Positions 1 to 64,000 are shown, counted from the first letter of the stretch. The stretch is DNA of 64,000 nt from Vicinamibacterales bacterium (GCA_963832375.1 CAWHUA010000003.1:206827-270826); one strand, 5' to 3'. Made by a program: numbers and translations. The notes: generated by a model not told the origin, from the letters alone.

Positions 1-762
1 TCGGCGACCGAGCTGAAGCCGGCCACGGCGGCAGCCTTCGCTCGGTACGCGCGGCTGACCGAGCAACGCATCGACGCCGAAGTGGCGCGTCCGCGGGAGT
101 TCCTGTGGATAGATACGCTGCCCGCGAACCGGCGAAACGAAATCGTCAAGGGGCTGCAGCAGGGCGGCGTCACCATCGAACGGCTGCAGACACGCGATGG
201 ATCGAAGGACATCGAGGTCTCTGATGGGCTCATCCATCACTGGGTCGGTACGGTCTTCGTTCCGCGCATCACCGTGAAAGACGCCGTGACGCTGATGCAG
301 GACTACGATCGCCACTCCAGCTATTTCGCGCCCGCTATCGCACGCTCGAAGACCCTGGAGCACCACGGCGACCGCTTCCGCGTGGCGTTGCGCTTTCACG
401 TCAAGAAGGTCATTACCGTCACGATGGATACGGAAAACGAGGCGGAGTTCTTCCGCCCCTCCGGCGATCGCGCGCACAGCCGCATCCGCAGCACCAGGAC
501 CACCGAGATCGCCGATGTCGGGACGCCGCAGGAAAAACCGAAACCTGCGGCCGACGAGAACGGCTTCATGTGGAATCTCAACACCTACTGGCGATTCGCG
601 GAGCGCGACGGCGGGACGTATATCCAGTGCGAATCGCTCACGCTTACTCGCGACGTGCCGTTCGCCCTTGCCTGGATCATCCGTCCCATCGTCACGCAGA
701 TGCCGAGGGAATCGCTGACCTTCACCCTGGAAAAGGTACGCCAGGCGCTGGCGCGGCCGTAG
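1..762 (+). CDS. hypothetical protein (5' end lies upstream of the window)
   Basis: Frame 1 is open from base 1 (SATELKPATAAAFARYARLTEQRIDAE...) and runs into the listed 82..762 ORF. No diagnostic motif recognised. Confidence 0.55.
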   Translation, partial: SATELKPATAAAFARYARLTEQRIDAEVARPREFLWIDTLPANRRNEIVKGLQQGGVTIERLQTRDGSKDIEVSDGLIHHWVGTVFVPRITVKDAVTLMQDYDRHSSYFAPAIARSKTLEHHGDRFRVALRFHVKKVITVTMDTENEAEFFRPSGDRAHSRIRSTRTTEIADVGTPQEKPKPAADENGFMWNLNTYWRFAERDGGTYIQCESLTLTRDVPFALAWIIRPIVTQMPRESLTFTLEKVRQALARP

Positions 763-863
763 GTGGGCGATAGGCGATCGTCAACGGTCGATGGGCCATG
801 GTCGATCCGCAAGAGACCATTGCCCGCCGCCTTTTGCCCATCGACCATCGCCCAACCGACGCG

Positions 864-3119
864 TCAGAATCGAACGGCGTAGACCACCCTGAAATTGCGC
901 CCCATCTCGGGCACCACGTCCTTGATCAGGGACAAGTGGTTCCGATACAGCTCGTTCGTCACATTGTCCAGGCGGGCCGTAATCGTCTGCACGGCGCCCG
1001 CGCCGCCGAATGAGTACGAACCGTAGAGCCTCAGCAGCGTGTAGCCGTCGGTCGCTGTTTCGTTCACCGACAGACGATCCTGACTGGCCGCGGCAACGAC
1101 TTGCCCGCCAACCTGCAGCGCGTTGTGCTGATACCGCAGTCCGCCTCGGAATTTGAGCGGCGGGATGCGCGGCAACGGCGAATCTTCGGCTTTCAGCGAC
1201 CCGCGAACGATGTCGAGGCCGAGCTCGGCCGAGAGCGTGGCGGTCAGCTGAAAGTCCGCGTGCGACTCGATGCCGTCCAGCACCGAGTCGGCGCCGACGT
1301 ACTCGATGTAGGCGATCTCCGGTTCCTCGCCTCCGCCCCCTTCACCTTCACCCCCTTCTTCGTCCAGTCCAGCCGGGTCGCGGCCCTCGAACCGTTCGAC
1401 GAACTCATCGTGGCGCGCCTCGAACTCCTCAGCGTCCATCTGACGCCGGAAGATGTAGTCGTTGATGTCATTCCGGAAGTAGGTCACCTCGCCCGATGCG
1501 CGCGCGGCGCGCCACCGCAACGAGAGATCGACGCCCAATGCGCGTTCGGATTTCAGATTCGGATTGCCGACTTCCACGGCGAAGTTGCCGGGATGCAGGC
1601 CGAAGAAGAACAGCTCTTCGAGCGCGGGCGGACGCGCGGCAAAGGCGAAGCTGGCCGCAATCGTCAGACGATCGTCGGCCGCCGCCGGCCGCAACAGCAC
1701 GCCACCGGAAACCGAGCCGTTGGTGAAGTCGCGCCTGGTTTCTCCTGCAGGAGTGTAGGCCGTGTGATCGACGCGGCCGGCGAACTGGAGCGTGACGTGC
1801 GGCCAGGTGACTTCTTCATAGGCGAACGCGGCGAATCCGCCTTGATCGACGGCCGGCGACAACGCCTCGGCGCCTGTGGCCGTGAAGGCGCGGTCGAGCA
1901 CCCATGCACCGATGCTCCCTTTCATGCGGCCGACCGCGCGATGCGAGCCCATCACCTGGAACTCGGTCGTGTTGTTCGTGAACGCCGTGCCGACGTCCAC
2001 GCCCTCGAGCTCTTCGTGCTTGTAGCGGCGGTTGGCCAGCGTGGCACGAAACGCCTCGAATGCGCCCGTCAATCGCTCGGCGCCCGCGCGAAAGGTCAGC
2101 GCGTGCCGCCGCGGCGTGAGTTGAATGACGCCACCCTCGACGACCGGAATCCCGTACTTCGTGTCGTCGTATCCGTAGCTGCCGCCGACCTGCGCCTTCT
2201 CGCCGGTCCATCCGGCGCCGACCGTGGCAAATCCGTTTCGCGATTGCGAGTTCGTCACGTCGCCTTCCGGCGTGGTGAAATCGTCCGACCGGCGGCCTCC
2301 GCCGCCCACATTGACGGCGAATCTGCCGTTGCCCAGGTGAACCTGTCCGGCGCCGCCGCCTTCGTTGGCTGCGGTTCCCGCGTCGAACGTCACCTGGCCC
2401 GACGATCGCTGAACGGGTCGCGTCGGAATGTCGTTGGTGATGACGTTTACCAGGCCGCCGATCGCGTTCGCGCCATAGAGTAAGGTCGCGGGGCCGCGTA
2501 CCACTTCGATGGTCTCCGCGGCGGCCGGATTGAGGCTCACGCCGTGGTCGCCCGACTGGCTCGACAGGTCGCCGGTGCGCTGGCCGTCCTGCAGAATCAG
2601 TACCCTGTCGCCGTCGAGACCGCGGATGACCGGCCGCGAAGGCGCCGGTCCGAAGCTGCGGACCGCCACGCCGGGCAATGTCTCGAGCGTCGCCCCGAGC
2701 GAGCTTTCGAGCTGCTTGCTCAGCTCCTGGCCGGCGAGCACGGAGGTCGGCTGCATGACGTCGAACTGGCTGCGCGTATCGGCGCTGACCGACGTCACCT
2801 CCTGGAAGTGCAGATCGGGATCGACGCGAACGTCGACCGAGGCGCGATCGGTCGACACGGCGACTTCGGTCCGGCGGCTCGAATACCCCTGCGTCCGGAC
2901 CGATATGTGATAGCGGCCGGGCGCCAGCGGGTCGAACCGGAACGAGCCATCGGGTGCGGAAATCGTTTCGGTCTTGAGCTCCTCGAGCACCACCGTTGCC
3001 CCTGCGATTGGATCGCCGGACAGCGAGTTCAGCAACCGGCCCTCCAGCGCAGAAGTAGGCTGAGCCGACGCAGACGCGGCGAACGCAAGCATCAACGCAA
3101 ATAAAAACGAGCGTTTCAT
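864..3119 (-). CDS. TonB-dependent receptor-like outer-membrane protein with N-terminal carboxypeptidase-regulatory-like domain
   Basis: 751-aa ORF with signal peptide MKRSFLFALMLAFAASASAQ. N-terminal beta-sandwich-like GRLLNSLSGDPIAGATVVL...GRYHISV and plug-like IEVVRGPATLLYGANAIGGLVNVIT. Ends ...VVYAVRF (aromatic C-terminus typical of barrels). Confidence 0.85.
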   Translation of the reverse strand: MKRSFLFALMLAFAASASAQPTSALEGRLLNSLSGDPIAGATVVLEELKTETISAPDGSFRFDPLAPGRYHISVRTQGYSSRRTEVAVSTDRASVDVRVDPDLHFQEVTSVSADTRSQFDVMQPTSVLAGQELSKQLESSLGATLETLPGVAVRSFGPAPSRPVIRGLDGDRVLILQDGQRTGDLSSQSGDHGVSLNPAAAETIEVVRGPATLLYGANAIGGLVNVITNDIPTRPVQRSSGQVTFDAGTAANEGGGAGQVHLGNGRFAVNVGGGGRRSDDFTTPEGDVTNSQSRNGFATVGAGWTGEKAQVGGSYGYDDTKYGIPVVEGGVIQLTPRRHALTFRAGAERLTGAFEAFRATLANRRYKHEELEGVDVGTAFTNNTTEFQVMGSHRAVGRMKGSIGAWVLDRAFTATGAEALSPAVDQGGFAAFAYEEVTWPHVTLQFAGRVDHTAYTPAGETRRDFTNGSVSGGVLLRPAAADDRLTIAASFAFAARPPALEELFFFGLHPGNFAVEVGNPNLKSERALGVDLSLRWRAARASGEVTYFRNDINDYIFRRQMDAEEFEARHDEFVERFEGRDPAGLDEEGGEGEGGGGEEPEIAYIEYVGADSVLDGIESHADFQLTATLSAELGLDIVRGSLKAEDSPLPRIPPLKFRGGLRYQHNALQVGGQVVAAASQDRLSVNETATDGYTLLRLYGSYSFGGAGAVQTITARLDNVTNELYRNHLSLIKDVVPEMGRNFRVVYAVRF

Positions 3120-3234
3120 GTCACACCTTCTCAGTTGGAATGTGAATGACGAGACTGGACGTCAGGACAACGCGAGCGATCGCAGAACGCGCCGCGACGT
3201 CACCTGACGCTCCAATTCCGAAACCGAAGAAGGG

Positions 3235-3648
3235 CTAAACGGGAGGCGCGCGCCCAGGGATGAGCGTCCATTCGACCGTGCTCGCACGATGGATGGATGC
3301 GGCCTGGAGCTGCCGAGCGCGGGGCGCTGGAACGTAGAGTTCGAATTCCTCGAACGCCGGATGGAACGAACGCAGCGAGTGACAGAGGAAGCAGTGGTCG
3401 GTGTGGTGCTGTTCCGGTGCGGGATTGGCTGCGAAGTGGTGGGCACGTGCGTCGTGCGCAACCGCGACCGGGCTGCACGCCGGATCTGCTGCCCCGTCGG
3501 TATGCGGCAGCGAAACCATGCCCGCACCGAAACTGGCGAGCAGGGTGATGACGACACCGGCCCGGCGAATCCACGACTTCTCGCGGAACATTCGAGCCAG
3601 CTTAGCGACCACCCACAGCACTGTCAACCATGTGCACACTTGTGACAC
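3235..3648 (-). CDS. small His/Cys-rich membrane-anchored protein (start may be Met at 3591)
   Basis: One hydrophobic segment (AGVVITLLASFGAGMV), then a His/Cys-rich tail (HHFAANPAPEQHHTDHCFLCHSLRSFH). Sits directly upstream of the TonB-dependent receptor on the same strand. Confidence 0.45.
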   Translation of the reverse strand: MSQVCTWLTVLWVVAKLARMFREKSWIRRAGVVITLLASFGAGMVSLPHTDGAADPACSPVAVAHDARAHHFAANPAPEQHHTDHCFLCHSLRSFHPAFEEFELYVPAPRARQLQAASIHRASTVEWTLIPGRAPPV

Positions 3649-3663
3649 ACCGGCGCTGACTGA

Positions 3664-4569
3664 TTACGCCCGTAGACGGAGCGCTGCCTGGTGTATCCGT
3701 ACGGACAGCATGTCGCCGCCTTGAACAGCTTCTCCATCCACGTGGAACAGCATCGGGCTCTTCGACCGAATGATGAGCTCGCGGACCTTCTCCGATCGAA
3801 CGCCTGCGCGTCGATCCACGCTGCCTGTGAACAACGATGGCACCCTCACGATGTTGCCCACCAACCCCCGATCTTCAATGGCGATCAGGTCGAGCATGCC
3901 ATCGTCGAGGTGCGCGGCGGGCGCGATTTGCGCTCCGAAGCCATACTGTTTCGAGTTGGCGAGCGCGATGACTATCGACTTCACATGTTCGGTGCGATTC
4001 TCGAACTCGAGTGTGTAGTCCTCCGGGGTGTATCGAACGAGATCGCCGAAGCTCGCCGTGAGATACGGCAGCAGGCCACGACCGTGCACGCGAGTCGAGA
4101 CGAGGGCCGCCACGTGCGCGTCGAGCCCGACGCCGGCCACGTTGAAAAACAGGCGCTGGCCGATCTCGCCGGCGTCAATGAATCGTGGTGACGCCCGCAC
4201 GGCGCGCTCAATCGCGAGCGCCGGATCGAATGGAATCTTCAGCTCCCGGGCGAGCCCGTTACCGGATCCTCCGGGGACGATGCCAAGAGCCGAGGCGGAC
4301 GCGCTGCCTGCTGCTTCGCGCTGCACCAGCGCGCGCCCGACCTCGTTGATCGTCCCGTCGCCGCCCCAGGCCACCACGAGCTCCGCGCCCGAAAGCACGG
4401 CGTCGCTGGCCAGATCGTGGGCATGCCCGGCGCGTTCGGTGAGATGGACCTCCCCCGTCACGCCAAGCCGGTCGAGCGTTCGGCGAGCGAGCTCCACCCT
4501 CGCGGGGCCACGGCCGCGGCGGGCGGGCCCTGAGATCGGGTTGATGATGATGACGACGGTCGCGGGCAT
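3664..4569 (-). CDS. diacylglycerol/lipid kinase family protein (YegS/BmrU-like)
   Basis: IIINPISG... and VAWGGDGTINEV and LGIVPGGSGNGLAREL motifs of the DAGK catalytic domain. ATG at 4569. Confidence 0.85.
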   Translation of the reverse strand: MPATVVIIINPISGPARRGRGPARVELARRTLDRLGVTGEVHLTERAGHAHDLASDAVLSGAELVVAWGGDGTINEVGRALVQREAAGSASASALGIVPGGSGNGLARELKIPFDPALAIERAVRASPRFIDAGEIGQRLFFNVAGVGLDAHVAALVSTRVHGRGLLPYLTASFGDLVRYTPEDYTLEFENRTEHVKSIVIALANSKQYGFGAQIAPAAHLDDGMLDLIAIEDRGLVGNIVRVPSLFTGSVDRRAGVRSEKVRELIIRSKSPMLFHVDGEAVQGGDMLSVRIHQAALRLRA

Positions 4570-4679
4570 GAGAAGTCGACAGTCTACAGTCGATGCGTCG
4601 CTAGTCGACAGTCGAGTCGCACGTCACGCTGCCTGGACCGTGAACTGACAACTGAGAACTGTGAACTGAAAACTGAGAA
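4570..4679. repeat. intergenic simple-sequence 'word' block (AGTCGACAGTC words, then GTGAACTGA / CTGAGAAC words)
   Basis: 110-nt spacer between the PHP gene stop and the lipid kinase start, made almost entirely of reiterated 6-11-nt words. The minus strand reads GTTCTCAGTTTTCAGTTC, an 18-mer also found at 30349-30366 (+). Confidence 0.7.
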
Positions 4680-5420
4680 CTAACACGGTTCGCGCCGGAA
4701 TAACGTAATCGCGATGTCGACGTTGGCCTTGAGGGCGGCTTTGACGGCGGGCCACGTCTTGGCGGACTTCACCAGCGTCTTCCACGAGTAGAGGTGTTTC
4801 GGCTTGTGGAAATCGCTGTTGGCGACATACGGATAGTGTTTGAGGCTGGTCACGGAAAACAGATCGTCGCGGTTCGCGGCCTCCCAGACGTCGACGAGTG
4901 CGGCGAGCTCCTTGCGATGGTCCCACAGATGGCACGTCCCGATTTCCATCCTGGTGGTCGTCCGGTGATGGGGATGACACGCGATGCTGATCGCGTCCTG
5001 CCGCCGGATCTCTTCGAGAATCTCCCTCGCCTTCAGGTCGGCGCTGATGAACTTCTTGAGGCCCAGCGCCACGATGTGCGAATTATGTTTCGCGCGCAGA
5101 TAATTCTGCGTGACCTCGGCGCCCGGCACGACGAGCATGCCGTACTGCCGTCTGGCCCGCGCGGCCTCCTTCTCGATGTCGGCCATGTAGTCGTCGAAGC
5201 TTTCGGGCGTCACCGAGAACTTCCGGTTGCCGAGCGTCGCGATGCGGCCGATGCGCGCCAGCAGATCCTTCTTGCAGAGGATGTGATCGGTAATCGCGAG
5301 CACGTCGAACTTTCCCGTCTGACCGTAGAGATCGACCACTTCACGAAGCGTGAGACGGCCGTCGCTCCACGTCGTATGCACGTGGAAGTCGCAGAGCAGG
5401 TAAGGTTCGTATCCAGGCAT
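4680..5420 (-). CDS. PHP-domain metal-dependent phosphoesterase
   Basis: N-terminal CDFHVHTTWSDGRL and AITDH motifs, later CHPHH; 246 aa. Confidence 0.8.
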   Translation of the reverse strand: MPGYEPYLLCDFHVHTTWSDGRLTLREVVDLYGQTGKFDVLAITDHILCKKDLLARIGRIATLGNRKFSVTPESFDDYMADIEKEAARARRQYGMLVVPGAEVTQNYLRAKHNSHIVALGLKKFISADLKAREILEEIRRQDAISIACHPHHRTTTRMEIGTCHLWDHRKELAALVDVWEAANRDDLFSVTSLKHYPYVANSDFHKPKHLYSWKTLVKSAKTWPAVKAALKANVDIAITLFRREPC

Positions 5421-5425
5421 GAGAT

Positions 5426-6154
5426 TTAGGTGCGCACGTCCTCGTGAACGGTATCGGACGGCCGATGAAGAAAAATTTCTGCGCAGAAGTTCCTGACGTA
5501 GAGGCCGAACACCTTGCCGCGCCCCATGGTCTTGTAGCGGCGCGCCGAGGTGAACACCCAGCAGTCCTGCTTCAGTCGGACGCGACCGGCTTTCGAGACT
5601 CGCCGCGCCAGGTTGGTGTCTTCGCCGTGGAACTCGATCGTCGTGTCGAATCCGCCGATGGCCGCCAGTGCCTGCCGGGTCACCGCGAAGTTGCCTCCGT
5701 ACAGCACAGCGCCGAGGCCAAAGACGTATTGCGCCAGCAGGTGCGTGGCCGGCGCGAGGCTGTAGTCGTACATCCGGATGAGCACTCGTCCGATGAGATC
5801 CCAGTCGTAGAAGCGATAGGGTCCTGTCACGGCGACGGGCGGAGTCGGACCTTCGAACTCGCGCGCGATCCGCCGCAGCCAGTCGCGCGGCGCACGGCAG
5901 TCCGCATCAACGTAGACCAGCACGTCGCCGGTGGACACCTGGCGTCCGGTCTCGCGGGCGATGACCAGGCCCTTTCGAGGCTCGTCCACGACGCGGATAC
6001 CGGGCATGGAGGCAACCGCCGCTGTGCGATCCGTGCTGGCATTGTTGATGACGATGATTTCCGACGGCGGGAACGATTGCTGAAGCAGCGTGTGGAGACA
6101 ACCAGGTAGCAGTTGCTCTTCGTTGTAGGCGCAGACAATAACAGTGAACGTCAC
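5426..6154 (-). CDS. family 2 glycosyltransferase
   Basis: VIVCAYNEEQLL, INNASTDRT and YVDADC (DxD) motifs; GTG start. Confidence 0.85.
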   Translation of the reverse strand: MTFTVIVCAYNEEQLLPGCLHTLLQQSFPPSEIIVINNASTDRTAAVASMPGIRVVDEPRKGLVIARETGRQVSTGDVLVYVDADCRAPRDWLRRIAREFEGPTPPVAVTGPYRFYDWDLIGRVLIRMYDYSLAPATHLLAQYVFGLGAVLYGGNFAVTRQALAAIGGFDTTIEFHGEDTNLARRVSKAGRVRLKQDCWVFTSARRYKTMGRGKVFGLYVRNFCAEIFLHRPSDTVHEDVRT

Positions 6155-6286
6155 AGCGGCGGCTCACTTTCTCTCACCACCACTATGAGGAACCGGCCTG
6201 ACGGTCCGGTCGCGCGACTGTAACGTCGGAGTTAAACCTTGGTCCGCGCCCGATGAACGCGACGAGTAGTCCCGGCGCAGGCAGAC

Positions 6287-7051
6287 TTACAGACGGAACA
6301 GAAGCGAAAACGCCATCGTGAACCCGACGGCGATGACAATTCTGCGCACACCCTTCGGACCGATGCGGCGGGCCATGCCCGCTCCCCACACGCCACCGGC
6401 AATGGCGCCCACCGCCATCACCAGCGTATGAGGCCACGAGACCATCCCGTTCCAGATGAAGTACCCGGCGGCGACGCCGTTGATGCACAGCGCGAGAAAT
6501 GTCTTGAGGCCGTTCATCTGATGGATGTCGGTGAATCCCATGATGCCGAACGCGGCGAGCATGAGGATGCCGATCCCCGCGCCGAAGTAGCCGCCATACA
6601 CCGAGACGAAAAACTGAAAGACGAGCGCGCCGAGCAGCCAGTTCGTCGATCCGGCGTGCGTCTTCCCCGTCGTCTTGATGAGCCGCTGCACGGGCTCCTG
6701 CAGCATGAAGAGCACGGTCGCGAACACGATCAGCAGCGGAATCAGCCGATCGAAGACGTCGGTTGGCGTCAGCACCATGAGCACGGCGCCCACCATGCCG
6801 CCCACGAGGCTCGGACCGATCAGCATGTAACTCGATTTCGGCACGCCTTCCAGATCACGGCGGTATCCCCACATCCCGCCCAGCGAGCCGGGCCAGATCG
6901 CCACCGTGCTGGTCGCGTTCGCAATCGTCGAGGGCAACCCGAGCCAGACGAGCGAGGGAAACGTGAGCAGCGTGCCGCCGCCGGCAACCGCGTTGATGGC
7001 GCCGGCCACGAAGGCGGCGAGGAAGACGACTGGAAAGGACACCCGACACAT
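6287..7051 (-). CDS. TauE/SafE (DUF81) family anion exporter
   Basis: 254-aa polytopic membrane protein with two Gly-rich repeats (AGAINAVAGGGTLLTFP ... GGYFGAGIGILML). Confidence 0.8.
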   Translation of the reverse strand: MCRVSFPVVFLAAFVAGAINAVAGGGTLLTFPSLVWLGLPSTIANATSTVAIWPGSLGGMWGYRRDLEGVPKSSYMLIGPSLVGGMVGAVLMVLTPTDVFDRLIPLLIVFATVLFMLQEPVQRLIKTTGKTHAGSTNWLLGALVFQFFVSVYGGYFGAGIGILMLAAFGIMGFTDIHQMNGLKTFLALCINGVAAGYFIWNGMVSWPHTLVMAVGAIAGGVWGAGMARRIGPKGVRRIVIAVGFTMAFSLLFRL

Positions 7052-7056
7052 TCTAT

Positions 7057-7145
7057 AGGTGCGTTGGGTGCGTTAGGTGCGTTGGGCCTGCCGCGCCAAA
7101 GCGACGGGAACGGCGGCGCGAAGGCGGGGTGCGTTAGGTGCGAGG
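7057..7145. repeat. 9-nt tandem words GGTGCGTT(G/A) in the kinase-tauE spacer
   Basis: AGGTGCGTTGGGTGCGTTAGGTGCGTTGGG at 7057-7086, repeated as GGGTGCGTTAGGTGCGAGG at 7127-7145 overlapping the kinase stop codon. Confidence 0.7.
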
Positions 7146-8606
7146 ATCGAGCAACGCCGTCGTCGTGGCCGGTTCCATCAGCACCGCGGCCAGCATGATG
7201 CCGGCGGCGAGCGCGAGCGTCAGCACCGCGGTCAGCGGCCACTGTGATGCCAGCAGGAGCGCATCGACGCTCAACAGCGTGGCCAGCAGACCATCGGTGA
7301 AGAGCCGTACCCGGCGCGTCCTGGAAAGCTCGTCTGGCAGGTGCGACCGGTTCATCGCGTCGGTAAAGACGAGATGGCCGCGAACGATGCCACCCACTGA
7401 GGCGGCAATGCCCATCACGACGAACACCCAGAGCGACGTCGGGATGCGCAACCACTCCTTGATCTGCCATGCGTGTGCCATCGCGACGATGTAAAGACCG
7501 ATCGCCACGACCTGATGCGTGCGCCACCACGTGCTGCTGCGCACCGTCGGCGGCTCGACGATCGCCGGATGGTCCAGCGCGTACAGCAGCTCGGACGCAG
7601 ACGCGTACCGATCGTTGACCGACTTCCGCAGACACCGGTCGATGACATTCGACAGCCACGCCGGGACGGTTGCCACCGTCGTCAGCGGGTCCGGGTTACT
7701 GTCGAGCACGCGAGCCAGCGTGGCCAGCGGCGAGCCGGCCAGGAATGGATGACGGCCCGAGATCCACTCGTACATCAGCACCCCGAACGCAAAGACGTCG
7801 GCGCCGGGACCGGCCGTCCGCCCTTCGATCTGTTCGGGAGACATGTAGGCGGGAGTGCCGGCGATGGCGCCCGGGAGCGACGCGGTCAGCGTCGCGGCAA
7901 TGCCGCCGGGCCCGGTCTCGACGCGCGCGAGGCCGAAGTCCAGGATCTTGATGCGGCCGTCCGCCGTGCGCATCACGTTTTCCGGCTTGAGGTCGCGATG
8001 CGTCACGCCTTTGCCGTGGGCGCCCGCCAGTGCCGAGGCGAGATCGCGCGCCGTGGCCAGGATCGTCTCGAGCGACGGTCGCGTGGTGCCGATCTCTTCG
8101 CGCATCGTGTGCCCTTCGACGAACTCGGAGGCGATGTACAGCTCGCCATCGAGCTCCTCGAGCGCAAACACCGTGCAGATCCCCGGATGGGTGAGGAGCG
8201 CGGCCGCGCGCGCTTCCCGGCGCAGCCGATCGCGATGCGAGGCGTCGCGCGTCAGCTCGGGCGGCAGCGACTTCAACGCAACCGTGCGGCCGAGCCGGCC
8301 GTCCGACGCCAGATACACGCGTCCCATGCCGCCCCGCCCGATTTCGCCGACCACCGTGTAGGGACCGAGCTCCGTACCCGGCGCGATCGCGCGATCCTCC
8401 TCGAGGAGCTGAGGAACGGCTTCGGCCACGGGCTGCGCGAGAAACGACCCCGCGCGCGAATGATGGTCGAGCAGCGACCGCACCTCCGCACGCACCAGCG
8501 AGTCATCGGCGGCCGCCTCGTTGAGCCAGCGATGGAGGTCTGCGGGCTCCTGCTCGACCGCCGCCTCGAACAGATCCCGCGCGCGTCGTCGCTGTTCCGG
8601 CGTCAT
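7134..8606 (-). CDS. Ser/Thr protein kinase with C-terminal multi-pass membrane region
   Basis: Hanks kinase motifs GRGGMGRVY, VALKSL, HRDLKPENV, DFGLAR, GTPAYMSPE, followed by several hydrophobic helices. Confidence 0.9.
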   Translation of the reverse strand: MTPEQRRRARDLFEAAVEQEPADLHRWLNEAAADDSLVRAEVRSLLDHHSRAGSFLAQPVAEAVPQLLEEDRAIAPGTELGPYTVVGEIGRGGMGRVYLASDGRLGRTVALKSLPPELTRDASHRDRLRREARAAALLTHPGICTVFALEELDGELYIASEFVEGHTMREEIGTTRPSLETILATARDLASALAGAHGKGVTHRDLKPENVMRTADGRIKILDFGLARVETGPGGIAATLTASLPGAIAGTPAYMSPEQIEGRTAGPGADVFAFGVLMYEWISGRHPFLAGSPLATLARVLDSNPDPLTTVATVPAWLSNVIDRCLRKSVNDRYASASELLYALDHPAIVEPPTVRSSTWWRTHQVVAIGLYIVAMAHAWQIKEWLRIPTSLWVFVVMGIAASVGGIVRGHLVFTDAMNRSHLPDELSRTRRVRLFTDGLLATLLSVDALLLASQWPLTAVLTLALAAGIMLAAVLMEPATTTALLDPRT

Positions 8607-8643
8607 ACGGAGCCTGGCGCGCCGAAGCCGTGGCGAAGGCGGC

Positions 8644-9162
8644 TCATTGCGACAGCTCCCGGAACAGCCACGCGCGCGCCAGCGCCCATCGCCGCTTCAA
8701 GGTGGCTGGTGACATACCCATGACGTCCGCGGCTTCCTCGACGCTCATACCCGCGAAGTACCGGAGCTCGACGATTTTCGCCTGCTCGGCGTCGACCTGT
8801 TCGAGCCGGGTGATGGCCTCGTCGAGCGCCGGCAGCATCGTCTCGGGATCGGACGCCAGTTGGAGCGAATCGGTGATCGACACGCGATTCATCCCGCCCC
8901 ATCGTTTCTGTGCGCCGCGCGAGCGTGCCCGCTCCACGAGGATCTGCCTCATGGAACGGGCGGCGATGCCGATGAAATGTTTCTGATCGTGCCAGGGCGT
9001 CCCCGCCTGGGCGAGACGCAGGTAGGCCTCGTGGACGAGCGCCGTCGCCTGAATGGTTTGTCCCGGCCGCTCGCGGCGCATGTAGGCGGCGGCGACGCGG
9101 CGCAACTCGTCGTAGACGACGGGCGCCACGTCTTCCGCCTTGGGCGGTCTGTCTTTGGACAT
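8644..9162 (-). CDS. ECF-type RNA polymerase sigma factor (kinase-associated type)
   Basis: Region 2 (ATALVHEAYLRL) and region 4 HTH (ELRYFAGMSVEEAADVMGMSPATLKRRWALARAWL). Start placed at MSKDRPP (9162) because the longer ORF runs into the 9183-9255 palindrome. Confidence 0.85.
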   Translation of the reverse strand: MSKDRPPKAEDVAPVVYDELRRVAAAYMRRERPGQTIQATALVHEAYLRLAQAGTPWHDQKHFIGIAARSMRQILVERARSRGAQKRWGGMNRVSITDSLQLASDPETMLPALDEAITRLEQVDAEQAKIVELRYFAGMSVEEAADVMGMSPATLKRRWALARAWLFRELSQ

Positions 9163-9182
9163 TCGGCGTGTGAAAACAATTT

Positions 9183-9255
9183 CGGGATAAATGGGGTCGG
9201 GTGCAATTTTCGACCAGGCCAAGAGCGAAAATTGCACCCGACCCCATTTATCCCG
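9183..9255. terminator. perfect 30-bp-arm inverted repeat, likely bidirectional intrinsic terminator
   Basis: CGGGATAAATGGGGTCGGGTGCAATTTTCG (9183-9212), a 13-nt loop, then the exact reverse complement (9226-9255). Lies 11 nt downstream of the malate synthase-like stop. Confidence 0.7.
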
Positions 9256-9266
9256 GAACCGTTTCT

Positions 9267-11332
9267 CTAGGCGACCGTCTGAGCCGCCTCGCGGACGTCG
9301 TACACGAAATCGTAGGCGCGCAGCGGCTTGCCCGAGAGGTCGCCGCGGCTGCCGTTGAAGATCGCATCGAGGATCGCCGACCGATCGGCGTCGGCCTCCT
9401 CGATAATCGCCAGCAGCACGCGCGAGCCGTACTTGATCCAGCGCGGTTGAGGCACGAGCCGCCCATCCGGCCGGGTTTCCACAACCTGTCTCTTCAACAC
9501 CGTCAGCACGAGCTCCGCGTTGGTCTTGCCGTACTCGGTTCCCAGCTTCTTGAACAGCTCCTTCACGGTGTCGCGCCGTTCGTCGAGCAGCTTGATGAAG
9601 AGCTCGGGCGTCACCTTATCGCCTTTTTTGGCGTACTTCCCGTCGGCGGTCAGCTCCGCGCCGTGGAACACCGTCAGATAGAGGAAGTGCCAGAAGATTT
9701 CATACGTGGCGAGGTCGTTCATGAACCGGAGCCCTGTGCGCGGGTCGTAGATCGCCGCGGCGTTGTTGCCGAGGAGCTGCTGGTACATGAACTCGGTGGC
9801 CATGTACATCGCATACCTGAGACCGTCTTCAGTCGTCGGCCCTTGCGGCCGCGACAGCAGCTTCTTGCGCGCATCCTCCGAGAACAGCTTCTCCGGTACC
9901 AGATCCGGTTCCGACAGCTCGAGCGGCGTGATCCGGCCGTCTTTGAGCAGCCCGAGAGCCTCGAGGCGCTTCTGCTCGTCTGGCGTCAGCTTGTCGACCA
10001 CTGCCTGAAGATCGTTGACGTCGGTCACGAGCGACTCGCGGCCCGCCTCTACGTACGACGGCGTGATGGTCGCCACCCAGGACTGGCGATAGGTGTCGTG
10101 CACTTTGCCGTCGATCTTGAACAGCCCGGTGAGCCGTTCCCGCAGCTTGTCGAACCAGATGTCGCGGAGCGCCTTGGGATCGTTCTCGGGCGCCTGCGGG
10201 TTCTGCATCTGCGCCGCCATGCCGCCGATCGGCATGCCGCCGGCGAGCAACGCGAGGAGCGCGTTGCGCATCGTGTAATAGCTCAGCGTGGGGTCGGTCA
10301 TCGTGACGGTATTGGGATCCGGAATCACCATCGACGGGTCGTAACGGAACATCTCCTCGCGGCTGTTCAGATAGTCCCACCGGCCGACGTTCGGTCCGAT
10401 GAGGTTCTCGCGCAGCACCCACATGATCGCTTCCTGCTGGAGCGCGTATTCGGCGCGCTCGTTCAGCATCTTGATCTTGAGCGTGCCGCGCGCCAGTCCC
10501 AGGCCTTCCTCGACGCCTTTCAGCAGCTTCGCGACAAGGCGGGCTTCCTGCCACGTTTCGACCTTGGGCACGTAGTAATAGATCCCGGATCCGTTTTTCT
10601 TCTGCGTGTCGTAGTTGCTCACCGCGTGCATCACGAGCGCCGGAATCATGGCCGGCACCTGCTCGCCGTCGAGCGCGATCTGACGGTTCTGCAGGTGCAG
10701 CCCGGGCACGCGGTGGAAGATCGTGGGCCACTTGTCGGGGGAAGATCGATCGTGTACTCGCGCGGCTTGCCGCCCTGCTTCTTGGAAGGATGAACGAACG
10801 GCTTCCCCACCCACTTATGCGCGAGCAGATCGCGCAGGTTCTCCCACGCCTGATACAACTGGTCTTTGTAGTCGCCGCCGGCATCTTCCCAATCCCACAT
10901 CCATGACGCCGCGCCCGTGTTGAGCGCTCCCATCGCCATGCCGAGATCGATCGCCGGACCGGTGCCCTCGAGACCCGGGCGCATCGTGTCCTTCGGGATG
11001 GGCACGGACGGATTCAGCCGCCAGGCCTGAGGCGTCTTGCGCCCGAAGAATGCGTCGAGCATGCCCTGACGGATGTCGCGCACGGTCGCGGTATGGCCGT
11101 CGGCGTCGCTGATCTTCGTGTCGGGCGGCAGGAAGGTGTAGGTGCGCTCGTGGCGCCCGACCTGGTCCTGGAACGCATGGCGCACGCCGAGCAGCGATCG
11201 GAATTCGCCGCTGGTCTCGCGCGTCAGCTTCGTGATGAGTTCCTCGACGTTGACCTTCTTCCCGCTGACGGTCTTCTCGCCAAACAGTGACGCGTGCTTC
11301 TCGTAGATGTCTCGTCTGATTTCAAGGGCCAC
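9267..11332 (-). CDS. malate synthase family protein, reading frame broken by a 1-nt indel near 10737-10741
   Basis: WMWDWEDAGGDY, YYYVPKVETWQEARL and IGPNVGRWDYLNS match malate synthase A signatures (DFEDS, LPKMES..EARL, NCGRWDY). Two ORFs (10646..11332 and 9267..10814) join as ...REYTIDLPPDKWPTIFHRVPG... if the G5 run were G6. Confidence 0.8.
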
Positions 11333-11420
11333 GGCTTCCTCCGACTCTATGAACGCTCGGCGACGTGCGCCTTGCCTTGTTCCTTACGCCTTACGACTTT
11401 CGACTTGCGCCTTGCGACTC
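11333..11420. repeat. intergenic word block (CGCCTTAC / GACTTGCG / CCTTGCGAC words)
   Basis: CCTTGCCTTGTTCCTTACGCCTTACGACTTTCGACTTGCGCCTTGCGACTCC lies between the amidohydrolase stop and the malate synthase-like start. Confidence 0.55.
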
Positions 11421-12710
11421 CTACGGCACCCACTTTCCCGCGCGCATGACCCGATCGATCTTGATCGTGTTCATGATGTCGGCGGTCGGATCGGCGTTCA
11501 GCAGGACGAGATCGGCGATCTTGCCGGCCTGAATGGATCCGTAGGTCGGATTCTCGGTGCGCTCGAGCACACGCGCGGCGTCAAGCGTCGCCGCACGAAT
11601 CGCGTTGACGGGTGTCAGGCCGGCCTCGACGAACATCTGCACTTCCCTGTGCGTCGTGTGCCCGACCGGGGTCGTCTGCGAGGCTTCCGCCCCGCAGTCC
11701 GTGCCGGTGATCACGCGAATGCCGGCGTCGGACATCATCTTGATGAACGGATAGTTGTTTTCCTTGAAGCGCTGCTTCGATTCCTCGAAGTCCGGCGCGC
11801 CGATCACCTGCTGCTTGCGCTCGGGGTCGTTCAGCATCGCGCGGCCGCGGGCGTAGAACCCGTCGAACTTCGGATCCATGGTCAGGAACTCCGGGTGCTC
11901 GTAGTAGTACCAGCGCGACTGTCCCTGCCCCATGGTCGGCACAAACGACAGCCCCTTCGCCTTGGCATACGTGATGAACTCCGGGTTCATGCCGTCGCGG
12001 GCTTCGTGCATGAAGTCGGTCACACCGAGGTCGGCAAGCTGCTTCACCTGGGCAACGTTGCCGATGTGCGCCGTAATCGGAATGTTCTGCTTCTTCGCCT
12101 CGTCCACGATCGCCGCGATGATCTCGGGGGAAAATCCCTTGTCGCCCATCCAGACCTTGATGAAATCGACCTTCAGCGCCTTGTGCGTCTGAACGCCCTT
12201 GCGCGCCTCCTCGGGCGTCGTCGGCTTCATCGTCGGGGCGCCGGGATACGGTCCCGTCAGGTTGAACCCTTGTCCGGCCGTATACACGCGCGGCGACGGG
12301 AATTTGCCCGCCTTCGCGTCGTAGTACACCTGCATGATTTCCGGCTTGTCGTTGCCGGTCATGCGGATGGTCGTGATGCCCCAGTTGAGCGCCACCGGAA
12401 GCAGCTTCCGCATGACGTCTTCCGGCTGATTGAGATGGCAATGCGCGTCCACAAGGCCCGGGATGGCGGTCTTGCCGGTCGCATTCACGACCGTCGCGCC
12501 CTGCGGCACCTGCACCTTGCCGCGCGGGCCGGCGGCGGTGATTCGATCGCCGCTGACGAGAATCACCGAATCGTTCAGGGGGGCCGCGCCCGTGCCGTCG
12601 ACCAGGCGGGCGCCGGTAATGGCAATCACGGCAGAGCCCTGCTGCGCCTGGGGGACAGCCGCGCACGCGAGCAGAAGGGCCGTGAACAGAGTAAGAGCCT
12701 TGCGCTTCAT
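11421..12710 (-). CDS. secreted amidohydrolase family protein (metal-dependent hydrolase)
   Basis: Signal peptide MKRKALTLFTALLLACAAVPQAQQ; GLVDAHCHL HxH metal motif; GTD...HREV downstream motifs. Confidence 0.85.
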   Translation of the reverse strand: MKRKALTLFTALLLACAAVPQAQQGSAVIAITGARLVDGTGAAPLNDSVILVSGDRITAAGPRGKVQVPQGATVVNATGKTAIPGLVDAHCHLNQPEDVMRKLLPVALNWGITTIRMTGNDKPEIMQVYYDAKAGKFPSPRVYTAGQGFNLTGPYPGAPTMKPTTPEEARKGVQTHKALKVDFIKVWMGDKGFSPEIIAAIVDEAKKQNIPITAHIGNVAQVKQLADLGVTDFMHEARDGMNPEFITYAKAKGLSFVPTMGQGQSRWYYYEHPEFLTMDPKFDGFYARGRAMLNDPERKQQVIGAPDFEESKQRFKENNYPFIKMMSDAGIRVITGTDCGAEASQTTPVGHTTHREVQMFVEAGLTPVNAIRAATLDAARVLERTENPTYGSIQAGKIADLVLLNADPTADIMNTIKIDRVMRAGKWVP

Positions 12711-12780
12711 CTTTCCTCCGAATGGCTAGATGGTAAGCGGGTACTCTTACGATTTACGCGGGACGTGTCAAGACGATTGG

Positions 12781-14285
12781 TTAGTTCGGCACCTGCAAGT
12801 CCGGCATCGGTCTGGTCACGAAAAAGCGCCTGCAGGGCCGGGCGAGCCACCGCGCCCATTGCGCCGAGCGGTTGGCGCGGGCGCTGTCGGTGGCAATGCC
12901 GGTGTTTGCGTACATCTGGCGGTACAGCTTGGAAATCATCACGAAGACCAGGCGACCGCGTAGCGACTTGATGATGCCCGCGCGCTCCCAGATGGCAGGG
13001 ATGCTGTAGAACGTGTCCCAGGTCGTCTGGGTGCCCGCTCGAATCTGCTCGGGCGACAGCAGGGGATGCGGCGTGTACACCTTGGGCCGCTGCTCGCGGG
13101 GGATGAGCCAGAAACGCGTCAGCGGCTGGCCGGCAATCCGTGTCGGGTCGGCCGCCATCTTCTCTTCCCACCTGGCAAAGTCGACGGTGCCCGGAAACGG
13201 CGTCAGCATGATGAACTGCGCGAACGCGATGTCGGCGCGCTGCGCGAGCTCCGCCGTCGCCTGGAACGTCTCCTGCTTGTCGGTGGGCAATCCGAAAATG
13301 AACGATCCGAGGATGTGCACGCCGTGCTTGCGGAATTCCTTGAGGCGCTCCACCAGCTGATCGCCGGCGTAGTTGAAGTCCTTGAAGATGGCTTTCAGAC
13401 CTTCGGGCGTCACCGACTCGACGCCCACGAGCGCTCCCCGGATTTTCGCCTTGTTCATGGCTTCCAGGAACTCGGGGTCTTCCGCCGCCTCCATGGTGAT
13501 CTGCGTATAGAACACGAGGTCGTTGGGCAGCTTCGCGAGCTTGTCCATCAGCTCGAACCGCTCGCGGCGAATCTCGTGCAGCGACTCGAGCCGCGCGATA
13601 TTGCCCTGACGCTCGGCGAGCCTCAGATCCTCCACCGTCACCGGATAGAAGTTGTCGTCCGACAGCAGGATGAACCGGAAGCCCATGCGGCGCAGCTCGA
13701 CGATCTCGCGAACGACGGCATCCGCCGTGCGCTGCCGCGGTTGCTGCCCATCCGTTTTCCACACGGAACAGAACGAACAGTGCTTCGGACAGCCGCGAAG
13801 CGTCTGAACCGAGCCCCACATGTACTTGTCGGCCGGCAGCAGGTCCCATCGCGCGGGCGAAAAGGTGACGCCGTTGACACGTCCGCCGTCGTACATCTTC
13901 GCGGGATTGCCGCTGAGACAATCGGCGATGACCGTGGCCCACACGACATCGCCATCACCTTTCACCGCGGCGTGCGCGGCGCCAAGCTCGTGCGCTTCGT
14001 TCGGGTAGAGCGTGGGTGAATACCTCCAAACACGACGTAGGCGCCGCGCTTGCGAGCCTCTCGACCGATTTCGTATCCCCGCAGCGCGTTGAACGTGTGA
14101 ATGCCGATCCCGACGACGTCGCCAGCAGCGATGGTGTCGTAGTCCATGGGTTCCAGCGTCTCATCGATGATGCGCGGATCGCCATATGTAGGTGGCGTCG
14201 CGGCGGCGAGAACGTAGAGCCAACGGGGGGTGATGACAGCGGTCCCGAACGAAATATCGCTCGGGTTGACCAGGTGAATTGTCAT
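12781..14285 (-). CDS. B12-binding-domain radical SAM protein, frame broken by a 1-nt indel near 14014-14016
   Basis: N-terminal B12-like region (VVGIGIHTFNALRGYEIGREARKRGAYVVFGGIHP) and radical SAM cluster motif GCPKHCSFCSVW. Frames join as ...GGIHPTLYPNEAHELGAAHAAVKGDGDVVW... with one extra C. The ATG at 14285 overlaps the upstream stop (ATGA). Confidence 0.85.
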
Positions 14286-15225
14286 GTTTGGAGCACCAAG
14301 TCTACTTGAAGCCACCATTTCGGCTGATAGGAGATCAGGATGGGTATGCCTGCAAGCGGACCCGACGCTCCATATACGAGCTCGAAGCGCGTTCCCGACC
14401 GCGCGCCGGCCAGGCCGGTCTCGAAGCGCCCTCGAATGACCTTATCGAACGTACGTCCGTCTCGCTCGTATCGGGAAAGGGGGGTAATTTCCAGCTGGCG
14501 AAGCTCGTAGAGGCGATCGCCGTGGATATACGGAACCCTCTGAGCCGGCTTCTTTCGATGCTGGCTGCCATCAGCTCGGACAGCGCGCTCAGGAACCCGG
14601 CTCGCACGCCGCCGGCACGAGGGAGTTGTTTCACCGGCAGCGACGTATCGCCCAGCACATGATCGAGCACCGTAGCGGCGGACTGGTAGGTCAGCTCGCT
14701 CGGCGCATGGAGGGTTCCGACGCGGGCCATCGCCCCGACCGCGGTCACGTGTCCGCGAATCGTATCAAATGCGCGCAGGTCTTTACGATGTTTCAGGTCG
14801 GCTTTAACGTCGCTCAGCCTGTCGTCGTTCTCCTGTGAGATGAGTCCGACGACCGCGGACTCGCCGCGGTGAATCTCCTCGACCAGAAATCCCCACTTGT
14901 TCATCTGGCTCGGCGCTTTCTGGGGATCGGTCCCGATCAGCAATTCGAACGCCTTGTGCTCTCCGGTCCCGCGCCATTTGATGACGGCCGACCCTACGTC
15001 GTCGCGGCCGACCCAGAGCACGAGCGCGCGAATCTTGCCGGCCATCCGATAGGTGTATTCACGCGAAACAGGCAGCTGCTGCCCAGGCAGATTGAGCGGA
15101 ACCGGCAACGCCGCGAATGGGGGCCGAGCTTCCCGCGCCCCCCCTTCGCCAGCCTGGGGCCAGGCGCCGAGCGCGGCAACGGCAAGGATCAGGAAAACAG
15201 CGGCAGACGCCCGGGTGCGGTTCAT
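14282..15225 (-). CDS. secreted hypothetical protein, frame apparently broken by a 1-nt indel near 14553-14555
   Basis: Signal peptide MNRTRASAAVFLILAVAALGAWPQA. After ...MAASIE the listed frame turns low-quality. The -1 frame instead reads KKPAQRVPYIHGDRLYELRQLEITPLSRYERDGRTFDKVIRGRFETG...FELVYGASGPLAGIPILISYQPKWWLQVDLVLQT and stops at a TGA overlapping the radical SAM ATG. Confidence 0.6.
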
Positions 15226-16619
15226 CTGAAGCTCTTGGCCAGCGACACACTCGCGCGGGTGACCGCGCCGGCAATGCCCACGCTGGTCTTGCGCGCCGCG
15301 CTGGCGATCTCCACGCCGGGAGTGGCCGCCGCCCGCCAGCCGCCCGAGCTATCGGTCTCGACCGCTGCCGGATTCTGATGGTACGCACCTACGAAGGCGC
15401 GGGAGGACATAGCCCCCCGAGGTTCGTAGGGTTCGTAAGGTTCGTGGAGTTCGTAGGGTTCGTAGGGTTCGTGGAGTTCGTAAGGTTCGTTGAGCGCGTT
15501 GCCCGGGCTCACCGAGGCGAGACGCGTCGGCGCGGCGCTCGCGGGAATTGATTCGACGGACTGAATCGCGACTGATGATGCCGGTGCGACGGGCTTCAAT
15601 CCGGCAACGATGCGCGCGGCTGGCGAGGCGACCAGCGGCAGGACCATGTCCACGTACTCGCCAACCAGCGGCAGGGCGTTCAGCCGTACCGAGATCGCGC
15701 CAATCGCGCACGCGGCACCAGCGACGACGAGCCACGAGACGCCGCGCCGTGTACTCTCCTTCGTATGGAGCAAACGATCGACGCGGCGCACGAGATCGTG
15801 CTGGCTTCCGAACAATGCCGGCACGACCGCCGGCGCGAGCCTGATGCGCCCGCGCACTTCGGCGGCGACCAGGAGGCACCGGGCGTATGCCTTTGGAAGG
15901 CCGGTTCGCGCGATGACCGATTCGTCGCACGCCATCTCGCTTTCGCGGTTCAAGGCGCGGCCGATGAACGGGACCGCCGGGTGAATCCACAGCACCGCTT
16001 GCAACAACGCCTGCGCCAATCGCGCCCAATCGTCACGCCGCTCGACGTGTGCCTGCTCGTGCAGAAGGATCTGATCCAGGTCCTCGACTCTCAACGCCTG
16101 GACGAGGGAGGTTGGAAGGGCGATGCACGGACGCTGGAAGCCGAGCACCGTCGCGCCCGCGAGCTCGTCGCAGATCATCAACTCTGCCCGGCGTCGCCCG
16201 CGCGCGTTCGCGTCGAGCCAGAGCGGTAGCCGCGATTCGATGGCAGCGGGAAACGGCCGGCACAGGTCGCGTAGCGCGTACACCGCGTGCAGGCTCGGCA
16301 CAAGACGAACCAGTTTTACAAGGGCAACCGCGGCCCAGACGCCAAGAAGGATCGAAACAACGAACGGGGAGATTTGGTAAACCTGGAGCAGCGGCTCCGG
16401 CGCGAAACTCATGCCACTGGGGTCTGACCCCCGTACAGGTACGGAGGTCAGACCCCCGTACGGGGATGATTGGTAGCCCAGCCAGGCGAGGGCGACGAGG
16501 GCCGCCCACCACACGAGGTGGCGCGTCGCGGCATTGAAAGGCTTCGCCTTCAAGAGGATGGCGACGCTCAGCGTCAGGACGACCCCCTGCCAGAGCCACG
16601 TGAGCAGCCACCCCGTCAT
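15222..16619 (-). CDS. BlaR1/MecR1-type M56 peptidase signal transducer (no penicillin-binding sensor domain)
   Basis: Multi-pass N-terminus and zinc motif LLHEQAHVERRDDW (HExxH). C-terminal region is low complexity with an EPYELHEPYEPY repeat. ATGA overlaps with both neighbours. Confidence 0.85.
   Translation of the reverse strand: MTGWLLTWLWQGVVLTLSVAILLKAKPFNAATRHLVWWAALVALAWLGYQSSPYGGLTSVPVRGSDPSGMSFAPEPLLQVYQISPFVVSILLGVWAAVALVKLVRLVPSLHAVYALRDLCRPFPAAIESRLPLWLDANARGRRRAELMICDELAGATVLGFQRPCIALPTSLVQALRVEDLDQILLHEQAHVERRDDWARLAQALLQAVLWIHPAVPFIGRALNRESEMACDESVIARTGLPKAYARCLLVAAEVRGRIRLAPAVVPALFGSQHDLVRRVDRLLHTKESTRRGVSWLVVAGAACAIGAISVRLNALPLVGEYVDMVLPLVASPAARIVAGLKPVAPASSVAIQSVESIPASAAPTRLASVSPGNALNEPYELHEPYEPYELHEPYEPYEPRGAMSSRAFVGAYHQNPAAVETDSSGGWRAAATPGVEIASAARKTSVGIAGAVTRASVSLAKSFR
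15421..15493 (-). repeat. in-frame 9-nt/27-nt tandem repeat inside blaR1-like gene
   Basis: GGTTCGTAG-type 9-mers reiterated about 8 times, encoding NEPYELHEPYEPYELHEPYEPYEP. Confidence 0.85.
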
Positions 16620-16999
16620 GAGGCCTCCTCGATCCGCTCCTTCAACTGCTTCACGACATCGGGAGCGAGCTGCTCGTCTTCGAGCAGATTCAGCATCAGC
16701 AGGTGCGTCGACCCTTCGAAGAAACGGTTGACCAGCGTCTGCAGCGCGCTGCGGCTGGCGGCGGCACGGCCGACTTCGGGCAGGAAAATGAAGGCACGCC
16801 CGTCCTTCCGGTGCGAGACATACCCCTTCCTCTCCATGATGCGCAGCAGCGTGAGCACCGTGTTGTAGGCGGGCTTCGGTCCTGTGGTGAGGGCCTCCAC
16901 CACCTCCCCGACGGTCGCCTGACCTTTTTCCCAGAGCACGCGCATCAGACGCAGTTCGCCGTCGGTCATCGTTGGGGACGTAGGACGAGACATGTTCAC
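16616..16999 (-). CDS. BlaI/MecI/CopY family transcriptional repressor
   Basis: 127 aa; winged-helix N-terminus (LRLMRVLWEKGQATVGEVVEAL...YNTVLTLLRIMERKGYV); stop overlaps the blaR1-like ATG. Confidence 0.9.
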   Translation of the reverse strand: MNMSRPTSPTMTDGELRLMRVLWEKGQATVGEVVEALTTGPKPAYNTVLTLLRIMERKGYVSHRKDGRAFIFLPEVGRAAASRSALQTLVNRFFEGSTHLLMLNLLEDEQLAPDVVKQLKERIEEAS

Positions 17000-17020
17000 C
17001 TAATCAATTAAGACTTGCCC

Positions 17021-17050
17021 AGACTACGCTCCCGTGAAGGCCTCTGTCAA
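17021..17050 (-). promoter_or_regulatory. candidate sigma-70-like promoter for the blaI operon
   Basis: Minus strand reads TTGACA (17050-17045), an 18-nt spacer, then TAGTCT (17026-21). AGGTGA Shine-Dalgarno lies 5 nt before the blaI ATG. ATTAAGA(C/A)TTG occurs twice (about 17008 and 17058). By-eye match only. Confidence 0.3.
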
Positions 17051-17058
17051 CTATGAAA

Positions 17059-18393
17059 TTAAGAATTGGACACTTCGGAAAGTGCGTCGCTCAGGAGGCG
17101 AACCGCAATGTCGGCTTCGTCCCTTGTCAGCACGAGTGGTGGAGAAAAACGAATGATGTTCGCCCCGGCGGCGAGAACCAGCAGCCCCCGGCGGAAGGCG
17201 GCCATCACGACCTCGTCGCGCTCGGTCGTTGCCCTTTCTTTCGTCTGGCGATTGCGGACGAGCTCGACACCGATCATCAAGCCGTGCCCGCGCACATCTC
17301 CGATAAGGGAATGCCGCTTTGCCAGCTCGCGCAGCCGGTCCTGCAGGTAGCCGCCGACCTCGACCGCGTTCTGCATCAGCCCGCCTTCGACGAGCTTGAT
17401 CGTCGCCAGCGCCGCCGCCGAGGCGACGGGGTTGCCGCCGAACGTGTTCGAGTGCGCGCCTGTCGGCCAGTCCATCACGTCCTGCCCGGCAATGGTGACG
17501 CCCATCGGAAGGCCGGATGCGATGCCCTTCGCGGCAACGATGATGTCGGGCTGTACGCCGAAATGCTGGATACCGAACATCTTTCCCGTACGCCCGAAGC
17601 CCGACTGCACTTCGTCGGCAATGAGCAGCATGCCGTGTTTCGCCGCAATCTTCGACAGCCCCTGGATGAATTCCTCCGGCGGCACGACGTATCCGCCTTC
17701 CCCCTGAATCGGCTCGACGATGATGGCGGCGACCTCGTCGGGCGCCACCAGATGCGCGAGGATCTGGTGCTCGATGTATGCGAGCGCGTCGCACGCCACG
17801 TTCGACCGATCGCGCCCGCTTCCAATCACGGGCCGATACGGATTGGCGTACGGCGCGTGAAACACACCGGGCGACATGGGACCGAACCCGTGCCGCTGCA
17901 CGGTGCGGCTCGACGTGAGCGAAAGCGACCCGAGCGTGCGGCCGTGAAACGACCCGAGAAACGCGATGAGGTTGAAGCGTCCCGTGTGATGCCGCGCGAG
18001 CTTGATGGCCGCCTCGACCGCTTCGGTTCCGGAATTCGAGAAAAATGTCCTGGCAGGACCCTTCACGGGCGCGATCCGCGAGAGCTCCTCGCCCAGCACG
18101 ATCTGCGACTCGTGGTAGTAGTCGGTCGAGATGTGAAGAAACCGCGCAGCCTGCTCGGTGACGGCGCGCACGACGTCGGGATGCGAATGGCCGGTCGACG
18201 CGACAGCGATTCCCGCACAGCAGTCGAGATAGACGTTGCCATCCACGTCTTCGACGACGCAGCCCTCGCCTCGCGCCATCACGAACGGCGCGCTGCGGGG
18301 GTAGGATGGCGACACCACGGCGCGATCGCGCTCGAGCAGCGCTTTGGCGCGGGGTCCGGGTGGCGGCACTTTGATGTCGGGAACGCGCATCAT
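17059..18393 (-). CDS. class-III PLP-dependent aminotransferase (4-aminobutyrate/ornithine aminotransferase-like)
   Basis: 444 aa; SNSGTEAVEAAIKLAR, DEVQSGFGRTGKMF and FGGNPVA motifs. Confidence 0.9.
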   Translation of the reverse strand: MMRVPDIKVPPPGPRAKALLERDRAVVSPSYPRSAPFVMARGEGCVVEDVDGNVYLDCCAGIAVASTGHSHPDVVRAVTEQAARFLHISTDYYHESQIVLGEELSRIAPVKGPARTFFSNSGTEAVEAAIKLARHHTGRFNLIAFLGSFHGRTLGSLSLTSSRTVQRHGFGPMSPGVFHAPYANPYRPVIGSGRDRSNVACDALAYIEHQILAHLVAPDEVAAIIVEPIQGEGGYVVPPEEFIQGLSKIAAKHGMLLIADEVQSGFGRTGKMFGIQHFGVQPDIIVAAKGIASGLPMGVTIAGQDVMDWPTGAHSNTFGGNPVASAAALATIKLVEGGLMQNAVEVGGYLQDRLRELAKRHSLIGDVRGHGLMIGVELVRNRQTKERATTERDEVVMAAFRRGLLVLAAGANIIRFSPPLVLTRDEADIAVRLLSDALSEVSNS

Positions 18394-18483
18394 GCTTTAC
18401 AGACGATCAGGGGATCAGATGTCTTTTCGGCAAATCACCATCTGAACTTCTGATCTGTTGTTCCTACCTGCTATTGTAGGCCC

Positions 18484-19395
18484 GTGCCTTCGGCGGTCCA
18501 CCTCATCGGCGTCCCTCTCGACATGGGCGGCAGCCGCCGCGGCGTCGACATGGGACCGTCGGCGTTTCGTATCGCCGGGCTCAGCGAGAAGATTGCGGCC
18601 CTTGGCCGCGTGGTCGCCGATCGCGGCGATCTGCTGTCTCCCATTCCCGAGACGAAGAAACACGGCGATCCGCGAAAGAAATACATCAGGGACATTGCGA
18701 AAGTGTGCGATCGCGTGTATCAGACCGCGCGCGCGTCGCTCGAAGAAGGCGCGCTGCCGCTGGTCCTCGGCGGCGATCACAGTCTTGGCGCCGGCTCCGT
18801 CGCCGCATCGGCCGCGCACGCCCGGGCCGCCGAGAAACCGCTGGGGCTTCTGTGGGTTGATGCGCACGGCGACATGAACACGCCGGCGAGCACACCGAGC
18901 GGAAACGTACACGGCATGCCGCTCGCCGCGCTGCTCGGTCCGGAGCCGTCAGAGCTGTCCTCCATCGGCGGCTTCTCGCCAACCGTCCTGCCGCAGCACA
19001 CCGCGCTCATCGGCGTGCGCAACCTGGACGATCGCGAAAAAGATCTCGTCCGCAACTCGGGCGTGCACGTCTTCACGATGAAAGACATCGATCGGCTCGG
19101 CGTCGCCACGGTCGCCTCGCAGGCCTTGAAGGCGGTGAGCGACGGCGTGGCCGGCATTCACGTCTCGTTCGATCTGGACGTGTGCGATCCGTCGATCGCG
19201 CCTGGCGTCGGTACGCCCGTGAAAGGCGGGTTGAACTACCGCGAGGCACACCTGCTGATGGAACTGTTCGCCGAGTCCGGCCTGCTGCTCGCGCTCGATC
19301 TGGTGGAGGTCAACCCGACGCTGGACATCCGCAATACAACCGCCGAGCTCGGCACCGAGCTCGCGCTCTCCGCGCTGGGCATGAGGATTCTCTGA
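18484..19395 (+). CDS. rocF: arginase
   Basis: Ureohydrolase Mn-binding motifs GGDHSLG, VDAHGDMNTP and SFDLDVCDP; 303 aa. Confidence 0.9.
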   Translation: MPSAVHLIGVPLDMGGSRRGVDMGPSAFRIAGLSEKIAALGRVVADRGDLLSPIPETKKHGDPRKKYIRDIAKVCDRVYQTARASLEEGALPLVLGGDHSLGAGSVAASAAHARAAEKPLGLLWVDAHGDMNTPASTPSGNVHGMPLAALLGPEPSELSSIGGFSPTVLPQHTALIGVRNLDDREKDLVRNSGVHVFTMKDIDRLGVATVASQALKAVSDGVAGIHVSFDLDVCDPSIAPGVGTPVKGGLNYREAHLLMELFAESGLLLALDLVEVNPTLDIRNTTAELGTELALSALGMRIL

Positions 19396-19567
19396 AAAGC
19401 TATTTCCCTTAGGTATTGACCGTCCCAGAGGACAGCCCGCCACAGTTTCGACACGGATCGCACGGATTTCCGCGGTATTCCTCGAAGATCTGAATGTCGT
19501 GCCGTTGGCGCGACTTTGGCAGAACTCTGATCGGATGTGTCCAGCCACCTTCTTTCAGGAGCTCGCC

Positions 19568-22500
19568 ATGCGGCAGATATCCCGCCGACTCTCCCTCAGT
19601 GCCCTATCCGTGCTTGTACTCCTCGTGTCTGCCGCCTCACCCGCCGAGGCGCAGTATTTCGGTCGCAACAAAGTGCAGTACAAGGACTTCAAGTTTGAAG
19701 TGCTCAAGACCGAGCACTTCGACGTGTACTTCTACGACGAGGAGCGCGAGAACGCGGCTCGCGTCGGCCAGATGGCCGAGCGGTGGTACGCGCGCCTGTC
19801 CAGAGTGTTCGAGCACGAGATTCGGTCGCGTCAACCGCTCGTGCTGTATGCGTCGCATCCTGATTTCGAACAGACCAACACGGTCGGCGGCATGCTCGGC
19901 GAGGGTACGGGAGGCGTCACCGAAGGCCTCAAGCGGCGCGTCGTGCTGCCGCTCGGCGGCACGCTCGCGGAAACGGACCACGTGCTCGGCCACGAGCTGG
20001 TCCACGCCTTCCAGTACGACATCTCGGCCCAGCGGCCCGCTGGTGGCGGCATGGGCGCGGGCATCGAGCGTCTCCCGCTGTGGTTTGTCGAAGGGCTCGC
20101 CGAGTATCTGTCGATCGGCCCGGTCGATCCGCACACGGCCATGTGGCTGCGCGATGCGACGCGCAAGGAGACGCTGCCGCAGATACGAAGTCTGGACAAT
20201 GGAGAATTTTTCCCCTATCGGTGGGGACAGGCGGTATGGGCCTACATCGGGGGCAAGTACGGCGATGACCTCATCGGCCAGATCTTCCGGGGAGCCGTGC
20301 GGAGCGGCGACGCCATTCTGGCGATCCAGGATTCGACGCTCGTCGACGAAAAGGTGCTGTCGGCCGACTGGCAGGCGGCAATTCGCGAGCAGTACTCGCC
20401 GGTGATGCAGGCGACGGCGCGCGCGCATACGTTCGGACGCTGGCTCACCAATACCGACAAGGCGCGCATGGCCACGAACGTGTCGCCGTCGATCAGCCCC
20501 GATGGCCGCCATATCGTGTTCTTCTCGTCCCGCGATCTGTTTTCGATCGATCTATATGTCGGCGATGTCGAGACCGGGCGCATCGTGCGGAAGCTCGTCG
20601 ACACGGCGCTCGACTCCCACTTCACGAGCCTGCAGTTCATCGGCTCCGCCGGTTCGTGGAGCCCCAACGGCAAGCAATTCGTGGTTGGCGGCGTGCATGC
20701 CGGTAAGGCCGTGCTCGCCATCCTGAATATCGCAGACGGCGAAGTCGCGCGCGAAATCGAAGTGCCGGAAGCTGGCGAGATTCTCAACCCCACCTGGTCG
20801 CCCGATAACAAGAGCATAGCGTTCTCGGCGACCGTGGGCGGCGACTCGGATCTCTTCATACTCGACCTGGCCTCGGGAACGAGCCGGCGCGTTACGAGCG
20901 ATCTTTATGCCGACCTGCAGCCCTCGTGGTCGCCCGACGGCGATCGCATCGTCTTCGTCACGGACCGGTTCACCACCGACGCAAAGCTGCTGAAGGCGGG
21001 CGACTACCGGCTCGCGCTCTACGACGTGGCGACCGGCGACATCACGGCGCTGTCGACGTTCGAGCAGGGCAAGAGCATCAACCCGCAATGGAGCTCCGAC
21101 ACCCGGCGCGTGTTCTTTGTGTCCGATCGGAACGGCATCAGCAACGTGTATACGGTCAACACGTCCTCGGGTGCCATCGCGCAGATCACCAATCTCGACA
21201 GCGGCGTCAGCGGCATCACGGCGCTGAGCCCGGCGATTTCGTCGGCGATGGACGCGAAGACGCTGGCGTTGAGCGCCTACGAGGAAGGCAACCACCACAT
21301 CTACCTCATCGAGGCCGACGGGCTTACCGGCACTCCGGTGAGCTCGACCGTCGCGCGCGAGCAGGCGGCGACGCTGCCGCCAACGCCGCGCGAGTCGATG
21401 GTCGCGACGCTGTTGAGCGATGCCACGACCGGCCTCGCCACCACTCCGGCCGAAGTCCAGCCTTACAAATCGACGCTGAAGCTCGACACCGTCAGCCAGC
21501 CCTACATCTCGGCCGGCATCGATCGGTTCGGCGGCTCGATCGGCGGGGGCATCGCGTTCCAGTTCAGCGACATGCTCGGCAATCACAACCTGTACGCGCA
21601 GGTGAACGCCGACACCTACGGCGCCGGCGCCTCGGAACTGCTCAAGAACACCGGCGCCGCCTTGTTCTACACGAACACGGCGAAGCGCTGGAACTGGGGC
21701 GTCGGCGTCGAGCAGTCGCCGTACCTCGCCGGGGGGTACTCAACCGCGCAGGGCGTGGTGAACGGCCAGTCTGCGATCGTCGAGCAGACCATCATTCAGC
21801 GGCAGATCAACCAGGGTGTCACCGGGGTCGTGTCGTATCCGTTCAGTCAGAACACGCGGCTCGAGCTGGGTGGCAGCTACATGCGGACGTCGTACGAACA
21901 AAGTGTCCAGACCACGGCGTATTCACTCCGCACCGGCGGCGTGATATCCGACAACAAGGAGAGCACTGATCTCATCGATCCCTTGAACATGCCGTCGGTG
22001 AGCACGGCCCTGGTGACCGACCGCTCGATCTTCGGCGCCACGAGTCCCGTGGCTGGCGCCCGCTCGCGTCTGGAGGTCTCGCCGACATTCGGCGACTTGA
22101 ACATGACGTCGGCGCTCCTCGATTACCGTCGCTACTTCATGCCGGCCCGCTTCTACACCATCGCCGTCCGGGGCCTCCACTACGGCCGGTACGGCGCGGG
22201 TGCAGAGGACTCGCGTCTCATCCCGCTCTATATGGGATATCCGGAGTTCGTGCGCGGGTACAACGTCAACACGTTTGAGGCGGGCGAATGCGAATCGGCC
22301 ACGGTGTGCAGCACCTACAATCGTCTCGTCGGCAGCCGGATGCTGGTCGGCAACGTCGAGTTCCGCTTCCCGCTGCTGCGCCCGTTCCGCGGTGTCGACA
22401 GCAACGTCTACGGGCCGGTGCCGGTCGAAGTGGCGTTCTTCCTGGATGGCGGCGTCACCTGGAACAAGGGTCAGAAGCCGTCGTTCTTCAACGGATCGCG

Positions 22501-22639
22501 CGAGCCGGTCACGAGCGGCGGCATCACGCTGCGCACGAACCTGCTGGGCTTCGCGGTCGCGCAGATCGACTTCGCGCGGCCGTTCGACAGACCTGGAAGG
22601 GGTTGGATTTGGGGCTTTTCGCTCACCCCTGGATTCTGA
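19568..22639 (+). CDS. multidomain outer-membrane protein: HExxH metallopeptidase-like N-domain + PD40/TolB-like beta-propeller + Omp85-type C-terminal barrel
   Basis: Start set at MRQISRR (AGGAG 9 nt upstream) with signal peptide ...AASPAEAQ. HELVHAFQYD motif. Repeated SP(D/N)G..I.F...R PD40-like units (ISPDGRHIVFFSSRD, WSPNGKQFVVG, WSPDNKSIAFS, WSPDGDRIVFVTDR). C-terminus is VGNVEFRFPLL...FSLTPGF. Confidence 0.8.
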   Translation: MRQISRRLSLSALSVLVLLVSAASPAEAQYFGRNKVQYKDFKFEVLKTEHFDVYFYDEERENAARVGQMAERWYARLSRVFEHEIRSRQPLVLYASHPDFEQTNTVGGMLGEGTGGVTEGLKRRVVLPLGGTLAETDHVLGHELVHAFQYDISAQRPAGGGMGAGIERLPLWFVEGLAEYLSIGPVDPHTAMWLRDATRKETLPQIRSLDNGEFFPYRWGQAVWAYIGGKYGDDLIGQIFRGAVRSGDAILAIQDSTLVDEKVLSADWQAAIREQYSPVMQATARAHTFGRWLTNTDKARMATNVSPSISPDGRHIVFFSSRDLFSIDLYVGDVETGRIVRKLVDTALDSHFTSLQFIGSAGSWSPNGKQFVVGGVHAGKAVLAILNIADGEVAREIEVPEAGEILNPTWSPDNKSIAFSATVGGDSDLFILDLASGTSRRVTSDLYADLQPSWSPDGDRIVFVTDRFTTDAKLLKAGDYRLALYDVATGDITALSTFEQGKSINPQWSSDTRRVFFVSDRNGISNVYTVNTSSGAIAQITNLDSGVSGITALSPAISSAMDAKTLALSAYEEGNHHIYLIEADGLTGTPVSSTVAREQAATLPPTPRESMVATLLSDATTGLATTPAEVQPYKSTLKLDTVSQPYISAGIDRFGGSIGGGIAFQFSDMLGNHNLYAQVNADTYGAGASELLKNTGAALFYTNTAKRWNWGVGVEQSPYLAGGYSTAQGVVNGQSAIVEQTIIQRQINQGVTGVVSYPFSQNTRLELGGSYMRTSYEQSVQTTAYSLRTGGVISDNKESTDLIDPLNMPSVSTALVTDRSIFGATSPVAGARSRLEVSPTFGDLNMTSALLDYRRYFMPARFYTIAVRGLHYGRYGAGAEDSRLIPLYMGYPEFVRGYNVNTFEAGECESATVCSTYNRLVGSRMLVGNVEFRFPLLRPFRGVDSNVYGPVPVEVAFFLDGGVTWNKGQKPSFFNGSREPVTSGGITLRTNLLGFAVAQIDFARPFDRPGRGWIWGFSLTPGF

Positions 22640-22650
22640 GGGTTCGCCGT

Positions 22651-22710
22651 CATGGCAAATGGCAGATCGCAAATGGCATTTCTGCCATCTGCCCTTTGCC
22701 ATCTGCCATG
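22651..22710. terminator. imperfect 28-nt-arm 'word' hairpin between convergent genes
   Basis: CATGGCAAATGGCAGATCGCAAATGGCA, loop tttc, TGCCATCTGCCCTTTGCCATCTGCCATG. Built from GGCA(A/G)AT words; the mismatches are all A/G transitions. Confidence 0.5.
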
Positions 22711-22727
22711 ACCGGCGCGCTTTTGCG

Positions 22728-23819
22728 CTAGTGTGAGCGCGTAAACTCCGGATGAGGCATCCACCGCAACACGTTACCGGTCAGGCTTGCCACGAAGATG
22801 TCGCCGTTGGGCGAGCCGTTCACCGAGTGCCCCGGTGATTCCATCGAGCCGAGCACCTTGCCGCTTTCGAGATCGAGCTTCATCAGCCGGCCCGCCAGCG
22901 TATCCGCGGTGATGTTCTCCACGTTGTTGCGGTGCGTCAGCACGTACATCTCGTCTTTCGGCGAGATCCAGATGCCCTGCGTCGAGCCCAGGTGGTTCCA
23001 CGTCTTCAGCAGCGTCCCGTTGGCGTCGAAAATCTGGATCCGGTTGTTCTCGCGGTCGCTCACATACGCGCGATCCTTCGAGTCGAACTGAATCGAGTGC
23101 ACCGTGCGGAACTGGCTCGGCCCGCTGCCGGGCGTACCCCACGACGCGACGTACTTGCCGGTCTTGTCGAACTTCGCCACGCGGCTGTTTCCATAGCCAT
23201 CGGCGATGTAGATGTTCCCCTGCGAATCCCAGTCGAGGTCCGTCGGGCTGCCGAACGACTTGTCGTCGTTGCCGCGCACGCCCTTGGTGCCAATCGTCAT
23301 CAGGAGCTTGCCGTCCGTCGTGTACTTCAGAATCGCGCCGGCGCGATCGACGACCCAGACGTAGTTCTCAGCATCCACGCGCACGCCGTGCGGATCGTCG
23401 ATGACGTCCTTGCCCCACGAGCGCAGGTAGTTACCCTCGGCATCGAACACGACGAGCGGATCGATCTCGTCATTGCGATGAAGCACATAGACGTTGCTCT
23501 GCTGGTCGTTGGCCACCATCGACACGCGGCCGAAGTACCACCCCTTGGGCATCGGCTTCCACGCGCCCTCCTTACCTCGCGCGCCCACCGGCGCCTCTAC
23601 CCCGAATCGCAGGTGGACCTTCACGCGCAGCAGTCCGCCCTCGTGAGCGTTCCACGCTTCGCTGACCCATCCCTGGTCGGGAGCCTTCGAGGCCAGTCCG
23701 GACGGATGCGGGGGCTCCGCCCCGGATCCGCGCGATCCGCCACCGCCGCCACGTCGTTGTTGCTGTGCCACGACGGCCACCGACGCGGCAAGGCAGATGA
23801 TGAGTACGAGCTTCTTCAT
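22728..23819 (-). CDS. secreted NHL-repeat beta-propeller protein
   Basis: Start at MKKLVLIICLAASVAVVAQQ (GGAGGAAGAG upstream). Repeated NHL-like units (PHGVRVDAENYVWVVDR, PTDLDWDSQGNIYIADGYGNSRVAKF, VHSIQFDSKDRAYVSDRENNRIQIF). Confidence 0.8.
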   Translation of the reverse strand: MKKLVLIICLAASVAVVAQQQRRGGGGGSRGSGAEPPHPSGLASKAPDQGWVSEAWNAHEGGLLRVKVHLRFGVEAPVGARGKEGAWKPMPKGWYFGRVSMVANDQQSNVYVLHRNDEIDPLVVFDAEGNYLRSWGKDVIDDPHGVRVDAENYVWVVDRAGAILKYTTDGKLLMTIGTKGVRGNDDKSFGSPTDLDWDSQGNIYIADGYGNSRVAKFDKTGKYVASWGTPGSGPSQFRTVHSIQFDSKDRAYVSDRENNRIQIFDANGTLLKTWNHLGSTQGIWISPKDEMYVLTHRNNVENITADTLAGRLMKLDLESGKVLGSMESPGHSVNGSPNGDIFVASLTGNVLRWMPHPEFTRSH

Positions 23820-23916
23820 GGTCTCTTCCTCCAGCAGGCTCACAGAACAGGGATTTGCGGCAGACGATAACACGATCGGCCTAAAGGCCGACACTACAAT
23901 GTTTTAACTTTGGAGT

Positions 23917-24984
23917 TCAAACGAATCGCGAGAGCGTCGCGGTCACCTGACGCTCGCCGCGATGGGCGCGCCGCCACTGGACCATGATGGGCGTCTGGTA
24001 AGTACCCTCGACGACCGCGCCGCGGCCCTGGGCTTTCGTATCGGAGACGAGCAGATCGACGGAGCGCTTCATGCGGAGAAAGCGGGACGCGGGAACAGCC
24101 AGCGCTTTCGACAGCACACGCTCGATGGCCGACTCGGCGAGGCCCAGCGTGTCGACGAGACGGTTCACCGCCCTCACCAGATCGTACTTGGCGTAGTCGA
24201 ACGCCTTCGACGGAACGGCGCGCGGGTCGTCCCACGCATGCTTGGCCTTCTGCGCCGCGAACCGCATCGGGTTCTTCAGGACTTCCGCGAGGTCGTACCG
24301 CATCAACAGCGTTTCGTACTCGTTCACGGTGAGGCTGGCGAACTGCTCGCCAGGGCCGAGGCTGAGGCGAACGCGGCCCTTTTCGACACCGTGCTTCCTG
24401 AGGAGCTCGTCGATCTGATCGTACAGGCCGAGGCGCGAATCTTTCAGGTTCACCGCGTCAACCGGGTGCGTCTTCGACACCGGCACGTGCAGCGTCGTCT
24501 TGGCGATTTCGATTTCGCTGTTGTAGCCGACCAGCGTGGTGATGCGCCGGCGTGGCATTCCGGCGTTCACGCCGTCGAGATCGATGAACGACACAGGGCC
24601 GGGACGCCGCGTGACGTACGACACGCACGCGCGCAATCCGCTGCCGATGAACGCGAGGTGCGAGTCCGCATTCGTCGGTTCGACCGGACGCTGCTCGGCC
24701 GTCAGCTCGGTACGGCGATCGAGATCGTCGTGCTGGTAGCCCGCGCCTGCCGGAAAGACCGTCGTGAACAAATCGATGTACGGCCGGACGGCGTGCGGAC
24801 CGGAACCGAGACGCGTCGCGAAGCTCTGCGGCAAGTAACCGGCGGTCGTGTGCAGGGAACAATACAGGCAGCGGTTATACTGCTCGAACACGTCCCCATA
24901 GGTGGCTGCGGCTTGCGCCCGGACATCGATGACGTCGAGTCGGCCTCGCGGTGTGATGTCGAGACTAAGTTCGAGAGGTGGCAC
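23917..24984 (-). CDS. YjbQ/UPF0047-like protein with long C-terminal extension (possibly a second degenerate copy)
   Basis: LSLDITPRGRLDVIDV...CSLHTTAGYL...YQHDD...NADSHL follows the YjbQ family pattern (..IT...HTTAgl...Y.H...N..sHl). Start uncertain: GTG at 24984 is preferred over 25077. Confidence 0.55.
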   Translation of the reverse strand: MPPLELSLDITPRGRLDVIDVRAQAAATYGDVFEQYNRCLYCSLHTTAGYLPQSFATRLGSGPHAVRPYIDLFTTVFPAGAGYQHDDLDRRTELTAEQRPVEPTNADSHLAFIGSGLRACVSYVTRRPGPVSFIDLDGVNAGMPRRRITTLVGYNSEIEIAKTTLHVPVSKTHPVDAVNLKDSRLGLYDQIDELLRKHGVEKGRVRLSLGPGEQFASLTVNEYETLLMRYDLAEVLKNPMRFAAQKAKHAWDDPRAVPSKAFDYAKYDLVRAVNRLVDTLGLAESAIERVLSKALAVPASRFLRMKRSVDLLVSDTKAQGRGAVVEGTYQTPIMVQWRRAHRGERQVTATLSRFV

Positions 24985-25091
24985 CGAGGTCACTACTCTA
25001 ACACTTGGAGACCCAAGCGCGCAAAGGCTCGTACAAATATTGCACACTTCCAGCGGCGTGAACCGTACCGTGTACACGAATCCTTACACTT

Positions 25092-26012
25092 TTGCTTGGC
25101 GCCGTTCTCGGCGCTGTCATCCGTTCGACAGCCGTCGGCGCAGACGACCAGCCGCCGGACGTACGCTTCAGCGCGCGATCGCTGACGTTTCCGTACGACG
25201 AGGGTGCGATTTTCGCGCTGCCAGGCGAGAAGGTTCCCCTTGCCGTCAGCGCACCGCGCACGCGTCTCCACAGCGTTGACGCGCCGCAGGGAGGGCTCAC
25301 GGCGGTCGGCCCCAACCGCTGGACATGGGAAGCGCCGGCGAGGCCGGGCGTGTATGAAATGAAAGTCAAAGATCCGGCGGGCGCCACCATCGCGGATTTC
25401 TCCGCGTTCGTCATGGTGCCGGCCGCGGCGGTACGCAACGGTGTCCTGAACAACTATCGCATCGGCTTCTATCCCGACAAACCGCTGAAGGGCAACCCGA
25501 TTTACATCCCACCGAAGGGATTTATCGAAGTCACCGACGAGAACGAAGACGAGAAGGTCTCCGAGAACTTCCGCATCAAGCAGTTCGTGGCGAAACAGGA
25601 AAGCGGGTTCCCGAAGTACGTGGTGCTCGACGAGCGGCTGGTGTTCCTGCTGGAGGCGATTGGACGCCATCTCGAGTCGCGGGGCTGGGATGCCGACGAC
25701 ATCGTCGTGATGAGCGGATATCGGACGCCGTTCTACAACAAGCTGCTCGACGACACCGCCTACAGCCTGCACCAGTGGGGGCGCGCGGCCGACATCTTCC
25801 TCGACAAGGATGGGAACGGCCGGATGGACGACCTCAACAAGGACCGCGTCGTCTCGAAACAGGATGCCATCGATCTGGCGCAACTGCTCGAATCGCTGGC
25901 CACGACTGCCGAGCTGAGCGGGTTCATCGGCGGAGTCGGTATCTACGATTCGACCGCGGCCCACGGCCCCTTCGTGCACGTGGACACGAGGCCGTGGAGA
26001 GCCCGGTGGTAA
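25092..26012 (+). CDS. peptidase M15A / DUF882 (YcbK-like) cell-wall peptidase family protein
   Basis: C-terminal SGYRTPFYNKLL...SLHQWGRAADIFLD...FVHVDTRP matches the H-x6-D...H zinc site of M15A. TTG start is weak and the N-terminus is uncertain. Confidence 0.7.
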   Translation: MLGAVLGAVIRSTAVGADDQPPDVRFSARSLTFPYDEGAIFALPGEKVPLAVSAPRTRLHSVDAPQGGLTAVGPNRWTWEAPARPGVYEMKVKDPAGATIADFSAFVMVPAAAVRNGVLNNYRIGFYPDKPLKGNPIYIPPKGFIEVTDENEDEKVSENFRIKQFVAKQESGFPKYVVLDERLVFLLEAIGRHLESRGWDADDIVVMSGYRTPFYNKLLDDTAYSLHQWGRAADIFLDKDGNGRMDDLNKDRVVSKQDAIDLAQLLESLATTAELSGFIGGVGIYDSTAAHGPFVHVDTRPWRARW

Positions 26013-26034
26013 GGAAAAAGGAATTCCTTCTTCC
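26013..26034. terminator. short palindrome between convergent genes
   Basis: GGAAAAAGGAATTCCTTCTTCC (one mismatch) sits directly after the M15A stop and 19 nt from the RRM gene stop. Confidence 0.4.
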
Positions 26035-26052
26035 GTCTTCCCTCTTCCTTGC

Positions 26053-26697
26053 TCATTCCTCTTCCTTCTTCTCCGCGTCCTCGTCCTTCAGGTTCACCTC
26101 TTCCTTCAGGGCCAGTTCGTCCTTCACGTTCAGATCGACATCCAGACCGGTATCTTCCTCGTCCCGGAACCGGGCGTCCTCGTCGACGCTGAACATCCGG
26201 CCGCTGAGCCGCTCCTTGAGTGGACCACGGGCCTTGCCTTCCTGGTTCCGGCTCTTCGCGAAGTTCGATCCACCGCGACCCTTGGGCGGCTTGTTCGGAC
26301 CGAAGTTGCGGTTCCCATGGTCGCCGCGTGGCTGGCGGTACGGACCACCGGCATCGCCCGGAGGCCCGCCTCCCATCGGCGGCCTGGGACCACCACCCAT
26401 CGGCGGCCGCGGTCCCGAGAAGCCTCCCGCGCCCATTGGCGGACGGGCTTCGCGCGGACGGGCCTCGCTGACCGACAAGGGCCGGCCCTTGAACGGCTGG
26501 CCGTGCAGTTGCTGAATCGCGCGCTCGGCAACCCCGCGATCGTCGTAGTCGACGAAGGCGAACCCGCGAGGCCGTCCCGTGTCGCGATCGGTTGGAATGA
26601 CAACCTGCATCGGATCGCCGACCGTGCCGAAGTGCTGCCGGATATCGACGTCCGTTGCGCTGTACGGGAGATTTCCGACGAATAACCGGACTGACAT
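26053..26697 (-). CDS. RRM-type RNA-binding protein with Gly/Pro/Arg-rich and acidic C-terminal tail
   Basis: RNP2 LFVGNL and RNP1 RGFAFVDY; 214 aa from MSVRLFVGNL. Tail has PPMGGGPRPPMGGGP repeats and ends DEDAEKKEEE. Confidence 0.85.
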   Translation of the reverse strand: MSVRLFVGNLPYSATDVDIRQHFGTVGDPMQVVIPTDRDTGRPRGFAFVDYDDRGVAERAIQQLHGQPFKGRPLSVSEARPREARPPMGAGGFSGPRPPMGGGPRPPMGGGPPGDAGGPYRQPRGDHGNRNFGPNKPPKGRGGSNFAKSRNQEGKARGPLKERLSGRMFSVDEDARFRDEEDTGLDVDLNVKDELALKEEVNLKDEDAEKKEEE

Positions 26698-26714
26698 AAC
26701 CTGCTCATCGCCTC

Positions 26715-26933
26715 CTACGACTGCGGTGCCACTACCTTCTTCTTGGCGCGCGTCTTGGCCTTGCGTGCCGGCGCGGGCGTGTTGCTGGACTCCAGCACGA
26801 CGATCCGCGTCGAGAACCGGCGGGTTCCATGCTCGTCGAACTCGATGACCGTGTGGTGTTCGTTGACGTCGACAATCGTGCCTGCGCCGTACTGTGCCTG
26901 CACAACGCGATCCCCTGCCGCATATCTGCGCAT
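26715..26933 (-). CDS. small Tudor/SH3-like protein (DUF3553-like) with basic tail
   Basis: 72 aa with a GGAGGG Shine-Dalgarno 6 nt upstream. GDRVVQAQYGAGTIVDV resembles the GDRV.H..FG.GTV motif of small Tudor-like domains. Lies between the helicase and RRM genes. Confidence 0.55.
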   Translation of the reverse strand: MRRYAAGDRVVQAQYGAGTIVDVNEHHTVIEFDEHGTRRFSTRIVVLESSNTPAPARKAKTRAKKKVVAPQS

Positions 26934-26960
26934 GAATGCCCTCCTGCCCGCTCGCCTCGG

Positions 26961-28235
<1,275 letters not shown>

Positions 28236-28332
28236 GATGGGCTGACTGTTTGAGGGTGAAGCTTTTTTGAAGCCTTGATTGTCTCATAAACCGCGAAAAT
28301 CCGCCAGCAACGGTCTAAAATAGCGCCGGACT

Positions 28333-29019
28333 GTGGCTTATGCCTTAGCCTTCTTCGGCCTGCTCCTGGTAGGCGCCGGGTACCTGCTCGGCTTGCGACA
28401 GGGGCGGATCCGCGAAGAGGCCCTCAAAACGTCGCTCGACGATCGGGAGCTGAAACTGACGCAACTCGAAGGCGAGCTCATCCGGCACACGGCCGTCGAC
28501 CCGGAGACCGGGCTTCATACCCAGCAGTACTTCCAGGAGTTTCTCGAGCGCGAATGGCGCCGCGCGTCGCGAGAACGCCTGCCTGTCGCGGTCCTCATGA
28601 TCGAGCTCGATCACTTTCGCGCGTTTCACGAGCGTCAGGGCCAATCCGAAGCCGATGCCAGCCTGAAGCGGATCGCGGCGGCGATCAAACCCCTCGTACA
28701 CCGCCCGGGCGATGCCATCTCGAGGTACGGCGGGGTTGGCAAGTTCGGTGTCGTACTGGGCGGGACCGACCCGAAAGGCGCGATGGTGCTCGCCGAGCGC
28801 CTGCGCACGACTGTCGAAGCGATGAAAGAACCGAACCCGGCGTCACCTGCCGGCGTGACGACGGCCACGCTGGGCGTCGCGTGCATCACGCCCGATCGCG
28901 ATGGCGCGTGGCAGGAAATCGCGCTCATCGCCTCGGCGGAACGTGCGCTGTCGCAGGCACGCGACGCGGGGCGCAACGCCGTGGTGCTCGACACGGCCGG
29001 CGCGCCCATCCGTTCCTGA
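28333..29019 (+). CDS. membrane-anchored GGDEF-domain protein with degenerate active site
   Basis: N-terminal TM helix, coiled stretch, then a GGDEF fold (DPETGLHTQQYF...LMIELDHFRAF...). The signature reads RPGDAISRYGGVGKFGVVL: the RxxD I-site spacing is kept but GG(D/E)EF is replaced by GGVGKF. Confidence 0.8.
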   Translation: MAYALAFFGLLLVGAGYLLGLRQGRIREEALKTSLDDRELKLTQLEGELIRHTAVDPETGLHTQQYFQEFLEREWRRASRERLPVAVLMIELDHFRAFHERQGQSEADASLKRIAAAIKPLVHRPGDAISRYGGVGKFGVVLGGTDPKGAMVLAERLRTTVEAMKEPNPASPAGVTTATLGVACITPDRDGAWQEIALIASAERALSQARDAGRNAVVLDTAGAPIRS

Positions 29020-29071
29020 CTAAAAGCACGACACTCGCGTGTGTGCGCACGATTTATGCATCTTCCTGTGC

Positions 29072-29251
29072 ATGGAATACTTGAACCTCAACTTTTTGCT
29101 CGGTTTTCTCGTTGCGGTCGCGCTGATGGTGGGGCTGTGGGTGCCTCTGTTCTTTTTTGACTACAAAGCCGAAAAGAAGCGTGGCACTATGCCTATTGGG
29201 TCGGGTGAAACCCGCCCGACACCTCCCCTCGACAAGGTAGACCTCCGCTGA
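29072..29251 (+). CDS. possible small membrane protein
   Basis: MEYLNLNFLLGFLVAVALMVGLWVPLFFFDYKAEKKRG... has one clear TM helix. No convincing Shine-Dalgarno. Confidence 0.3.
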   Translation: MEYLNLNFLLGFLVAVALMVGLWVPLFFFDYKAEKKRGTMPIGSGETRPTPPLDKVDLR

Positions 29252-29322
29252 GGGCCTGTCGGCGCATAGAGCGCAGCGCGCAATTGGTACAATTTGATCG
29301 TCAGGGATCTGACACTGTGTCT

Positions 29323-30210
29323 ATGCGTCAACGCCCTTGTCTTTCGTTCCTGATCGCGCTCCTCGCGGTGGCGTCCGTGGCCGCGCAGGACTCCGGAGTC
29401 ATCGTTTTCAAGAGCAGCGTCGAGCAGGTTGCCGTGGCGGCGATCGTCCGCGACTCGCGCGGCCGGCTCGTGACCAATCTCAAGGCGAGCGATTTCGAGC
29501 TCATCGACGAAGGCCAGAAGCGTACGTTGACCAACGTATGGTCCGAGCCGAGTCCCGCCAGCGTCGCGATCCTCATGGACGCCAGCGGAAGCATGGCGAC
29601 CAAGATGGAACGGGCGCGCGAAACGGCGGATGCGCTGGTCGCCGGCCTCAAGCCCGGCGCCGACGAAGTGGCCATGTTTGCGTTCGACACGTCGCTGAAG
29701 GAGGTTCGGCCGTTCTCGTCGACCTTCAATGCGGGCGACGGCGCATGGAGCGCCATGACAGCCTACGGCGCCACCTCGTTGTGGGATGCCATCGCGGAAA
29801 CCTCGCAGAAGATCTCCGATCGCCAGCGGCGCCGCGTGCTCGTGGTCATCACGGACGGTGTCGACTCGGCCAGCCGGATGAAGCCGGCCGATGTGTCGGG
29901 CATCGCCAGCGAGCTCGACGTGCCGGTTTATATGCTGGTCATCACTCACCTGGTCAATGATGACAGCGGCGAGCCGCAGCCGATTCGCGGCCCCCTGGCG
30001 GATTTGGCAGCGTGGACGGGCGGCGATTCCTTCGCCGTGTACGACAGCCTCAGCGCACAGACCGTCACGCGCCAGGTGCTGACCGAGCTCCATCAGCAGT
30101 ACATCCTCGCGTTCGAGCCGGGCAAGGCGCCGGGCTGGCACGCGCTGGTCGTCAGGGCGCGCAAGCAAGGTCTCTTCGTCCGCGCGCGCAGCGGCTACAT
30201 GGTCAAGTAA
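29323..30210 (+). CDS. secreted VWA-domain protein (acidobacterial VWFA-related type)
   Basis: Signal peptide MRQRPCLSFLIALLAVASVAAQ; N-terminal FKSSVEQVAVAAIVRDSRGRLVTNLKASDFELIDEGQ; MIDAS motif ILMDASGSM. Confidence 0.8.
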   Translation: MRQRPCLSFLIALLAVASVAAQDSGVIVFKSSVEQVAVAAIVRDSRGRLVTNLKASDFELIDEGQKRTLTNVWSEPSPASVAILMDASGSMATKMERARETADALVAGLKPGADEVAMFAFDTSLKEVRPFSSTFNAGDGAWSAMTAYGATSLWDAIAETSQKISDRQRRRVLVVITDGVDSASRMKPADVSGIASELDVPVYMLVITHLVNDDSGEPQPIRGPLADLAAWTGGDSFAVYDSLSAQTVTRQVLTELHQQYILAFEPGKAPGWHALVVRARKQGLFVRARSGYMVK

Positions 30211-30310
30211 CACTCCCAATACTCACCCCAGGAGAGCCACCATGCGAGAGGTCGTCGGCACGGTTGTCGTGGCGTGCGTCATCGGCGTGTCCGGATCGGG
30301 CTGCGCGTAG

Positions 30311-30404
30311 AACCGGCGCGTCGTCATCAAGGTGCTCGCCTGAGGCAGTTCTCAGTTTTCAGTTCTCAGTTTTTAGTTTCTAGATTCTAGATTCGAGTTT
30401 CAGG
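30311..30404. repeat. U-rich word block (CAGTTCTCAGTTTTCAG / TCTAGATTC words) between convergent genes
   Basis: GGCAGTTCTCAGTTTTCAGTTCTCAGTTTTTAGTTTCTAGATTCTAGATTCGAGTTTCAGGC. Shares an 18-mer with 4640-4679 (minus strand) and TCTAGATTC words with 34270-34400. Confidence 0.7.
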
Positions 30405-30932
30405 CTAACCTCCCAGCACGACGCCAACCGTAAAGCGTTGAAAGCCGATGCCGCGCGATGTGCGCACCTGGAAGTGGCGCAGGTCGCCTCGCACGCCCAC
30501 GAGGCGCGTGAACTTGAACATGACCCCGCCGCCGGCGCTGTAGCCGAAGTCGTTTTCTGAAATATTGGAGAAGATGCCGCCTTCGTCCGATTTCATCCGG
30601 ATGCGAATCAGGCCGAAACCAAAAATGCCATAGGGCCGCACGTTGGCGATCGGAATCGCCACGAAGATGCTCGGCATCAGCGTGACGATGTCGCCGGTTC
30701 CAACGCCGTTCGGCGTCTCGAAGAAGTTTCTCGTTTGCGAAAACTCGAGCTCCGATCCGATGCCGTGTGCGCCCCCGCCGCCCAGGGCGATGGCCCAGGT
30801 GCTCTTGGTCGAGGGCGCGTCGCCGCCGAACACATTCCCCAGCGACGCGGTAAACATGGCCTGCGCGGCGGCCGTTCCTTCCAGGGCAAGGCAGACAGCT
30901 ATCGCCGCCACCGACAATTTTGCGGTGCGCAA
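30405..30932 (-). CDS. small outer-membrane beta-barrel protein (OmpW/OmpA-barrel-like)
   Basis: Signal peptide MRTAKLSVAAIAVCLALEGTAAAQA; alternating hydrophobic beta-strand pattern; 175 aa. Confidence 0.7.
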   Translation of the reverse strand: MRTAKLSVAAIAVCLALEGTAAAQAMFTASLGNVFGGDAPSTKSTWAIALGGGGAHGIGSELEFSQTRNFFETPNGVGTGDIVTLMPSIFVAIPIANVRPYGIFGFGLIRIRMKSDEGGIFSNISENDFGYSAGGGVMFKFTRLVGVRGDLRHFQVRTSRGIGFQRFTVGVVLGG

Positions 30933-30974
30933 GAAAGAACCTCCGGGGTCGATCGTGAGCGAGGGAATTACAGA

Positions 30975-31040
30975 ATAGCAGAATTGGCAGATCGAATCGG
31001 CAGATTGGCGGACTGCCGGATTGGGAGATTGCGCAGACCT
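30975..31040. repeat. GGCAGATTG / GGGAGATTG word block (family shared with 37213, 41754 and 49090 spacers)
   Basis: GCAGAATTGGCAGATCGAATCGGCAGATTGGCGGACTGCCGGATTGGGAGATTGCGCAG. Confidence 0.7.
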
Positions 31041-31044
31041 GCGC

Positions 31045-31284
31045 TCAGGCCGAGCCTTCGGTCGCGATCATGTAGTTCATCTGGCCCCACTGTAAGGGAG
31101 GCACGCGGCGGCGGTCGCTCCGGCGCCGGTTGCGGGGCGCGCTGTCCCCGGCCGACTGACGCCGCTCGCCCATGCGACGGTCCCAGATGATCTGCATGCT
31201 GGGATCGGCGGCGAACGTGCGCGTCAGCAGCTCGAACGTGGCGAAATGGCCACGCCGCACGATGACGAGTCTTGGGTCTGCCAC
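31045..31284 (-). CDS. small hypothetical protein with Arg-rich (DRR/ERR) tail
   Basis: 79 aa; ...IIWDRRMGERRQSAGDSAPRNRRRSDRRRVPPLQWGQ. Coding-like GC3. Confidence 0.45.
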   Translation of the reverse strand: MADPRLVIVRRGHFATFELLTRTFAADPSMQIIWDRRMGERRQSAGDSAPRNRRRSDRRRVPPLQWGQMNYMIATEGSA

Positions 31285-31434
31285 AGGCGTCGCGCTAGTT
31301 GACCTTCGCGCCCCACACGGCCTTCGACCGGTACCCGCCTCCGGCCACGACCGTCATCAGTGTCTTTCCACCACGAACGAATGACTTTCTCACGATGCCC
31401 TCCTGAATTACACCGGGCGTACCCGGGTGCGCTG

Positions 31435-33538
31435 TTATCGATTCCGCTTCACGGATTTGATGACGTCCTTGACCGCATCCTTCTTCTGCCGCGCGACCTT
31501 CGCTTTGACGATGTCGCCCAGCAGTCCGGCATTGCCCCAGACGATGTTGTCGTCGTCGAGCGCGTTGCCCCAGACGATGTTGTCATCGTCGAGCGAGTTG
31601 CCCCAGACGATGTTGTCGTCATCGATGGAGTTGCCCCAGACGATGTTGTCGTCGTCCAGCAGACTGTTGCCCCACACGATGTTGTTGCCCCACACGATGT
31701 TGTCGTCGTCGAGGCTGTTGCCCCAGACGATGTTGTCATCGTCATCGTTGGAGTTGCCCCACACGATGTTGTTGCCCCAGACAATGTTGTTGCCCCACAC
31801 GATGTTGTCGTCGTCGAGGCTGTTGCCCCAGACGATGTTGTCGTCATCGAGGGAATTGCCCCACACGATGTTGTCGTCATCGTCCAGGCCGTCGCCCCAC
31901 ACGATGTTGAGCGCCCACGAACCCCGCTGCTCTTCGATGACGCCGACGCCTCGTGCGATGAAGTTGCCCCAGAGCATCCGCTGCGCCCATTGGTAGATCT
32001 CGCCGCCAATGGTCGAGCTCGGTTCCACTCCGGCCGTCAACCACCCTTGGCCGACCGCCGCCGCCGGGTTGATCGCCGCGGCGAGCGACAGCGCGCCGGG
32101 GGCGTTGATCGCACCCGCGCCCTGCGTCAGGACGTCGGCCTCAACCGTCCCGTCTACCGCGTCTTTCACCAGGACCGACGAGGTACTGCAGCACCATCTT
32201 CAGCGCGTTCGGCGTGAGGCCGCCGTTGGTCTCGAGCACGAGCGCCGCGAGACCGCTGACGACACCGGCCGCCATGCTGGTGCCCTTCAGGCGCATGTAG
32301 TTGCCCGTGTTGCCCTTTTTCTCCATGGCCGCACGCAAGGTGCTGCCGACGGCCGCGACGGAAAGCAGGTTGTCGCCGGGCGCGGAAATGTCCGGCTTCG
32401 CGAAGCCGTCGTACCACGACGGGCCTCGCGAGCTGTACGCCGCGATGTGATCGTCGGCGCGCGTCACGGTGTCGTACGTCTTCACCGAACCCACGGCGAT
32501 GCCAGACGGCGCGTTGCCGGGCGACGCGATGCCGGCGTAACCCACCTGTCCGGTCTGGGGATTGGTGCCGAAGTTGCCGGCCGACAGCACAACGGTGAGG
32601 CCGACACGCGCGGCGTGCTCGACAGCCTGCACCATCGGATCGGTCGCAGCCGCCTCGAAAATCGGATGTCCCAGGGAAAGATTCAGGATGTTGATGCCAA
32701 GCAGGTCCTTGTTGACGATCGCAAACTCGATCGCGCGAATGACCCCGTCGGCCGATCCCTGCCCCTGGGCGTTCAGCACCTTGAGACCGATCAGGCGGGC
32801 GTTCGGCGCCACCCCGACGTAGGTGCCGGCGGCGAGTCCGGCCACGTGGCTGCCGTGTCCGTATTCGTCACTCGGCGAGGTGACGCGCACATCACCCTGC
32901 GTGAAGTCGTAGAACGCGGTGATTCGCGAACCAAAATCGAGGCCGGCCTGGATGCCCGAATCGATGATCGCGATGCCAACCGACGACGGCTGCCCGCCAT
33001 AGACCATTCCGGTGGTGCCGTACGCCGCGTTGTCGTAGCCGATGTTCTCGTAGCCGAGGTTCGATGACTGCCGTACCGCGAGCGTGGCAAAGAAGTTCGC
33101 CTGCAACTGTTGTGCAGCGAGCGCCTCGTTGAGGCGCGCGGAATCGTTGTCGTCGGCGCTCGGGCCTCCGGGCAGCGTGGTCCACTGCTGGGACGCATCG
33201 TTCACCTGCAGCGGGGTGATCTTGTGGTTGCCCGAAATCGACGCGGTCGCCAGCGATGCCGCGAGGCTGTCGAGATCCTCGCACTTCACTTCCGCGGTGA
33301 TCGCGTCGAGGGCGGGGAATTCGCCCTTGACCTTGCGTCCGCCGTGCGCCAGCGATCGACGCACTGCTTCGCGGTAACCCGGTTTGGTCCTGATAATCAC
33401 CGACTTGGTGCCCACGCATCCGCGCTCGACTGTCTGACGAAGTGACTTGTCGAGCTTTTCGCGACGCGCTTCTGCGGAGACTGGCGCACCGAGCGTGGCG
33501 ACGACCGCGGCGACCGTAAACAACCGAGCTAGTGTCAT
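31435..33538 (-). CDS. secreted subtilisin-like (S8) serine protease with C-terminal NIVWGN repeat region; frame broken by a 1-nt indel near 32180-32186
   Basis: Signal peptide and propeptide-like region, then the catalytic triad contexts AIIDSGI, HGSHVAG and GTSMAAG. ORFs 32141..33538 and 31435..32169 join as ...LKMVLQYSSVLVKDAVDGTVEADVLTQGAGAINA... if one C is removed from TACCTCG. Confidence 0.85.
31531..31908 (-). repeat. 13 tandem copies of an NIVWG(N) motif, with or without SLDDD spacers (18/30/33-nt units)
   Basis: Protein reads NIVWGDGLDDDDNIVWGNSLDDDNIVWGNSLDDDNIVWGNNIVWGNNIVWGNSNDDDDNIVWGN... The DNA shows reiterated GTTGCCCCA(G/C)ACGATGTTGTCGTC units. Confidence 0.9.
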
Positions 33539-33900
33539 GGCTGCCCGCTATAGAGCAAGTTCGCGTCCATCCCGCCGGCGATCACCTAACTGGCTGATTC
33601 GTAAAGATTTGGCCAGAACGGCCAAACCGCGGAGGCATCCGGAGCTGTGCCGGTTCGGCACAGCAGCGCGTTGTTTTGACGGGAGTTTAGGCGGCTAATG
33701 TGTTGAAAAGAGGGAAAATAGCCTTGATTTGTTCCACTTCGGCGCATCTGGACACCACGATCTGGCCCGTTCCTGCACACCAAGATACAGATTCAGCGGC
33801 GCTGGCAAATCAGGCGTTGGGATTGCTGCGTGCGCGCTTCACAAGTAGAATTACGGCCGTCGCAGCGGTCTTCTCGCCGGCGGACACTCTGGAGGACACG

Positions 33901-34269
33901 ATGCCTTTCGTGATTACGGATCCTTGCATTGAAACCAAAGACACGGCGTGTGTGGACGTATGTCCCGTCGATTGCATTCATCCCCGCAAGGACGAGCCTG
34001 AATTCGCGGCGATGAACATGCTCTATATCCATCCTGAGGAGTGCATCGATTGCGGTGCGTGCGTGCCGGCCTGCCCGGTCGCCGCGATCTACGACAGCCA
34101 CGACTCGACGCCTTCGAGCCAGAAGGACCTCATCGAAGCCAACACGGTGTACCGCAACGGCGATGCCGATGCCATGGCGCAAGCCGAAGCGATCGTGCAG
34201 GCGCACGTCGCCGCGCATCCCGAATTGATGGCGATTCCCGGCAAAGAGCGCGCGGCCGCGCATAGCTAG
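33901..34269 (+). CDS. fdxA: 7Fe-type ferredoxin (3Fe-4S + 4Fe-4S)
   Basis: MPFVITDPCIETKDTACVDVCPVDCIHP and CIDCGACVPACPVAAI cluster motifs; GGAGG 8 nt upstream of the ATG. Confidence 0.9.
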   Translation: MPFVITDPCIETKDTACVDVCPVDCIHPRKDEPEFAAMNMLYIHPEECIDCGACVPACPVAAIYDSHDSTPSSQKDLIEANTVYRNGDADAMAQAEAIVQAHVAAHPELMAIPGKERAAAHS

Positions 34270-34448
34270 GAATCAGATCTAGAAACTGGAATCTAGAATC
34301 TGGAATCTGAGATCCGGGGCCCACCTGGACTCTCGTTTTCAGATTCTGGATTTTCAGATTTTAGATTGTAGATTCTAGATTTTAGATTCCAGCCTCCGCG
34401 CCCAGCCTCCGTCCACATCTGTTGTAAAATCAGGGTTTGCCGTCGTGT
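34270..34448. repeat. long imperfect 'word' palindrome (GGAATCT / TCTAGA / TTCAGATT words) downstream of ferredoxin
   Basis: GGAATCAGATCTAGAAACTGGAATCTAGAATCTGGAATCTGAGATCC ... TTCAGATTCTGGATTTTCAGATTTTAGATTGTAGATTCTAGATTTTAGATTCC. The arms are approximate reverse complements. Confidence 0.7.
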
Positions 34449-34524
34449 GGTGAGTGTAGCTCAGTGGTAGAGCACCGGACTGTGGCTCCGGACGTCGCGG
34501 GTTCAATCCCCGTCACTCACCCCA
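34449..34524 (+). tRNA. tRNA-His (anticodon GTG), with encoded G-1 and CCA
   Basis: Manual fold: G-1, acceptor GTGAGTG/CACTCAC, D arm GCTC-AGTGGTA-GAGC, anticodon arm CCGGA-CTGTGGC-TCCGG, T arm GCGGG-TTCAATC-CCCGT, discriminator C, CCA. Confidence 0.9.
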
Positions 34525-34680
34525 GCCTTCGCTCTCCCTAGCTTGTCCGTCGAGCTACGGCTAGGCAGGCCTGTCGTGCCGAAGCGCTACGCGCGAAGGC
34601 GGAAGCTACGGTTAGGCAGGCGAGTCAGCGCGGTCTTACGCGAAGGCTGGTCTCGCCGTAGCGCACAGCGCGTAGGCGGA
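34525..34680. repeat. REP-like spacer with a ~51-nt tandem duplication (AGCTACGG(C/T)TAGGCAGGC ... ACGCGAAGGC)
   Basis: AGCTACGGCTAGGCAGGC at 34553 and AGCTACGGTTAGGCAGGC at 34604. TACGCGCGAAGGCGG and TTACGCGAAGGCTGG follow each copy. GCGAAGG/CCTTCGC words recur at 63233-63290 and inside ligD. Confidence 0.65.
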
Positions 34681-36102
34681 CTAGATCTGCAGCGTCGCCC
34701 CTTCCTTTTTCGCCACGTACACCGTCGCCGTCAGATCGCCCATCACGTTCACCACCGTCCGCGTCATGTCGAGCAGCCGATCGACGCCGATGATGATCGC
34801 GATGAGCTGTGTCGGAATGCCGACCATGGCCAGCACGCCCACGACGAACGGCAGCGAGCCGGCAGGCACGCCGGCCGTGCCGATGCTGCCGAGCACCGCC
34901 AGGTAGACGATCATCAACTGTTGCGCGAGCGTGAGATCCACGCCCGCCAACTGCGCCAGGAAGAGCACCGTCACCCCTTCGTACAGCGCCGTCCCATTCT
35001 GGTTGGCCGTCGCGCCGACCGTCAGCACGAACGCGCCGATTTCCCGCGGCACGCCGAGATTCGATTCCGAGACGCGCAGGGCGGTGGGCAGCGTGGCATT
35101 CGACGAGCTCGTCGAGAACGCGGTGAGCATCACCGTGCGCGCGCGCCGGAAGAACTCGACGGGAGAGACGCGGGCCCCGAATTTGAGCGCGGCTCCGTAG
35201 ACCACAAACAGGTGGAACGCCAGTCCGCCCAGCACCGTCACGACATACCAGCCGAGGCTGACGAGAAAGCCGAACCCGAAACGCGCGGTCATGGCGAACA
35301 GCAGGCACGCGACGCCGAGAGGCGCGATCTTCATGACGATGTCGATGATCTTCGCCACCACCTTGAAGACCCCGTCGAGCAGCGCGATGACCGGCGCCGC
35401 GCTCTCGCGAGAGACGAGCGTCAGCGCCGCGCCGAACACGATCGAGAAAAACATGATGCCGATCATGTCGGGCGTCGAGCGGGCCATCGACTCGAGCGGG
35501 TTCGCGGGGACGAGCGAGCGCACGAACGACATCACGGGCGACTCGCTCGCAGCCGTGGTGCTGGCGGCCACCTGTTTGGACTGAACGGCATATTCCGCCA
35601 TCAGGAGATCGCGGGTGGCGGGATCGAGCCGCAGGCCCGGACGCACCGTGTTGGCCAGGAAGATGCCCAGAAAGACCGACACCAGCGAAATGGCCAGGCA
35701 GAACAGCACCGTGCGCAGGCCCACGCGTCCGAGGCGGCGCACGTCGCCGATGCCCGCGACGCCGACGATGAGCGACGACACGACGAGTGGGACCACCGTC
35801 ATCAGGAGGGATCGGAGGAACAACTGGCCGACCGGTTCGGCCACGTTCGCGATGATCCACGCCAGCGCCGGCGCCCCGGGTCCGAGCACCGCGCGCGCGG
35901 TGCTGCCGAGCACGGCGCCGGCGACCAGCCCCAGGAGGATGCGCACGTGCAGCGGAACGCGGCGCCGCGCGTCCGCGCGATCGTCGGTCCGCTCGTCGAG
36001 ATCCGAGACGACTTCCCGTTCGAAAGGTTCCATCGTATTTACCGTCGGTTTCTTTTCAGCTGGCCGGCGGAATAATATGTCACCGGATGATGGACGAGAC
36101 AC
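34681..36102 (-). CDS. dicarboxylate/amino acid:cation symporter (DAACS/GltP-DctA family)
   Basis: Polytopic protein with family motifs ...ATANQNGTALYEGV... and GVDRLLDMTRTVVNVMGD. The start may instead be MEPFER at 36033. Confidence 0.9.
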   Translation of the reverse strand: MSRPSSGDILFRRPAEKKPTVNTMEPFEREVVSDLDERTDDRADARRRVPLHVRILLGLVAGAVLGSTARAVLGPGAPALAWIIANVAEPVGQLFLRSLLMTVVPLVVSSLIVGVAGIGDVRRLGRVGLRTVLFCLAISLVSVFLGIFLANTVRPGLRLDPATRDLLMAEYAVQSKQVAASTTAASESPVMSFVRSLVPANPLESMARSTPDMIGIMFFSIVFGAALTLVSRESAAPVIALLDGVFKVVAKIIDIVMKIAPLGVACLLFAMTARFGFGFLVSLGWYVVTVLGGLAFHLFVVYGAALKFGARVSPVEFFRRARTVMLTAFSTSSSNATLPTALRVSESNLGVPREIGAFVLTVGATANQNGTALYEGVTVLFLAQLAGVDLTLAQQLMIVYLAVLGSIGTAGVPAGSLPFVVGVLAMVGIPTQLIAIIIGVDRLLDMTRTVVNVMGDLTATVYVAKKEGATLQI

Positions 36103-36305
36103 TGAAAGATCGGCGCGCGCCGAATCAGCACGATCGCCGCGCCATTCCGCGAGGAGGCCGCCGGGCGAGCGACCTCCCCCATCCGATTACCTGCCCGAGC
36201 TGCGGCGAGATTCAGGAGGTCCAGGGCCTCCCCAACAGCCGTGCCGTGCGCTGGTGTCACTGCCGTGCGTGCGGCGAAGTCTGGCCCTGGTCGATGGATC
36301 TCTAG
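36087..36305 (+). CDS. small DRR-motif / zinc-ribbon protein
   Basis: 72 aa: KDRRAPNQHDRRAIPRGGRR, then CPSCG-x20-CRACGEVW. Same CxxC...CxxCxxxW pattern as 54630..55274 and 62465..62671. Confidence 0.4.
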   Translation: MMDETLKDRRAPNQHDRRAIPRGGRRASDLPHPITCPSCGEIQEVQGLPNSRAVRWCHCRACGEVWPWSMDL

Positions 36306-36324
36306 CGGAGTCAATAAGGAGCTT

Positions 36325-37212
36325 ATGAGCACACCGCGTATTGGTTGGATTGGCACCGGCGTCATGGGGCAGTCGATGTGCGGCCACCTGATGGCCAAGG
36401 GCTACCCTGCGACGATTTACAGCCGAACGAAGTCGAAAGCACAGGGCCTGCTCGACAAGGGCGCCGCATGGGCCGACACGCCTGGCGGGGTCGCCGGGCA
36501 ATCCGACATCACGTTCACGATCGTCGGGTTGCCGAACGACGTGCGCGAGGTCTACCAGACCAAGGGCGGCATTCTCGATGCGGCACAGCCGGGCAGCATC
36601 ATCGTGGACATGACGACGACCGAACCGAGCCTCGCGCGCGAAATCTACGAAACCGCGAAAGCGAAGCGCGTGTCGGCCATCGATGCGCCGGTATCGGGCG
36701 GCGATGTCGGCGCGAGGAACGCGACCCTCTCGATCATGGTCGGCGGCGACAAGGACGCGGTCGATCGCGTGATGCCGCTCTTCCAGGCGATGGGCAAGAA
36801 CATCGTCTATCAGGGCGGCGCCGGCAACGGCCAGCACACCAAGATGTGCAATCAGCTCGTCCTCGCCGGCACGATCATCGGCGTGTGCGAGAGCCTGTTG
36901 TACGGCTACAAGGCCGGGCTCGATCTCGAGACGATGCTCAGCTCGATTACAAAAGGTGCGGCGCAGTGCTGGATTCTCGACAACCTGGCGCCGAAGATGG
37001 TGAACCGGAATTTCGATCCGGGATTCTTCGTCGAGCACTTCGAGAAGGATCTGGGCATCGCGCTCGACGAGTCGCGGCGGATGGGGATTTCGATGCCGGG
37101 CCTGGCGCTGGTGCGCCAGTTCTACATCGCGCTCAAATCACAGGGCCACGGCCGGCTGGGCTATCACTCGCTGCTGCTCGCACTCGAACAGCTTTCGAAC
37201 GTCAAACGCTAA
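36325..37212 (+). CDS. NAD(P)-dependent 3-hydroxyisobutyrate dehydrogenase / 2-hydroxy-3-oxopropionate reductase family oxidoreductase
   Basis: IGWIGTGVMGQSMCGHL Rossmann motif; DAPVSGG and catalytic-Lys region GAGNGQHTKMCNQ; AAGGAG Shine-Dalgarno upstream of the ATG at 36325. Confidence 0.9.
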   Translation: MSTPRIGWIGTGVMGQSMCGHLMAKGYPATIYSRTKSKAQGLLDKGAAWADTPGGVAGQSDITFTIVGLPNDVREVYQTKGGILDAAQPGSIIVDMTTTEPSLAREIYETAKAKRVSAIDAPVSGGDVGARNATLSIMVGGDKDAVDRVMPLFQAMGKNIVYQGGAGNGQHTKMCNQLVLAGTIIGVCESLLYGYKAGLDLETMLSSITKGAAQCWILDNLAPKMVNRNFDPGFFVEHFEKDLGIALDESRRMGISMPGLALVRQFYIALKSQGHGRLGYHSLLLALEQLSNVKR

Positions 37213-37380
37213 TAAAACTGACGCACCATTGGTAGATGGGAAGATTGGTGGATTGGGAGATTGTTGGCAGATTGAGTGATTGGTAGATGGGCAGAATCGC
37301 CTGAATCTGCGAATCTGCAAATCATTCAATCCCACAACATTCCACCAATCCTCCAATCTGCGAATCCGCCAATGGTGGAT
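37213..37380. terminator. ~150-nt imperfect 'word' palindrome between convergent genes (GATTGG / GGCAGATTG / GGGAGATTG words)
   Basis: Left arm CCATTGGTAGATGGGAAGATTGGTGGATTGGGAGATTGTTGGCAGATTGAG... The right arm ends ...CCACCAATCCTCCAATCTGCGAATCCGCCAATGG. The arms are approximate reverse complements. Confidence 0.55.
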
Positions 37381-37695
37381 TCACCCACCCCTCCTATCCC
37401 CCGCCCTCCGATCGCGGCCGGTGCGGCGCTCGGGACCGTCGTACGGCGCCTGCTGCTTGCGCCGTTCGGCGCTCCGGCGATCGCGCTGGCGCCGTTCGCG
37501 TCCCGCCTGCGCTCCGGCCGTCGCCGAGCGGGCGGCTTCCCGCTGCAGCCTGATCGTGCGCCGGCTGGGATCCAGCACCTCCATCAGTCCCTGCACGAGC
37601 ACGATGGCCTGGGGGCTTTCGACGATTCGTTCCGGAGCTTTCAGGTAGTTGAGGGCGGCCAGGATATTTGACCGCTGCCACGGAGTCAGGTTCAT
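37381..37695 (-). CDS. hypothetical protein with Arg-rich DRR/ERR repeat tail
   Basis: 104 aa; C-terminus GRERRQRDRRSAERRKQQAPYDGPERRTGRDRRAGDRRGG. Confidence 0.4.
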   Translation of the reverse strand: MNLTPWQRSNILAALNYLKAPERIVESPQAIVLVQGLMEVLDPSRRTIRLQREAARSATAGAQAGRERRQRDRRSAERRKQQAPYDGPERRTGRDRRAGDRRGG

Positions 37696-37816
37696 ACCTT
37701 ATTTATATCGGCCGTTTTGCGATAGGCTTGAAATCCGAGGACAGACCGGCGTGGCAGATCCCCAGCACCCCGATATCGTCGAGCGGCGCCAGCGATACAT
37801 CGACCGGCAGCGCGAA

Positions 37817-38470
37817 ATGCATCCGGACACCGTAAACGTCCGGTTTCAGGGCGCAAAACCGGAAGGCGACGGTCCGGCCAACCGCCACGGCATGCCTGCG
37901 GTGCCCGTGGGACAGCACCTTGTGAAAAACTGGCCCGTCCTCGATCTGGGCGAGCAGCCCGACGTGCCGCTCGACCGGTGGAAGCTGGAAATCGGCGGCC
38001 TGGTGGAACATCCGGTCACCTTGAACTGGCAACAGTTCATGGACCTCCCGCAGGCCGAAGATGTCAGCGATTTTCACTGCGTCACCACCTGGAGCCGCCT
38101 CGACAACCACTGGAAGGGCGTGAGGTTCCGGACGATTGCAGAGCTCGTCGTGCCCATGGAGCGCGCGATGTTCGTGCTCTGCACCGGGTACGACTTCATG
38201 CCCGGCACCTTCATCCCGTACACCGTCAACGTGCCGCTCGACCGCGCCATCGACGCCGACGTGCTGCTCGTGCATACGTGGGAAGGGCGGCCGCTGCCGC
38301 GCGAACATGGCGGCCCGGTGCGGATGATCACGCCCAAGCTCTACGCGTGGAAGGGCGCGAAGTGGATCAGGAAGATCGAGTTCCTCGCCGAAGACCGGAA
38401 AGGATTCTGGGAAGAGCGCGGGTACTCGAACACCGCGGAACCATGGTTCAACGATCGGTACAGCTACTGA
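37817..38470 (+). CDS. sulfite-oxidase-fold molybdopterin-binding oxidoreductase (short YuiH/YedY-like form)
   Basis: VPVGQHLVKNWPVLDLGEQPDVPLDRWKLEIGGLVEHPVTL and FHCVTTWS (Mo-ligand Cys context). Start at 37817 or a nearby Met. Confidence 0.8.
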   Translation: MHPDTVNVRFQGAKPEGDGPANRHGMPAVPVGQHLVKNWPVLDLGEQPDVPLDRWKLEIGGLVEHPVTLNWQQFMDLPQAEDVSDFHCVTTWSRLDNHWKGVRFRTIAELVVPMERAMFVLCTGYDFMPGTFIPYTVNVPLDRAIDADVLLVHTWEGRPLPREHGGPVRMITPKLYAWKGAKWIRKIEFLAEDRKGFWEERGYSNTAEPWFNDRYSY

Positions 38471-38473
38471 CGC

Positions 38474-40711
38474 ATGGCGACCGTGCAATGGCGGAGCGAC
38501 ATGCGAACCGTGCGTCCGATGCTCGCCACCCTCGAGGACGCTCCGCTCGCGGTTGACGGTCTCGTCTACGAACCCAAATACGACGGCATCCGCGCGCTCG
38601 TCGAGATCCTGCCGGGCCGGCAGCCATCGGTGCGCCTCTGGTCGCGCCTGGGCAACGAAAAGACCGCGCAGTTTCCCGATCTGGTCGCCGCGCTTGTGCG
38701 ATTCGCAAAGACGTTGAAGAAGCCGCTCGTCCTCGATGGCGAGATCGTGGCGCTCGACGAGCACGGCGATCCGGCTGGATTTCAACGCCTGCAGAACCGC
38801 ATACACCTGACCGAATCGCACAGCCGCTCGGCTGCCGGGCGTGTCGCGTTCATTGCGTTCGACATCCTCCGCGATGGCGACGAGGACGTGCGGCCGCTTC
38901 CCTTCACGGCGCGCCGGTCCCGGCTGGAGCGCGTGTTCCCGCCTTCGCCAAGGCTACGGCGGGGCTCGCCGATCCTGCGGCGAAGCGACGTCGTCCACGA
39001 CGATGCCCGCGCCCTCTATCGGCAGGCCCTCGAACGAGGATGGGAAGGCCTGATCGCGAAAGACAGCCAGTCGGTGTATCACACCGGCAAGCGGACGAGG
39101 GACTGGCGGAAGCTGAAGCTCGTCAAGGAGCAGGAGTTCGTCGTCGGCGGATGGACCGAGGCACGCACGACGGGCCGCCCCTTTGGCGCGCTGCTCGTCG
39201 GTTACTACGACGAGGGCGCGTTGCAGTATGCCGGGCACACGGGCAGCGGATTCAACCAGCGCGAGCTCGAGCGGGTGATCCGTCTGCTGAAACCGCTGGA
39301 AACGTCCGCCCCGCCTTTTTCCACACGGCCTCGCACCAACGAGCGAGCGCACTGGACGAAGCCGTCGCTCGTCGCGCAATTGAAATTCACCAAATGGACC
39401 GATGACGGGATGCTCCGTCATCCGATTTATCTGGGGATGCGAGACGATGTGAAGGCCGAAACGGTCCGGCGAGAGAGTCCGGGGAGTCAGGAGAGTCTTG
39501 GGAGTCCGACGAGTCTGAAGAGTCGCAAGAGTCCGGAGAGTCTGAAGAGTCGTGAGAGTCCGGAGGGTCTGAAGAGTCGCAAGAGTCCGATGAGTCTGAA
39601 GAGTCCCAGAAGCGGTTTCAAAACCTCGAGTAAGCGGGTAGCGCCGGGCGGGGCCGCCCCGGCGTCCGGTGCGCGTGCACCGGTAGGGCGGAACTTCCCG
39701 CCTTCGCCAAGGCTACGGCGGGTCTCGCCAGAGCTCGCGGGAATATCGCGAGCGACGGCGGACAGTTCCGCCAAAGTCCAAGCCGTGATCGATCAACTCG
39801 ACGAGATCGAGCGCGGAAAGAGTTCGGGGACGCTGCAGTTGCCCGATGGCCAGGCGCTGGCCGTGACGAATCTTCGCAAGATCTTCTGGCCGAAATCGAA
39901 GCTCACCAAGGGCGACCTGATGCGGTACTACGTGCGGGTTGCGCCGTTCATCCTGCCGGTGGTGAACGACCGCCCGCTCATCATGAAGCGCCTGCCGAAC
40001 GGCATCGAAGCTCCGTCGTTCTACCAGCACCGCGCGCCCGATCACGTGCCGGCGGGCGTGCGGCTGGTGTCGATTGAAGGCGACGACGTGCCCAGCCGGA
40101 TCGTGGGCGGCACGCTCCTCACGCTGCTGTACATGACGCAGCTTGCCGCGATTTCGCAGGACCCGTGGTTCTCGCGCGTGCAGTCGCTGCCTATGGCGAG
40201 CCATTGCGCGATCGATCTCGACCCGATGCCCGGCGTGACGTTCGAGTCGGTCCTCGACGTGGCTCGCTGGGTTCGCGACGAGCTCGTCACGCTCAACGTG
40301 ACGGGATACCCGAAGACCTCCGGCGCGAGCGGCGTGCACATCTACATCCCGCTGCGCGACGGCACGCCGTACGAGGCTGGCCAGATCTTCTGCCAGATAG
40401 TGGCCACTTACGTGGCCGACAAGCATCCAAAGGTGGCGACCGTCATACGCGCGGTCCGCGCCCGCGGCCGCAAGGTCTATGTGGACTACCTGCAGAACAT
40501 CGAAGGCAAGTCGCTCGCCTGCGCGTACAGCGCACGCGCCAGCGACTTTGCCGGCGCGTCCACCCCGTTGACCTGGGACGAGATCGACGAGGGCGTCGAT
40601 CCCCGCGACTTCACCATCCGGACGCTGCCCGATCGGCTGGCCCGTGTTGGAGATCTGTGGGCGCCGCTCCTCCGATCTAAAGGGGTCGACTTACGCCGCA
40701 TCGTGAAATAG
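38474..40711 (+). CDS. ligD: ATP-dependent DNA ligase LigD (ligase domain + primase-polymerase domain, no phosphoesterase domain seen)
   Basis: Adenylation motif I YEPKYDGIR, plus EGLIAKD. C-terminal LigD-Pol motifs FWPKSKLTKGDLMRYY, AIDLDP and SGASGVHIYIPL. A low-complexity linker separates the domains. Confidence 0.9.
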   Translation: MATVQWRSDMRTVRPMLATLEDAPLAVDGLVYEPKYDGIRALVEILPGRQPSVRLWSRLGNEKTAQFPDLVAALVRFAKTLKKPLVLDGEIVALDEHGDPAGFQRLQNRIHLTESHSRSAAGRVAFIAFDILRDGDEDVRPLPFTARRSRLERVFPPSPRLRRGSPILRRSDVVHDDARALYRQALERGWEGLIAKDSQSVYHTGKRTRDWRKLKLVKEQEFVVGGWTEARTTGRPFGALLVGYYDEGALQYAGHTGSGFNQRELERVIRLLKPLETSAPPFSTRPRTNERAHWTKPSLVAQLKFTKWTDDGMLRHPIYLGMRDDVKAETVRRESPGSQESLGSPTSLKSRKSPESLKSRESPEGLKSRKSPMSLKSPRSGFKTSSKRVAPGGAAPASGARAPVGRNFPPSPRLRRVSPELAGISRATADSSAKVQAVIDQLDEIERGKSSGTLQLPDGQALAVTNLRKIFWPKSKLTKGDLMRYYVRVAPFILPVVNDRPLIMKRLPNGIEAPSFYQHRAPDHVPAGVRLVSIEGDDVPSRIVGGTLLTLLYMTQLAAISQDPWFSRVQSLPMASHCAIDLDPMPGVTFESVLDVARWVRDELVTLNVTGYPKTSGASGVHIYIPLRDGTPYEAGQIFCQIVATYVADKHPKVATVIRAVRARGRKVYVDYLQNIEGKSLACAYSARASDFAGASTPLTWDEIDEGVDPRDFTIRTLPDRLARVGDLWAPLLRSKGVDLRRIVK
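39484..39612 (+). repeat. in-frame 27-nt tandem repeat in the LigD linker
   Basis: GAGTCTGAAGAGTCGCAAGAGTCCGGA-type units encode ESLKSRKSP / ESLKSRESP / EGLKSRKSP / MSLKSPRSG. Confidence 0.85.
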
Positions 40712-40811
40712 CATTCATCCGCAGCAATCGCGACAACTTGCGACAAACGCGCTTTGCGCGGTGCCCTATAGTGGCGCCCTCCCCTTCCTTTTCAACTGGA
40801 GGTCACTTGTG

Positions 40812-41753
40812 ATGAAGACCCTTGTCGTTCTGTCGGCCCTCGTCTTCTTCGTCGCGATGGCCACGGCCCAGGGGCCGCAGCCACCGCCGGTCACTCCGAT
40901 GAAGTTCGCGTACTACCCCGGCACCGATCTCAAGGCGATGTCGAACACGCTGAAAGGTGGCGGCCAGATCAAATACAACCGGATCAATCGTGGCGATCAC
41001 GAGTTCCAGAGCTTCAACTTCAGGCCGAAGAGCACTGCGGCGCCGGAGCTGCACAACAACTTCGCCGACCTCTACTACATCGTCGATGGCGAGGTCATCC
41101 ATCACACCGGCGGCAAGCTCGAAGGCGGCACCGAGCGCAATCCCGGATCGGGTGAGTTCGGCGGCGGCAAGCTCGTGGGCGCAACCACGGTACGGCTCGG
41201 AGCCGGCGATATCGCTTCGTCGGCGGCGGGCGTGCCCCACTGGTGGGAAGTGGAGCCGGGCAAGACCGTGACCTACACGACCGTGAAGGTCCTGAAGCAG
41301 CCGAACCTGTCGAGCGCCTCGATGGCGGGCAACACGCCGATTACGCCGACGAAATTCGTCCACTACAAAGCGTCCGAGCTCCAGGGCTATGTCGCCACCT
41401 TGAAGAAGGGCGAGACGATCAAGTTCCCGGGCGTGCATCGCGGCGATCACCAGTTCCAGAACATCAGCCACCGCGCGAAGAGCTCCGGCGGCGCCGAGCT
41501 GCACAACAACTGGGCCGACCTGTACTTCGTCCTCGACGGCGAGGTCACCATCCGGTACGGCGACAAACTCGAAGGTGGAAAAGAGGGTGCTGACGGCGAG
41601 GTGCGCGGCGGCGAGATCGTGGGCAATGTCACGCGGCAGAAGCTGGTTGCAGGCGACGTCGCCTCAGCCCCCGCCGGCGTGCCGCATTTCTGGGAAGTGG
41701 AAAACGGAAAGTCGGTGACCTACCTGACGGTCAAGCTCGCGAAGAAGCACTGA
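40812..41753 (+). CDS. secreted tandem-cupin (internally duplicated) protein
   Basis: Signal peptide MKTLVVLSALVFFVAMATAQG. Two ~150-aa repeats (TPMKFAYYPG...ELHNNFADLYYIVDGEV...GDIASSAAGVPHWWEV versus TPTKFVHYKA...ELHNNWADLYFVLDGEV...GDVASAPAGVPHFWEV). Confidence 0.7.
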   Translation: MKTLVVLSALVFFVAMATAQGPQPPPVTPMKFAYYPGTDLKAMSNTLKGGGQIKYNRINRGDHEFQSFNFRPKSTAAPELHNNFADLYYIVDGEVIHHTGGKLEGGTERNPGSGEFGGGKLVGATTVRLGAGDIASSAAGVPHWWEVEPGKTVTYTTVKVLKQPNLSSASMAGNTPITPTKFVHYKASELQGYVATLKKGETIKFPGVHRGDHQFQNISHRAKSSGGAELHNNWADLYFVLDGEVTIRYGDKLEGGKEGADGEVRGGEIVGNVTRQKLVAGDVASAPAGVPHFWEVENGKSVTYLTVKLAKKH

Positions 41754-41786
41754 CCGACTTCGCCGGCATTCGCAGATGGGAAGACT

Positions 41787-41830
41787 GGAAGGTTGGCAGA
41801 TTCAGAACATCCTGAATCTGCCAACCTTCC
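41787..41830. terminator. perfect 19-bp stem / 6-nt loop hairpin between convergent genes
   Basis: GGAAGGTTGGCAGATTCAG, loop aacatc, CTGAATCTGCCAACCTTCC, followed by AATTCTGATTTCT. Confidence 0.75.
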
Positions 41831-41841
41831 AATTCTGATTT

Positions 41842-44743
41842 CTAGAAGTCGACGCTGACGCCGAACTTGATCAACGCGCCGCGTTGAATGTTGCCAACCG
41901 CCCCGTAGCTCGTCCCCAGGGTCGTCACGCGGTTGATCACCGTCGCCGAATTGAGCAGGTTGTAGATGTCGAGCCGTGGCTGAATCACCCTGGTGCCCGT
42001 ACGAAACGCCTTTCTGAAGCTCATGTCCAGCTGATTGAGGTCGGGCAACCGCGTGGTGCCGCGCGGCTCGACGATGACGCTTGTGGTGCCCTGGGTCAGG
42101 GCCACCGTGTCGTTCCCGACCGAGACCGTCGTGAGCTCGGGGAAGCCCTTCTGATACTGGAAGGTTCCGCTCGCCTGAATGTCCCACGGCAGATCGTAGA
42201 GACCCGACAGGCGGAATGAGAACGGCGTGTCGTTGCCGACGAGCCCCCGGGCGAACTCTTTCGAGTTCGGGTTGTTGAGATCGTTGTTGCCCACCCAGCC
42301 GTTGGTCTCGCCGATGCTGATGCCGCCGGTCATCATCCAGCCGTTGCTGAACCGCTTGTCGAGGGTGAAGTCCATGCCGTTGTACGTGCTGTCGAAATCG
42401 GACTCGTTCGTCCACACGAAATCCTGCCTGCCGCGCAGCGCCGGATCCTGGTTGTAGACGGTCACCGTCTGCTGGCTGTTCCTTTCGGTGACGACCATCT
42501 TCTGATAGGTGGATTCGGGAACGGCCACGTTGCGCGATCCGAAGTTGTTGACCTTCTGACGCCGCGTGTAGCCCGCGCTGATTACCACATTCGCCGGCAG
42601 CTGGCGCTGAATCTCGGCCGAGTATTCCTGCGCCGCCGGCCAGTCGTAGCCGGGCGCGTAGCGGTTGAACGCCCCCGAACTGAAACCCGTCGACGGTCCG
42701 AGCTCGTTGGCCTGCGGCAGCAGGTCGCCATTGAGGTCGCACCCGACGTTAGCGGGGACCAAAGTCGCACACGCGCTTTGCGCCCGCCACTGACGCGTGT
42801 CGGTGGCGAGGAAGATCGGGTTGATGCGATCGAGCACGCTGCTGCCAACCGGAATGATGTAGCGGTTCGCGGCGAACTTCAGCGCCGTGCGGCCATCGCC
42901 GGCGAGGTCGTAGACCATCGAGAAGCGCGGGCTGACGCTCTTCCAGTCGGGCACGCCCGACATCTTGTCGTAGCACCGTGCGTCGATGAACGGCGTGGCA
43001 TCCTGGCACATGGCGCGCTGCCATCCGTAATTCGTGTCGAGGCGGACGCCGCCATTGATCGTCAGCTTTCGACCGGGACGCCACTTGTCCTGGATGTACA
43101 AGCCCTGTTGAATGTTCTCGGGAATCGAACGCGCCGGTGTGTTGTAGACGTTCGCCGAGTCAGGGACGCCGGAGCGATATACCGCTCGCATGCCGGACGA
43201 GGAGAAGTAGAGCACCTCGTTCCACGCATAGTCGAACTGGTACCCCGCCTTGATGTCGTGCTGCGTCGTGAAGTAGCTGACGCTGCCCTGCATGAAGACA
43301 CGCGTGTTCGGAAGATCGCGGTAGGTCGGCAGGACTCGCAGCGCGGTATTGCTGACGGCATCGAAACCTGCGATCAGGCCGTCAAAGCAGCCCTCCCTGT
43401 CAACGGACGCCTTGCAGTTGGCCGAGTCCCCCTCTATCGGCCACGGCTGGTAGTCGTCCACGCGATTGACGCTGCCCGAGACGTCGTACACCATGCGGGC
43501 CGAACGCGTCGACGTCCACTTCACCTGGTGCAGCTGCGGATACTTCGTGTTCGCGGTCGTCGCACCGGTCTCCGAGAAGGCGGCGCCGCTGACGCGGTGG
43601 CCGTTCTTCTTGAACTGGAGAATGTAGAAGTGCGACAGCTGGCTGTTGGAATTGACCTGCCACGACAGCTTGTTCGAGAAGTTCCACAGCATGTTGTCGT
43701 CGGGCACCGAGCTGCCGTCAGGGTTGTAGCTCCCGACCAGATACTGAAGGATCTGCGAGTGGTGGAACGACGTCGACCACCAGAGCTTGTCGCGCTTGAT
43801 AGGCCCCGCCAGCCACGCGCCGTAGTCAATCAGGTAGCGGATGTCGGCCGTCGGCTTCAAGTCGGGTCTCGCCGCCTTGACCGACGCGGGGACGTTGCGC
43901 AGCAACTGCGCCGCGAGCGCATCGTCGACGTTGTTGAATCCGAGCCCGGCGTTCGTGCCGTTGAACACCACGCCGCCGTGGAACTGGTTGGTGCCGGTGC
44001 GGCTGATCATGTTGAACACGAGACCGACCGGTCGATGCCTCGGCCGGCGAGTTGCCCGCCCGGAAGTTCGCTTCTTCGAAGGCGTACGGATCGAGGTAGA
44101 ACGTGGCGATGCTGCCGCTGCTCTGCGTGCTCGACACGTTCATGCCGTCGATGTAATAGCCGTTCTCGTTGCTCGTCCCGTGAACGGTGATGCCCGACTG
44201 CTGGAACGATTCCGATCCGCCCACGTCCACCTTGCTGGCCACGACGCTGGGGATGACGCGCGTGATCGACCACACATCAATGCGGTTCGGCAGCGCCTGC
44301 AGCGTCTCCTGGCTCAGCACGGTCTGCTTGAGCGCCGATGTCGTATCGAGCAGCGGCGACTCGCCCGACACGACCACCCCCTCTTCCAACTGTCCAATCG
44401 GCAGGCTCAAATCGGCACGGGCGGTGGCGTCGGCATTCACCACGAGGTTGCGCTGCTCGACGGTGCGGAACCCCTGCATCTGGGCCCGCACGTGATAGGT
44501 GCCCGGGACCAGGCGGATGAACTGATAGTTACCCCGTCCATCGCTCGTGGTCTCCTGGCTGCCACCCAGGGTGCCTCCCTGAGCGCTTGAAAGCGTGAGC
44601 GTCACGCCGGGTAGTACAGCCCCCGACGAGTCTGTAACGGTCCCGCCGATCGCGCCCACGCCCTGCGCCCAGGCAGGACCGGCCAGGATCAGGATTACCG
44701 CAGCGACAACTAGCCCGCTCGTCAGGATGCGTCTGTGTGACAT
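41842..44743 (-). CDS. TonB-dependent receptor-like protein with carboxypeptidase-regulatory-like N-domain; frame broken by a 1-nt indel near 44024-44033
   Basis: MSHRRILTSGLVVAAVILILAGPAWAQG signal (GGAAGGAGAG upstream); GTVTDSSGAVLPGVTLTL...GTYHVRA. The two ORFs join as ...NSPAEASTGGLVFNMISRTGTNQFHGG... Ends ...KFGVSVDF. Confidence 0.8.
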
Positions 44744-44891
44744 CGGACTCTCCTTCCGAAGATTCGTGCCCACGTTTGAAATTGGAGTCACGCCGACTAT
44801 AGGTCACTGCCTCGATACGATTTGTCGCAATTTGTCTCAATCGAGGTTGACAGGGTGCTGTCAAAGGTGGCAAGTAGAACGCACATTTCTC

Positions 44892-45809
44892 ATGTTCCGA
44901 GGACACTTTTCGGTCGTCTTTGTGCTTTGTGTGACCGCGATTTCGTGCGCAGGCTCGGCGGAAACAGAACGACCGCCACGGACGGTCCTCCGGATCTCCG
45001 CGACAACCGCGAGAGACCTCCAAAGCGCCTTTCCGAAGCTGCGCGATATCGATTTCAAGGTCGTGACTGAAGGGGGGTCGTCCATCATCGGTCTTCAGAA
45101 CCTCCAACAGGGTCGAATCGATGTCGCGATAGCCATGGCCGACGTCGCGTACCTCGCCTACGCCGGCCAGCTTGACGGCGCTCAGGCGCCGTTCGATCGC
45201 CTGCGCGGCCTGGCGGTGGTCACGCTCAACACGCTGCATCTGGTCGCCGGCAGGGATGCGCCGGTGAAGTCCATTCGCGATCTAAAAGGACGGCGCGTCG
45301 CGCTCGGTCCGGAAGGCAGCGCCACGGCGCTCATCGCGGAGCGGGCACTCGAAGCACACGGCGTTGCCGTCAGCGACGTGAAAAGCTACCGGCTGCCTTA
45401 CATCGAGACGGCGGAGAAACTCGCCAGCGGAAACCTTGATGCGGCGTTCATGACGCAGATACCCCCAAGCGCACCCGTCGTGACGGCGGCCAGAGGCGGC
45501 GCCAGGCTGCTCGACATCGAAGGCCCGCTCGTCGAACAGATGCGGACGCGCTACCCGTACCTCAAGAGAACGACGATTGCGCCCGCGACGTATCCGAATC
45601 AACCGGAGCTGGTCCACACCATCGGCGTCGATCTGCTCCTCGCCTGCCGGGCGGACATCAGCGAAGACGTGGTATATCGACTACTGGACGCGTTTTTCGA
45701 GGTGCGGCCCGGCAGCCTGCCCGCCGACCTCGAACGCGCGCCGGCGACGCCGATTCCGCTGCACGCGGGAGCGGCACGGTATTACCGTCAGCGGGAGCTG
45801 TCGAGATGA
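44892..45809 (+). CDS. TAXI-family (TRAP-associated, immunogenic-protein-like) periplasmic solute-binding protein, paralog 1
   Basis: Lipoprotein-like signal MFRGHFSVVFVLCVTAISCAG. Family-like pattern GRIDVAIAMADVAYLAYAGQLDG...LRGLAVV.LNTLHLV...IRDLKGRRVALGPEGSA...ATYPNQ...PLHAGAARYYRQRE. Confidence 0.75.
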   Translation: MFRGHFSVVFVLCVTAISCAGSAETERPPRTVLRISATTARDLQSAFPKLRDIDFKVVTEGGSSIIGLQNLQQGRIDVAIAMADVAYLAYAGQLDGAQAPFDRLRGLAVVTLNTLHLVAGRDAPVKSIRDLKGRRVALGPEGSATALIAERALEAHGVAVSDVKSYRLPYIETAEKLASGNLDAAFMTQIPPSAPVVTAARGGARLLDIEGPLVEQMRTRYPYLKRTTIAPATYPNQPELVHTIGVDLLLACRADISEDVVYRLLDAFFEVRPGSLPADLERAPATPIPLHAGAARYYRQRELSR

Positions 45810-46711
45810 AGGTGTGGTGGGTTGCGGCTGTTTGTCTGCTGGCGTGTTCCTGCACGAGCAGGGCCGAAGCGCCCGAACGCTCGTACACGATCCGGCTGGC
45901 ACGGAATACGTCGAATCAGCTCGCCAACGCCCTCAAGCGCCTCCCCAATGTCAAACCACAGATCGTCAGCGAAGGTGGCTCATCGATCACGAGCCTCATC
46001 GAGCTGCAGAACGGTAAGACCGACATCAGTATTCCAGTCGGCGATGTCGCGTATCTCGCGTACGCGGGCCAGCTCGACGAAATGCCCAAGCCGTTCGAGC
46101 AGTTGCGCGGACTCGCGGTGACCGAACTGAACACCATTCACCTGCTCGTGGGGCCGCGGGTGCGCGCGAACAGTCTGCAGGAGCTGGCCGGCCTTCACGT
46201 GTCCCTCGGCGCACCCGGCAGTTCCGTGGCGCTCGTGACCGACCGCATGCTTCTCGCGCACGGCATCGAGTCGAGCGAGGTGCGAGCCGAGAAGGTCCCG
46301 AACGCCGAGATGCTGAAACGGTTGATGGGCGGCGACATCGACGCGGCCTTCGCGATGTATATGCCGGGCAGCCAGACAGTGACGGCCGCGCTGAAGGGAG
46401 GCGCACGGCTCATCCCGATCGACGGTCCGATCGTCGAGGCGATGCGGACCCAGTATCCGCACTTGAAGCGCACGCTGATTCCGGCAGGTGCCTACCCGAA
46501 CCAGCCGTCGGCGGTTCGAACGATTGGTATAGACGAAGCGCTCGTCTGCAGAGCCGACCTCGATGAAGACCTCGTGTACGCGCTGCTCGACGCGTACTTC
46601 GCGGCACGCCCGGCCGGCACGCCACCCAATCTGGAACGCGCGCCCGCCACGCCGGTGCCACTGCACCCGGGCGCGGCGCGGTACTACAGGCAACGAGAGC
46701 TTCGTCGTTAG
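45806..46711 (+). CDS. TAXI-family periplasmic solute-binding protein, paralog 2
   Basis: ATGA overlap with paralog 1. Same motif set (GDVAYLAYAGQLDE, LRGLAVTELNTIHLLVG, GAYPNQ, PLHPGAARYYRQRE). Confidence 0.75.
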   Translation: MKVWWVAAVCLLACSCTSRAEAPERSYTIRLARNTSNQLANALKRLPNVKPQIVSEGGSSITSLIELQNGKTDISIPVGDVAYLAYAGQLDEMPKPFEQLRGLAVTELNTIHLLVGPRVRANSLQELAGLHVSLGAPGSSVALVTDRMLLAHGIESSEVRAEKVPNAEMLKRLMGGDIDAAFAMYMPGSQTVTAALKGGARLIPIDGPIVEAMRTQYPHLKRTLIPAGAYPNQPSAVRTIGIDEALVCRADLDEDLVYALLDAYFAARPAGTPPNLERAPATPVPLHPGAARYYRQRELRR

Positions 46712-46727
46712 ACGCAACGGTAAATGC

Positions 46728-48395
46728 ATGAAGGTTGAAAGCGTCATCGCGTGGGGCGGATGGCTGACGGCACTGCTTGCGGTCGCGGTCTGTCTTGGCA
46801 TCGCCACGCTGCTGGGCTTCGGGTATCGAGCGACGCGCGAATGGCAGCGAAGCTCGGAGCTGCTCGCCGCCCGCGATACGGAGGAAAGCGCCGATCTGCT
46901 CGTCACCGCCGTCACGCGCGATATGCGCGGCGCCCACTCGCGCGTGCTCGCCAACCGCGACTGGGGCGAGCTGTCGCTCGAGTCGCTGTCGGACACGAGC
47001 GATCAGGTCGCGACGGCGTTCGCGCGCTACCCGTATCCGGAGTCGTTCTTCAGCTGGGGACGCGACGACCCGCACGGGGTGGTGTTTTTCAATCGGTCGA
47101 ATCGCTTCCCCGCATGGATGCCGCAGCCGAAGGAAGCGCATCTGTATCCTGTGACGGTCGTCACCAATCCGCCCGGCACCGACGCACTGAAGAAGGAAGT
47201 CGAAGCGTTCAGCCGGTCGCGCGTGCGGTACGCCATGTTCGATTCGACCCTTGGCGGCGAGCCGTACCAGATCGTGGCGCGGCTCGTGTACGGGGACTCG
47301 ATGCAGGAGCAGTTGCAGTCGGTGATTGGCTTCACGGTGAACCTGGGCTGGGTCAGGAATTCGTACTTTTCGGATATCCTCTCCCAGGTCGCGCCGATTG
47401 CGACGCGCGGCAACAATCTCGACATTGCGGTCTTCGACGACAAGGGGCGTCGTGTCTGGGGCAACGAAGGCGCGCGCAACGTGCTCGTCCGCGAGTTCCC
47501 GCTCCTCTTTCTGGATCCGTCCGTCAGCATGGTCGCGCTCGGCTCGAATCCTGCCGTCAGGACGTGGACGATTCGCACGAGCCAGTCGGCCGATTCCGCG
47601 CTGGTCGGCGCGGCGCAGGGGGCCGACGAGGCGCTGCTCGCCGCGGCTGCGGCCGCGCTGACGCTGGCGCTGGGCCTGATCCTCGCCATCCGCGCGGTCC
47701 GCGCGGGCGTGGCGCTCACCGCCATGCGATCGGATTTCGTCTCGTCGGTGACGCACGAGCTGAAGACACCGCTCGCCAACATCAGGGCCATGGCCGACAC
47801 GCTCGCTCGCCGTCCCATCGGCGGCGAAACCATCCGCGACTACGCGGGGCTTCTGATGCAGGAGGCGCGGCGGCTGACGCGGCTGGTCGACAACCTGCTC
47901 GCCTACTCGCGCGTGACCGACGTCACCGAGGTGTACTCGTTCGAGCCGGTCGCACCATCCGAAATCATGGACGATGTGCTCGAGAACTTCAGGCATCCGC
48001 TGACCGAGCGCGAATTCAAGGTGGACGTCGACATTCCGGTGGACACGCCGCTCGTCAGGGCCGACAGGACGGCCATGATGCTGGCGCTCGACAACCTGAT
48101 GGACAACGCGATTCGGTACTCGACCGACCAGCGCGCGGTCCGGGTGAACGTGCGGCGGGACGGCCAGAACGTGATCATCGACATACAGGACCGCGGTGTG
48201 GGCATCGCGCCCGACGAGCTGTCGACGGTCCGCCGCAAATTCGCGCGCGGCCGCCTGGCACGCGCCGACGGCAGCGGCCTGGGGCTGGCCATCGTCAGCC
48301 GGATCGTCACGGATCACAAGGGAACGCTGGTGCTCGAAAGCGAGCTGGGTGTGGGCACGACGGCGAAGGTATTCTTACCGATAGCGGGAGACTGA
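46728..48395 (+). CDS. sensor histidine kinase with large periplasmic domain
   Basis: TM helix (WGGWLTALLAVAVCLGIATLLGF), ~290-aa periplasmic region, second TM helix, H-box FVSSVTHELKTPLANI, N/G boxes DNAIRYS and GSGLGLAIV. No HAMP linker is evident. Confidence 0.9.
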   Translation: MKVESVIAWGGWLTALLAVAVCLGIATLLGFGYRATREWQRSSELLAARDTEESADLLVTAVTRDMRGAHSRVLANRDWGELSLESLSDTSDQVATAFARYPYPESFFSWGRDDPHGVVFFNRSNRFPAWMPQPKEAHLYPVTVVTNPPGTDALKKEVEAFSRSRVRYAMFDSTLGGEPYQIVARLVYGDSMQEQLQSVIGFTVNLGWVRNSYFSDILSQVAPIATRGNNLDIAVFDDKGRRVWGNEGARNVLVREFPLLFLDPSVSMVALGSNPAVRTWTIRTSQSADSALVGAAQGADEALLAAAAAALTLALGLILAIRAVRAGVALTAMRSDFVSSVTHELKTPLANIRAMADTLARRPIGGETIRDYAGLLMQEARRLTRLVDNLLAYSRVTDVTEVYSFEPVAPSEIMDDVLENFRHPLTEREFKVDVDIPVDTPLVRADRTAMMLALDNLMDNAIRYSTDQRAVRVNVRRDGQNVIIDIQDRGVGIAPDELSTVRRKFARGRLARADGSGLGLAIVSRIVTDHKGTLVLESELGVGTTAKVFLPIAGD

Positions 48396-48396
48396 C

Positions 48397-49089
48397 ATGG
48401 TGTCCGAGCGCATCCTCATCGTCGAAGACGACCCCACACTCCGGCGCGTGCTGCGCGACAACCTGATCTTCGAGGGCTACCGGGTCGAGGCGGTGTCCGA
48501 CGGACAATCGGCGATCAGCTACGTGCGGGCGTCGGCGCCCGATCTCGTGGTGCTCGACCTGACGCTGCCGGATTTCGACGGTCTCGATCTGTGTCCGGTG
48601 CTGCGGCAATCGGGGAAGGTCCCCATCATCATTCTGTCGGCGCGCGGCCAGAAGGCGGACAAGCTGAAGGGGCTCAAGCTGGGCGCCGATGACTACATCA
48701 CCAAGCCCTTCGATCTCCAGGAGCTGTTGGCCCGCATCAACGCCGTGCTGCGACGCTCGCATCCCGCGCTCGAGCGGCTCCTGATCGGCAAGCTCGTCAT
48801 CGACTTCCGGTCGCAGCGCGCCAGTTGCGATCAGACGCCGGTGCACCTGACGCACCGCGAGTTCGAGCTGCTGCGCTATCTCGCGGAGCGCCGCGAGAAG
48901 GTGGTCCACCGCGAGGAGCTGTTGAGGGAAGTCTGGGGCTACGTCGACACGAACGTCACGACGCGCTCGGTCGATCACGCCATCGTGCGGTTGCGGAAGA
49001 AGATCGAGCCGGACCCGCACCATCCGGAGTTCATCCGGACGGTGCACGGGGATGGGTACTGTCTAAGCGCCACCCAGGTACAAGGCTAG
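48397..49089 (+). CDS. OmpR-family response regulator
   Basis: Receiver domain (ILIVEDD...VVLDLTLPDFDG...KPF) plus winged-helix output (LTHREFELLRYL...FIRTVHGDGY). Confidence 0.95.
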   Translation: MVSERILIVEDDPTLRRVLRDNLIFEGYRVEAVSDGQSAISYVRASAPDLVVLDLTLPDFDGLDLCPVLRQSGKVPIIILSARGQKADKLKGLKLGADDYITKPFDLQELLARINAVLRRSHPALERLLIGKLVIDFRSQRASCDQTPVHLTHREFELLRYLAERREKVVHREELLREVWGYVDTNVTTRSVDHAIVRLRKKIEPDPHHPEFIRTVHGDGYCLSATQVQG

Positions 49090-49193
49090 CGAACTGACGC
49101 ACTATTCGCAGATTGGAGATTGGGAGATTGGCAGATTACGGAACCCGTAATCTCACAATCTACCAATCTGCCAATCTACCAATGGTGCGAAGC
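49090..49193. terminator. long imperfect 'word' hairpin between convergent genes (GGAGATTGGGAGATTGGCAGATT words)
   Basis: Apex GATTACGG, loop aac, CCGTAATC. The flanks CGCAGATTGGAGATTGGGAGATTGGCA / CACAATCTACCAATCTGCCAATCTACCAATGG pair imperfectly. Confidence 0.6.
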
Positions 49194-50138
49194 TTATTGA
49201 GGTTGCTCCAATAACGACGTGAACTGATAGCCGCTGATCGCCAGCCGGCACGACGGACCCGGGCCGGCAAATCGCGTCGCGTGCCACGTCGACGGCGGCG
49301 CGTAGACGACGTCCCCTTCGTTCGACGTGAAATCGCCCACCGTCTCGATGTTGTGGCGGATCTGACCCTTCAGAATGACCCACCACTCGGCGGTCCCGAC
49401 GTGGAAGTGCCCTTTGTCGTTGGCGTCGTAGGGCGGCAGGTTCTTCTCGTAACCCCAGATCGCCTGTGCCCACATGTGATCGTCCTGCACCACGTTCTGG
49501 CCGGCGAACTTCGGATCTTTCTCGGCGTCCCAGAGATTGAAGTGCGGCTTGTTGTTGCCCGTGTACGGTGCGGGCGTCGTGTTGATGCCGATCTTCATCA
49601 TCGTGTGGCCCGGCGTCTGCGGCGGCCGGGGATCGGACACCGGCACCAGCGTCTTGAAATTCGCCTGGTTCGCGTCGACCCAGAGCGCCGGCGCGGTGCC
49701 GACGACCTCGGCGGAATACATCGTCTTTTTCGGGATGTTCACGACCGAGCCCCGCTTGGTCAGAATCGGCTCCGGTTGTCCTTCGAGCGTGATGCGCAGT
49801 TCCCCTTCGACCACGACGATGAACTCGCGCGTGTCGGGTCGCATGCGCGGCGTGATCTTCGTGCCGGGTTGCCCCTGGTTGTACGTCGCATGGAAGTTTG
49901 GATCGTCGACGACGACCTCGCTCCAGTTCGCCTGGCCCTTGTGACGCGCCTTCAGATCCGCAAGCTTGATGTGCGCTTTGTTCTTGCCGTACTGGCCGCC
50001 CTTGTCCTTGTTGACCCACCACTGGCGAGGCGGCGACTGGCCGCGGCCTGCTCCGGTTCCCTGCTGGGTATGAACGGCGGACGTCAAACCGAACGAGAGC
50101 GCAACCGTAACCACCATTGCCACGTGCAGACGTCTCAT
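49194..50138 (-). CDS. secreted bicupin-like protein
   Basis: Signal MRRLHVAMVVTVALSFGLTSAVHTQQ. Two cupin-like halves (REFIVVVEGELRITLEGQ...GSVVNIP and HFHVGTAEWWVILKGQIRHNIE...GDVVYAPPSTWH). Confidence 0.65.
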   Translation of the reverse strand: MRRLHVAMVVTVALSFGLTSAVHTQQGTGAGRGQSPPRQWWVNKDKGGQYGKNKAHIKLADLKARHKGQANWSEVVVDDPNFHATYNQGQPGTKITPRMRPDTREFIVVVEGELRITLEGQPEPILTKRGSVVNIPKKTMYSAEVVGTAPALWVDANQANFKTLVPVSDPRPPQTPGHTMMKIGINTTPAPYTGNNKPHFNLWDAEKDPKFAGQNVVQDDHMWAQAIWGYEKNLPPYDANDKGHFHVGTAEWWVILKGQIRHNIETVGDFTSNEGDVVYAPPSTWHATRFAGPGPSCRLAISGYQFTSLLEQPQ

Positions 50139-50182
50139 GGCGAGCTCCTGGAGTGATTGGAAATGTGAGCGAGAGGATACTC

Positions 50183-50249
50183 CGAAAAAGGGGTCGGGAG
50201 GGGTTTTCGATTACTGTGCCGCCGAAAACCCCTCCCGACCCCTTTTTCG
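50183..50249. terminator. perfect 27-bp-arm palindrome: A5, GC-rich stem, U5 bidirectional intrinsic terminator
   Basis: CGAAAAAGGGGTCGGGAGGGGTTTTCG (50183-50209), a 13-nt loop, then the exact reverse complement (50223-50249). Lies 3 nt from the hrpB stop. Confidence 0.8.
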
Positions 50250-50252
50250 TTT

Positions 50253-52583
50253 TCAGCGCCGGCGCGTCGTCCGGTGAGTGGGCGGCGCGGTCCACGGATC
50301 TTCCGGCCACGGGTGTTTCGGATACCGTCCCCTCAACTCCCGGCGCACCTCCGGATACGTGCGCTCCCAGAAGCTGCGCAGATCGCGCGTCGTCTGCACG
50401 GGCCTCCCATTGGGGGCAAGCAGGTGAAACGTCACCGGCACGCGCGCCGGACCAATGATGGGCGACGCCGCGAGGCCGAACAATTCCTGCAGTTTCACCG
50501 ACGCCGACACCGAACCGTCGTCGCCGTACTCGAGCCTCATGCTTCGGCCGCTCGGCACCAGGATCGAGGCGGGGGCACGCTCGTCAAGCGCCCGTTTCAC
50601 ATCGAACGGCAGGTGTGCCTCGATGTCAATCTCGTCGATGGTGCGTGCCGCAGCGGCGGCATTGTGCGCGAGCGCTGCCAGATCCACCTCGCTGCCCGCG
50701 AACCGCAACCGCCGGATCAACAGGGTCGTCGCTTCGTCGTGGCTGCGCGCAAGCCATGCGTCGCCGAGCATCTGTGCCGCAACGGCCGCCTCAACACGAA
50801 CGGGCGTCTCGTTCAACACGATGGCGTCGTAGCGCTCGACGCGCGCCGCGCGCACCCGCCCGCTCTCGGTGTCGAAGCGATGCTCGACCTCGGTGGAGGC
50901 CGCCTGAATCCATGCGGCGTCCACCGGACTCGCCGCACGAATTCTTGCTTCGCTGATGCGGTCGCGCTCGGCCGCCACGAGGTCGAGCGCCACGATGTAC
51001 TCGGCGTCGCCCATGTCGCACTCGCGGGCGAGCACCGCACCATGCCCGGTGGCGAGCACGAATCGCTCGCGTGCGTTGGCCCTGCGCTTTGCAAGCCGAT
51101 CGGCATAGCCCGTAAAGATCGCGTGGCGCAGTTCCTCGTCAGAGATGTGCGCGGCAACCTCGCCCTCGATCGCACGGCTCGCAATTCGCCTCAACTCCTG
51201 GGCCAGGCCCAACACGCCCATCGCATCCGCCTTCGCGCTCCTCTCCATATCGCTTCGGCGCGACAGGACTCTCGCACTCAACGCACCTGTACCCAACTCG
51301 GCACAAACACTCGCCACTTCAGGCGCGCCTCTACCATCGAGAAGAATGCGTGCGAGGCGCGGATGCAGCGGAATACGCTGAAGCTGTCGACCAAGCGTGG
51401 AGATGTGCGCCTCTTTGTCGATCGCGCCAAGACGCTCGAGCAGGCGAAGCGCCGCCTGGACGCGATCGTCCGATGGCGCTTCGAACCATTCGAAAGACAA
51501 CGGGCTGGCGCCCCATGCCAGGACGTCGAGGACGGGCCCCGCGAGATCGACCCGCGCAATCTCAGGCTCGCGATGGGGCCGCAGCCGCGCGCGGGCATCC
51601 CACAACCGGCGCACGATGCCCGGTCCCAGCCTGGCTGCGCGCCCGGCGCGCTGGTCGGCCGAATCGGTGGTCACCCGCTCGAGCGTCAGCGAGTCGATGC
51701 CCCGTTCCGCGTCGTAGCGCGCCACCTTGACCAACCCCGTGTCGACCACCGCCGAAACGCCGGGTACAGTGAGCGACGTCTCGGCGATATTGGTCGCCAG
51801 CACGATGCGTCGTCGCTCGACCGCCGCGATGGCGGCATCCTGCGCATCGCCGTCGAGCGATCCGTGCAGCGTCACGAGCTCGACCCCTTTGGACGCGGCC
51901 AGGCCCGACAGATCGGTGCGCGCGCGCTCGATCTCGCGCGCGCCCGGAAGAAAACAGAGCACCTGTCCGGCCGTTCTCCCCAGCAACCGGCTCGCCGCGT
52001 CGGCCACCGATTCCCCATCGGCATGTTCGATCGTCAGCGGATGGCTCGCGCCGGGCACTTGTATGACGGCGGCATCTCCAAGAAATGCCGCAACGGGCTC
52101 GGTGTCGAGGGTCGCCGACATGACGACCAGGCGCAGATCGTCGCGGGCCCGCCACGTCTGCCGCGCGAGCGCGAGACCCAGATCGGCGTGGATGCTTCGT
52201 TCGTGGAACTCGTCGAGGATGATGGTCGCGAACTCTGACAGCAGCGGGTCCTGCTGCAGGCGCGCGGTCAGGATGCCTTCGGTGACAACGAGCAGCCGCG
52301 TCTCCCGGCTGAAGCGCCGTTCGAACCTGATCTGCCAGCCGACTTCGCGGCCGATCGACCACCCTCGCTCGACGGCGATGCGGCGGGCGACCGCGCGGGC
52401 CGCGAGACGCCGCGGTTGCAGCAGGATGACGGGGCCGGCATCGATGAGAGCCGGCGGAATGCGCGTGGTCTTGCCGGCGCCAGGCGAAGCCGACAGCACA
52501 ACCGCCCTCCGGCGCCGAAGCGTCTCGTGAACCTCGGCGACGTGCCCGTCAATTGGTAGCGATGGAAGCGGCAGTAAAGCCAC
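50253..52583 (-). CDS. hrpB: ATP-dependent RNA helicase HrpB (DEAH-box)
   Basis: SASPGAGKTT, ILDEFHERS, SAT and later helicase motifs, plus an HrpB-type C-terminal region. Start set at the GTG (VALLPLPSLPIDGHV), analogous to the E. coli N-terminus. The longer ORF overlaps the upstream gene. Confidence 0.85.
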   Translation of the reverse strand: MALLPLPSLPIDGHVAEVHETLRRRRAVVLSASPGAGKTTRIPPALIDAGPVILLQPRRLAARAVARRIAVERGWSIGREVGWQIRFERRFSRETRLLVVTEGILTARLQQDPLLSEFATIILDEFHERSIHADLGLALARQTWRARDDLRLVVMSATLDTEPVAAFLGDAAVIQVPGASHPLTIEHADGESVADAASRLLGRTAGQVLCFLPGAREIERARTDLSGLAASKGVELVTLHGSLDGDAQDAAIAAVERRRIVLATNIAETSLTVPGVSAVVDTGLVKVARYDAERGIDSLTLERVTTDSADQRAGRAARLGPGIVRRLWDARARLRPHREPEIARVDLAGPVLDVLAWGASPLSFEWFEAPSDDRVQAALRLLERLGAIDKEAHISTLGRQLQRIPLHPRLARILLDGRGAPEVASVCAELGTGALSARVLSRRSDMERSAKADAMGVLGLAQELRRIASRAIEGEVAAHISDEELRHAIFTGYADRLAKRRANARERFVLATGHGAVLARECDMGDAEYIVALDLVAAERDRISEARIRAASPVDAAWIQAASTEVEHRFDTESGRVRAARVERYDAIVLNETPVRVEAAVAAQMLGDAWLARSHDEATTLLIRRLRFAGSEVDLAALAHNAAAAARTIDEIDIEAHLPFDVKRALDERAPASILVPSGRSMRLEYGDDGSVSASVKLQELFGLAASPIIGPARVPVTFHLLAPNGRPVQTTRDLRSFWERTYPEVRRELRGRYPKHPWPEDPWTAPPTHRTTRRR

Positions 52584-54610
52584 GTGCGTCGAGGAGCGCC
52601 TGTACCTCCGGATCGCGGCCGCGGAACCGGCGATAGGCTTCGGCGCGATCGATCGAATTGCCGTCCGACAGGATGTGCGTGCGCAGGCGCTCGTTGACAC
52701 CCGCGTCCCAGGGTCCGCCGCCTTCGACAAACGCCTGCCACGCATCGGCGGCCATCACGTCGGACCACAGATAGCTGTAGTAGCCGGCCGAATACCAGTC
52801 GTTGCCGAAGAGATGATCGAAGTTTGGCAGGCGATGGCGCATGGCGATCTCACGCGGCATGCCGCCGATTCTTCCCAGCGCCTCTTTCTCGAACACCGTC
52901 ATGTCCTCGACGCCGTCAGGACGCATGTGCAGGTCCATGTCGACGATGGCCGACGCCAGGTACTCGAGCGTGGAGTATCCCTGATTGAACTTGTGCGCGC
53001 GCTCGATCTTCTCGACGAGCGCCTGAGGCATGGGATCGCCCGTCCGGCAATGGCGCGCGAACCGATCGAGGAGCTCCCGGGTCAGCAGCCAGCGCTCGTT
53101 GAGCTGCGATGGCAGCTCGACGTAGTCCATCGGCGTCGTCGAAAGCCCGGGGTATCGGACGTCCTGCAGCATCATGTGCAGCGCGTGACCGAATTCGTGG
53201 AACAGCGTCTCCGCGTCGGTCAGCGAGATGAGCGCGGGCTCTCCCGGCGCTCCCTTCACGAAGTTGTTGTTGATCGACTCGATGCACGTCACGGGCCCGT
53301 CGAACGTGTGCTGAGACCGGTAGCTGGTCTCCCACGCCCCCGAGCGCTTTCCCGCCCGGGCGAAGTTGTCAAGATAAAAAACAGCCCGATGCCGTCCCGT
53401 CGCCTTGTCGCTCACTTCCCACACGCGCAGATCCGGGTGATAGACGGGAACGGTGCCCGTGATTTCCTTGAAGGCGATGCCGAACCGGCGCTCCGCCGAC
53501 CACAGCGCCGCCGACACCATGTTGTCGAGCTGCAGGTACGGCTTGATTTCCGCTTCGTCGAGGTCGTACTTCGCCTTGCGCACCTTCTCGGCGAAATACA
53601 GGTAGTCCCACGGTTCTATCGTGATGCCCGGCTGCTCGCGGCTCGCGAGCGTCTGCATGTCGGCCACTTCGTCGCGAACCCGCGCGACGACGAAGGGCCA
53701 GACCTTCAGCAGGAAGCTCTGGGCCACGGCGGGATCGACCGCCATCGTGTCCTGCATGCGCCAGTGCGCGTGGCTCTTGAAACCGAGAAGCCTCGCCCGC
53801 TCCGCTCGGAGCCTGACAATGTCGGCGATGATTGCCCTGGTGTCGTTGGCGTCGCCGTTGTCGCCGCGGCTCTTGAATTTCTTCCAGACGATCTCGCGAA
53901 GACGCCGCTCGGTCGAGAACGTGAGAAACGGGTCGACGCTCGATCGGGTGTTCACGATGGCCCACGACCCGTCGAGGCCGCGCTCTTCGGCCGCGGTCTT
54001 CGCGGCAGCCGCGACCGACGCGGGAAGCCCGCCGAGATCGGATTCTCGGTCGAGCACGATCCACGTGTTCTCGTCGGCGAGCACCTTGGCGCGGAACTCC
54101 GCGAATCGAGCCGCAAGCTCCTGGTTGATGGCCGACAGACGTGCTTTCTGGTCCGCGTTCAGCTTCGCGCCTCGCCGCACGAAGTGTTCGTAGACGCGCG
54201 TCGCCAGCCGCACCTGATCGGGATCCAGATTGGAGGCCGGCAGGCCCTGGTAGACGGCTTCAATCCGCTTGAACAGGGCGGTATTGAAAACGATGTCGTC
54301 GGCGGCCCGTGCGAGCTTCGGCTGCCACTCGGTACTCGAGCGCCTGATACTCGGGGTTGGTGACGTTCTCGCGCGCCACGCCGAACATCCGCTCGACGCG
54401 ATCGAGCGTGCGCCCCACGCATTCCATGGCAACCAGCGTGTTTTCGAAGGTCGGTGGCTCGGGGCCGGCGGCGATCTGGTCGATTTCCCGCTGCTGCTCG
54501 GCAATCGCCGATGCCAGAGCATCGGGAAAATATGCGGGGGTCATCTGGTCCCATGGCGGCACCCCGCCATACGGGCCTGGCCACGGAGCGGTGAGGGGAT
54601 TGGCACGCAT
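52549..54610 (-). CDS. dcp: M3-family peptidyl-dipeptidase/oligopeptidase (Dcp-like); frame broken by a 1-nt indel near 54329-54337
   Basis: Zinc motif LFHEFGHALHMML. N-terminal ORF (MRANPLTAPWPGPYGGVPPW...NPEYQALE) and the main ORF join as ...YQALEYEWQPKLARAADDIVFN... if one C is dropped from TACCGAG. Confidence 0.8.
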
Positions 54611-54629
54611 GCGAATCGCCGATTGTACC

Positions 54630-55274
54630 TCAGCCGGGCGATCGCCCCCGCGACAGCACCCACATCGCTTCACAGCGCGCGCACGCGAAATAGACTTCGC
54701 TGGCGGTGCGGCGAACCGTCGTGACGTGCGTGTCGGTCGAACAATATGTGCAGTAGGGCGTCGTCACCCTGGCGACCGACCGCCGGTCGGCAGAGTCGGG
54801 ACGCACGGCCGCGCGCCGATCGAGCCGCGGCGCGCCGGCAACCGCCGAGCCGGCCTCACTCCACTCGTGACCGCACACCGGACAACTAAGTGTAGTCAGC
54901 TTCACACTGCGGTACATGATGACCGTCTCGGTCGCCAGACATCGAGGACAGGGATGGAGGATCGTCGCGACCGTTCGCGGCTCCGGCCGGCGCCGATCGT
55001 GGGGCTCGGGCTGCGTCGCGGAATGCTCGGCGATCGATTTCTCGCCGAGCACGCGGCAGTACGGCGACATGCCGCGAACCTGACACAGCAGCACGCGGCC
55101 ATCCTCGATCGTCAACTGCAGCAGCTCGCCGTCCTGCGCCTGTGGAGGTGACTCCAGCTCCACAACCGTACCGGGTTTGTTCGTCAGCCCGACATGGATT
55201 TCGTAGTGCGTGCTGCCGAGATCGCGCTGTCCGGACCGCAGGTCGCCATTACCTGAGGTGGATTGATGAGACAC
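54630..55274 (-). CDS. hypothetical protein with two DRR-motif + zinc-ribbon modules
   Basis: HDRRRPEPR...CPRC-x19-CPVCGHEW and LDRRAAVRPDSADRR...CTYC-x20-CARCEAMW; 214 aa. Confidence 0.5.
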   Translation of the reverse strand: MSHQSTSGNGDLRSGQRDLGSTHYEIHVGLTNKPGTVVELESPPQAQDGELLQLTIEDGRVLLCQVRGMSPYCRVLGEKSIAEHSATQPEPHDRRRPEPRTVATILHPCPRCLATETVIMYRSVKLTTLSCPVCGHEWSEAGSAVAGAPRLDRRAAVRPDSADRRSVARVTTPYCTYCSTDTHVTTVRRTASEVYFACARCEAMWVLSRGRSPG

Positions 55275-55316
55275 ACCCGTCCTCCGGCGTGCATCTGTTG
55301 CAACCCGAAGGCCACG

Positions 55317-58383
<3,067 letters not shown>

Positions 58384-58452
58384 TCGCGCCGGACGTGCGT
58401 GCTATGATTTTCGTTCGAACCCTGCCGCGACGAAGCGGCAGCGCGACGTCGG

Positions 58453-58526
58453 GCGCCCGTAGCTCAGTTGGATAGAGCGACTGGCTTCGAACCAGTAGGC
58501 CGCAGGTTCGAGTCCTGCCGGGCGCA
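58453..58526 (+). tRNA. tRNA-Arg (anticodon TCG), CCA not encoded
   Basis: Manual fold: acceptor GCGCCCG/CGGGCGC, D arm GCTC-AGTTGGATA-GAGC, anticodon arm ACTGG-CTTCGAA-CCAGT, T arm GCAGG-TTCGAGT-CCTGC, discriminator A. Confidence 0.9.
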
Positions 58527-58673
58527 CTTAATGTGAATCTGGAAGTAAAAGTGGAAAGTTGAAAAGTAAAAAGGCGAAAGTGAAAAGGAAAAGGTAAGAT
58601 TAACTTCTTACTTCACTTTTCACTTTCTACTTTCTACTTTTTACTCTTTACTTTTTACTTTCGAGTCCCACCC
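58527..58673. repeat. purine-word / pyrimidine-word long imperfect hairpin between the two tRNA-Arg genes
   Basis: GGAAGTAAAAGTGGAAAGTTGAAAAGTAAAAAGGCGAAAGTGAAAAGGAAAAGGTAAG, loop attaa, CTTCTTACTTCACTTTTCACTTTCTACTTTCTACTTTTTACTCTTTACTTTTTACTTTC. Confidence 0.8.
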
Positions 58674-58750
58674 GCGCCCGTAGCTCAGCTGGATAGAGCG
58701 ACAGCCTCCGGAGCTGTAGGCCACAGGTTCGAATCCTGTCGGGCGCACCA
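58674..58750 (+). tRNA. tRNA-Arg (anticodon CCG), CCA encoded; integration target
   Basis: Manual fold: acceptor GCGCCCG/CGGGCGC, anticodon arm ACAGC-CTCCGGA-GCTGT, T arm ACAGG-TTCGAAT-CCTGT, ACCA end. Confidence 0.9.
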
Positions 58751-60496
58751 ACCCTTTCTCATCGCCGCCGCCTCGAGCAATCGGCCATAATCGCCCTCGC
58801 CCATCTCCTCCGGTCCAATGTCCTCCGTGCCTGCACGATCGCCTGGGTCCAGCGACGCCGGGCGCGGCGTGGCAATGCCGGTAAACAGTCTGTCGAAGCG
58901 CGTCATCGCCTCGAATTCATACCCGTCAATCTCGCCGCTCACGACATTCCGATGAGGCGTGAAAATGATCCGACCGCGCAGCAGGCGCTGCAGTACCGTG
59001 CGGCCCTGGGTCACCGATGCCCGCAGCAAACGCCGCCATTCCGCGAGGCGGTTCTCTATGAGCGCGGGTGCGAGGCGTGGCAGGGGTCTGAGGCCGCGCA
59101 GGTCCTCGGCAATGGCGATCCTCCGCGTTTCCAATGCGCGCACTTTCGCCACCAGGGACATGGCCTCGCCACCGGTCTCGATGGCGGCCACGAGCCGGGC
59201 GATGCGCGTGGAAATGTCCGCCGCCTCCCGTGCTAACGCCGTTTGCTGTTCCGCCACGTCGTCGCGCTCGGTCAAGCTGATGACCTGATCAATCGCCTCG
59301 GGCGTCAGGGCGTGTTCTTCGATCGCCTGCAGCACCGCTTCGTTCATCGTGTCCAACGGCACGCGCAGCGTATTGGCGCAGGAGCCGTTGTTCCGTCTGC
59401 GGTGACAAATGTAGAAGCTGAACCGGCCTTTCCTCGTGTTGGAATGGTCGATGATGAGGCCGCCGCCGCAGATGCCGCACGTGGCAAGGCCGGCGAGCAG
59501 ATTCTGGGCGGCGTGCTTGGGCGGGCGCCCGGACATACGGCCTGAGGCAAAGCGCATCGTGCGGCCCTCGGCGTCCGTGCGCCGGGCGGCGACGCGCTCC
59601 CAGAGTTCCTTCGTGATAATGCGCAGCTCTTTGACCTCCGTGCGCAGCCATTCCCCTTCTGGTCTTCGCTGCGGGTCGAGCTTGCCCCAGGAGCTTTTCT
59701 TGCGCGTCTTGTTCCAGATGACGACGCCGCGATAGGTCTCGCGCTTGAGCACGTCGCGCACGGTCGACGAGGCCCAGCCCCTATGCGGCAGCAGGCCATC
59801 CTTGCGCAGCGGTGGTTTCGGCTGCGCCGCACCCTCCTGCGTGAGGAGCGTGGCGATCCGTTTGAGGCCATACCCCTCGTCATAGAGCGTGAAGATACGT
59901 TCCACCACGGCAGCCTCGTCTGGGTCGATGACCCGTTCGACGTGCGAGCGTAGGGGGCGGCCGTGGGTATCCACGCCGTTGAACACGTCCTGGTTGCGAT
60001 AGCCGAACACACGCCCGCCGACGACGTAGCCCTTCAGGTGTTTGCTGGTATGCGCTTCGTGCACCTGCTGTGATGACTTTTCGCGGTGCTGCTCGTCGGT
60101 GAACCCCTGCAGGGCACCCATGGCTTTGTCCATGGCGTTTTTCGGCGTGAGGGATTTGCCGTGGGCGTATTCGAAGATTTCCACGCCGGCCTCGGCCAGT
60201 TGCTTGATGGCGTAGTTCGTTTCATACGACTCGCGGCCCAGCCGAGCAAGGTCACGAACGATGAGCACCTGAAAGGGCGCCGTCCGGTGCAGCGCGCCCA
60301 TCATCCTTTGGAATGCCGGTCGTGCCTCAAATTCGGCACCCGAGATCTTGTCATCGATATACACGTGTGTATCGGCCACCGCCCATCCTCGGGCGGTGGC
60401 AAAGGCACGTGCGCCTTCCTCCTGTTGCGTGACCGAGAGGGCTTTCGCACGGCCCTTCTGCTCGGTGGATTTTCTCGCGTAGATGGCAGCAATCAT
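58685..60496 (-). CDS. large serine recombinase (integrase candidate)
   Basis: N-terminal resolvase catalytic motif IAAIYARKSTEQ, recombinase domain, zinc-ribbon CGICGGGL...FYICHRRRNNGSC, coiled-coil region. The last 22 codons (GWCARQDSNLWPTAPEAVALSS) are antisense tRNA-Arg. Confidence 0.9.
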   Translation of the reverse strand: MIAAIYARKSTEQKGRAKALSVTQQEEGARAFATARGWAVADTHVYIDDKISGAEFEARPAFQRMMGALHRTAPFQVLIVRDLARLGRESYETNYAIKQLAEAGVEIFEYAHGKSLTPKNAMDKAMGALQGFTDEQHREKSSQQVHEAHTSKHLKGYVVGGRVFGYRNQDVFNGVDTHGRPLRSHVERVIDPDEAAVVERIFTLYDEGYGLKRIATLLTQEGAAQPKPPLRKDGLLPHRGWASSTVRDVLKRETYRGVVIWNKTRKKSSWGKLDPQRRPEGEWLRTEVKELRIITKELWERVAARRTDAEGRTMRFASGRMSGRPPKHAAQNLLAGLATCGICGGGLIIDHSNTRKGRFSFYICHRRRNNGSCANTLRVPLDTMNEAVLQAIEEHALTPEAIDQVISLTERDDVAEQQTALAREAADISTRIARLVAAIETGGEAMSLVAKVRALETRRIAIAEDLRGLRPLPRLAPALIENRLAEWRRLLRASVTQGRTVLQRLLRGRIIFTPHRNVVSGEIDGYEFEAMTRFDRLFTGIATPRPASLDPGDRAGTEDIGPEEMGEGDYGRLLEAAAMRKGWCARQDSNLWPTAPEAVALSS

Positions 60497-60950
60497 TTCT
60501 TTCTCCGCTTCGCCTCAGGTGTGGCCGTCGTCGCCGTCTGGGCCGCCGGTGCGGCGGCCAATTTCGCTTTCATCGCCGCAATCCGCTGCTCCAATTTCGC
60601 CAATTTCTCGGCCTCGGTCGGCTTCGGCAAGGAGGCGATCCGCGCCTTGCGCTCCTCCTGGGTTTCGGGCGTAGCGAAGGTGCCCTTGAGGGTGAGCGTC
60701 GCCGGCACCGCGTCCTTCGCAAACAAGGACCTCCGGAATTGCACCGTGCCACGGCGCCCGTCGATCGTGAAAAATACCAGCCGTTCCCGAAGAAACCAGT
60801 GCCCGCGAGTGAAAACAGTGGAACGAGCAAATACGCGCGCCCGATCTCCGGCACCTCCTTGGTCCGCACCGTGCGTGTGCTGGTGCCCTCAACGAGAGCG
60901 CAGCCGACCTGCGGCAACCAGCAGAGCGGAATCGAGACAACGGCAGTCAT
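60493..60950 (-). CDS. small element-encoded protein (hydrophobic N-terminus, Lys/Ala-rich coiled C-terminus); frame probably broken at the A5 run 60770-60774
   Basis: The ATG at 60950 overlaps the upstream stop (ATGA) and the stop overlaps the recombinase ATG. ORFs 60570..60950 and 60493..60744 fuse as ...GFFGNGWYFFTIDGRRGTVQFRRSLFAKD... if T5 were T6. Confidence 0.5.
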
Positions 60951-61951
60951 TTCTTGACCATCCCGAGTTGCCGACGTGCATCTGCGACGACGCTAGCATC
61001 GACGCTGCTGCCAATGAAAAACCATCCGAATTCCAGGGCGGCGAGTGCCGTTCCGATTGTCAGAAACGGATCGCACACGAGCTCCCCCGGTCCGGCCAAT
61101 GTTTGACCGAAATACTCCTCACAGCTTTCGTAAGGACGAAGAAGCGTGACGCCGGGTTTGGTGCGAGCGCGCGCTTTCGCCCGATTGAGGGCGTCGTCGT
61201 CGTGACAAAACACCAAGCACAGCCTGTTGTTGCGTATGTGCCCCTCGCGATACGTCATGTGCTCGCAGAGCCGCTGCATCACCTCGGGTAGGTAGGGCGT
61301 ATGCACCGCGACGACGACGAGCGGCACGCCGCTGCAGGCGCGGGCGAGCTCGGAAAATGCCGGGAGATGGTCACGCGAGCGGGGCAGCTCGGTGATAACG
61401 GCAGCGGGCCTGATGCCCGACGCAAACAGGTCGGCACAGGAGCAGACGTGAAGATCGATTGCCGCAGAGCCACCGTCGCGGTCAAGGAGCGCCTTGAGAT
61501 TGGCGGCGCGCTTCATGCGGGCCAGCGCCCCCGAAAGAGAGCTTTGACCGTCGCGGACGTTGTGAAACAGTTCCGGCGGTAAATCGTAGATATGCTGCGC
61601 GAGGCTCGAGATTTTCTTCGTGAGCCCGAGGTCGGCCAGCGTTTCTACCGGTACCAAATGGGGACCGGTAGAATGCTGATACGGTTGGCCGCCAACGGCC
61701 CTCGTCGTCTCCCTGAGGAATCCGCCGAGCCGACGAAGAGCCTCCGTGGTAATGGCGCGCGCCCTCTGCATCACCTCCCGACCGAGCTTCTGCTCCCGTG
61801 CATAGACTCGCAGCGCCTTCGCTGCCGCATAGATGTGCGTCACCTCGTGTAAGGTTTTTGCATGCGCCAGACAGTGATTAGCCTCTTCGAGCTTCAGCAT
61901 GACTGTGGCGCTCGACGTGTCCACAGGTCGCAGCGCCGCGACCGGAGTCAT
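60947..61951 (-). CDS. DNA methyltransferase-like protein with degenerate catalytic and SAM-binding motifs
   Basis: Beta-class N6/N4-MTase layout. The position of DPPY reads AAVITELPRS. The position of DPFxGSGTTxxAAxxLGRxxIGxE reads VCDPFLTIGTALAALEFGWFFIGSS. Helical N-terminal region (KTLHEVTHIYAAAKALRVYAREQKLGREV). Confidence 0.6.
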   Translation of the reverse strand: MTPVAALRPVDTSSATVMLKLEEANHCLAHAKTLHEVTHIYAAAKALRVYAREQKLGREVMQRARAITTEALRRLGGFLRETTRAVGGQPYQHSTGPHLVPVETLADLGLTKKISSLAQHIYDLPPELFHNVRDGQSSLSGALARMKRAANLKALLDRDGGSAAIDLHVCSCADLFASGIRPAAVITELPRSRDHLPAFSELARACSGVPLVVVAVHTPYLPEVMQRLCEHMTYREGHIRNNRLCLVFCHDDDALNRAKARARTKPGVTLLRPYESCEEYFGQTLAGPGELVCDPFLTIGTALAALEFGWFFIGSSVDASVVADARRQLGMVKK

Positions 61952-62142
61952 GGCTCCAACTCCTGCAGGAGTTCCGAAGGCGCGACACCGAGCACGGCCG
62001 CGAGGCGCTGCAATTCCCGAGGAGTCGGAATGTGCCGACCGCGCTCAACAAGACAGACCTTTTCCTGATTCATGCGGGCAAGGGCAGCGAGGCGGGGTTG
62101 AGTGAGATTGAGTTTGGTGCGTCGGTCTTTGATACGCAGCAC
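61948..62142 (-). CDS. XRE-family helix-turn-helix transcriptional regulator
   Basis: 64 aa; LNLTQPRLAALARMNQEKVCLVERGRHIPTPRELQRLAAVLGV HTH pattern; stop overlaps the next ATG. Confidence 0.8.
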   Translation of the reverse strand: MLRIKDRRTKLNLTQPRLAALARMNQEKVCLVERGRHIPTPRELQRLAAVLGVAPSELLQELEP

Positions 62143-62192
62143 GCGAAAACCTCCGTTCGCCAGAGATGGCGAATGAAAAAGCTGGTTTTCGC
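62143..62192. promoter_or_regulatory. nested palindromes immediately upstream of the XRE gene (candidate operator)
   Basis: Outer pair GCGAAAACC (62143-51) / GGTTTTCGC (62184-92). Inner pair TTCGCCA (62156-62), spacer gaga, TGGCGAA (62167-73). Confidence 0.4.
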
Positions 62193-62464
62193 GCAGTCGT
62201 GGGGCTTAGGAAGCGCTTATGTCGGGCCGACCGCTATTTCTAATCCCCCCCTGACGAGCAGCAGTGTCTGCGCTCGCGAGGTCGAGCCCCTAGTCGTTCA
62301 TTGTGGCGAACGAACTTTTTCGAGTATCGCTATGGGCGCGGCCGGAGTTCAAGGGAAATCTGAAAATCGTTTTGGATAAAAGGTACGCAAGCGAAGCAAC
62401 GTGGCGAAAGTATGCTTATTCTTTCTGGAATAGTGCTACCCAAAAGGCTCACTAAAGAGCTGCG

Positions 62465-62671
62465 TTACTTCTTCGGCGTTTTCAGCAGTTCCCACACATA
62501 CTCGCACTCCGTGCACACGCAGGAGAGTGGGTCCCAACTTCGCGCCTTCACGATGACCGTCATCGTAGAACCGCAGCGCGGACAGTGAGGACAAGGCGTG
62601 ACGTGCTCCGGGGACTTCGACAAGCCGGCAACACTAGCACAGATATGCGCCAGCAATAACCGCGAATGCAC
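62465..62671 (-). CDS. small zinc-ribbon protein (element-borne paralog of the CxxC...CxxCxxxW family)
   Basis: 68 aa; CPHCPRCG-x19-CVCTECEYVW. Confidence 0.45.
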   Translation of the reverse strand: MHSRLLLAHICASVAGLSKSPEHVTPCPHCPRCGSTMTVIVKARSWDPLSCVCTECEYVWELLKTPKK

Positions 62672-62719
62672 CGTATGTATTGGACTTAGACACCCTCGAA
62701 GCCGCGCGGCGCCCGAGGT

Positions 62720-62899
62720 TTAGTCTGTGCGTTTCGGTTTATCACGCTCAACGGCGCGCCTCGTACCCACCGCGTCAACGACTACCACCACAATTTTTGA
62801 CGCAGCGATAATCCTGAGCTCGGCAGACTCGCGCCGACACTGCGCAAGCATCCGCTCGACGCGGGCAAGTCGTTCTTCGTCGTGATCGGATTCAACCAT
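62720..62899 (-). CDS. possible 59-aa protein
   Basis: Hand-translated ORF below the track threshold: MVESDHDEERLARVERMLAQCRRESAELRIIAASKIVVVVVDAVGTRRAVERDKPKRTD. No clear Shine-Dalgarno. Confidence 0.25.
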   Translation of the reverse strand: MVESDHDEERLARVERMLAQCRRESAELRIIAASKIVVVVVDAVGTRRAVERDKPKRTD

Positions 62900-63219
62900 G
62901 GGGAGAGAACCAATTAGCAGGATAAAGCGGCTGCGTCACAGACGCTGTAACATTTTGCACACCCGCGTATGTATTTGTGCTTTCACATAGTTGCACTCCA
63001 CATCAGAAAATCCAGGCAACAAATAAAAGGTGGACGGGGACACAAAACCCAGGGGGCGGCTAGGCGGTGCCGGGCCCGGGCCATGCGGCCATCGCGCGGG
63101 CGTTCGCCATTCGTGGGGCATCCTCGCGCCCCGCCGGGGCTATCGCGGCGCCGCCGCTAGGCCGCGCCGGGGAGGCGAATCCGGCCGGCCATCGGCCGCG
63201 CGAAATGATGCGAGCCCGT

Positions 63220-63234
63220 TCGGGCGCACCAACC
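63220..63234. repeat. right-end direct repeat (displaced tRNA-Arg 3' fragment)
   Basis: TCGGGCGCACCAACC, identical to 58739-58753. Confidence 0.8.
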
Positions 63235-63258
63235 TTCGCTCATGAATGTACGCGAAGG
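63233..63258 (+). terminator. hairpin that would terminate the uninterrupted tRNA-Arg(CCG)
   Basis: CCTTCGC, 12-nt loop, GCGAAGG, followed by TTGTTG. Confidence 0.45.
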
Positions 63259-63308
63259 TTGTTGCGCCGGAGCGGCAAAGCCGCGAAGGCGGACCACACA
63301 CTACCTCC

Positions 63309-64000
63309 CTATCCCCGTCCTATAAACGGCATCTTCGTCGCCATCACGGTGATGAACTGCACGTTCACGTCGAGCGGCAGGTTGGCCATGTAGAGCACGG
63401 CGCGCGCCACGTGCTCGGGATCGATCGTCGGTTCGGGAACGATCGCCCCGTGCGCCTGCAGGACGCCTGCCTTCATTGCCTCGGCCAGTGGAGTCGCGGC
63501 GTTGCCGATGTCGATCTGTCCGCAGGCGATCTCGTACTGCCGGCCGTCGAGCGACGTCGATTTGGTCAGGCCCGTGATGGCGTGCTTCGTTGACGTGTAG
63601 GGCGCGGAGTGCGGCCGCGGCGCGTGCGCGGAAAGGGATCCGTTGTTGATGATGCGGCCGCCGCGCGGGTCTTGCGCCTTCATCATCCGGAACGCTCCCT
63701 GCGTGCACAGAAACGCTCCGGTCAAATTTACATCGACGACCGCCTTCCATTGTTCGAGCGGCAGGTCCTCGAGCGGCACCCGCGGTGCCGTCAGTCCGGC
63801 GTTGTTGAACAGCACATCGAGCCGGCCGAAACTGTCGTGCGTTGCGGTGAAGAGCGCGGCCACCGAGGCGGGATCCGCGACGTCTGTGGGCACGACGACC
63901 GCTTTCGATCCGGGCGGTGCCTCCCGCGCAGTGTCTTCGAGCGGCTGACGGCGGCGGCCGGCCAGGACGACGCCGTAGCCGTCGCGCAGGAAAGCCAGCG
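63309..64000 (-). CDS. short-chain dehydrogenase/reductase (SDR) family oxidoreductase, 5' end outside window
   Basis: Frame stays open to base 64000 (...[43 protein letters not shown]). Contains NNAG, the catalytic S...YxxxK region ([13 protein letters not shown]) and an IACGQIDIG motif. Confidence 0.85.

Follow-up and report, generated by a model that had tools for sequence, protein, structure and literature searches.

Tandem NAGATT(G/C)G arms at gene ends of a Vicinamibacterales genome belong to a dispersed repeat family that also brackets a four-helix-bundle gene

The window analysed here is a 64,000-nucleotide stretch (C3:206827-270826) of genome G000, a soil Vicinamibacterales MAG (Acidobacteriota) of 5.83 Mb with 64% G+C and 9 contigs. 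The 4,945 genes of this genome were called with a simple codon-bias caller, which is crude and leaves start-relative positions rough. Four spacers of the window had been described in the initial annotation as built from the same short words and as forming hairpins at four gene ends, and re-reading of the sequence found the quoted words where they had been placed. GGGAGATTG is present in three spacers (30979-31040, 37213-37380 and 49090-49193), GGCAGATT is common to all four, AGATGGGAAGA(T/C)TGG occurs in 37213-37380 and 41754-41841, and AACTGACGCAC stands right behind the stop codon in two of them (Table 1). Three spacers do lie at gene 3' ends, whereas 30979-31040 is located between two minus-strand genes; the 'stop' at 30976-30978 is part of a spurious ORF that overlaps the minus-strand gene 30405-30932. 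The genes beside the other three spacers are functionally unrelated housekeeping genes that include a 3-hydroxyisobutyrate-dehydrogenase-like gene, two bicupins, an outer-membrane barrel and an OmpR-type regulator.

Table 1. Leaders and arms found in the four spacers, in window coordinates.
Feature	Position	Strand	Composition and context
Single degenerate arm	30981..31032	+	GAATTGG leader, AGATT/GGATT units, small internal hairpin; outer end points at the 5' end of the minus-strand outer-membrane beta-barrel gene 30405-30932 (PF13505)
Outer leader AACTGACGCAC	37216..37226	+	3 nt past the TAA of the 3-hydroxyisobutyrate-dehydrogenase-like gene 36325-37212
Left arm, long hairpin	37227..37299	+	~9 NAGATTGG-type units with the irregular block GAGATTGTTGGCAGATT among them
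Right arm, long hairpin	37300..37374	+	Inverted units CCAATCTN; ends 6 nt before the stop (TCA) of the minus-strand ORF 37381-37695
Left arm	41767..41805	+	CATTCG leader and 4 units; 13 nt past the TGA of the bicupin gene 40761-41753
Right arm	41812..41835	+	Perfect 20-bp stem with 41786-41805, then ATTCTGATTT; ends 6 nt before the stop of the minus-strand outer-membrane beta-barrel gene 41842-44019
Outer leader AACTGACGCAC	49092..49102	+	2 nt past the TAG of the OmpR-type response-regulator gene 48397-49089
Left arm	49103..49140	+	TATTCG leader, 4 units, inner end AGATTACG
Right arm	49146..49189	+	Inner end CGTAATCT and 4 inverted units followed by CCAATGGTGCG; 4 nt separate it from the stop of the minus-strand bicupin gene 49194-50123

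The words had been taken for a family of related sequences. They are indeed related, but they are not separate words: all are overlapping fragments of a single tandem 8-nt unit, NAGATT(G/C)G, of which the arms are made. As had also been claimed, three of the four spacers pair with themselves to give long stems. Spacer 37213-37380 folds at -85.9 kcal/mol into an imperfect stem of ~70 bp (z -9.2), 41754-41841 at -44.1 kcal/mol with a perfect stem of 20 bp (z -7.3) and 49090-49193 at -53.5 kcal/mol (z -9.9), and none of 200 shuffles was as good in any of these cases. The fold of spacer 30976-31045 (-23.1 kcal/mol, z -1.3) was not better than that of its shuffles.

Across the whole genome, tandem AGATTGG+N arrays were found at 199 places with at least two units and at 110 with at least three, while the reversed, uncomplemented motif used as a control gave 5 arrays, all of two units, and none of three or more. 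In parallel, the 21-nt pattern AGATTSGNAGATTSGNAGATT had 132 matches in the genome against none for its reversed control. Counting the words genome-wide, the check proposed in the initial annotation, gave a divided answer, with single words enriched only 1-4.5 times and their tandem arrangement far above the control. Since the words alone are so little enriched, the signal lies in the tandem arrangement. Similarity between the loci is therefore not at chance level (110 arrays of at least three units against 0 in the reversed motif), and the view of a related dispersed family rather than random low complexity is upheld by these arrays and by their strong bias towards gene 3' ends. Among 24 genomes of the genus that were searched, 17 have 6-122 matches to the 21-nt pattern, and none was found in 16 other genera of the order; the reversed control gave no match anywhere. 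The repeat family whose copies occupy the four spacers is real and specific to its genus.

Genome-wide comparison of the arms showed that both their outer and inner ends are conserved across loci. The outer end reads G(A/C)ATT(G/C)G and is sometimes preceded by AACTGACGCAC or, at 8 loci, by ACTGACGC(A)(C); the body comprises 2-7 tandem units NAGATT(G/C)G and the inner end is NAGATTA(C/A)G. The 8-mer ACTGACGC, found upstream of AGATTGG arms at these 8 loci, is also located upstream of arms from other unit families (GGTTCC, GGTTCTG, GAAAGT and AACTGA). The idea that the leader AACTGACGCAC is a remnant of the GACGCAGAG family is unsupported, as arms of that family begin (T/C)(T/C)GACGCAGAG. Two head-to-head arms give a long hairpin with terminal inverted repeats, whose outer ends are GAATTSG...CSAATTC or CATTGG...CCAATG. 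Such hairpins are found at ~32 loci, and about half of the loci are single arms, which are unable to fold.

The arms have a polarity with respect to the genes around them. By our own gene calls, 47 of 155 loci are in a convergent context and 5 in a divergent one, and single arms in a tandem context are co-oriented with the genes in 40 cases and anti-oriented in 12. Mapping relative to stop codons, which had been suggested as a check, confirmed the enrichment in 3' spacers: the outer end faces the stop codon of a co-oriented gene in 68 of 94 clean arms (at least three units), 58 of the 68 being no more than 20 nt away from it, and faces a gene start in 16. In ~10 of the 58 near-stop arms the stop TGA itself overlaps the arm leader (tGAATTSG).

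The two arms of a hairpin do not match equally well at all positions. Fixed positions of the unit match between arms at 90%, whereas the variable base N is complementary in 9 of 38 aligned positions, a share below the 36% that chance would give. Thus the stems give no indication of compensatory maintenance, and the idea that the hairpin is kept by compensatory change was rejected. Spacer 41754-41841 is one locus that looks corrected arm to arm, relative to the relative L001. Furthermore, no loop or variant-base pattern is common to any two of the 32 hairpins in the genome, so that there is no sign of a recent copy-and-paste of whole elements, and recent transposition of whole gene-less copies was discarded as well.

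Among the labels offered in the initial annotation, that of terminator is only partly justified. The hairpin 41786-41831 carries a T-rich tail and is the only one of the four to pass a terminator scan, which returned 13 matches over the region compared with 11.5 in shuffles; but the other three have no such tail, single arms make up about half of the loci, and the two arms of a hairpin are non-complementary at the variable base. With one T tail out of four, a scan no better than shuffles and arms of 45-51% G+C in a 64% G+C genome, a family of intrinsic terminators was rejected. An Rfam scan of 30-50 kb gave nothing but one tRNA and, on the hairpin at 41.8 kb, three sub-threshold microRNA look-alikes, which were dismissed as chance matches to a long stem. 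The arms belong to no described Rfam family.

The same arms were found around a gene elsewhere in the genome. At C3:479515-480014, inverted AGATTGG arms enclose a truncated ORF with a match (E 6e-9) to positions 3-62 of the 109-position profile TIGR02436, 'four helix bundle protein'; it is the only cognate gene of the genome and has an in-frame deletion of ~50 aa. The cassette thus comprises one small PF05635/TIGR02436 gene between arms, over ~500-650 bp. Intact genes of 128-143 aa, whose products are 76-97% identical, are present with AGATT(G/C)G arms at several different loci of relatives (L017-L025). For instance, the locus of G014 that is equivalent to the G000 cassette has an ORF of 143 aa as called (97% identical), and at other loci the protein is 92% identical in G024 and 76-82% in G003, G011, G007, G018, G010 and G001. 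The arms are on both sides in all of these relatives except G018, in which the right arm is missing, and the left arm begins 0-20 nt past a co-oriented host stop codon. In gene-bearing copies, the PF05635 gene is therefore in the loop of an inverted-repeat stem, while the four copies of the window are gene-less.

The cassette protein and the arm unit diverge together. Proteins at least 76% identical to the G000 copy are accompanied by the arm unit AGATTGGN; at 70-75% identity the arm is longer and irregular with a mixture of AGATTG and AGATAG, at ~50% only the GATTG core is kept, and below 40% the units are unrelated (AAAAGT, GTGAACT). Of the window copies, the arms of the 37227-37374 hairpin are colinear with the irregular cassette arms of relatives over ~70 nt, its left arm with the left arms of gene-bearing copies (73% mean column identity, common block TGTTGGCAGATT), and this hairpin thus matches a cassette arm in unit order and not just in unit content. 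That the cassette genes invaded pre-existing random hairpins is disfavoured because similar proteins at different loci carry the same arms.

A cognate protein at least 73% identical was found in 14 of the 17 array-bearing genomes, which are kin and not independent samples, and this co-occurrence is therefore not a statistical test. In G005, a 100% complete genome, 27 pattern matches were observed and the cognate gene was not found. Together with the truncated copy of G000, this indicates that arms persist without the gene.

The AGATT(G/C)G family is not alone in this genome. All 11 PF05635 matches and all 5 PF13366/TIGR04256 GxxExxY loci adjoin tandem arrays, each with its own unit, for example GGTGGTA, CAGCTRT, GGGATTA, GGTTCTG, GGTTCC, GGTTCGTN, GGGCRAT, ATGGCAG, GACGCAAA, GCGCAGAG and CAGAAGAT. 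Inverted arrays were seen by eye on both sides within 330 nt in 15 of 17 cassette genes, the truncated copy being counted; a strict automatic test for inverted arrays retained 8 of the 17, compared with ~20 of 4,945 other called genes. For 13 of the 17, the cassette unit is also that of a dispersed family of 18-148 arrays. The unit of the AAGAGATCAGGAG hairpins is also that of the arms around the GxxExxY gene at C8:1167936, and an AACTGAN heptamer family has ~90 arrays in the genome. Similar proteins go along with similar units, as observed for GGTTCTG/GGTTCCG/GGTTCGT with three proteins and for ATGGCAG/ATTGGCAG with two.

TRF identified 1,015 intergenic arrays of period 6-9, periods 7 and 8 being dominant. 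A cassette unit is matched exactly by 39% of them and within one mismatch by 67.5%, against 2% and 20% for permuted units. Arrays of all families taken together are densest in convergent spacers, at 2.22 per kb, followed by tandem spacers with 0.97 and divergent ones with 0.30, and 32% of convergent spacers carry an array. The genome has at least 15 such parallel families, that of AGATT(G/C)G included, and every one of them combines a particular 6-9-nt unit with a cassette gene of its own that encodes either a four-helix-bundle protein or a GxxExxY PD-(D/E)XK protein.

Orthologous spacers were then compared in 15 relatives and in three further genomes, along the lines proposed in the initial annotation, and the relatives' sites turned out to be empty, gene-bearing or occupied by a hairpin of another unit family. 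The 37213 site is filled in L002, L003, L006 and L007 and is reduced in L001 to an 11-nt spacer, taaAAAACTGACGCtca, with flanks 97-98% identical. Comparison of this empty site with the filled one of the window showed no clean duplication, and the empty site may be a deletion remnant. No target-site duplication was visible at 32 hairpins and no excision junction was seen. At the 49090 site, 12 relatives have five different unit families or nothing: AGATTGG in the window, in L003 and as one arm in L006, ATGGCAG in L002 and L004, GACGCAGAG in L001, AGATCT in L011 and L014, a GGGGAGA-type hairpin in L007, and just 10-20 nt in L005 and L013. The 41754 site has AGATTGG, ATGGCAG or GGTGGTT hairpins depending on the relative, and its right arm is 32-49 nt longer in L001-L003. 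Unit number varies too, with one unit in the window and 3-4 in L001-L003 at 30979-31040, and with three or four units in the left arm of the cassette depending on the genome.

Elsewhere, the spacer between an MGMT-like gene and an ECF sigma gene contains a full cassette in G024 and G008, a 5'-deleted cassette in G014 (C21) and a gene-less AGATTGG hairpin in G000 and G014 (C48). The gene-less hairpin has canonical arms and the cassettes a variant arm type, and these different arms imply replacement and not simple deletion. A GGTGGTA hairpin, a composite of a GGTAGCT arm and an AGATTSG hairpin, or an AGATTSG hairpin alone was found at the C3:483.1k site, and GACGCAGAG is swapped for AGATTSG at C3:493.86k. 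Nested or replacing insertions do occur. These site comparisons show that arms are gained, lost, resized and replaced while their flanks diverge by just 2-7%, and new hairpins tend to land where a hairpin already sits.

Several described systems resemble these elements in part. ORF-bearing 23S rRNA IVS with an S23p/PF05635 gene are known from Leptospira and Coxiella burnetii (Warrier et al. 2016, PMC4990558); they have inverted ends, were proposed to be selfish or once mobile, and form stems that are RNase III substrates, and the solved homopentamer of the Xanthomonas campestris S23p protein is cited in the same work (PMC4990558). Like them, the gene-bearing copies here have terminal inverted repeats that form a long stem, with a gene of the same family in its loop. 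Unlike them, the window copies are gene-less and lie between protein-coding genes after stop codons, not in helix 25/45. The genome's own 23S gene (2,980 nt for a model of 2,925 positions) has no large insert. IVS papers apart, no paper was found that links PF05635/S23p genes to tandem-repeat arms.

Arrays of intergenic heptamers, GGGAATC in Xanthomonas and GGGGAYT in Nostoc, many of them convergent inverted pairs, were interpreted as G-quadruplex formers without a gene partner being named (Rehm et al. 2015, PMC4692102). They are similarly dispersed intergenic tandem 7-9-nt units, often in head-to-head pairs able to form a stem-loop, varying in length between species and rare between divergent genes. 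NAGATTSG, by contrast, has no G-tract (at most GG(G)) and does not qualify as a G-quadruplex former, and its arms have defined ends, a polarity to the upstream stop and a cognate cassette gene. The TAACTGA direct repeats of marine Beggiatoaceae are also abundant intergenic heptamers, with an unexplained role (MacGregor 2015, PMC4679880). The AACTGAN family of the present genome is comparable, but the Beggiatoaceae repeats are mostly direct and upstream of genes, whereas the arrays here come after stops and are often inverted. The Geobacter metallireducens genome paper mentions abundant multicopy intergenic sequences (PMC2700814).

Resemblances to mobile palindromes are also partial. REP/BIME/REPIN elements, which stabilise upstream mRNA, resemble the elements here in being extragenic palindromes dispersed over gene ends, with gene-less copies far outnumbering the gene-bearing one that the same repeats flank. 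The arms here are tandem octamers, however, whereas a REP is a 20-40-nt palindrome headed by GTAG or CGTC, and the partner gene of the arms is a four-helix bundle instead of the Y1 transposase of the REP/RAYT system. Bacterial MITEs such as Correia and ERIC share with the elements here the short, non-coding, intergenic nature, the inverted ends and the presence or absence between strains. In contrast to MITEs, the copies are not near-identical but differ from locus to locus in the number of units, the variant bases and the loop; target duplications were not observed, and a transposase-bearing parent was not found, the gene-bearing partner being TIGR02436. MITE-like comes closest among the three labels of the initial annotation, but falls short in its four-helix-bundle partner, the lack of visible duplications and the lack of common loops. 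Retrohoming in the manner of DGR through an Avd-like protein was set aside, as no PF00078 reverse transcriptase was found in the 93%-complete genome and the cassettes are single-gene.

Since the same arms bracket a PF05635 gene elsewhere in the genome and in relatives, the spacers look like gene-less copies of the cassette. The window hairpins are probably gene-less relatives, either non-autonomous or decayed, of an IVS-like selfish cassette. The elements would be selfish DNA, landing or surviving immediately behind stop codons and in many cases in spacers already occupied by another hairpin. Insertions at gene 3' ends would do little harm, and this would account for their persistence there. 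Their long stems in 3' UTRs would be by-products that, by analogy with IVS stems, act as exonuclease blocks or RNase III substrates. The cassette protein may help the spread or upkeep of the arms, a role that stays conjectural, since the joint divergence of protein and unit would also follow from common descent of gene and arms. Some points count against the selfish-cassette reading: the protein is a four-helix bundle and not a recombinase, neither a recombinase nor identical copies were found, and a gene and arms that travel together would diverge jointly without any binding. That each unit family owes its spread or maintenance to a small protein of its own, of the four-helix-bundle or GxxExxY nuclease-fold kind, which would recognise the 7-9-nt arm unit and define a new class of mobile element, is a more tentative proposal that we put forward only as a possibility.

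Other explanations were weighed against the selfish-cassette reading. We consider it unlikely that the hairpins are host-selected 3'-end structures, that is, bidirectional terminators or REP-like mRNA stabilisers whose sequence is free to turn over. The strong 3'-end bias seen in the spacer densities and in the share of convergent spacers with an array, the very stable stems and the T-rich tail of the 41786-41831 stem are all consistent with it, and the 41754 and 49090 sites bear a hairpin in nearly every relative, of differing families, which resembles functional replacement. However, this T tail is found at one site of four, about half of the loci are arms without a partner, the variable position pairs less often than by chance, and orthologous spacers between the same convergent genes can be empty, with 7-20 nt; the presence of the same arms around one gene family in many phyla is also left unexplained. 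Quite unlikely, in our opinion, is a regulon in which the arrays are binding sites in DNA or 3' UTR RNA and each four-helix-bundle protein recognises its own unit and controls the genes that carry its arrays, its own gene included. In favour of it, each cassette gene has one unit and each unit recurs in many dispersed arrays, related proteins have related units and the arm orientation follows the upstream transcript; in addition, the family includes Avd, a DGR protein that is a nucleic-acid-binding pentamer. On the contrary, the flanking genes are functionally unrelated, the arrays remain although the cognate gene is broken in G000 and not found in G005, and strains 93-98% identical differ by gains, losses and swaps of sites, which would be odd for a regulon.

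The arrays might also be ordinary simple-sequence repeats that grow in place by replication slippage, with no mobility and no link to a gene. Unit numbers that differ between close relatives at 30979-31040 and in the left arm of the cassette fit this explanation, as does the predominance of periods 7 and 8 outside genes; yet more than 90 loci agree in their unit and in both ends of the arm, the unit is limited to a single genus, whole hairpins are replaced by other unit families at the same site, and the sharing of units between arrays and cassette arms is far beyond chance, all of which makes slippage a highly improbable account. Mobilisation as REP/REPIN elements by RAYT, an IS200/IS605-type Y1 transposase, hardly deserves any credence. 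The arms are extragenic, palindromic and dispersed and the genome has four Y1_Tnp (PF01797) matches, but three of these four genes are flanked by classic REPs of their own (for example GTAGTGTCCGGCTTCAGCCGGAC) and none by AGATTGG arms, and the arms have no GTAG or CGTC head, so that the REP label of the initial annotation does not hold.

What is new here is that, within one genome, cassettes are matched unit by unit to dispersed gene-less arrays; the polarity of the arms and their anchoring to stop codons, the non-complementary variable base and the replacement at individual sites are new as well. A large proportion of the spacers, about a third of the convergent ones among them, is occupied by some 1,000 short tandem arrays with units of 7-9 nt, and similar arrays were reported in Xanthomonas, cyanobacteria and Geobacter without explanation. 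The unit-by-unit link provides these arrays and the orphan PF05635 family with a concrete, testable hypothesis. In addition, the speed at which one hairpin family takes the place of another at a given site is of interest for the evolution of 3' UTRs. Such hairpins should not be labelled terminators by default in annotation.

If the proteins do read the arm unit, the elements would consist of a single small gene with a tandem-unit arm on either side, accompanied by numerous gene-less satellites, landing after stop codons and overwriting resident hairpins, and PF05635, the 23S IVS and the heptamer and octamer arrays of Xanthomonas, cyanobacteria and Acidobacteria would be explained at once. The arrangement was also observed far from the order studied here. 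A four-helix-bundle gene is present between inverted 7-8-nt arrays in Gemmatirosa (GGGCAGGA), between inverted GGGAGTA arrays in Nostoc edaphicum, where it lies between ribonucleotide-reductase genes, and between inverted GGAGATAA arrays on a Picosynechococcus plasmid, where it lies between cas10 and cmr3. Finally, a plasmid of Azospirillum lipoferum has a true 23S rRNA IVS with a four-helix-bundle gene, whose arms, like those described here, are made of tandem repeats, in this case of a longer unit of ~14 nt.

The right arm of the hairpin at window 41754-41841 is shorter than its counterpart in three relatives (L001-L003), in which it extends for a further 32-49 nt. The perfect 20-bp stem of the window version looks like a secondary state. 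It is consistent with loss of the segment between two direct repeats (CTGCCAA) and with later left-arm changes (TAGATT to AAGGTT) that would have restored perfect pairing. Such changes would be a templated correction from arm to arm.

A post-stop motif, (A)ACTGACGC, was found ahead of the arms at window 37216-37226 and 49092-49102. Throughout the source genome (G000), it precedes arms of several unit families, namely AGATTGG (eight times), GGTTCC (twice), GGTTCTG, GAAAGT and AACTGA, and relative L001 also retains it in its 'empty' spacer of 11 nt. The motif differs from the normal outer end of the GACGCAGAG family.

The AACTGAN heptamer family comprises about 90 intergenic arrays across G000. 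Its AACTGA unit is reminiscent of a repeat described in Beggiatoaceae, TAACTGA (PMC4679880). Neither this family nor the GAAAGTA/AAAAAGT family was found to have a cassette gene in the G000 assembly, which is 93% complete. In a relative (L038), AAAAGT arrays bracket a four-helix-bundle gene. Four-helix-bundle genes with tandem-repeat arms were also observed on cyanobacterial plasmids (L049, L050, L051), where they are squeezed in between cas genes or ribonucleotide-reductase genes.

In the assembly of the relative G014, one 12-kb region is present twice (contigs C21 and C48; L055, L058). Each copy is 93-94% identical to G000, and the spacers of the two copies carry different hairpin families. 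This metagenome-assembled genome is probably a mixture of two strains.

Three RAYT-type transposase genes of G000 are each surrounded by classic REPs of their own, for example GTAGTGTCCGGCTTCAGCCGGAC and CGTAGGCCGGGTCTTGCCTTGTAGACCCGGC. In G000 (C2:342293), AGATTGG hairpins contain REP copies in their loops, and such copies also occur in orthologous spacers of relatives (L006). The AGATTGG arm past the rRNA operon adjoins a sequence that, by appearance, is 5S-rRNA-like. Finally, the strand opposite the 244-aa ORF of the window is likewise open.

Location and surroundings of individual features (C, contig of G000)
Feature	Location	Strand	Remarks
244-aa ORF	window 31435-32169	minus	largely (N/S)(L/I)DDDNIVWGN repeat
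tRNA gene	window 34450-34521		Rfam RF00005, 68 bits
AGATTGG arm	C2:417139-417169		few hundred bases past rRNA operon end
23S rRNA gene	C2:417675-420654	minus	
RAYT-type Y1 transposase gene	C2:513974-514300		outside window; own classic REP arrays as flanks
RAYT-type Y1 transposase gene	C5:25370-25690		outside window; own classic REP arrays as flanks
RAYT-type Y1 transposase gene	C9:78269-78595		outside window; own classic REP arrays as flanks
Armed four-helix-bundle gene	Pseudanabaena plasmid		between cas6 and cas4
Armed four-helix-bundle gene	Picosynechococcus plasmid		between cas10 and cmr3
Armed four-helix-bundle gene	Nostoc edaphicum plasmid	opposite	between two ribonucleotide-reductase genes

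Follow-up and report, generated by a model that had tools for sequence, protein, structure and literature searches.

A 4481-bp segment of the window (the whole 64,000-nucleotide stretch of Vicinamibacterales DNA that was analyzed), spanning 58754-63234 with one repeat copy counted, is very probably (roughly 0.88) a small integrative element that was inserted site-specifically into the 3′ end of a tRNA-Arg(CCG) gene through the activity of the large serine recombinase (LSR) that it encodes. The element belongs, in reduced form, to a large family in Acidobacteriota, mostly Vicinamibacterales, whose tRNA-targeting LSRs in soil Acidobacteria are apparently undescribed. Its features are listed in Table 1.

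Table 1. Features of the element, its attachment sites and the host flanks (window coordinates)
Feature	Position	Strand	Basis or remark
Neighboring tRNA-Arg(TCG)	58453..58527	+	87% identical to tRNA-Arg(CCG); unoccupied in window
tRNA-Arg(CCG), target gene	58674..58750	+	ARAGORN; Rfam 72 bits
LSR gene, integrated form, 603 aa	58685..60496	-	Pfam; PHROG integrase; family invariants; AF2 model; Foldseek
attL core, copy 1 of 15-bp direct repeat	58739..58753	+	Exact repeat; extended att similarity 58730-58762
Putative crossover dinucleotide TC, tRNA positions 65/66	58739..58740	+	Dyad peak of 12 attP/attB pairs
Small gene, about 152 aa, frameshift-split	60493..60950	-	GC3 frame switch near A5 run 60771-60775
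Degenerate relative of N6/N4 DNA methyltransferases, 334 aa	60947..61951	-	Sequence comparison
Xre-type HTH regulator, 64 aa, first operon gene	61948..62142	-	Pfam HTH_31/HTH_3; PHROG repressor families
Lower-GC stretch, presumably regulatory	62143..63156	.	GC profile; two small ORFs
Small ORF, weak zinc-ribbon match	62465..62671	-	Profile match weak
Second small ORF of lower-GC stretch	62720..62899	-	ORF call
Far element end, attP left arm	63157..63219	-	Circular form: last 21 LSR codons, ...TGSHHFARPMAGRIRLPGAA-stop; stop 63157-63159
Native tRNA trailer hairpin	63216..63275	+	Inner stem CCTTCGC/GCGAAGG 63233-63258; extended 24-nt arms, 88% complementary
attR core, copy 2 of 15-bp repeat, displaced native tRNA 3′ end	63220..63234	+	Exact repeat; comparison with unoccupied relatives
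Convergent SDR gene, host flank, cut by window end	63309..64000	-	Pfam; orthologs adjoining unoccupied sites 91-96% identical

Insertion polymorphism at tRNA-Arg(CCG)

The perfect repeat that an initial annotation had placed at both borders is the 15-mer TCGGGCGCACCAACC, whose two copies are exact and spaced 4481 bp from start to start. No other exact copy occurs within the 64-kb window, and the 15-mer is thus not the dispersed motif that the annotation had considered as an alternative. Copy 1 takes in the final base of the T-stem and continues through the acceptor 3′ strand (7 nt), the discriminator A, and CCA into a following ACC; beyond this core, the two junctions resemble each other over 33 nt at 79% identity (58730-58762 versus 63211-63243). 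The tRNA-Arg(CCG) sequence is identical to that of unoccupied relatives, remaining intact after integration because its 3′ end is supplied by the element. The locus has the character of a tRNA-targeting island: direct repeats flank the element, one of them forming the 3′ end of a tRNA that is restored intact.

The gene order argG, membrane protein, tRNA-Arg(TCG), tRNA-Arg(CCG), hairpin, and SDR gene is common to the window and three close relatives (L059, L060, and L058), with all of which the window minus the element aligns colinearly. In these relatives, the hairpin and then the SDR gene come immediately after tRNA-Arg(CCG), in the empty arrangement that the initial annotation had proposed to look for; what they lack is the 4481 bp, rather than the repeats around a shared set of genes. 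No match to the element DNA was found by blastn against the three genomes. The nucleotide flanks in L060 are 91.6% identical over 3259 bp and 93% over 690 bp, and the SDR proteins of the three relatives are 91-94% identical to that of the window. Because all three keep this synteny without the 4481 bp, the segment represents a precise insertion, polymorphic at one and the same tRNA site: present in the window and absent from the relatives.

The hairpin just beyond the second repeat copy had been interpreted as the original tRNA terminator, displaced by the insertion. Its displaced native origin is borne out, since a hairpin that is alike nearly base for base stands directly after the tRNA in the unoccupied L060, but the terminator label is not, the CCTTCGC...GCGAAGG hairpin having gone uncalled in a terminator scan. 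The trailer differs from that of the relatives by about 110 bp, and the ancestral attB is therefore not fixed base for base.

The recombinase, its family, and its attachment sites

Pfam searches of the 603-aa protein, a check suggested in the initial annotation, matched the Resolvase (PF00239, E = 5.5e-21), Recombinase (PF07508, E = 7e-22), and Zn_ribbon_recom (PF13408, E = 5e-11) domains. The catalytic serine is residue 10 (IYARKST); across 30 relatives, Ser10 and the zinc-ribbon cysteines C340, C343, C364, and C373 do not vary, and Arg8 is nearly invariant. The AF2 model comprises NTD, RD, ZD, and coiled coil, with a long helical pair (412-441 and 445-468) after the zinc ribbon, and Foldseek matched it to full-length serine integrase-att complexes (Bxb1, PhiC31) at E = 4e-24. 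The initial annotation, which placed this LSR and three upstream genes between the repeats, was thus correct as to the identity of the recombinase and is amended in two respects: the third upstream gene consists of two ORF fragments, and the LSR ORF is not confined to the interval between the repeats. Its final 23 codons pass across the 15-bp repeat to a stop inside the tRNA D-arm, those from 58753 downward being encoded by the att core and antisense tRNA.

The LSR clade includes about a thousand homologs at 53-69% identity, mostly from soil Acidobacteriota, and uses at least six tRNA target classes. Reverse-translated tRNA T-arm peptides end 80 of the best 120 homologs, and a tRNA on the opposite strand abuts the LSR 3′ end in 33 of 57 genomic loci (25 Glu-TTC, 6 Arg-TCG, and 2 Arg-ACG); family loci also have, 2-11 kb upstream, direct repeats of 12-17 bp that match the tRNA 3′ end. 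Target class follows LSR sequence, with 60 of 75 nearest neighbors sharing a class versus 22.5 expected. The elements most closely related to that of the window target tRNA-Arg(TCG) in other genomes (L058, L085, L003, L029, and L048). This family-wide linkage of the clade to tRNA 3′ ends strengthens the attribution of the insertion to the LSR.

Twelve reconstructed attP/attB pairs have a single shared peak of dyad symmetry, at tRNA position 65/66, with scores of 11.75 of 22 for attP and 9.08 for attB against shuffled nulls of 5.76 ± 0.61 and 5.67 ± 0.57, respectively. In all of the pairs but L017 (11 of 12), attP and attB agree in their central dinucleotide, which is palindromic in none. Judged from these sequences, the att architecture is the one expected for an LSR site, suggesting that crossover occurs at the TC of the T-stem/acceptor junction, whose attR counterpart is 63220-63221. 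In phage-borne distant relatives, palindromes also precede the int stop codon, at distances of 52-94 nt.

In the proposed mechanism, LSR dimers would occupy two sites: in the circular element, a quasi-palindromic attP within the last ~25 int codons, and in the host, an attB reaching from the tRNA T-arm through the acceptor 3′ strand and CCA about 12 nt into the trailer. Following attP/attB synapsis, all four strands would be cut at a 2-bp nonpalindromic center, presumably the TC, and exchanged via subunit rotation. The sequence 3′ of the cut (acceptor strand and CCA) would be replaced by an identical element-borne copy, which would account for the length of the identity block as well as for the intact state of the tRNA, and the native tRNA 3′ end with its trailer hairpin would be moved 4.5 kb away to attR. 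The integrase C-terminus would be swapped at the same time, from a circular form ending ...PGAA-stop to an integrated form running antisense into the tRNA.

Rejoining the element ends in silico yields a 606-aa LSR ORF that ends in Ala-Ala-stop, as do the reconstructed junctions of L017, L024, L050, and L085 and 17 of 40 homologs without a tRNA tail. The exchanged tail measures about 20 residues and is predicted to be disordered (AF2 model). An Ala-Ala carboxy-terminus is a hallmark of ssrA-like ClpXP degradation signals.

Element content and alternative explanations

As first annotated, the LSR and the genes upstream of it are joined by ATGA stop/start overlaps, which the ORF coordinates place at 60493-60496, 60947-60950, and 61948-61951. 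The small gene next to the LSR, split into ORF fragments at 60570..60950 and 60493..60744, is translationally coupled to both neighbors; its frameshift-repaired product has no Pfam match, and by position it is a candidate accessory or directionality factor. No homolog of a recombination directionality factor, which excision would presumably need, was recognized among the element ORFs with Pfam and PHROG. The methyltransferase-like protein has ELPR in place of DPPY and TIGTAL in place of GGGTTA, and an internal segment is deleted. The less GC-rich stretch reported earlier was confirmed (GC 0.53-0.59 at 62100-63000 versus about 0.65 elsewhere), and the zinc-ribbon ORF within it is 45% identical to a sequence that adjoins an LSR fragment in L052. 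Capsid, terminase, primase, packaging, and replication genes had no Pfam or PHROG match in the window's element, nor was a relaxase or conjugation module detected in its ORFs with the same resources, though an oriT may be present. Larger relatives carry a Prim-Pol/VapE primase-helicase, with structural genes not recognized.

The copy in the window may be immobile, since it has no replication or transfer module, one of its genes is frameshifted, and its methyltransferase-like gene is degenerate. It is possible, at odds clearly below even, that the element was integrated by its LSR and is now a defective remnant, unable to excise or spread alone. Its size of 4.5 kb compares with about 10 kb for intact-looking relatives carrying Prim-Pol/DUF5906/VapE, which is absent from the window copy, and decay is common in the family, as many loci are LSR C-terminal fragments beside tRNAs. 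Neither a second copy nor the circular junction that the initial annotation had hoped to detect was found in two exact-match metagenome scans. However, the full-length LSR ORF retains all family-invariant residues, both copies of the 15-bp core are free of mismatches, the tail of the circular form remains an open frame ending in the family's Ala-Ala-stop, and the frameshift falls in a homopolymer and hence may be an assembly error, all of which tells against a remnant.

Two other explanations dispense with integration by the element's own LSR, and both are very improbable. A tyrosine integrase acting in trans could have made the insertion, with the serine recombinase as cargo (e.g., a resolvase or invertase). 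Reviews tie tRNA 3′ ends with long repeats to tyrosine integrases, serine integrases being portrayed as enzymes that cut within dispensable genes at minimal identity (PMC5704250, PMC4701971, PMC10654092), and the closest homologs of the methyltransferase-like protein are located in tyrosine-integrase elements. Against this stand the absence of any Phage_integrase match among the element ORFs, in agreement with the annotation of the LSR as the only recombinase, and of any tyrosine integrase in the adjoining 18 kb on the left side, a flank of syntenic housekeeping DNA where one just outside the borders had been envisaged as a counterindication. The position of the LSR 3′ end at tRNA 3′ ends in 33 independent loci and in two-thirds of the best homologs, the LSR-type dyad symmetry around a nonpalindromic dinucleotide, and a protein with full integrase-type RD, ZD, and coiled coil rather than small resolvase architecture likewise speak for the LSR. 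Alternatively, the 4.5 kb could be ancestral DNA, not a mobile element, lost from the relatives by deletion between chance 15-bp repeats, and three relatives alone cannot separate insertion from deletion. Such a history would require the exact tRNA and trailer hairpin to have been restored in three lineages; moreover, homologous LSR elements with repeats of the analogous kind are found in other tRNAs, including tRNA-Arg(TCG) in the close relative L058, and the joined ends rebuild a conserved ORF terminus. Insertion by the LSR thus accounts best for the locus.

Relation to known systems and significance

Phage-type LSRs (Bxb1, PhiC31, the Listeria A118/LI integrase, and TP901-1) have the same domain order (resolvase catalytic, recombinase, zinc ribbon and coiled coil) and likewise use short quasi-palindromic att sites with a nonpalindromic central dinucleotide. 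The window LSR, however, is at most 28% identical to them, over residues 3-465 only, and has an extra conserved C-terminal region extending to about residue 575. The targets also differ, phage-type LSRs disrupting a protein gene and the present family regenerating a tRNA 3′ end with an identity block of 12-17 bp. Its attP lies inside the int ORF, unlike theirs, and integration therefore changes the LSR C-terminus. The latter property recalls myxophage Mx8 intP/intX, in which att is within the integrase gene; Mx8 Int, a tyrosine recombinase, is shortened by about 100 residues, whereas the window LSR exchanges only its short tail, predicted to be disordered. In streptococcal rumA ICEs, attR is inside a serine integrase gene (PMC4701971), and in these ICEs, in Mx8, and in the window element alike, integrated and free C-termini differ.

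Islands at tRNA 3′ ends with tyrosine integrases (P4-like integrases and others; Williams 2002, Islander/TIGER) follow the same strategy, carrying a copy of the tRNA 3′ segment that they displace. They share with the present family the location of int at the tRNA-proximal junction, tandem or decayed arrays at hot-spot tRNAs, and cargo such as Xre HTH regulators, methyltransferase-like proteins, and primases. In contrast, the enzyme and chemistry of the present family are unrelated to theirs, arm-type sites are not expected in it, and its identity block begins at the T-stem/acceptor junction; the tyrosine (P4/lambda-type) integrase of nearly all described tRNA islands is replaced in the window element by the LSR.

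The use of a tRNA gene by a serine recombinase, which had been flagged as unusual, is rare but reported. The filamentous phage phiRSM has an attP equal to the 3′ 13 bp of tRNA-Ser(UCG) and a small serine recombinase, with integration and excision shown experimentally (PMC4471427); this betaproteobacterial phage resembles the window element in using a tRNA 3′ end, but its resolvase/invertase-type enzyme lacks recombinase and zinc-ribbon domains and its attP is intergenic, not in int. The Paracoccus phage vB_PamS_Pami6, similar by description only, encodes a serine recombinase and is predicted to integrate at tRNA-Met (PMC6536676); it is a single alphaproteobacterial siphovirus for which no family-level pattern was reported. 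The text of a large LSR survey does not mention tRNA (PMC10083194).

Thus, a large and diverse LSR clade uses a tyrosine-type strategy, contrary to the division given in reviews, and island finders and LSR catalogs restricted to protein-coding targets will miss such elements. The family constitutes a natural experiment in which LSR specificity has been retargeted among similar sites, offering many matched attP/attB/enzyme triplets, and LSRs with a conserved, harmless, and regenerated attB are attractive for engineering uncultured-type soil bacteria. A more speculative scenario, on present evidence rather unlikely, is that the clade adopted the T-arm, acceptor strand, and CCA of tRNAs as attB and moves from one tRNA species to another with few changes in the protein, while the placement of attP some 20 codons ahead of the int stop turns integration into a built-in switch: with a conserved Ala-Ala end when free and an arbitrary tRNA-antisense tail when integrated, the integrase would have its stability or activity tied to whether the element is integrated. 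The int-embedded attP and conserved free-form Ala-Ala terminus suggest in this respect a testable mechanism by which integration state may regulate the integrase.

Precise insertion at the 3′ end of tRNA-Arg(CCG)

The perfect 15-bp repeat described in the initial annotation, TCGGGCGCACCAACC, was recovered by exact-match search at both of its positions, 4481 bp apart from start to start, and these are the only exact copies in the 64-kb window. ARAGORN and Rfam both place the first copy in the 3′ end of tRNA-Arg(CCG), as had been claimed, where it comprises the last T-stem base, the acceptor 3′ strand, the discriminator base, CCA, and three trailer bases. Likeness between the two junctions reaches past the perfect block, extending over 33 nt at 79% identity (58730-58762 vs 63211-63243). 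The Rfam search returned nothing beyond two tRNAs, and the trailer hairpin was not called in a promoter/terminator scan whose performance was not above that of its shuffles.

Features of the integrated element and its borders (window coordinates)
Feature	Position	Strand	Remarks
tRNA-Arg(TCG)/tRNA-Arg(CCG) spacer	58528-58673		GC ~0.35-0.5
tRNA-Arg(CCG)	58674-58750		ARAGORN, Rfam
Large serine recombinase (LSR) ORF, 603 aa	58685..60496	-	Resolvase, Recombinase, Zn_ribbon_recom domains
Repeat copy 1 (attL)	58739-58753		
Likely cut centre, TC	58739-58740 / 63220-63221		First two bases of the 15-bp repeat
Element	58754-63234		
Small-gene ORF fragment	60493..60744		
Small-gene ORF fragment	60570..60950		
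A5 run	60771-60775		GC3 frame switch in 60745-60800
334-aa protein	60947-61951		
Lower-GC stretch	62100-63000		
Free-form LSR stop codon	63157-63159		
Repeat copy 2 (attR)	63220-63234		
Trailer hairpin	63233-63258		Inner stem CCTTCGC/GCGAAGG
SDR gene	63309..64000	-	Convergent host flank

Three contigs of close relatives (loci L058, L059, and L060) were located through SDR orthologues, 91-96% identical to the flanking gene, and in them the sought empty tRNA-Arg(CCG)/hairpin/SDR junction was found without the element. In L059 and L060, from which the element is missing, the order is SDR, hairpin, tRNA-Arg(CCG), tRNA-Arg(TCG), a 555-aa membrane protein, and argG; the sequence after the tRNA in L060, CCCTTCGCTCATGAATGCACGCGAAGGG, matches nearly base for base that downstream of the second repeat copy in the window. 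Once 58754-63234 is taken out, the window aligns colinearly with all three relatives (flank identities to L060: 91.6% across 3259 bp, 93% across 690 bp), and the element DNA has no blastn match in any of the three. The tRNA-Arg(CCG) sequence is identical across the four genomes, indicating that integration restored the tRNA perfectly. To the left of the element, 18 kb of housekeeping DNA are syntenic with L059 and contain no tyrosine recombinase; on that side, then, no tyrosine integrase lies just outside the border, in line with the initial annotation. Exact-pattern metagenome scans for the empty junction, and for the attP or attL junction, gave no match. Judged from the comparison with relatives, the element is a precise insertion.

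In L058, tRNA-Arg(CCG) is empty, but a different insertion is present at the adjacent tRNA-Arg(TCG), with an attR reading ...cggccgtCCCGGGCGCACCAACCttcgtagtcg. The latter tRNA is occupied in several relatives, both close and more remote (L058 11007-13490, L085 1013-11808, L003, L029, and L048), and at some of these loci tRNA-Arg(CCG) lies only ~100 bp past the attR of the tRNA-Arg(TCG) insertion. The two tRNA genes form an integration hot spot for the family, and the window element appears to have moved its target to the paralogous tRNA, which has two differences in the T-arm/acceptor region. Nearby, tRNA-Lys(CTT) is followed in L043 (16900-17920) by a gene that, judged by eye, is tyrosine-integrase-like, and in L058 (4006-4419) by a Phage_integrase fragment; it would be a third tRNA of the neighbourhood with an independent island in relatives, the equivalent region lying beyond the window end.

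Repeat hairpins also vary around this locus. Downstream of tRNA-Arg(CCG), the relatives (L058 10800-10930, L059, and L060) have two CCTTCGCTCATGAATG...GCGAAGG-type hairpins ~110 bp apart, and the window has one (within 63235-63310), most like the distal copy of L058; either ~110 bp was deleted in the window lineage or the ancestral site was different. The low-GC spacer between tRNA-Arg(TCG) and tRNA-Arg(CCG) contains an imperfect hairpin with 45-nt arms of AAAGT/GAAAGT repeats. The corresponding spacer in L058-L060 carries GTCG/AGTCGCAAG-type repeats, and in L043 a GAAAGT hairpin is placed after tRNA-Arg(CCG) instead. These spacer repeats look like fast-evolving repeat hairpins.

A serine recombinase family linked to tRNA genes

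A profile search of the 603-aa protein found all three of the domains proposed for it (resolvase, recombinase, and zinc ribbon), and the protein matches the PHROG integrase family phrog_95. In its AlphaFold model, the catalytic domain, recombinase domain, zinc ribbon, and coiled coil all have the canonical form, and beyond them come additional helices, a beta hairpin reaching residue 529, and a disordered tail; the best Foldseek matches (E as low as 4e-24) are to serine integrase-att complexes of full length, among them those of Bxb1 and PhiC31. Identity to cultured-phage integrases is at most 28% and covers residues 3-465 only. By all features examined, the enzyme belongs to the large serine recombinase family. 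The recombinase had been placed wholly between the repeats; instead, its ORF crosses the repeat and ends inside the tRNA, its final residues, KGWCARQDSNLWPTAPEAVALSS, being the antisense translation of the tRNA.

The LSR has ~1000 homologues. The best 120 (53-69% identity) cover at least six tRNA target classes, and 80 of them have a reverse-translated tRNA T-arm as C-terminus (e.g., ...ASPTGFEPVFWP, ...WCALQDSNLRPPGS, ...WRPWRDSNPRSSP, and ...CARRESNPRPTGSKPVALSS). Scanning one genome per species yielded 57 loci, almost all of them in MAGs of Acidobacteriota or Vicinamibacterales, and an opposite-strand tRNA abuts or overlaps the LSR 3′ end in 33 of them: tRNA-Glu(TTC) in 25, tRNA-Arg(TCG) in six, and tRNA-Arg(ACG) in two. 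In loci with enough upstream DNA, a direct repeat of the tRNA 3′ end (12-17 bp) is located 2-11 kb away. After the att-encoded tails were trimmed from the LSRs, the nearest LSR neighbour agreed in target class in 60 of 75 cases (permutation mean 22.5, maximum 37). Mean LSR identities are close within and between target classes (0.61-0.65 and 0.58-0.63, respectively), which suggests repeated changes of target between enzymes that are closely related. The same geometry is seen in distant relatives on viral contigs (32-42% identity), which have a tRNA at the LSR 3′ end (L065 and L068) or else the ending of the free, circular form. The family-wide linkage of LSR and tRNA identifies the serine recombinase as the predicted integrase of the element, and the initial proposal that such an enzyme was behind a tRNA 3′-end insertion is supported.

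Several loci depart from the simple arrangement. Two or more serial att cores or partial tRNA copies occur in L004 (11713-11860), L007 (1686-1800), L040 (4061 and 5096), and L016 (10900-10940), which points to tandem arrays of family members at one tRNA, or to successive integrations there that have since decayed. L086 (10001-11812) is a full-length LSR with the tRNA-Glu-like core CGTCCCCACCGGGATTCG but neither a flanking repeat nor, in the 10 kb to each side, a tRNA; it may sit at a secondary site, result from a rearrangement, or have another origin. Contig CBDCGH010000002.1 (33,146 bp; L008 and L020) has a 13,024-bp terminal direct repeat of 99.9% identity with a 20,122-bp period, a family LSR with a tRNA-Glu-like core, no tRNA, and several IS transposases; this contig may be a circular episome whose assembly ran past one unit, a tandem duplication, or an assembly artefact. 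In L085 (9884-9972), a tRNA-Ser(GCT) is located inside a 10.7-kb LSR element, directly upstream of the LSR start codon.

Attachment sites and the two ends of the integrase

Both attP and attB were reconstructed for 12 elements, and all possible centres were scanned for dyad symmetry. In all 12, the identity block begins in the T-stem 3′ strand or at its junction, spans the acceptor 3′ strand, and usually reaches CCA; among tRNA-Glu elements, the acceptor 3′ strand is the sole segment common to all blocks. One sharp dyad peak, the same for attP and attB, falls on the last T-stem base and the first acceptor-strand base (tRNA 65/66). Symmetry there is 11.75 of 22 positions for attP (shuffled arms 5.76 +/- 0.61, maximum 7.58 in 2000 shuffles) and 9.08 of 22 for attB (null 5.67 +/- 0.57), with symmetric positions clustered at 2-5 and 13-16 from the centre and a consensus of AAAGGG, ~10 nt, [NN], ~10 nt, CCCTTT. 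In LSR-DNA complexes, sites typically carry two recognition blocks per half-site, and LSR polarity needs an identical, non-palindromic central dinucleotide. The central dinucleotide is the same in attP and attB for 11 of the 12 pairs and palindromic in none (TC, CC, GT, TT, and CT); in the window, the cut is likely centred on the TC that opens the repeat. An alternative axis 3-4 bp further 3′, with TTCG...CGAA pairing, was dropped since it is not common to the other elements and the family scan has its single peak elsewhere.

A long repeat could be taken as the homology requirement of a tyrosine-type enzyme. For a serine recombinase, the chemistry would need 2 bp of identity alone, and all sequence 3′ of the cut would have to be a faithful element-borne copy for the tRNA to survive. 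We infer that the repeat is long because tRNA function is selected, and not because of a tyrosine-type homology requirement.

When the element ends are joined (60496..58739, then 63219 downward), the LSR becomes a 606-aa ORF ending ...KGWCARTGSHHFARPMAGRIRLPGAA, with a 21-codon tail of GC3 = 0.85. Since this tail differs from the tRNA-encoded one, the C-termini would differ between the free and integrated forms. Junction ORFs reconstructed for L017, L024, L050, and L085 likewise end in Ala-Ala-stop, ~20 codons past the core. Homologues that lack a tRNA tail end in AA in 17 of 40 cases and in VA or PA in four more, compared with 1 of 167 unrelated proteins; the closing Ala and stop codons differ from one to another (GCC GCG TAG, GCA GCC TGA, and GCG GCG TAA), and sub-motifs recur in the tails (e.g., ..LVGSxxRRAA and ..RxWxxx..G(F)xxxAA). 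In phage-borne relatives, strong palindromes are located 52-94 nt ahead of the int stop codon. At the sequence level, the conserved free-form ending validates the predicted element boundaries independently. The swapped tail is predicted to be disordered in the AlphaFold model. That the swap acts as a regulatory switch, in one version with the free-form Ala-Ala end as a degradation signal, seems doubtful.

Cargo and relation to known systems

The operon comprises, in order, an Xre-type HTH regulator, the 334-aa protein, a frameshifted small gene (~152 aa), and the LSR. ORF coordinates and the GC profile agree with the ATGA overlaps between operon genes and the less GC-rich stretch reported initially. 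Of the three genes annotated upstream of the LSR, the ATGA coupling holds, and the supposedly intact gene beside the LSR proves to be two ORF fragments, the GC3 signal moving from 60570..60950 to 60493..60744 near the A5 run. One added base at this run yields a continuous ~152-aa protein, which has no Pfam match; the split is either a real frameshift or a homopolymer (long-read) assembly error.

The 334-aa protein is related to N6/N4 DNA methyltransferases but degenerate: ELPR stands in place of DPPY and TIGTAL in place of the GGGTTA glycine motif, and an internal segment has been lost. Its nearest homologues (45-47% identity; L061 8001-9035 and L062 8001-9128) are found in elements that encode, in this order, a tyrosine integrase, an HTH protein, an AlpA-type excisionase, the methyltransferase-like protein, and a primase, so the integration module has been swapped between elements that are otherwise alike. 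Methyltransferase-like proteins that have lost DPPY and the glycine-rich motif form a subfamily seen repeatedly in small integrative elements, beside an Xre HTH and an AlpA-type gene; outside the window, these elements have tyrosine integrases and primases. The cargo (orf334, orf83/126, and orf59) has no tblastn match in the 57 related loci and thus is not conserved with the LSR. Intact-looking LSR relatives of ~10 kb (L003, L007, and L085) encode a Prim-Pol/DUF5906/VapE primase-helicase; Pfam and PHROG searches of the window element ORFs found no primase-helicase, virion, or transfer genes. The element is best described, from its predicted gene content, as a reduced, possibly non-autonomous integrative element.

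In reviews and surveys, tRNA 3′ ends and long direct repeats are tied to tyrosine integrases, and site-specific serine integrases are described as inserting within genes with very short repeats (PMC5704250, PMC4701971, PMC10654092); tRNA is unmentioned in a large LSR discovery study (PMC10083194). Related cases include the small resolvase-type integrase of phiRSM, which uses the 3′ 13 bp of tRNA-Ser (PMC4471427), the serine recombinase of Paracoccus phage Pami6, with tRNA-Met as predicted site (PMC6536676), the LSRs in 27 of 937 tycheposons and cryptic elements of a Prochlorococcus study (10.1101/2020.12.28.424599), and streptococcal rumA ICEs, in which attR lies within the serine integrase gene (PMC4701971). 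Our literature search found no account of a large LSR clade that specialises in tRNA 3′ ends and carries attP within int; the TIGER/Islander resources may hold cases implicitly, and serine integrases at tRNA genes may have been tabulated before, e.g., in TIGER work on integrase type versus site type.

Empty sites, family linkage, and att symmetry together uphold the overall reading of a ~4.5-kb tRNA-Arg(CCG) element with a serine recombinase: the initial finding is real and its interpretation is supported. The element works like a tyrosine-type tRNA island, yet its enzyme is a large serine recombinase.
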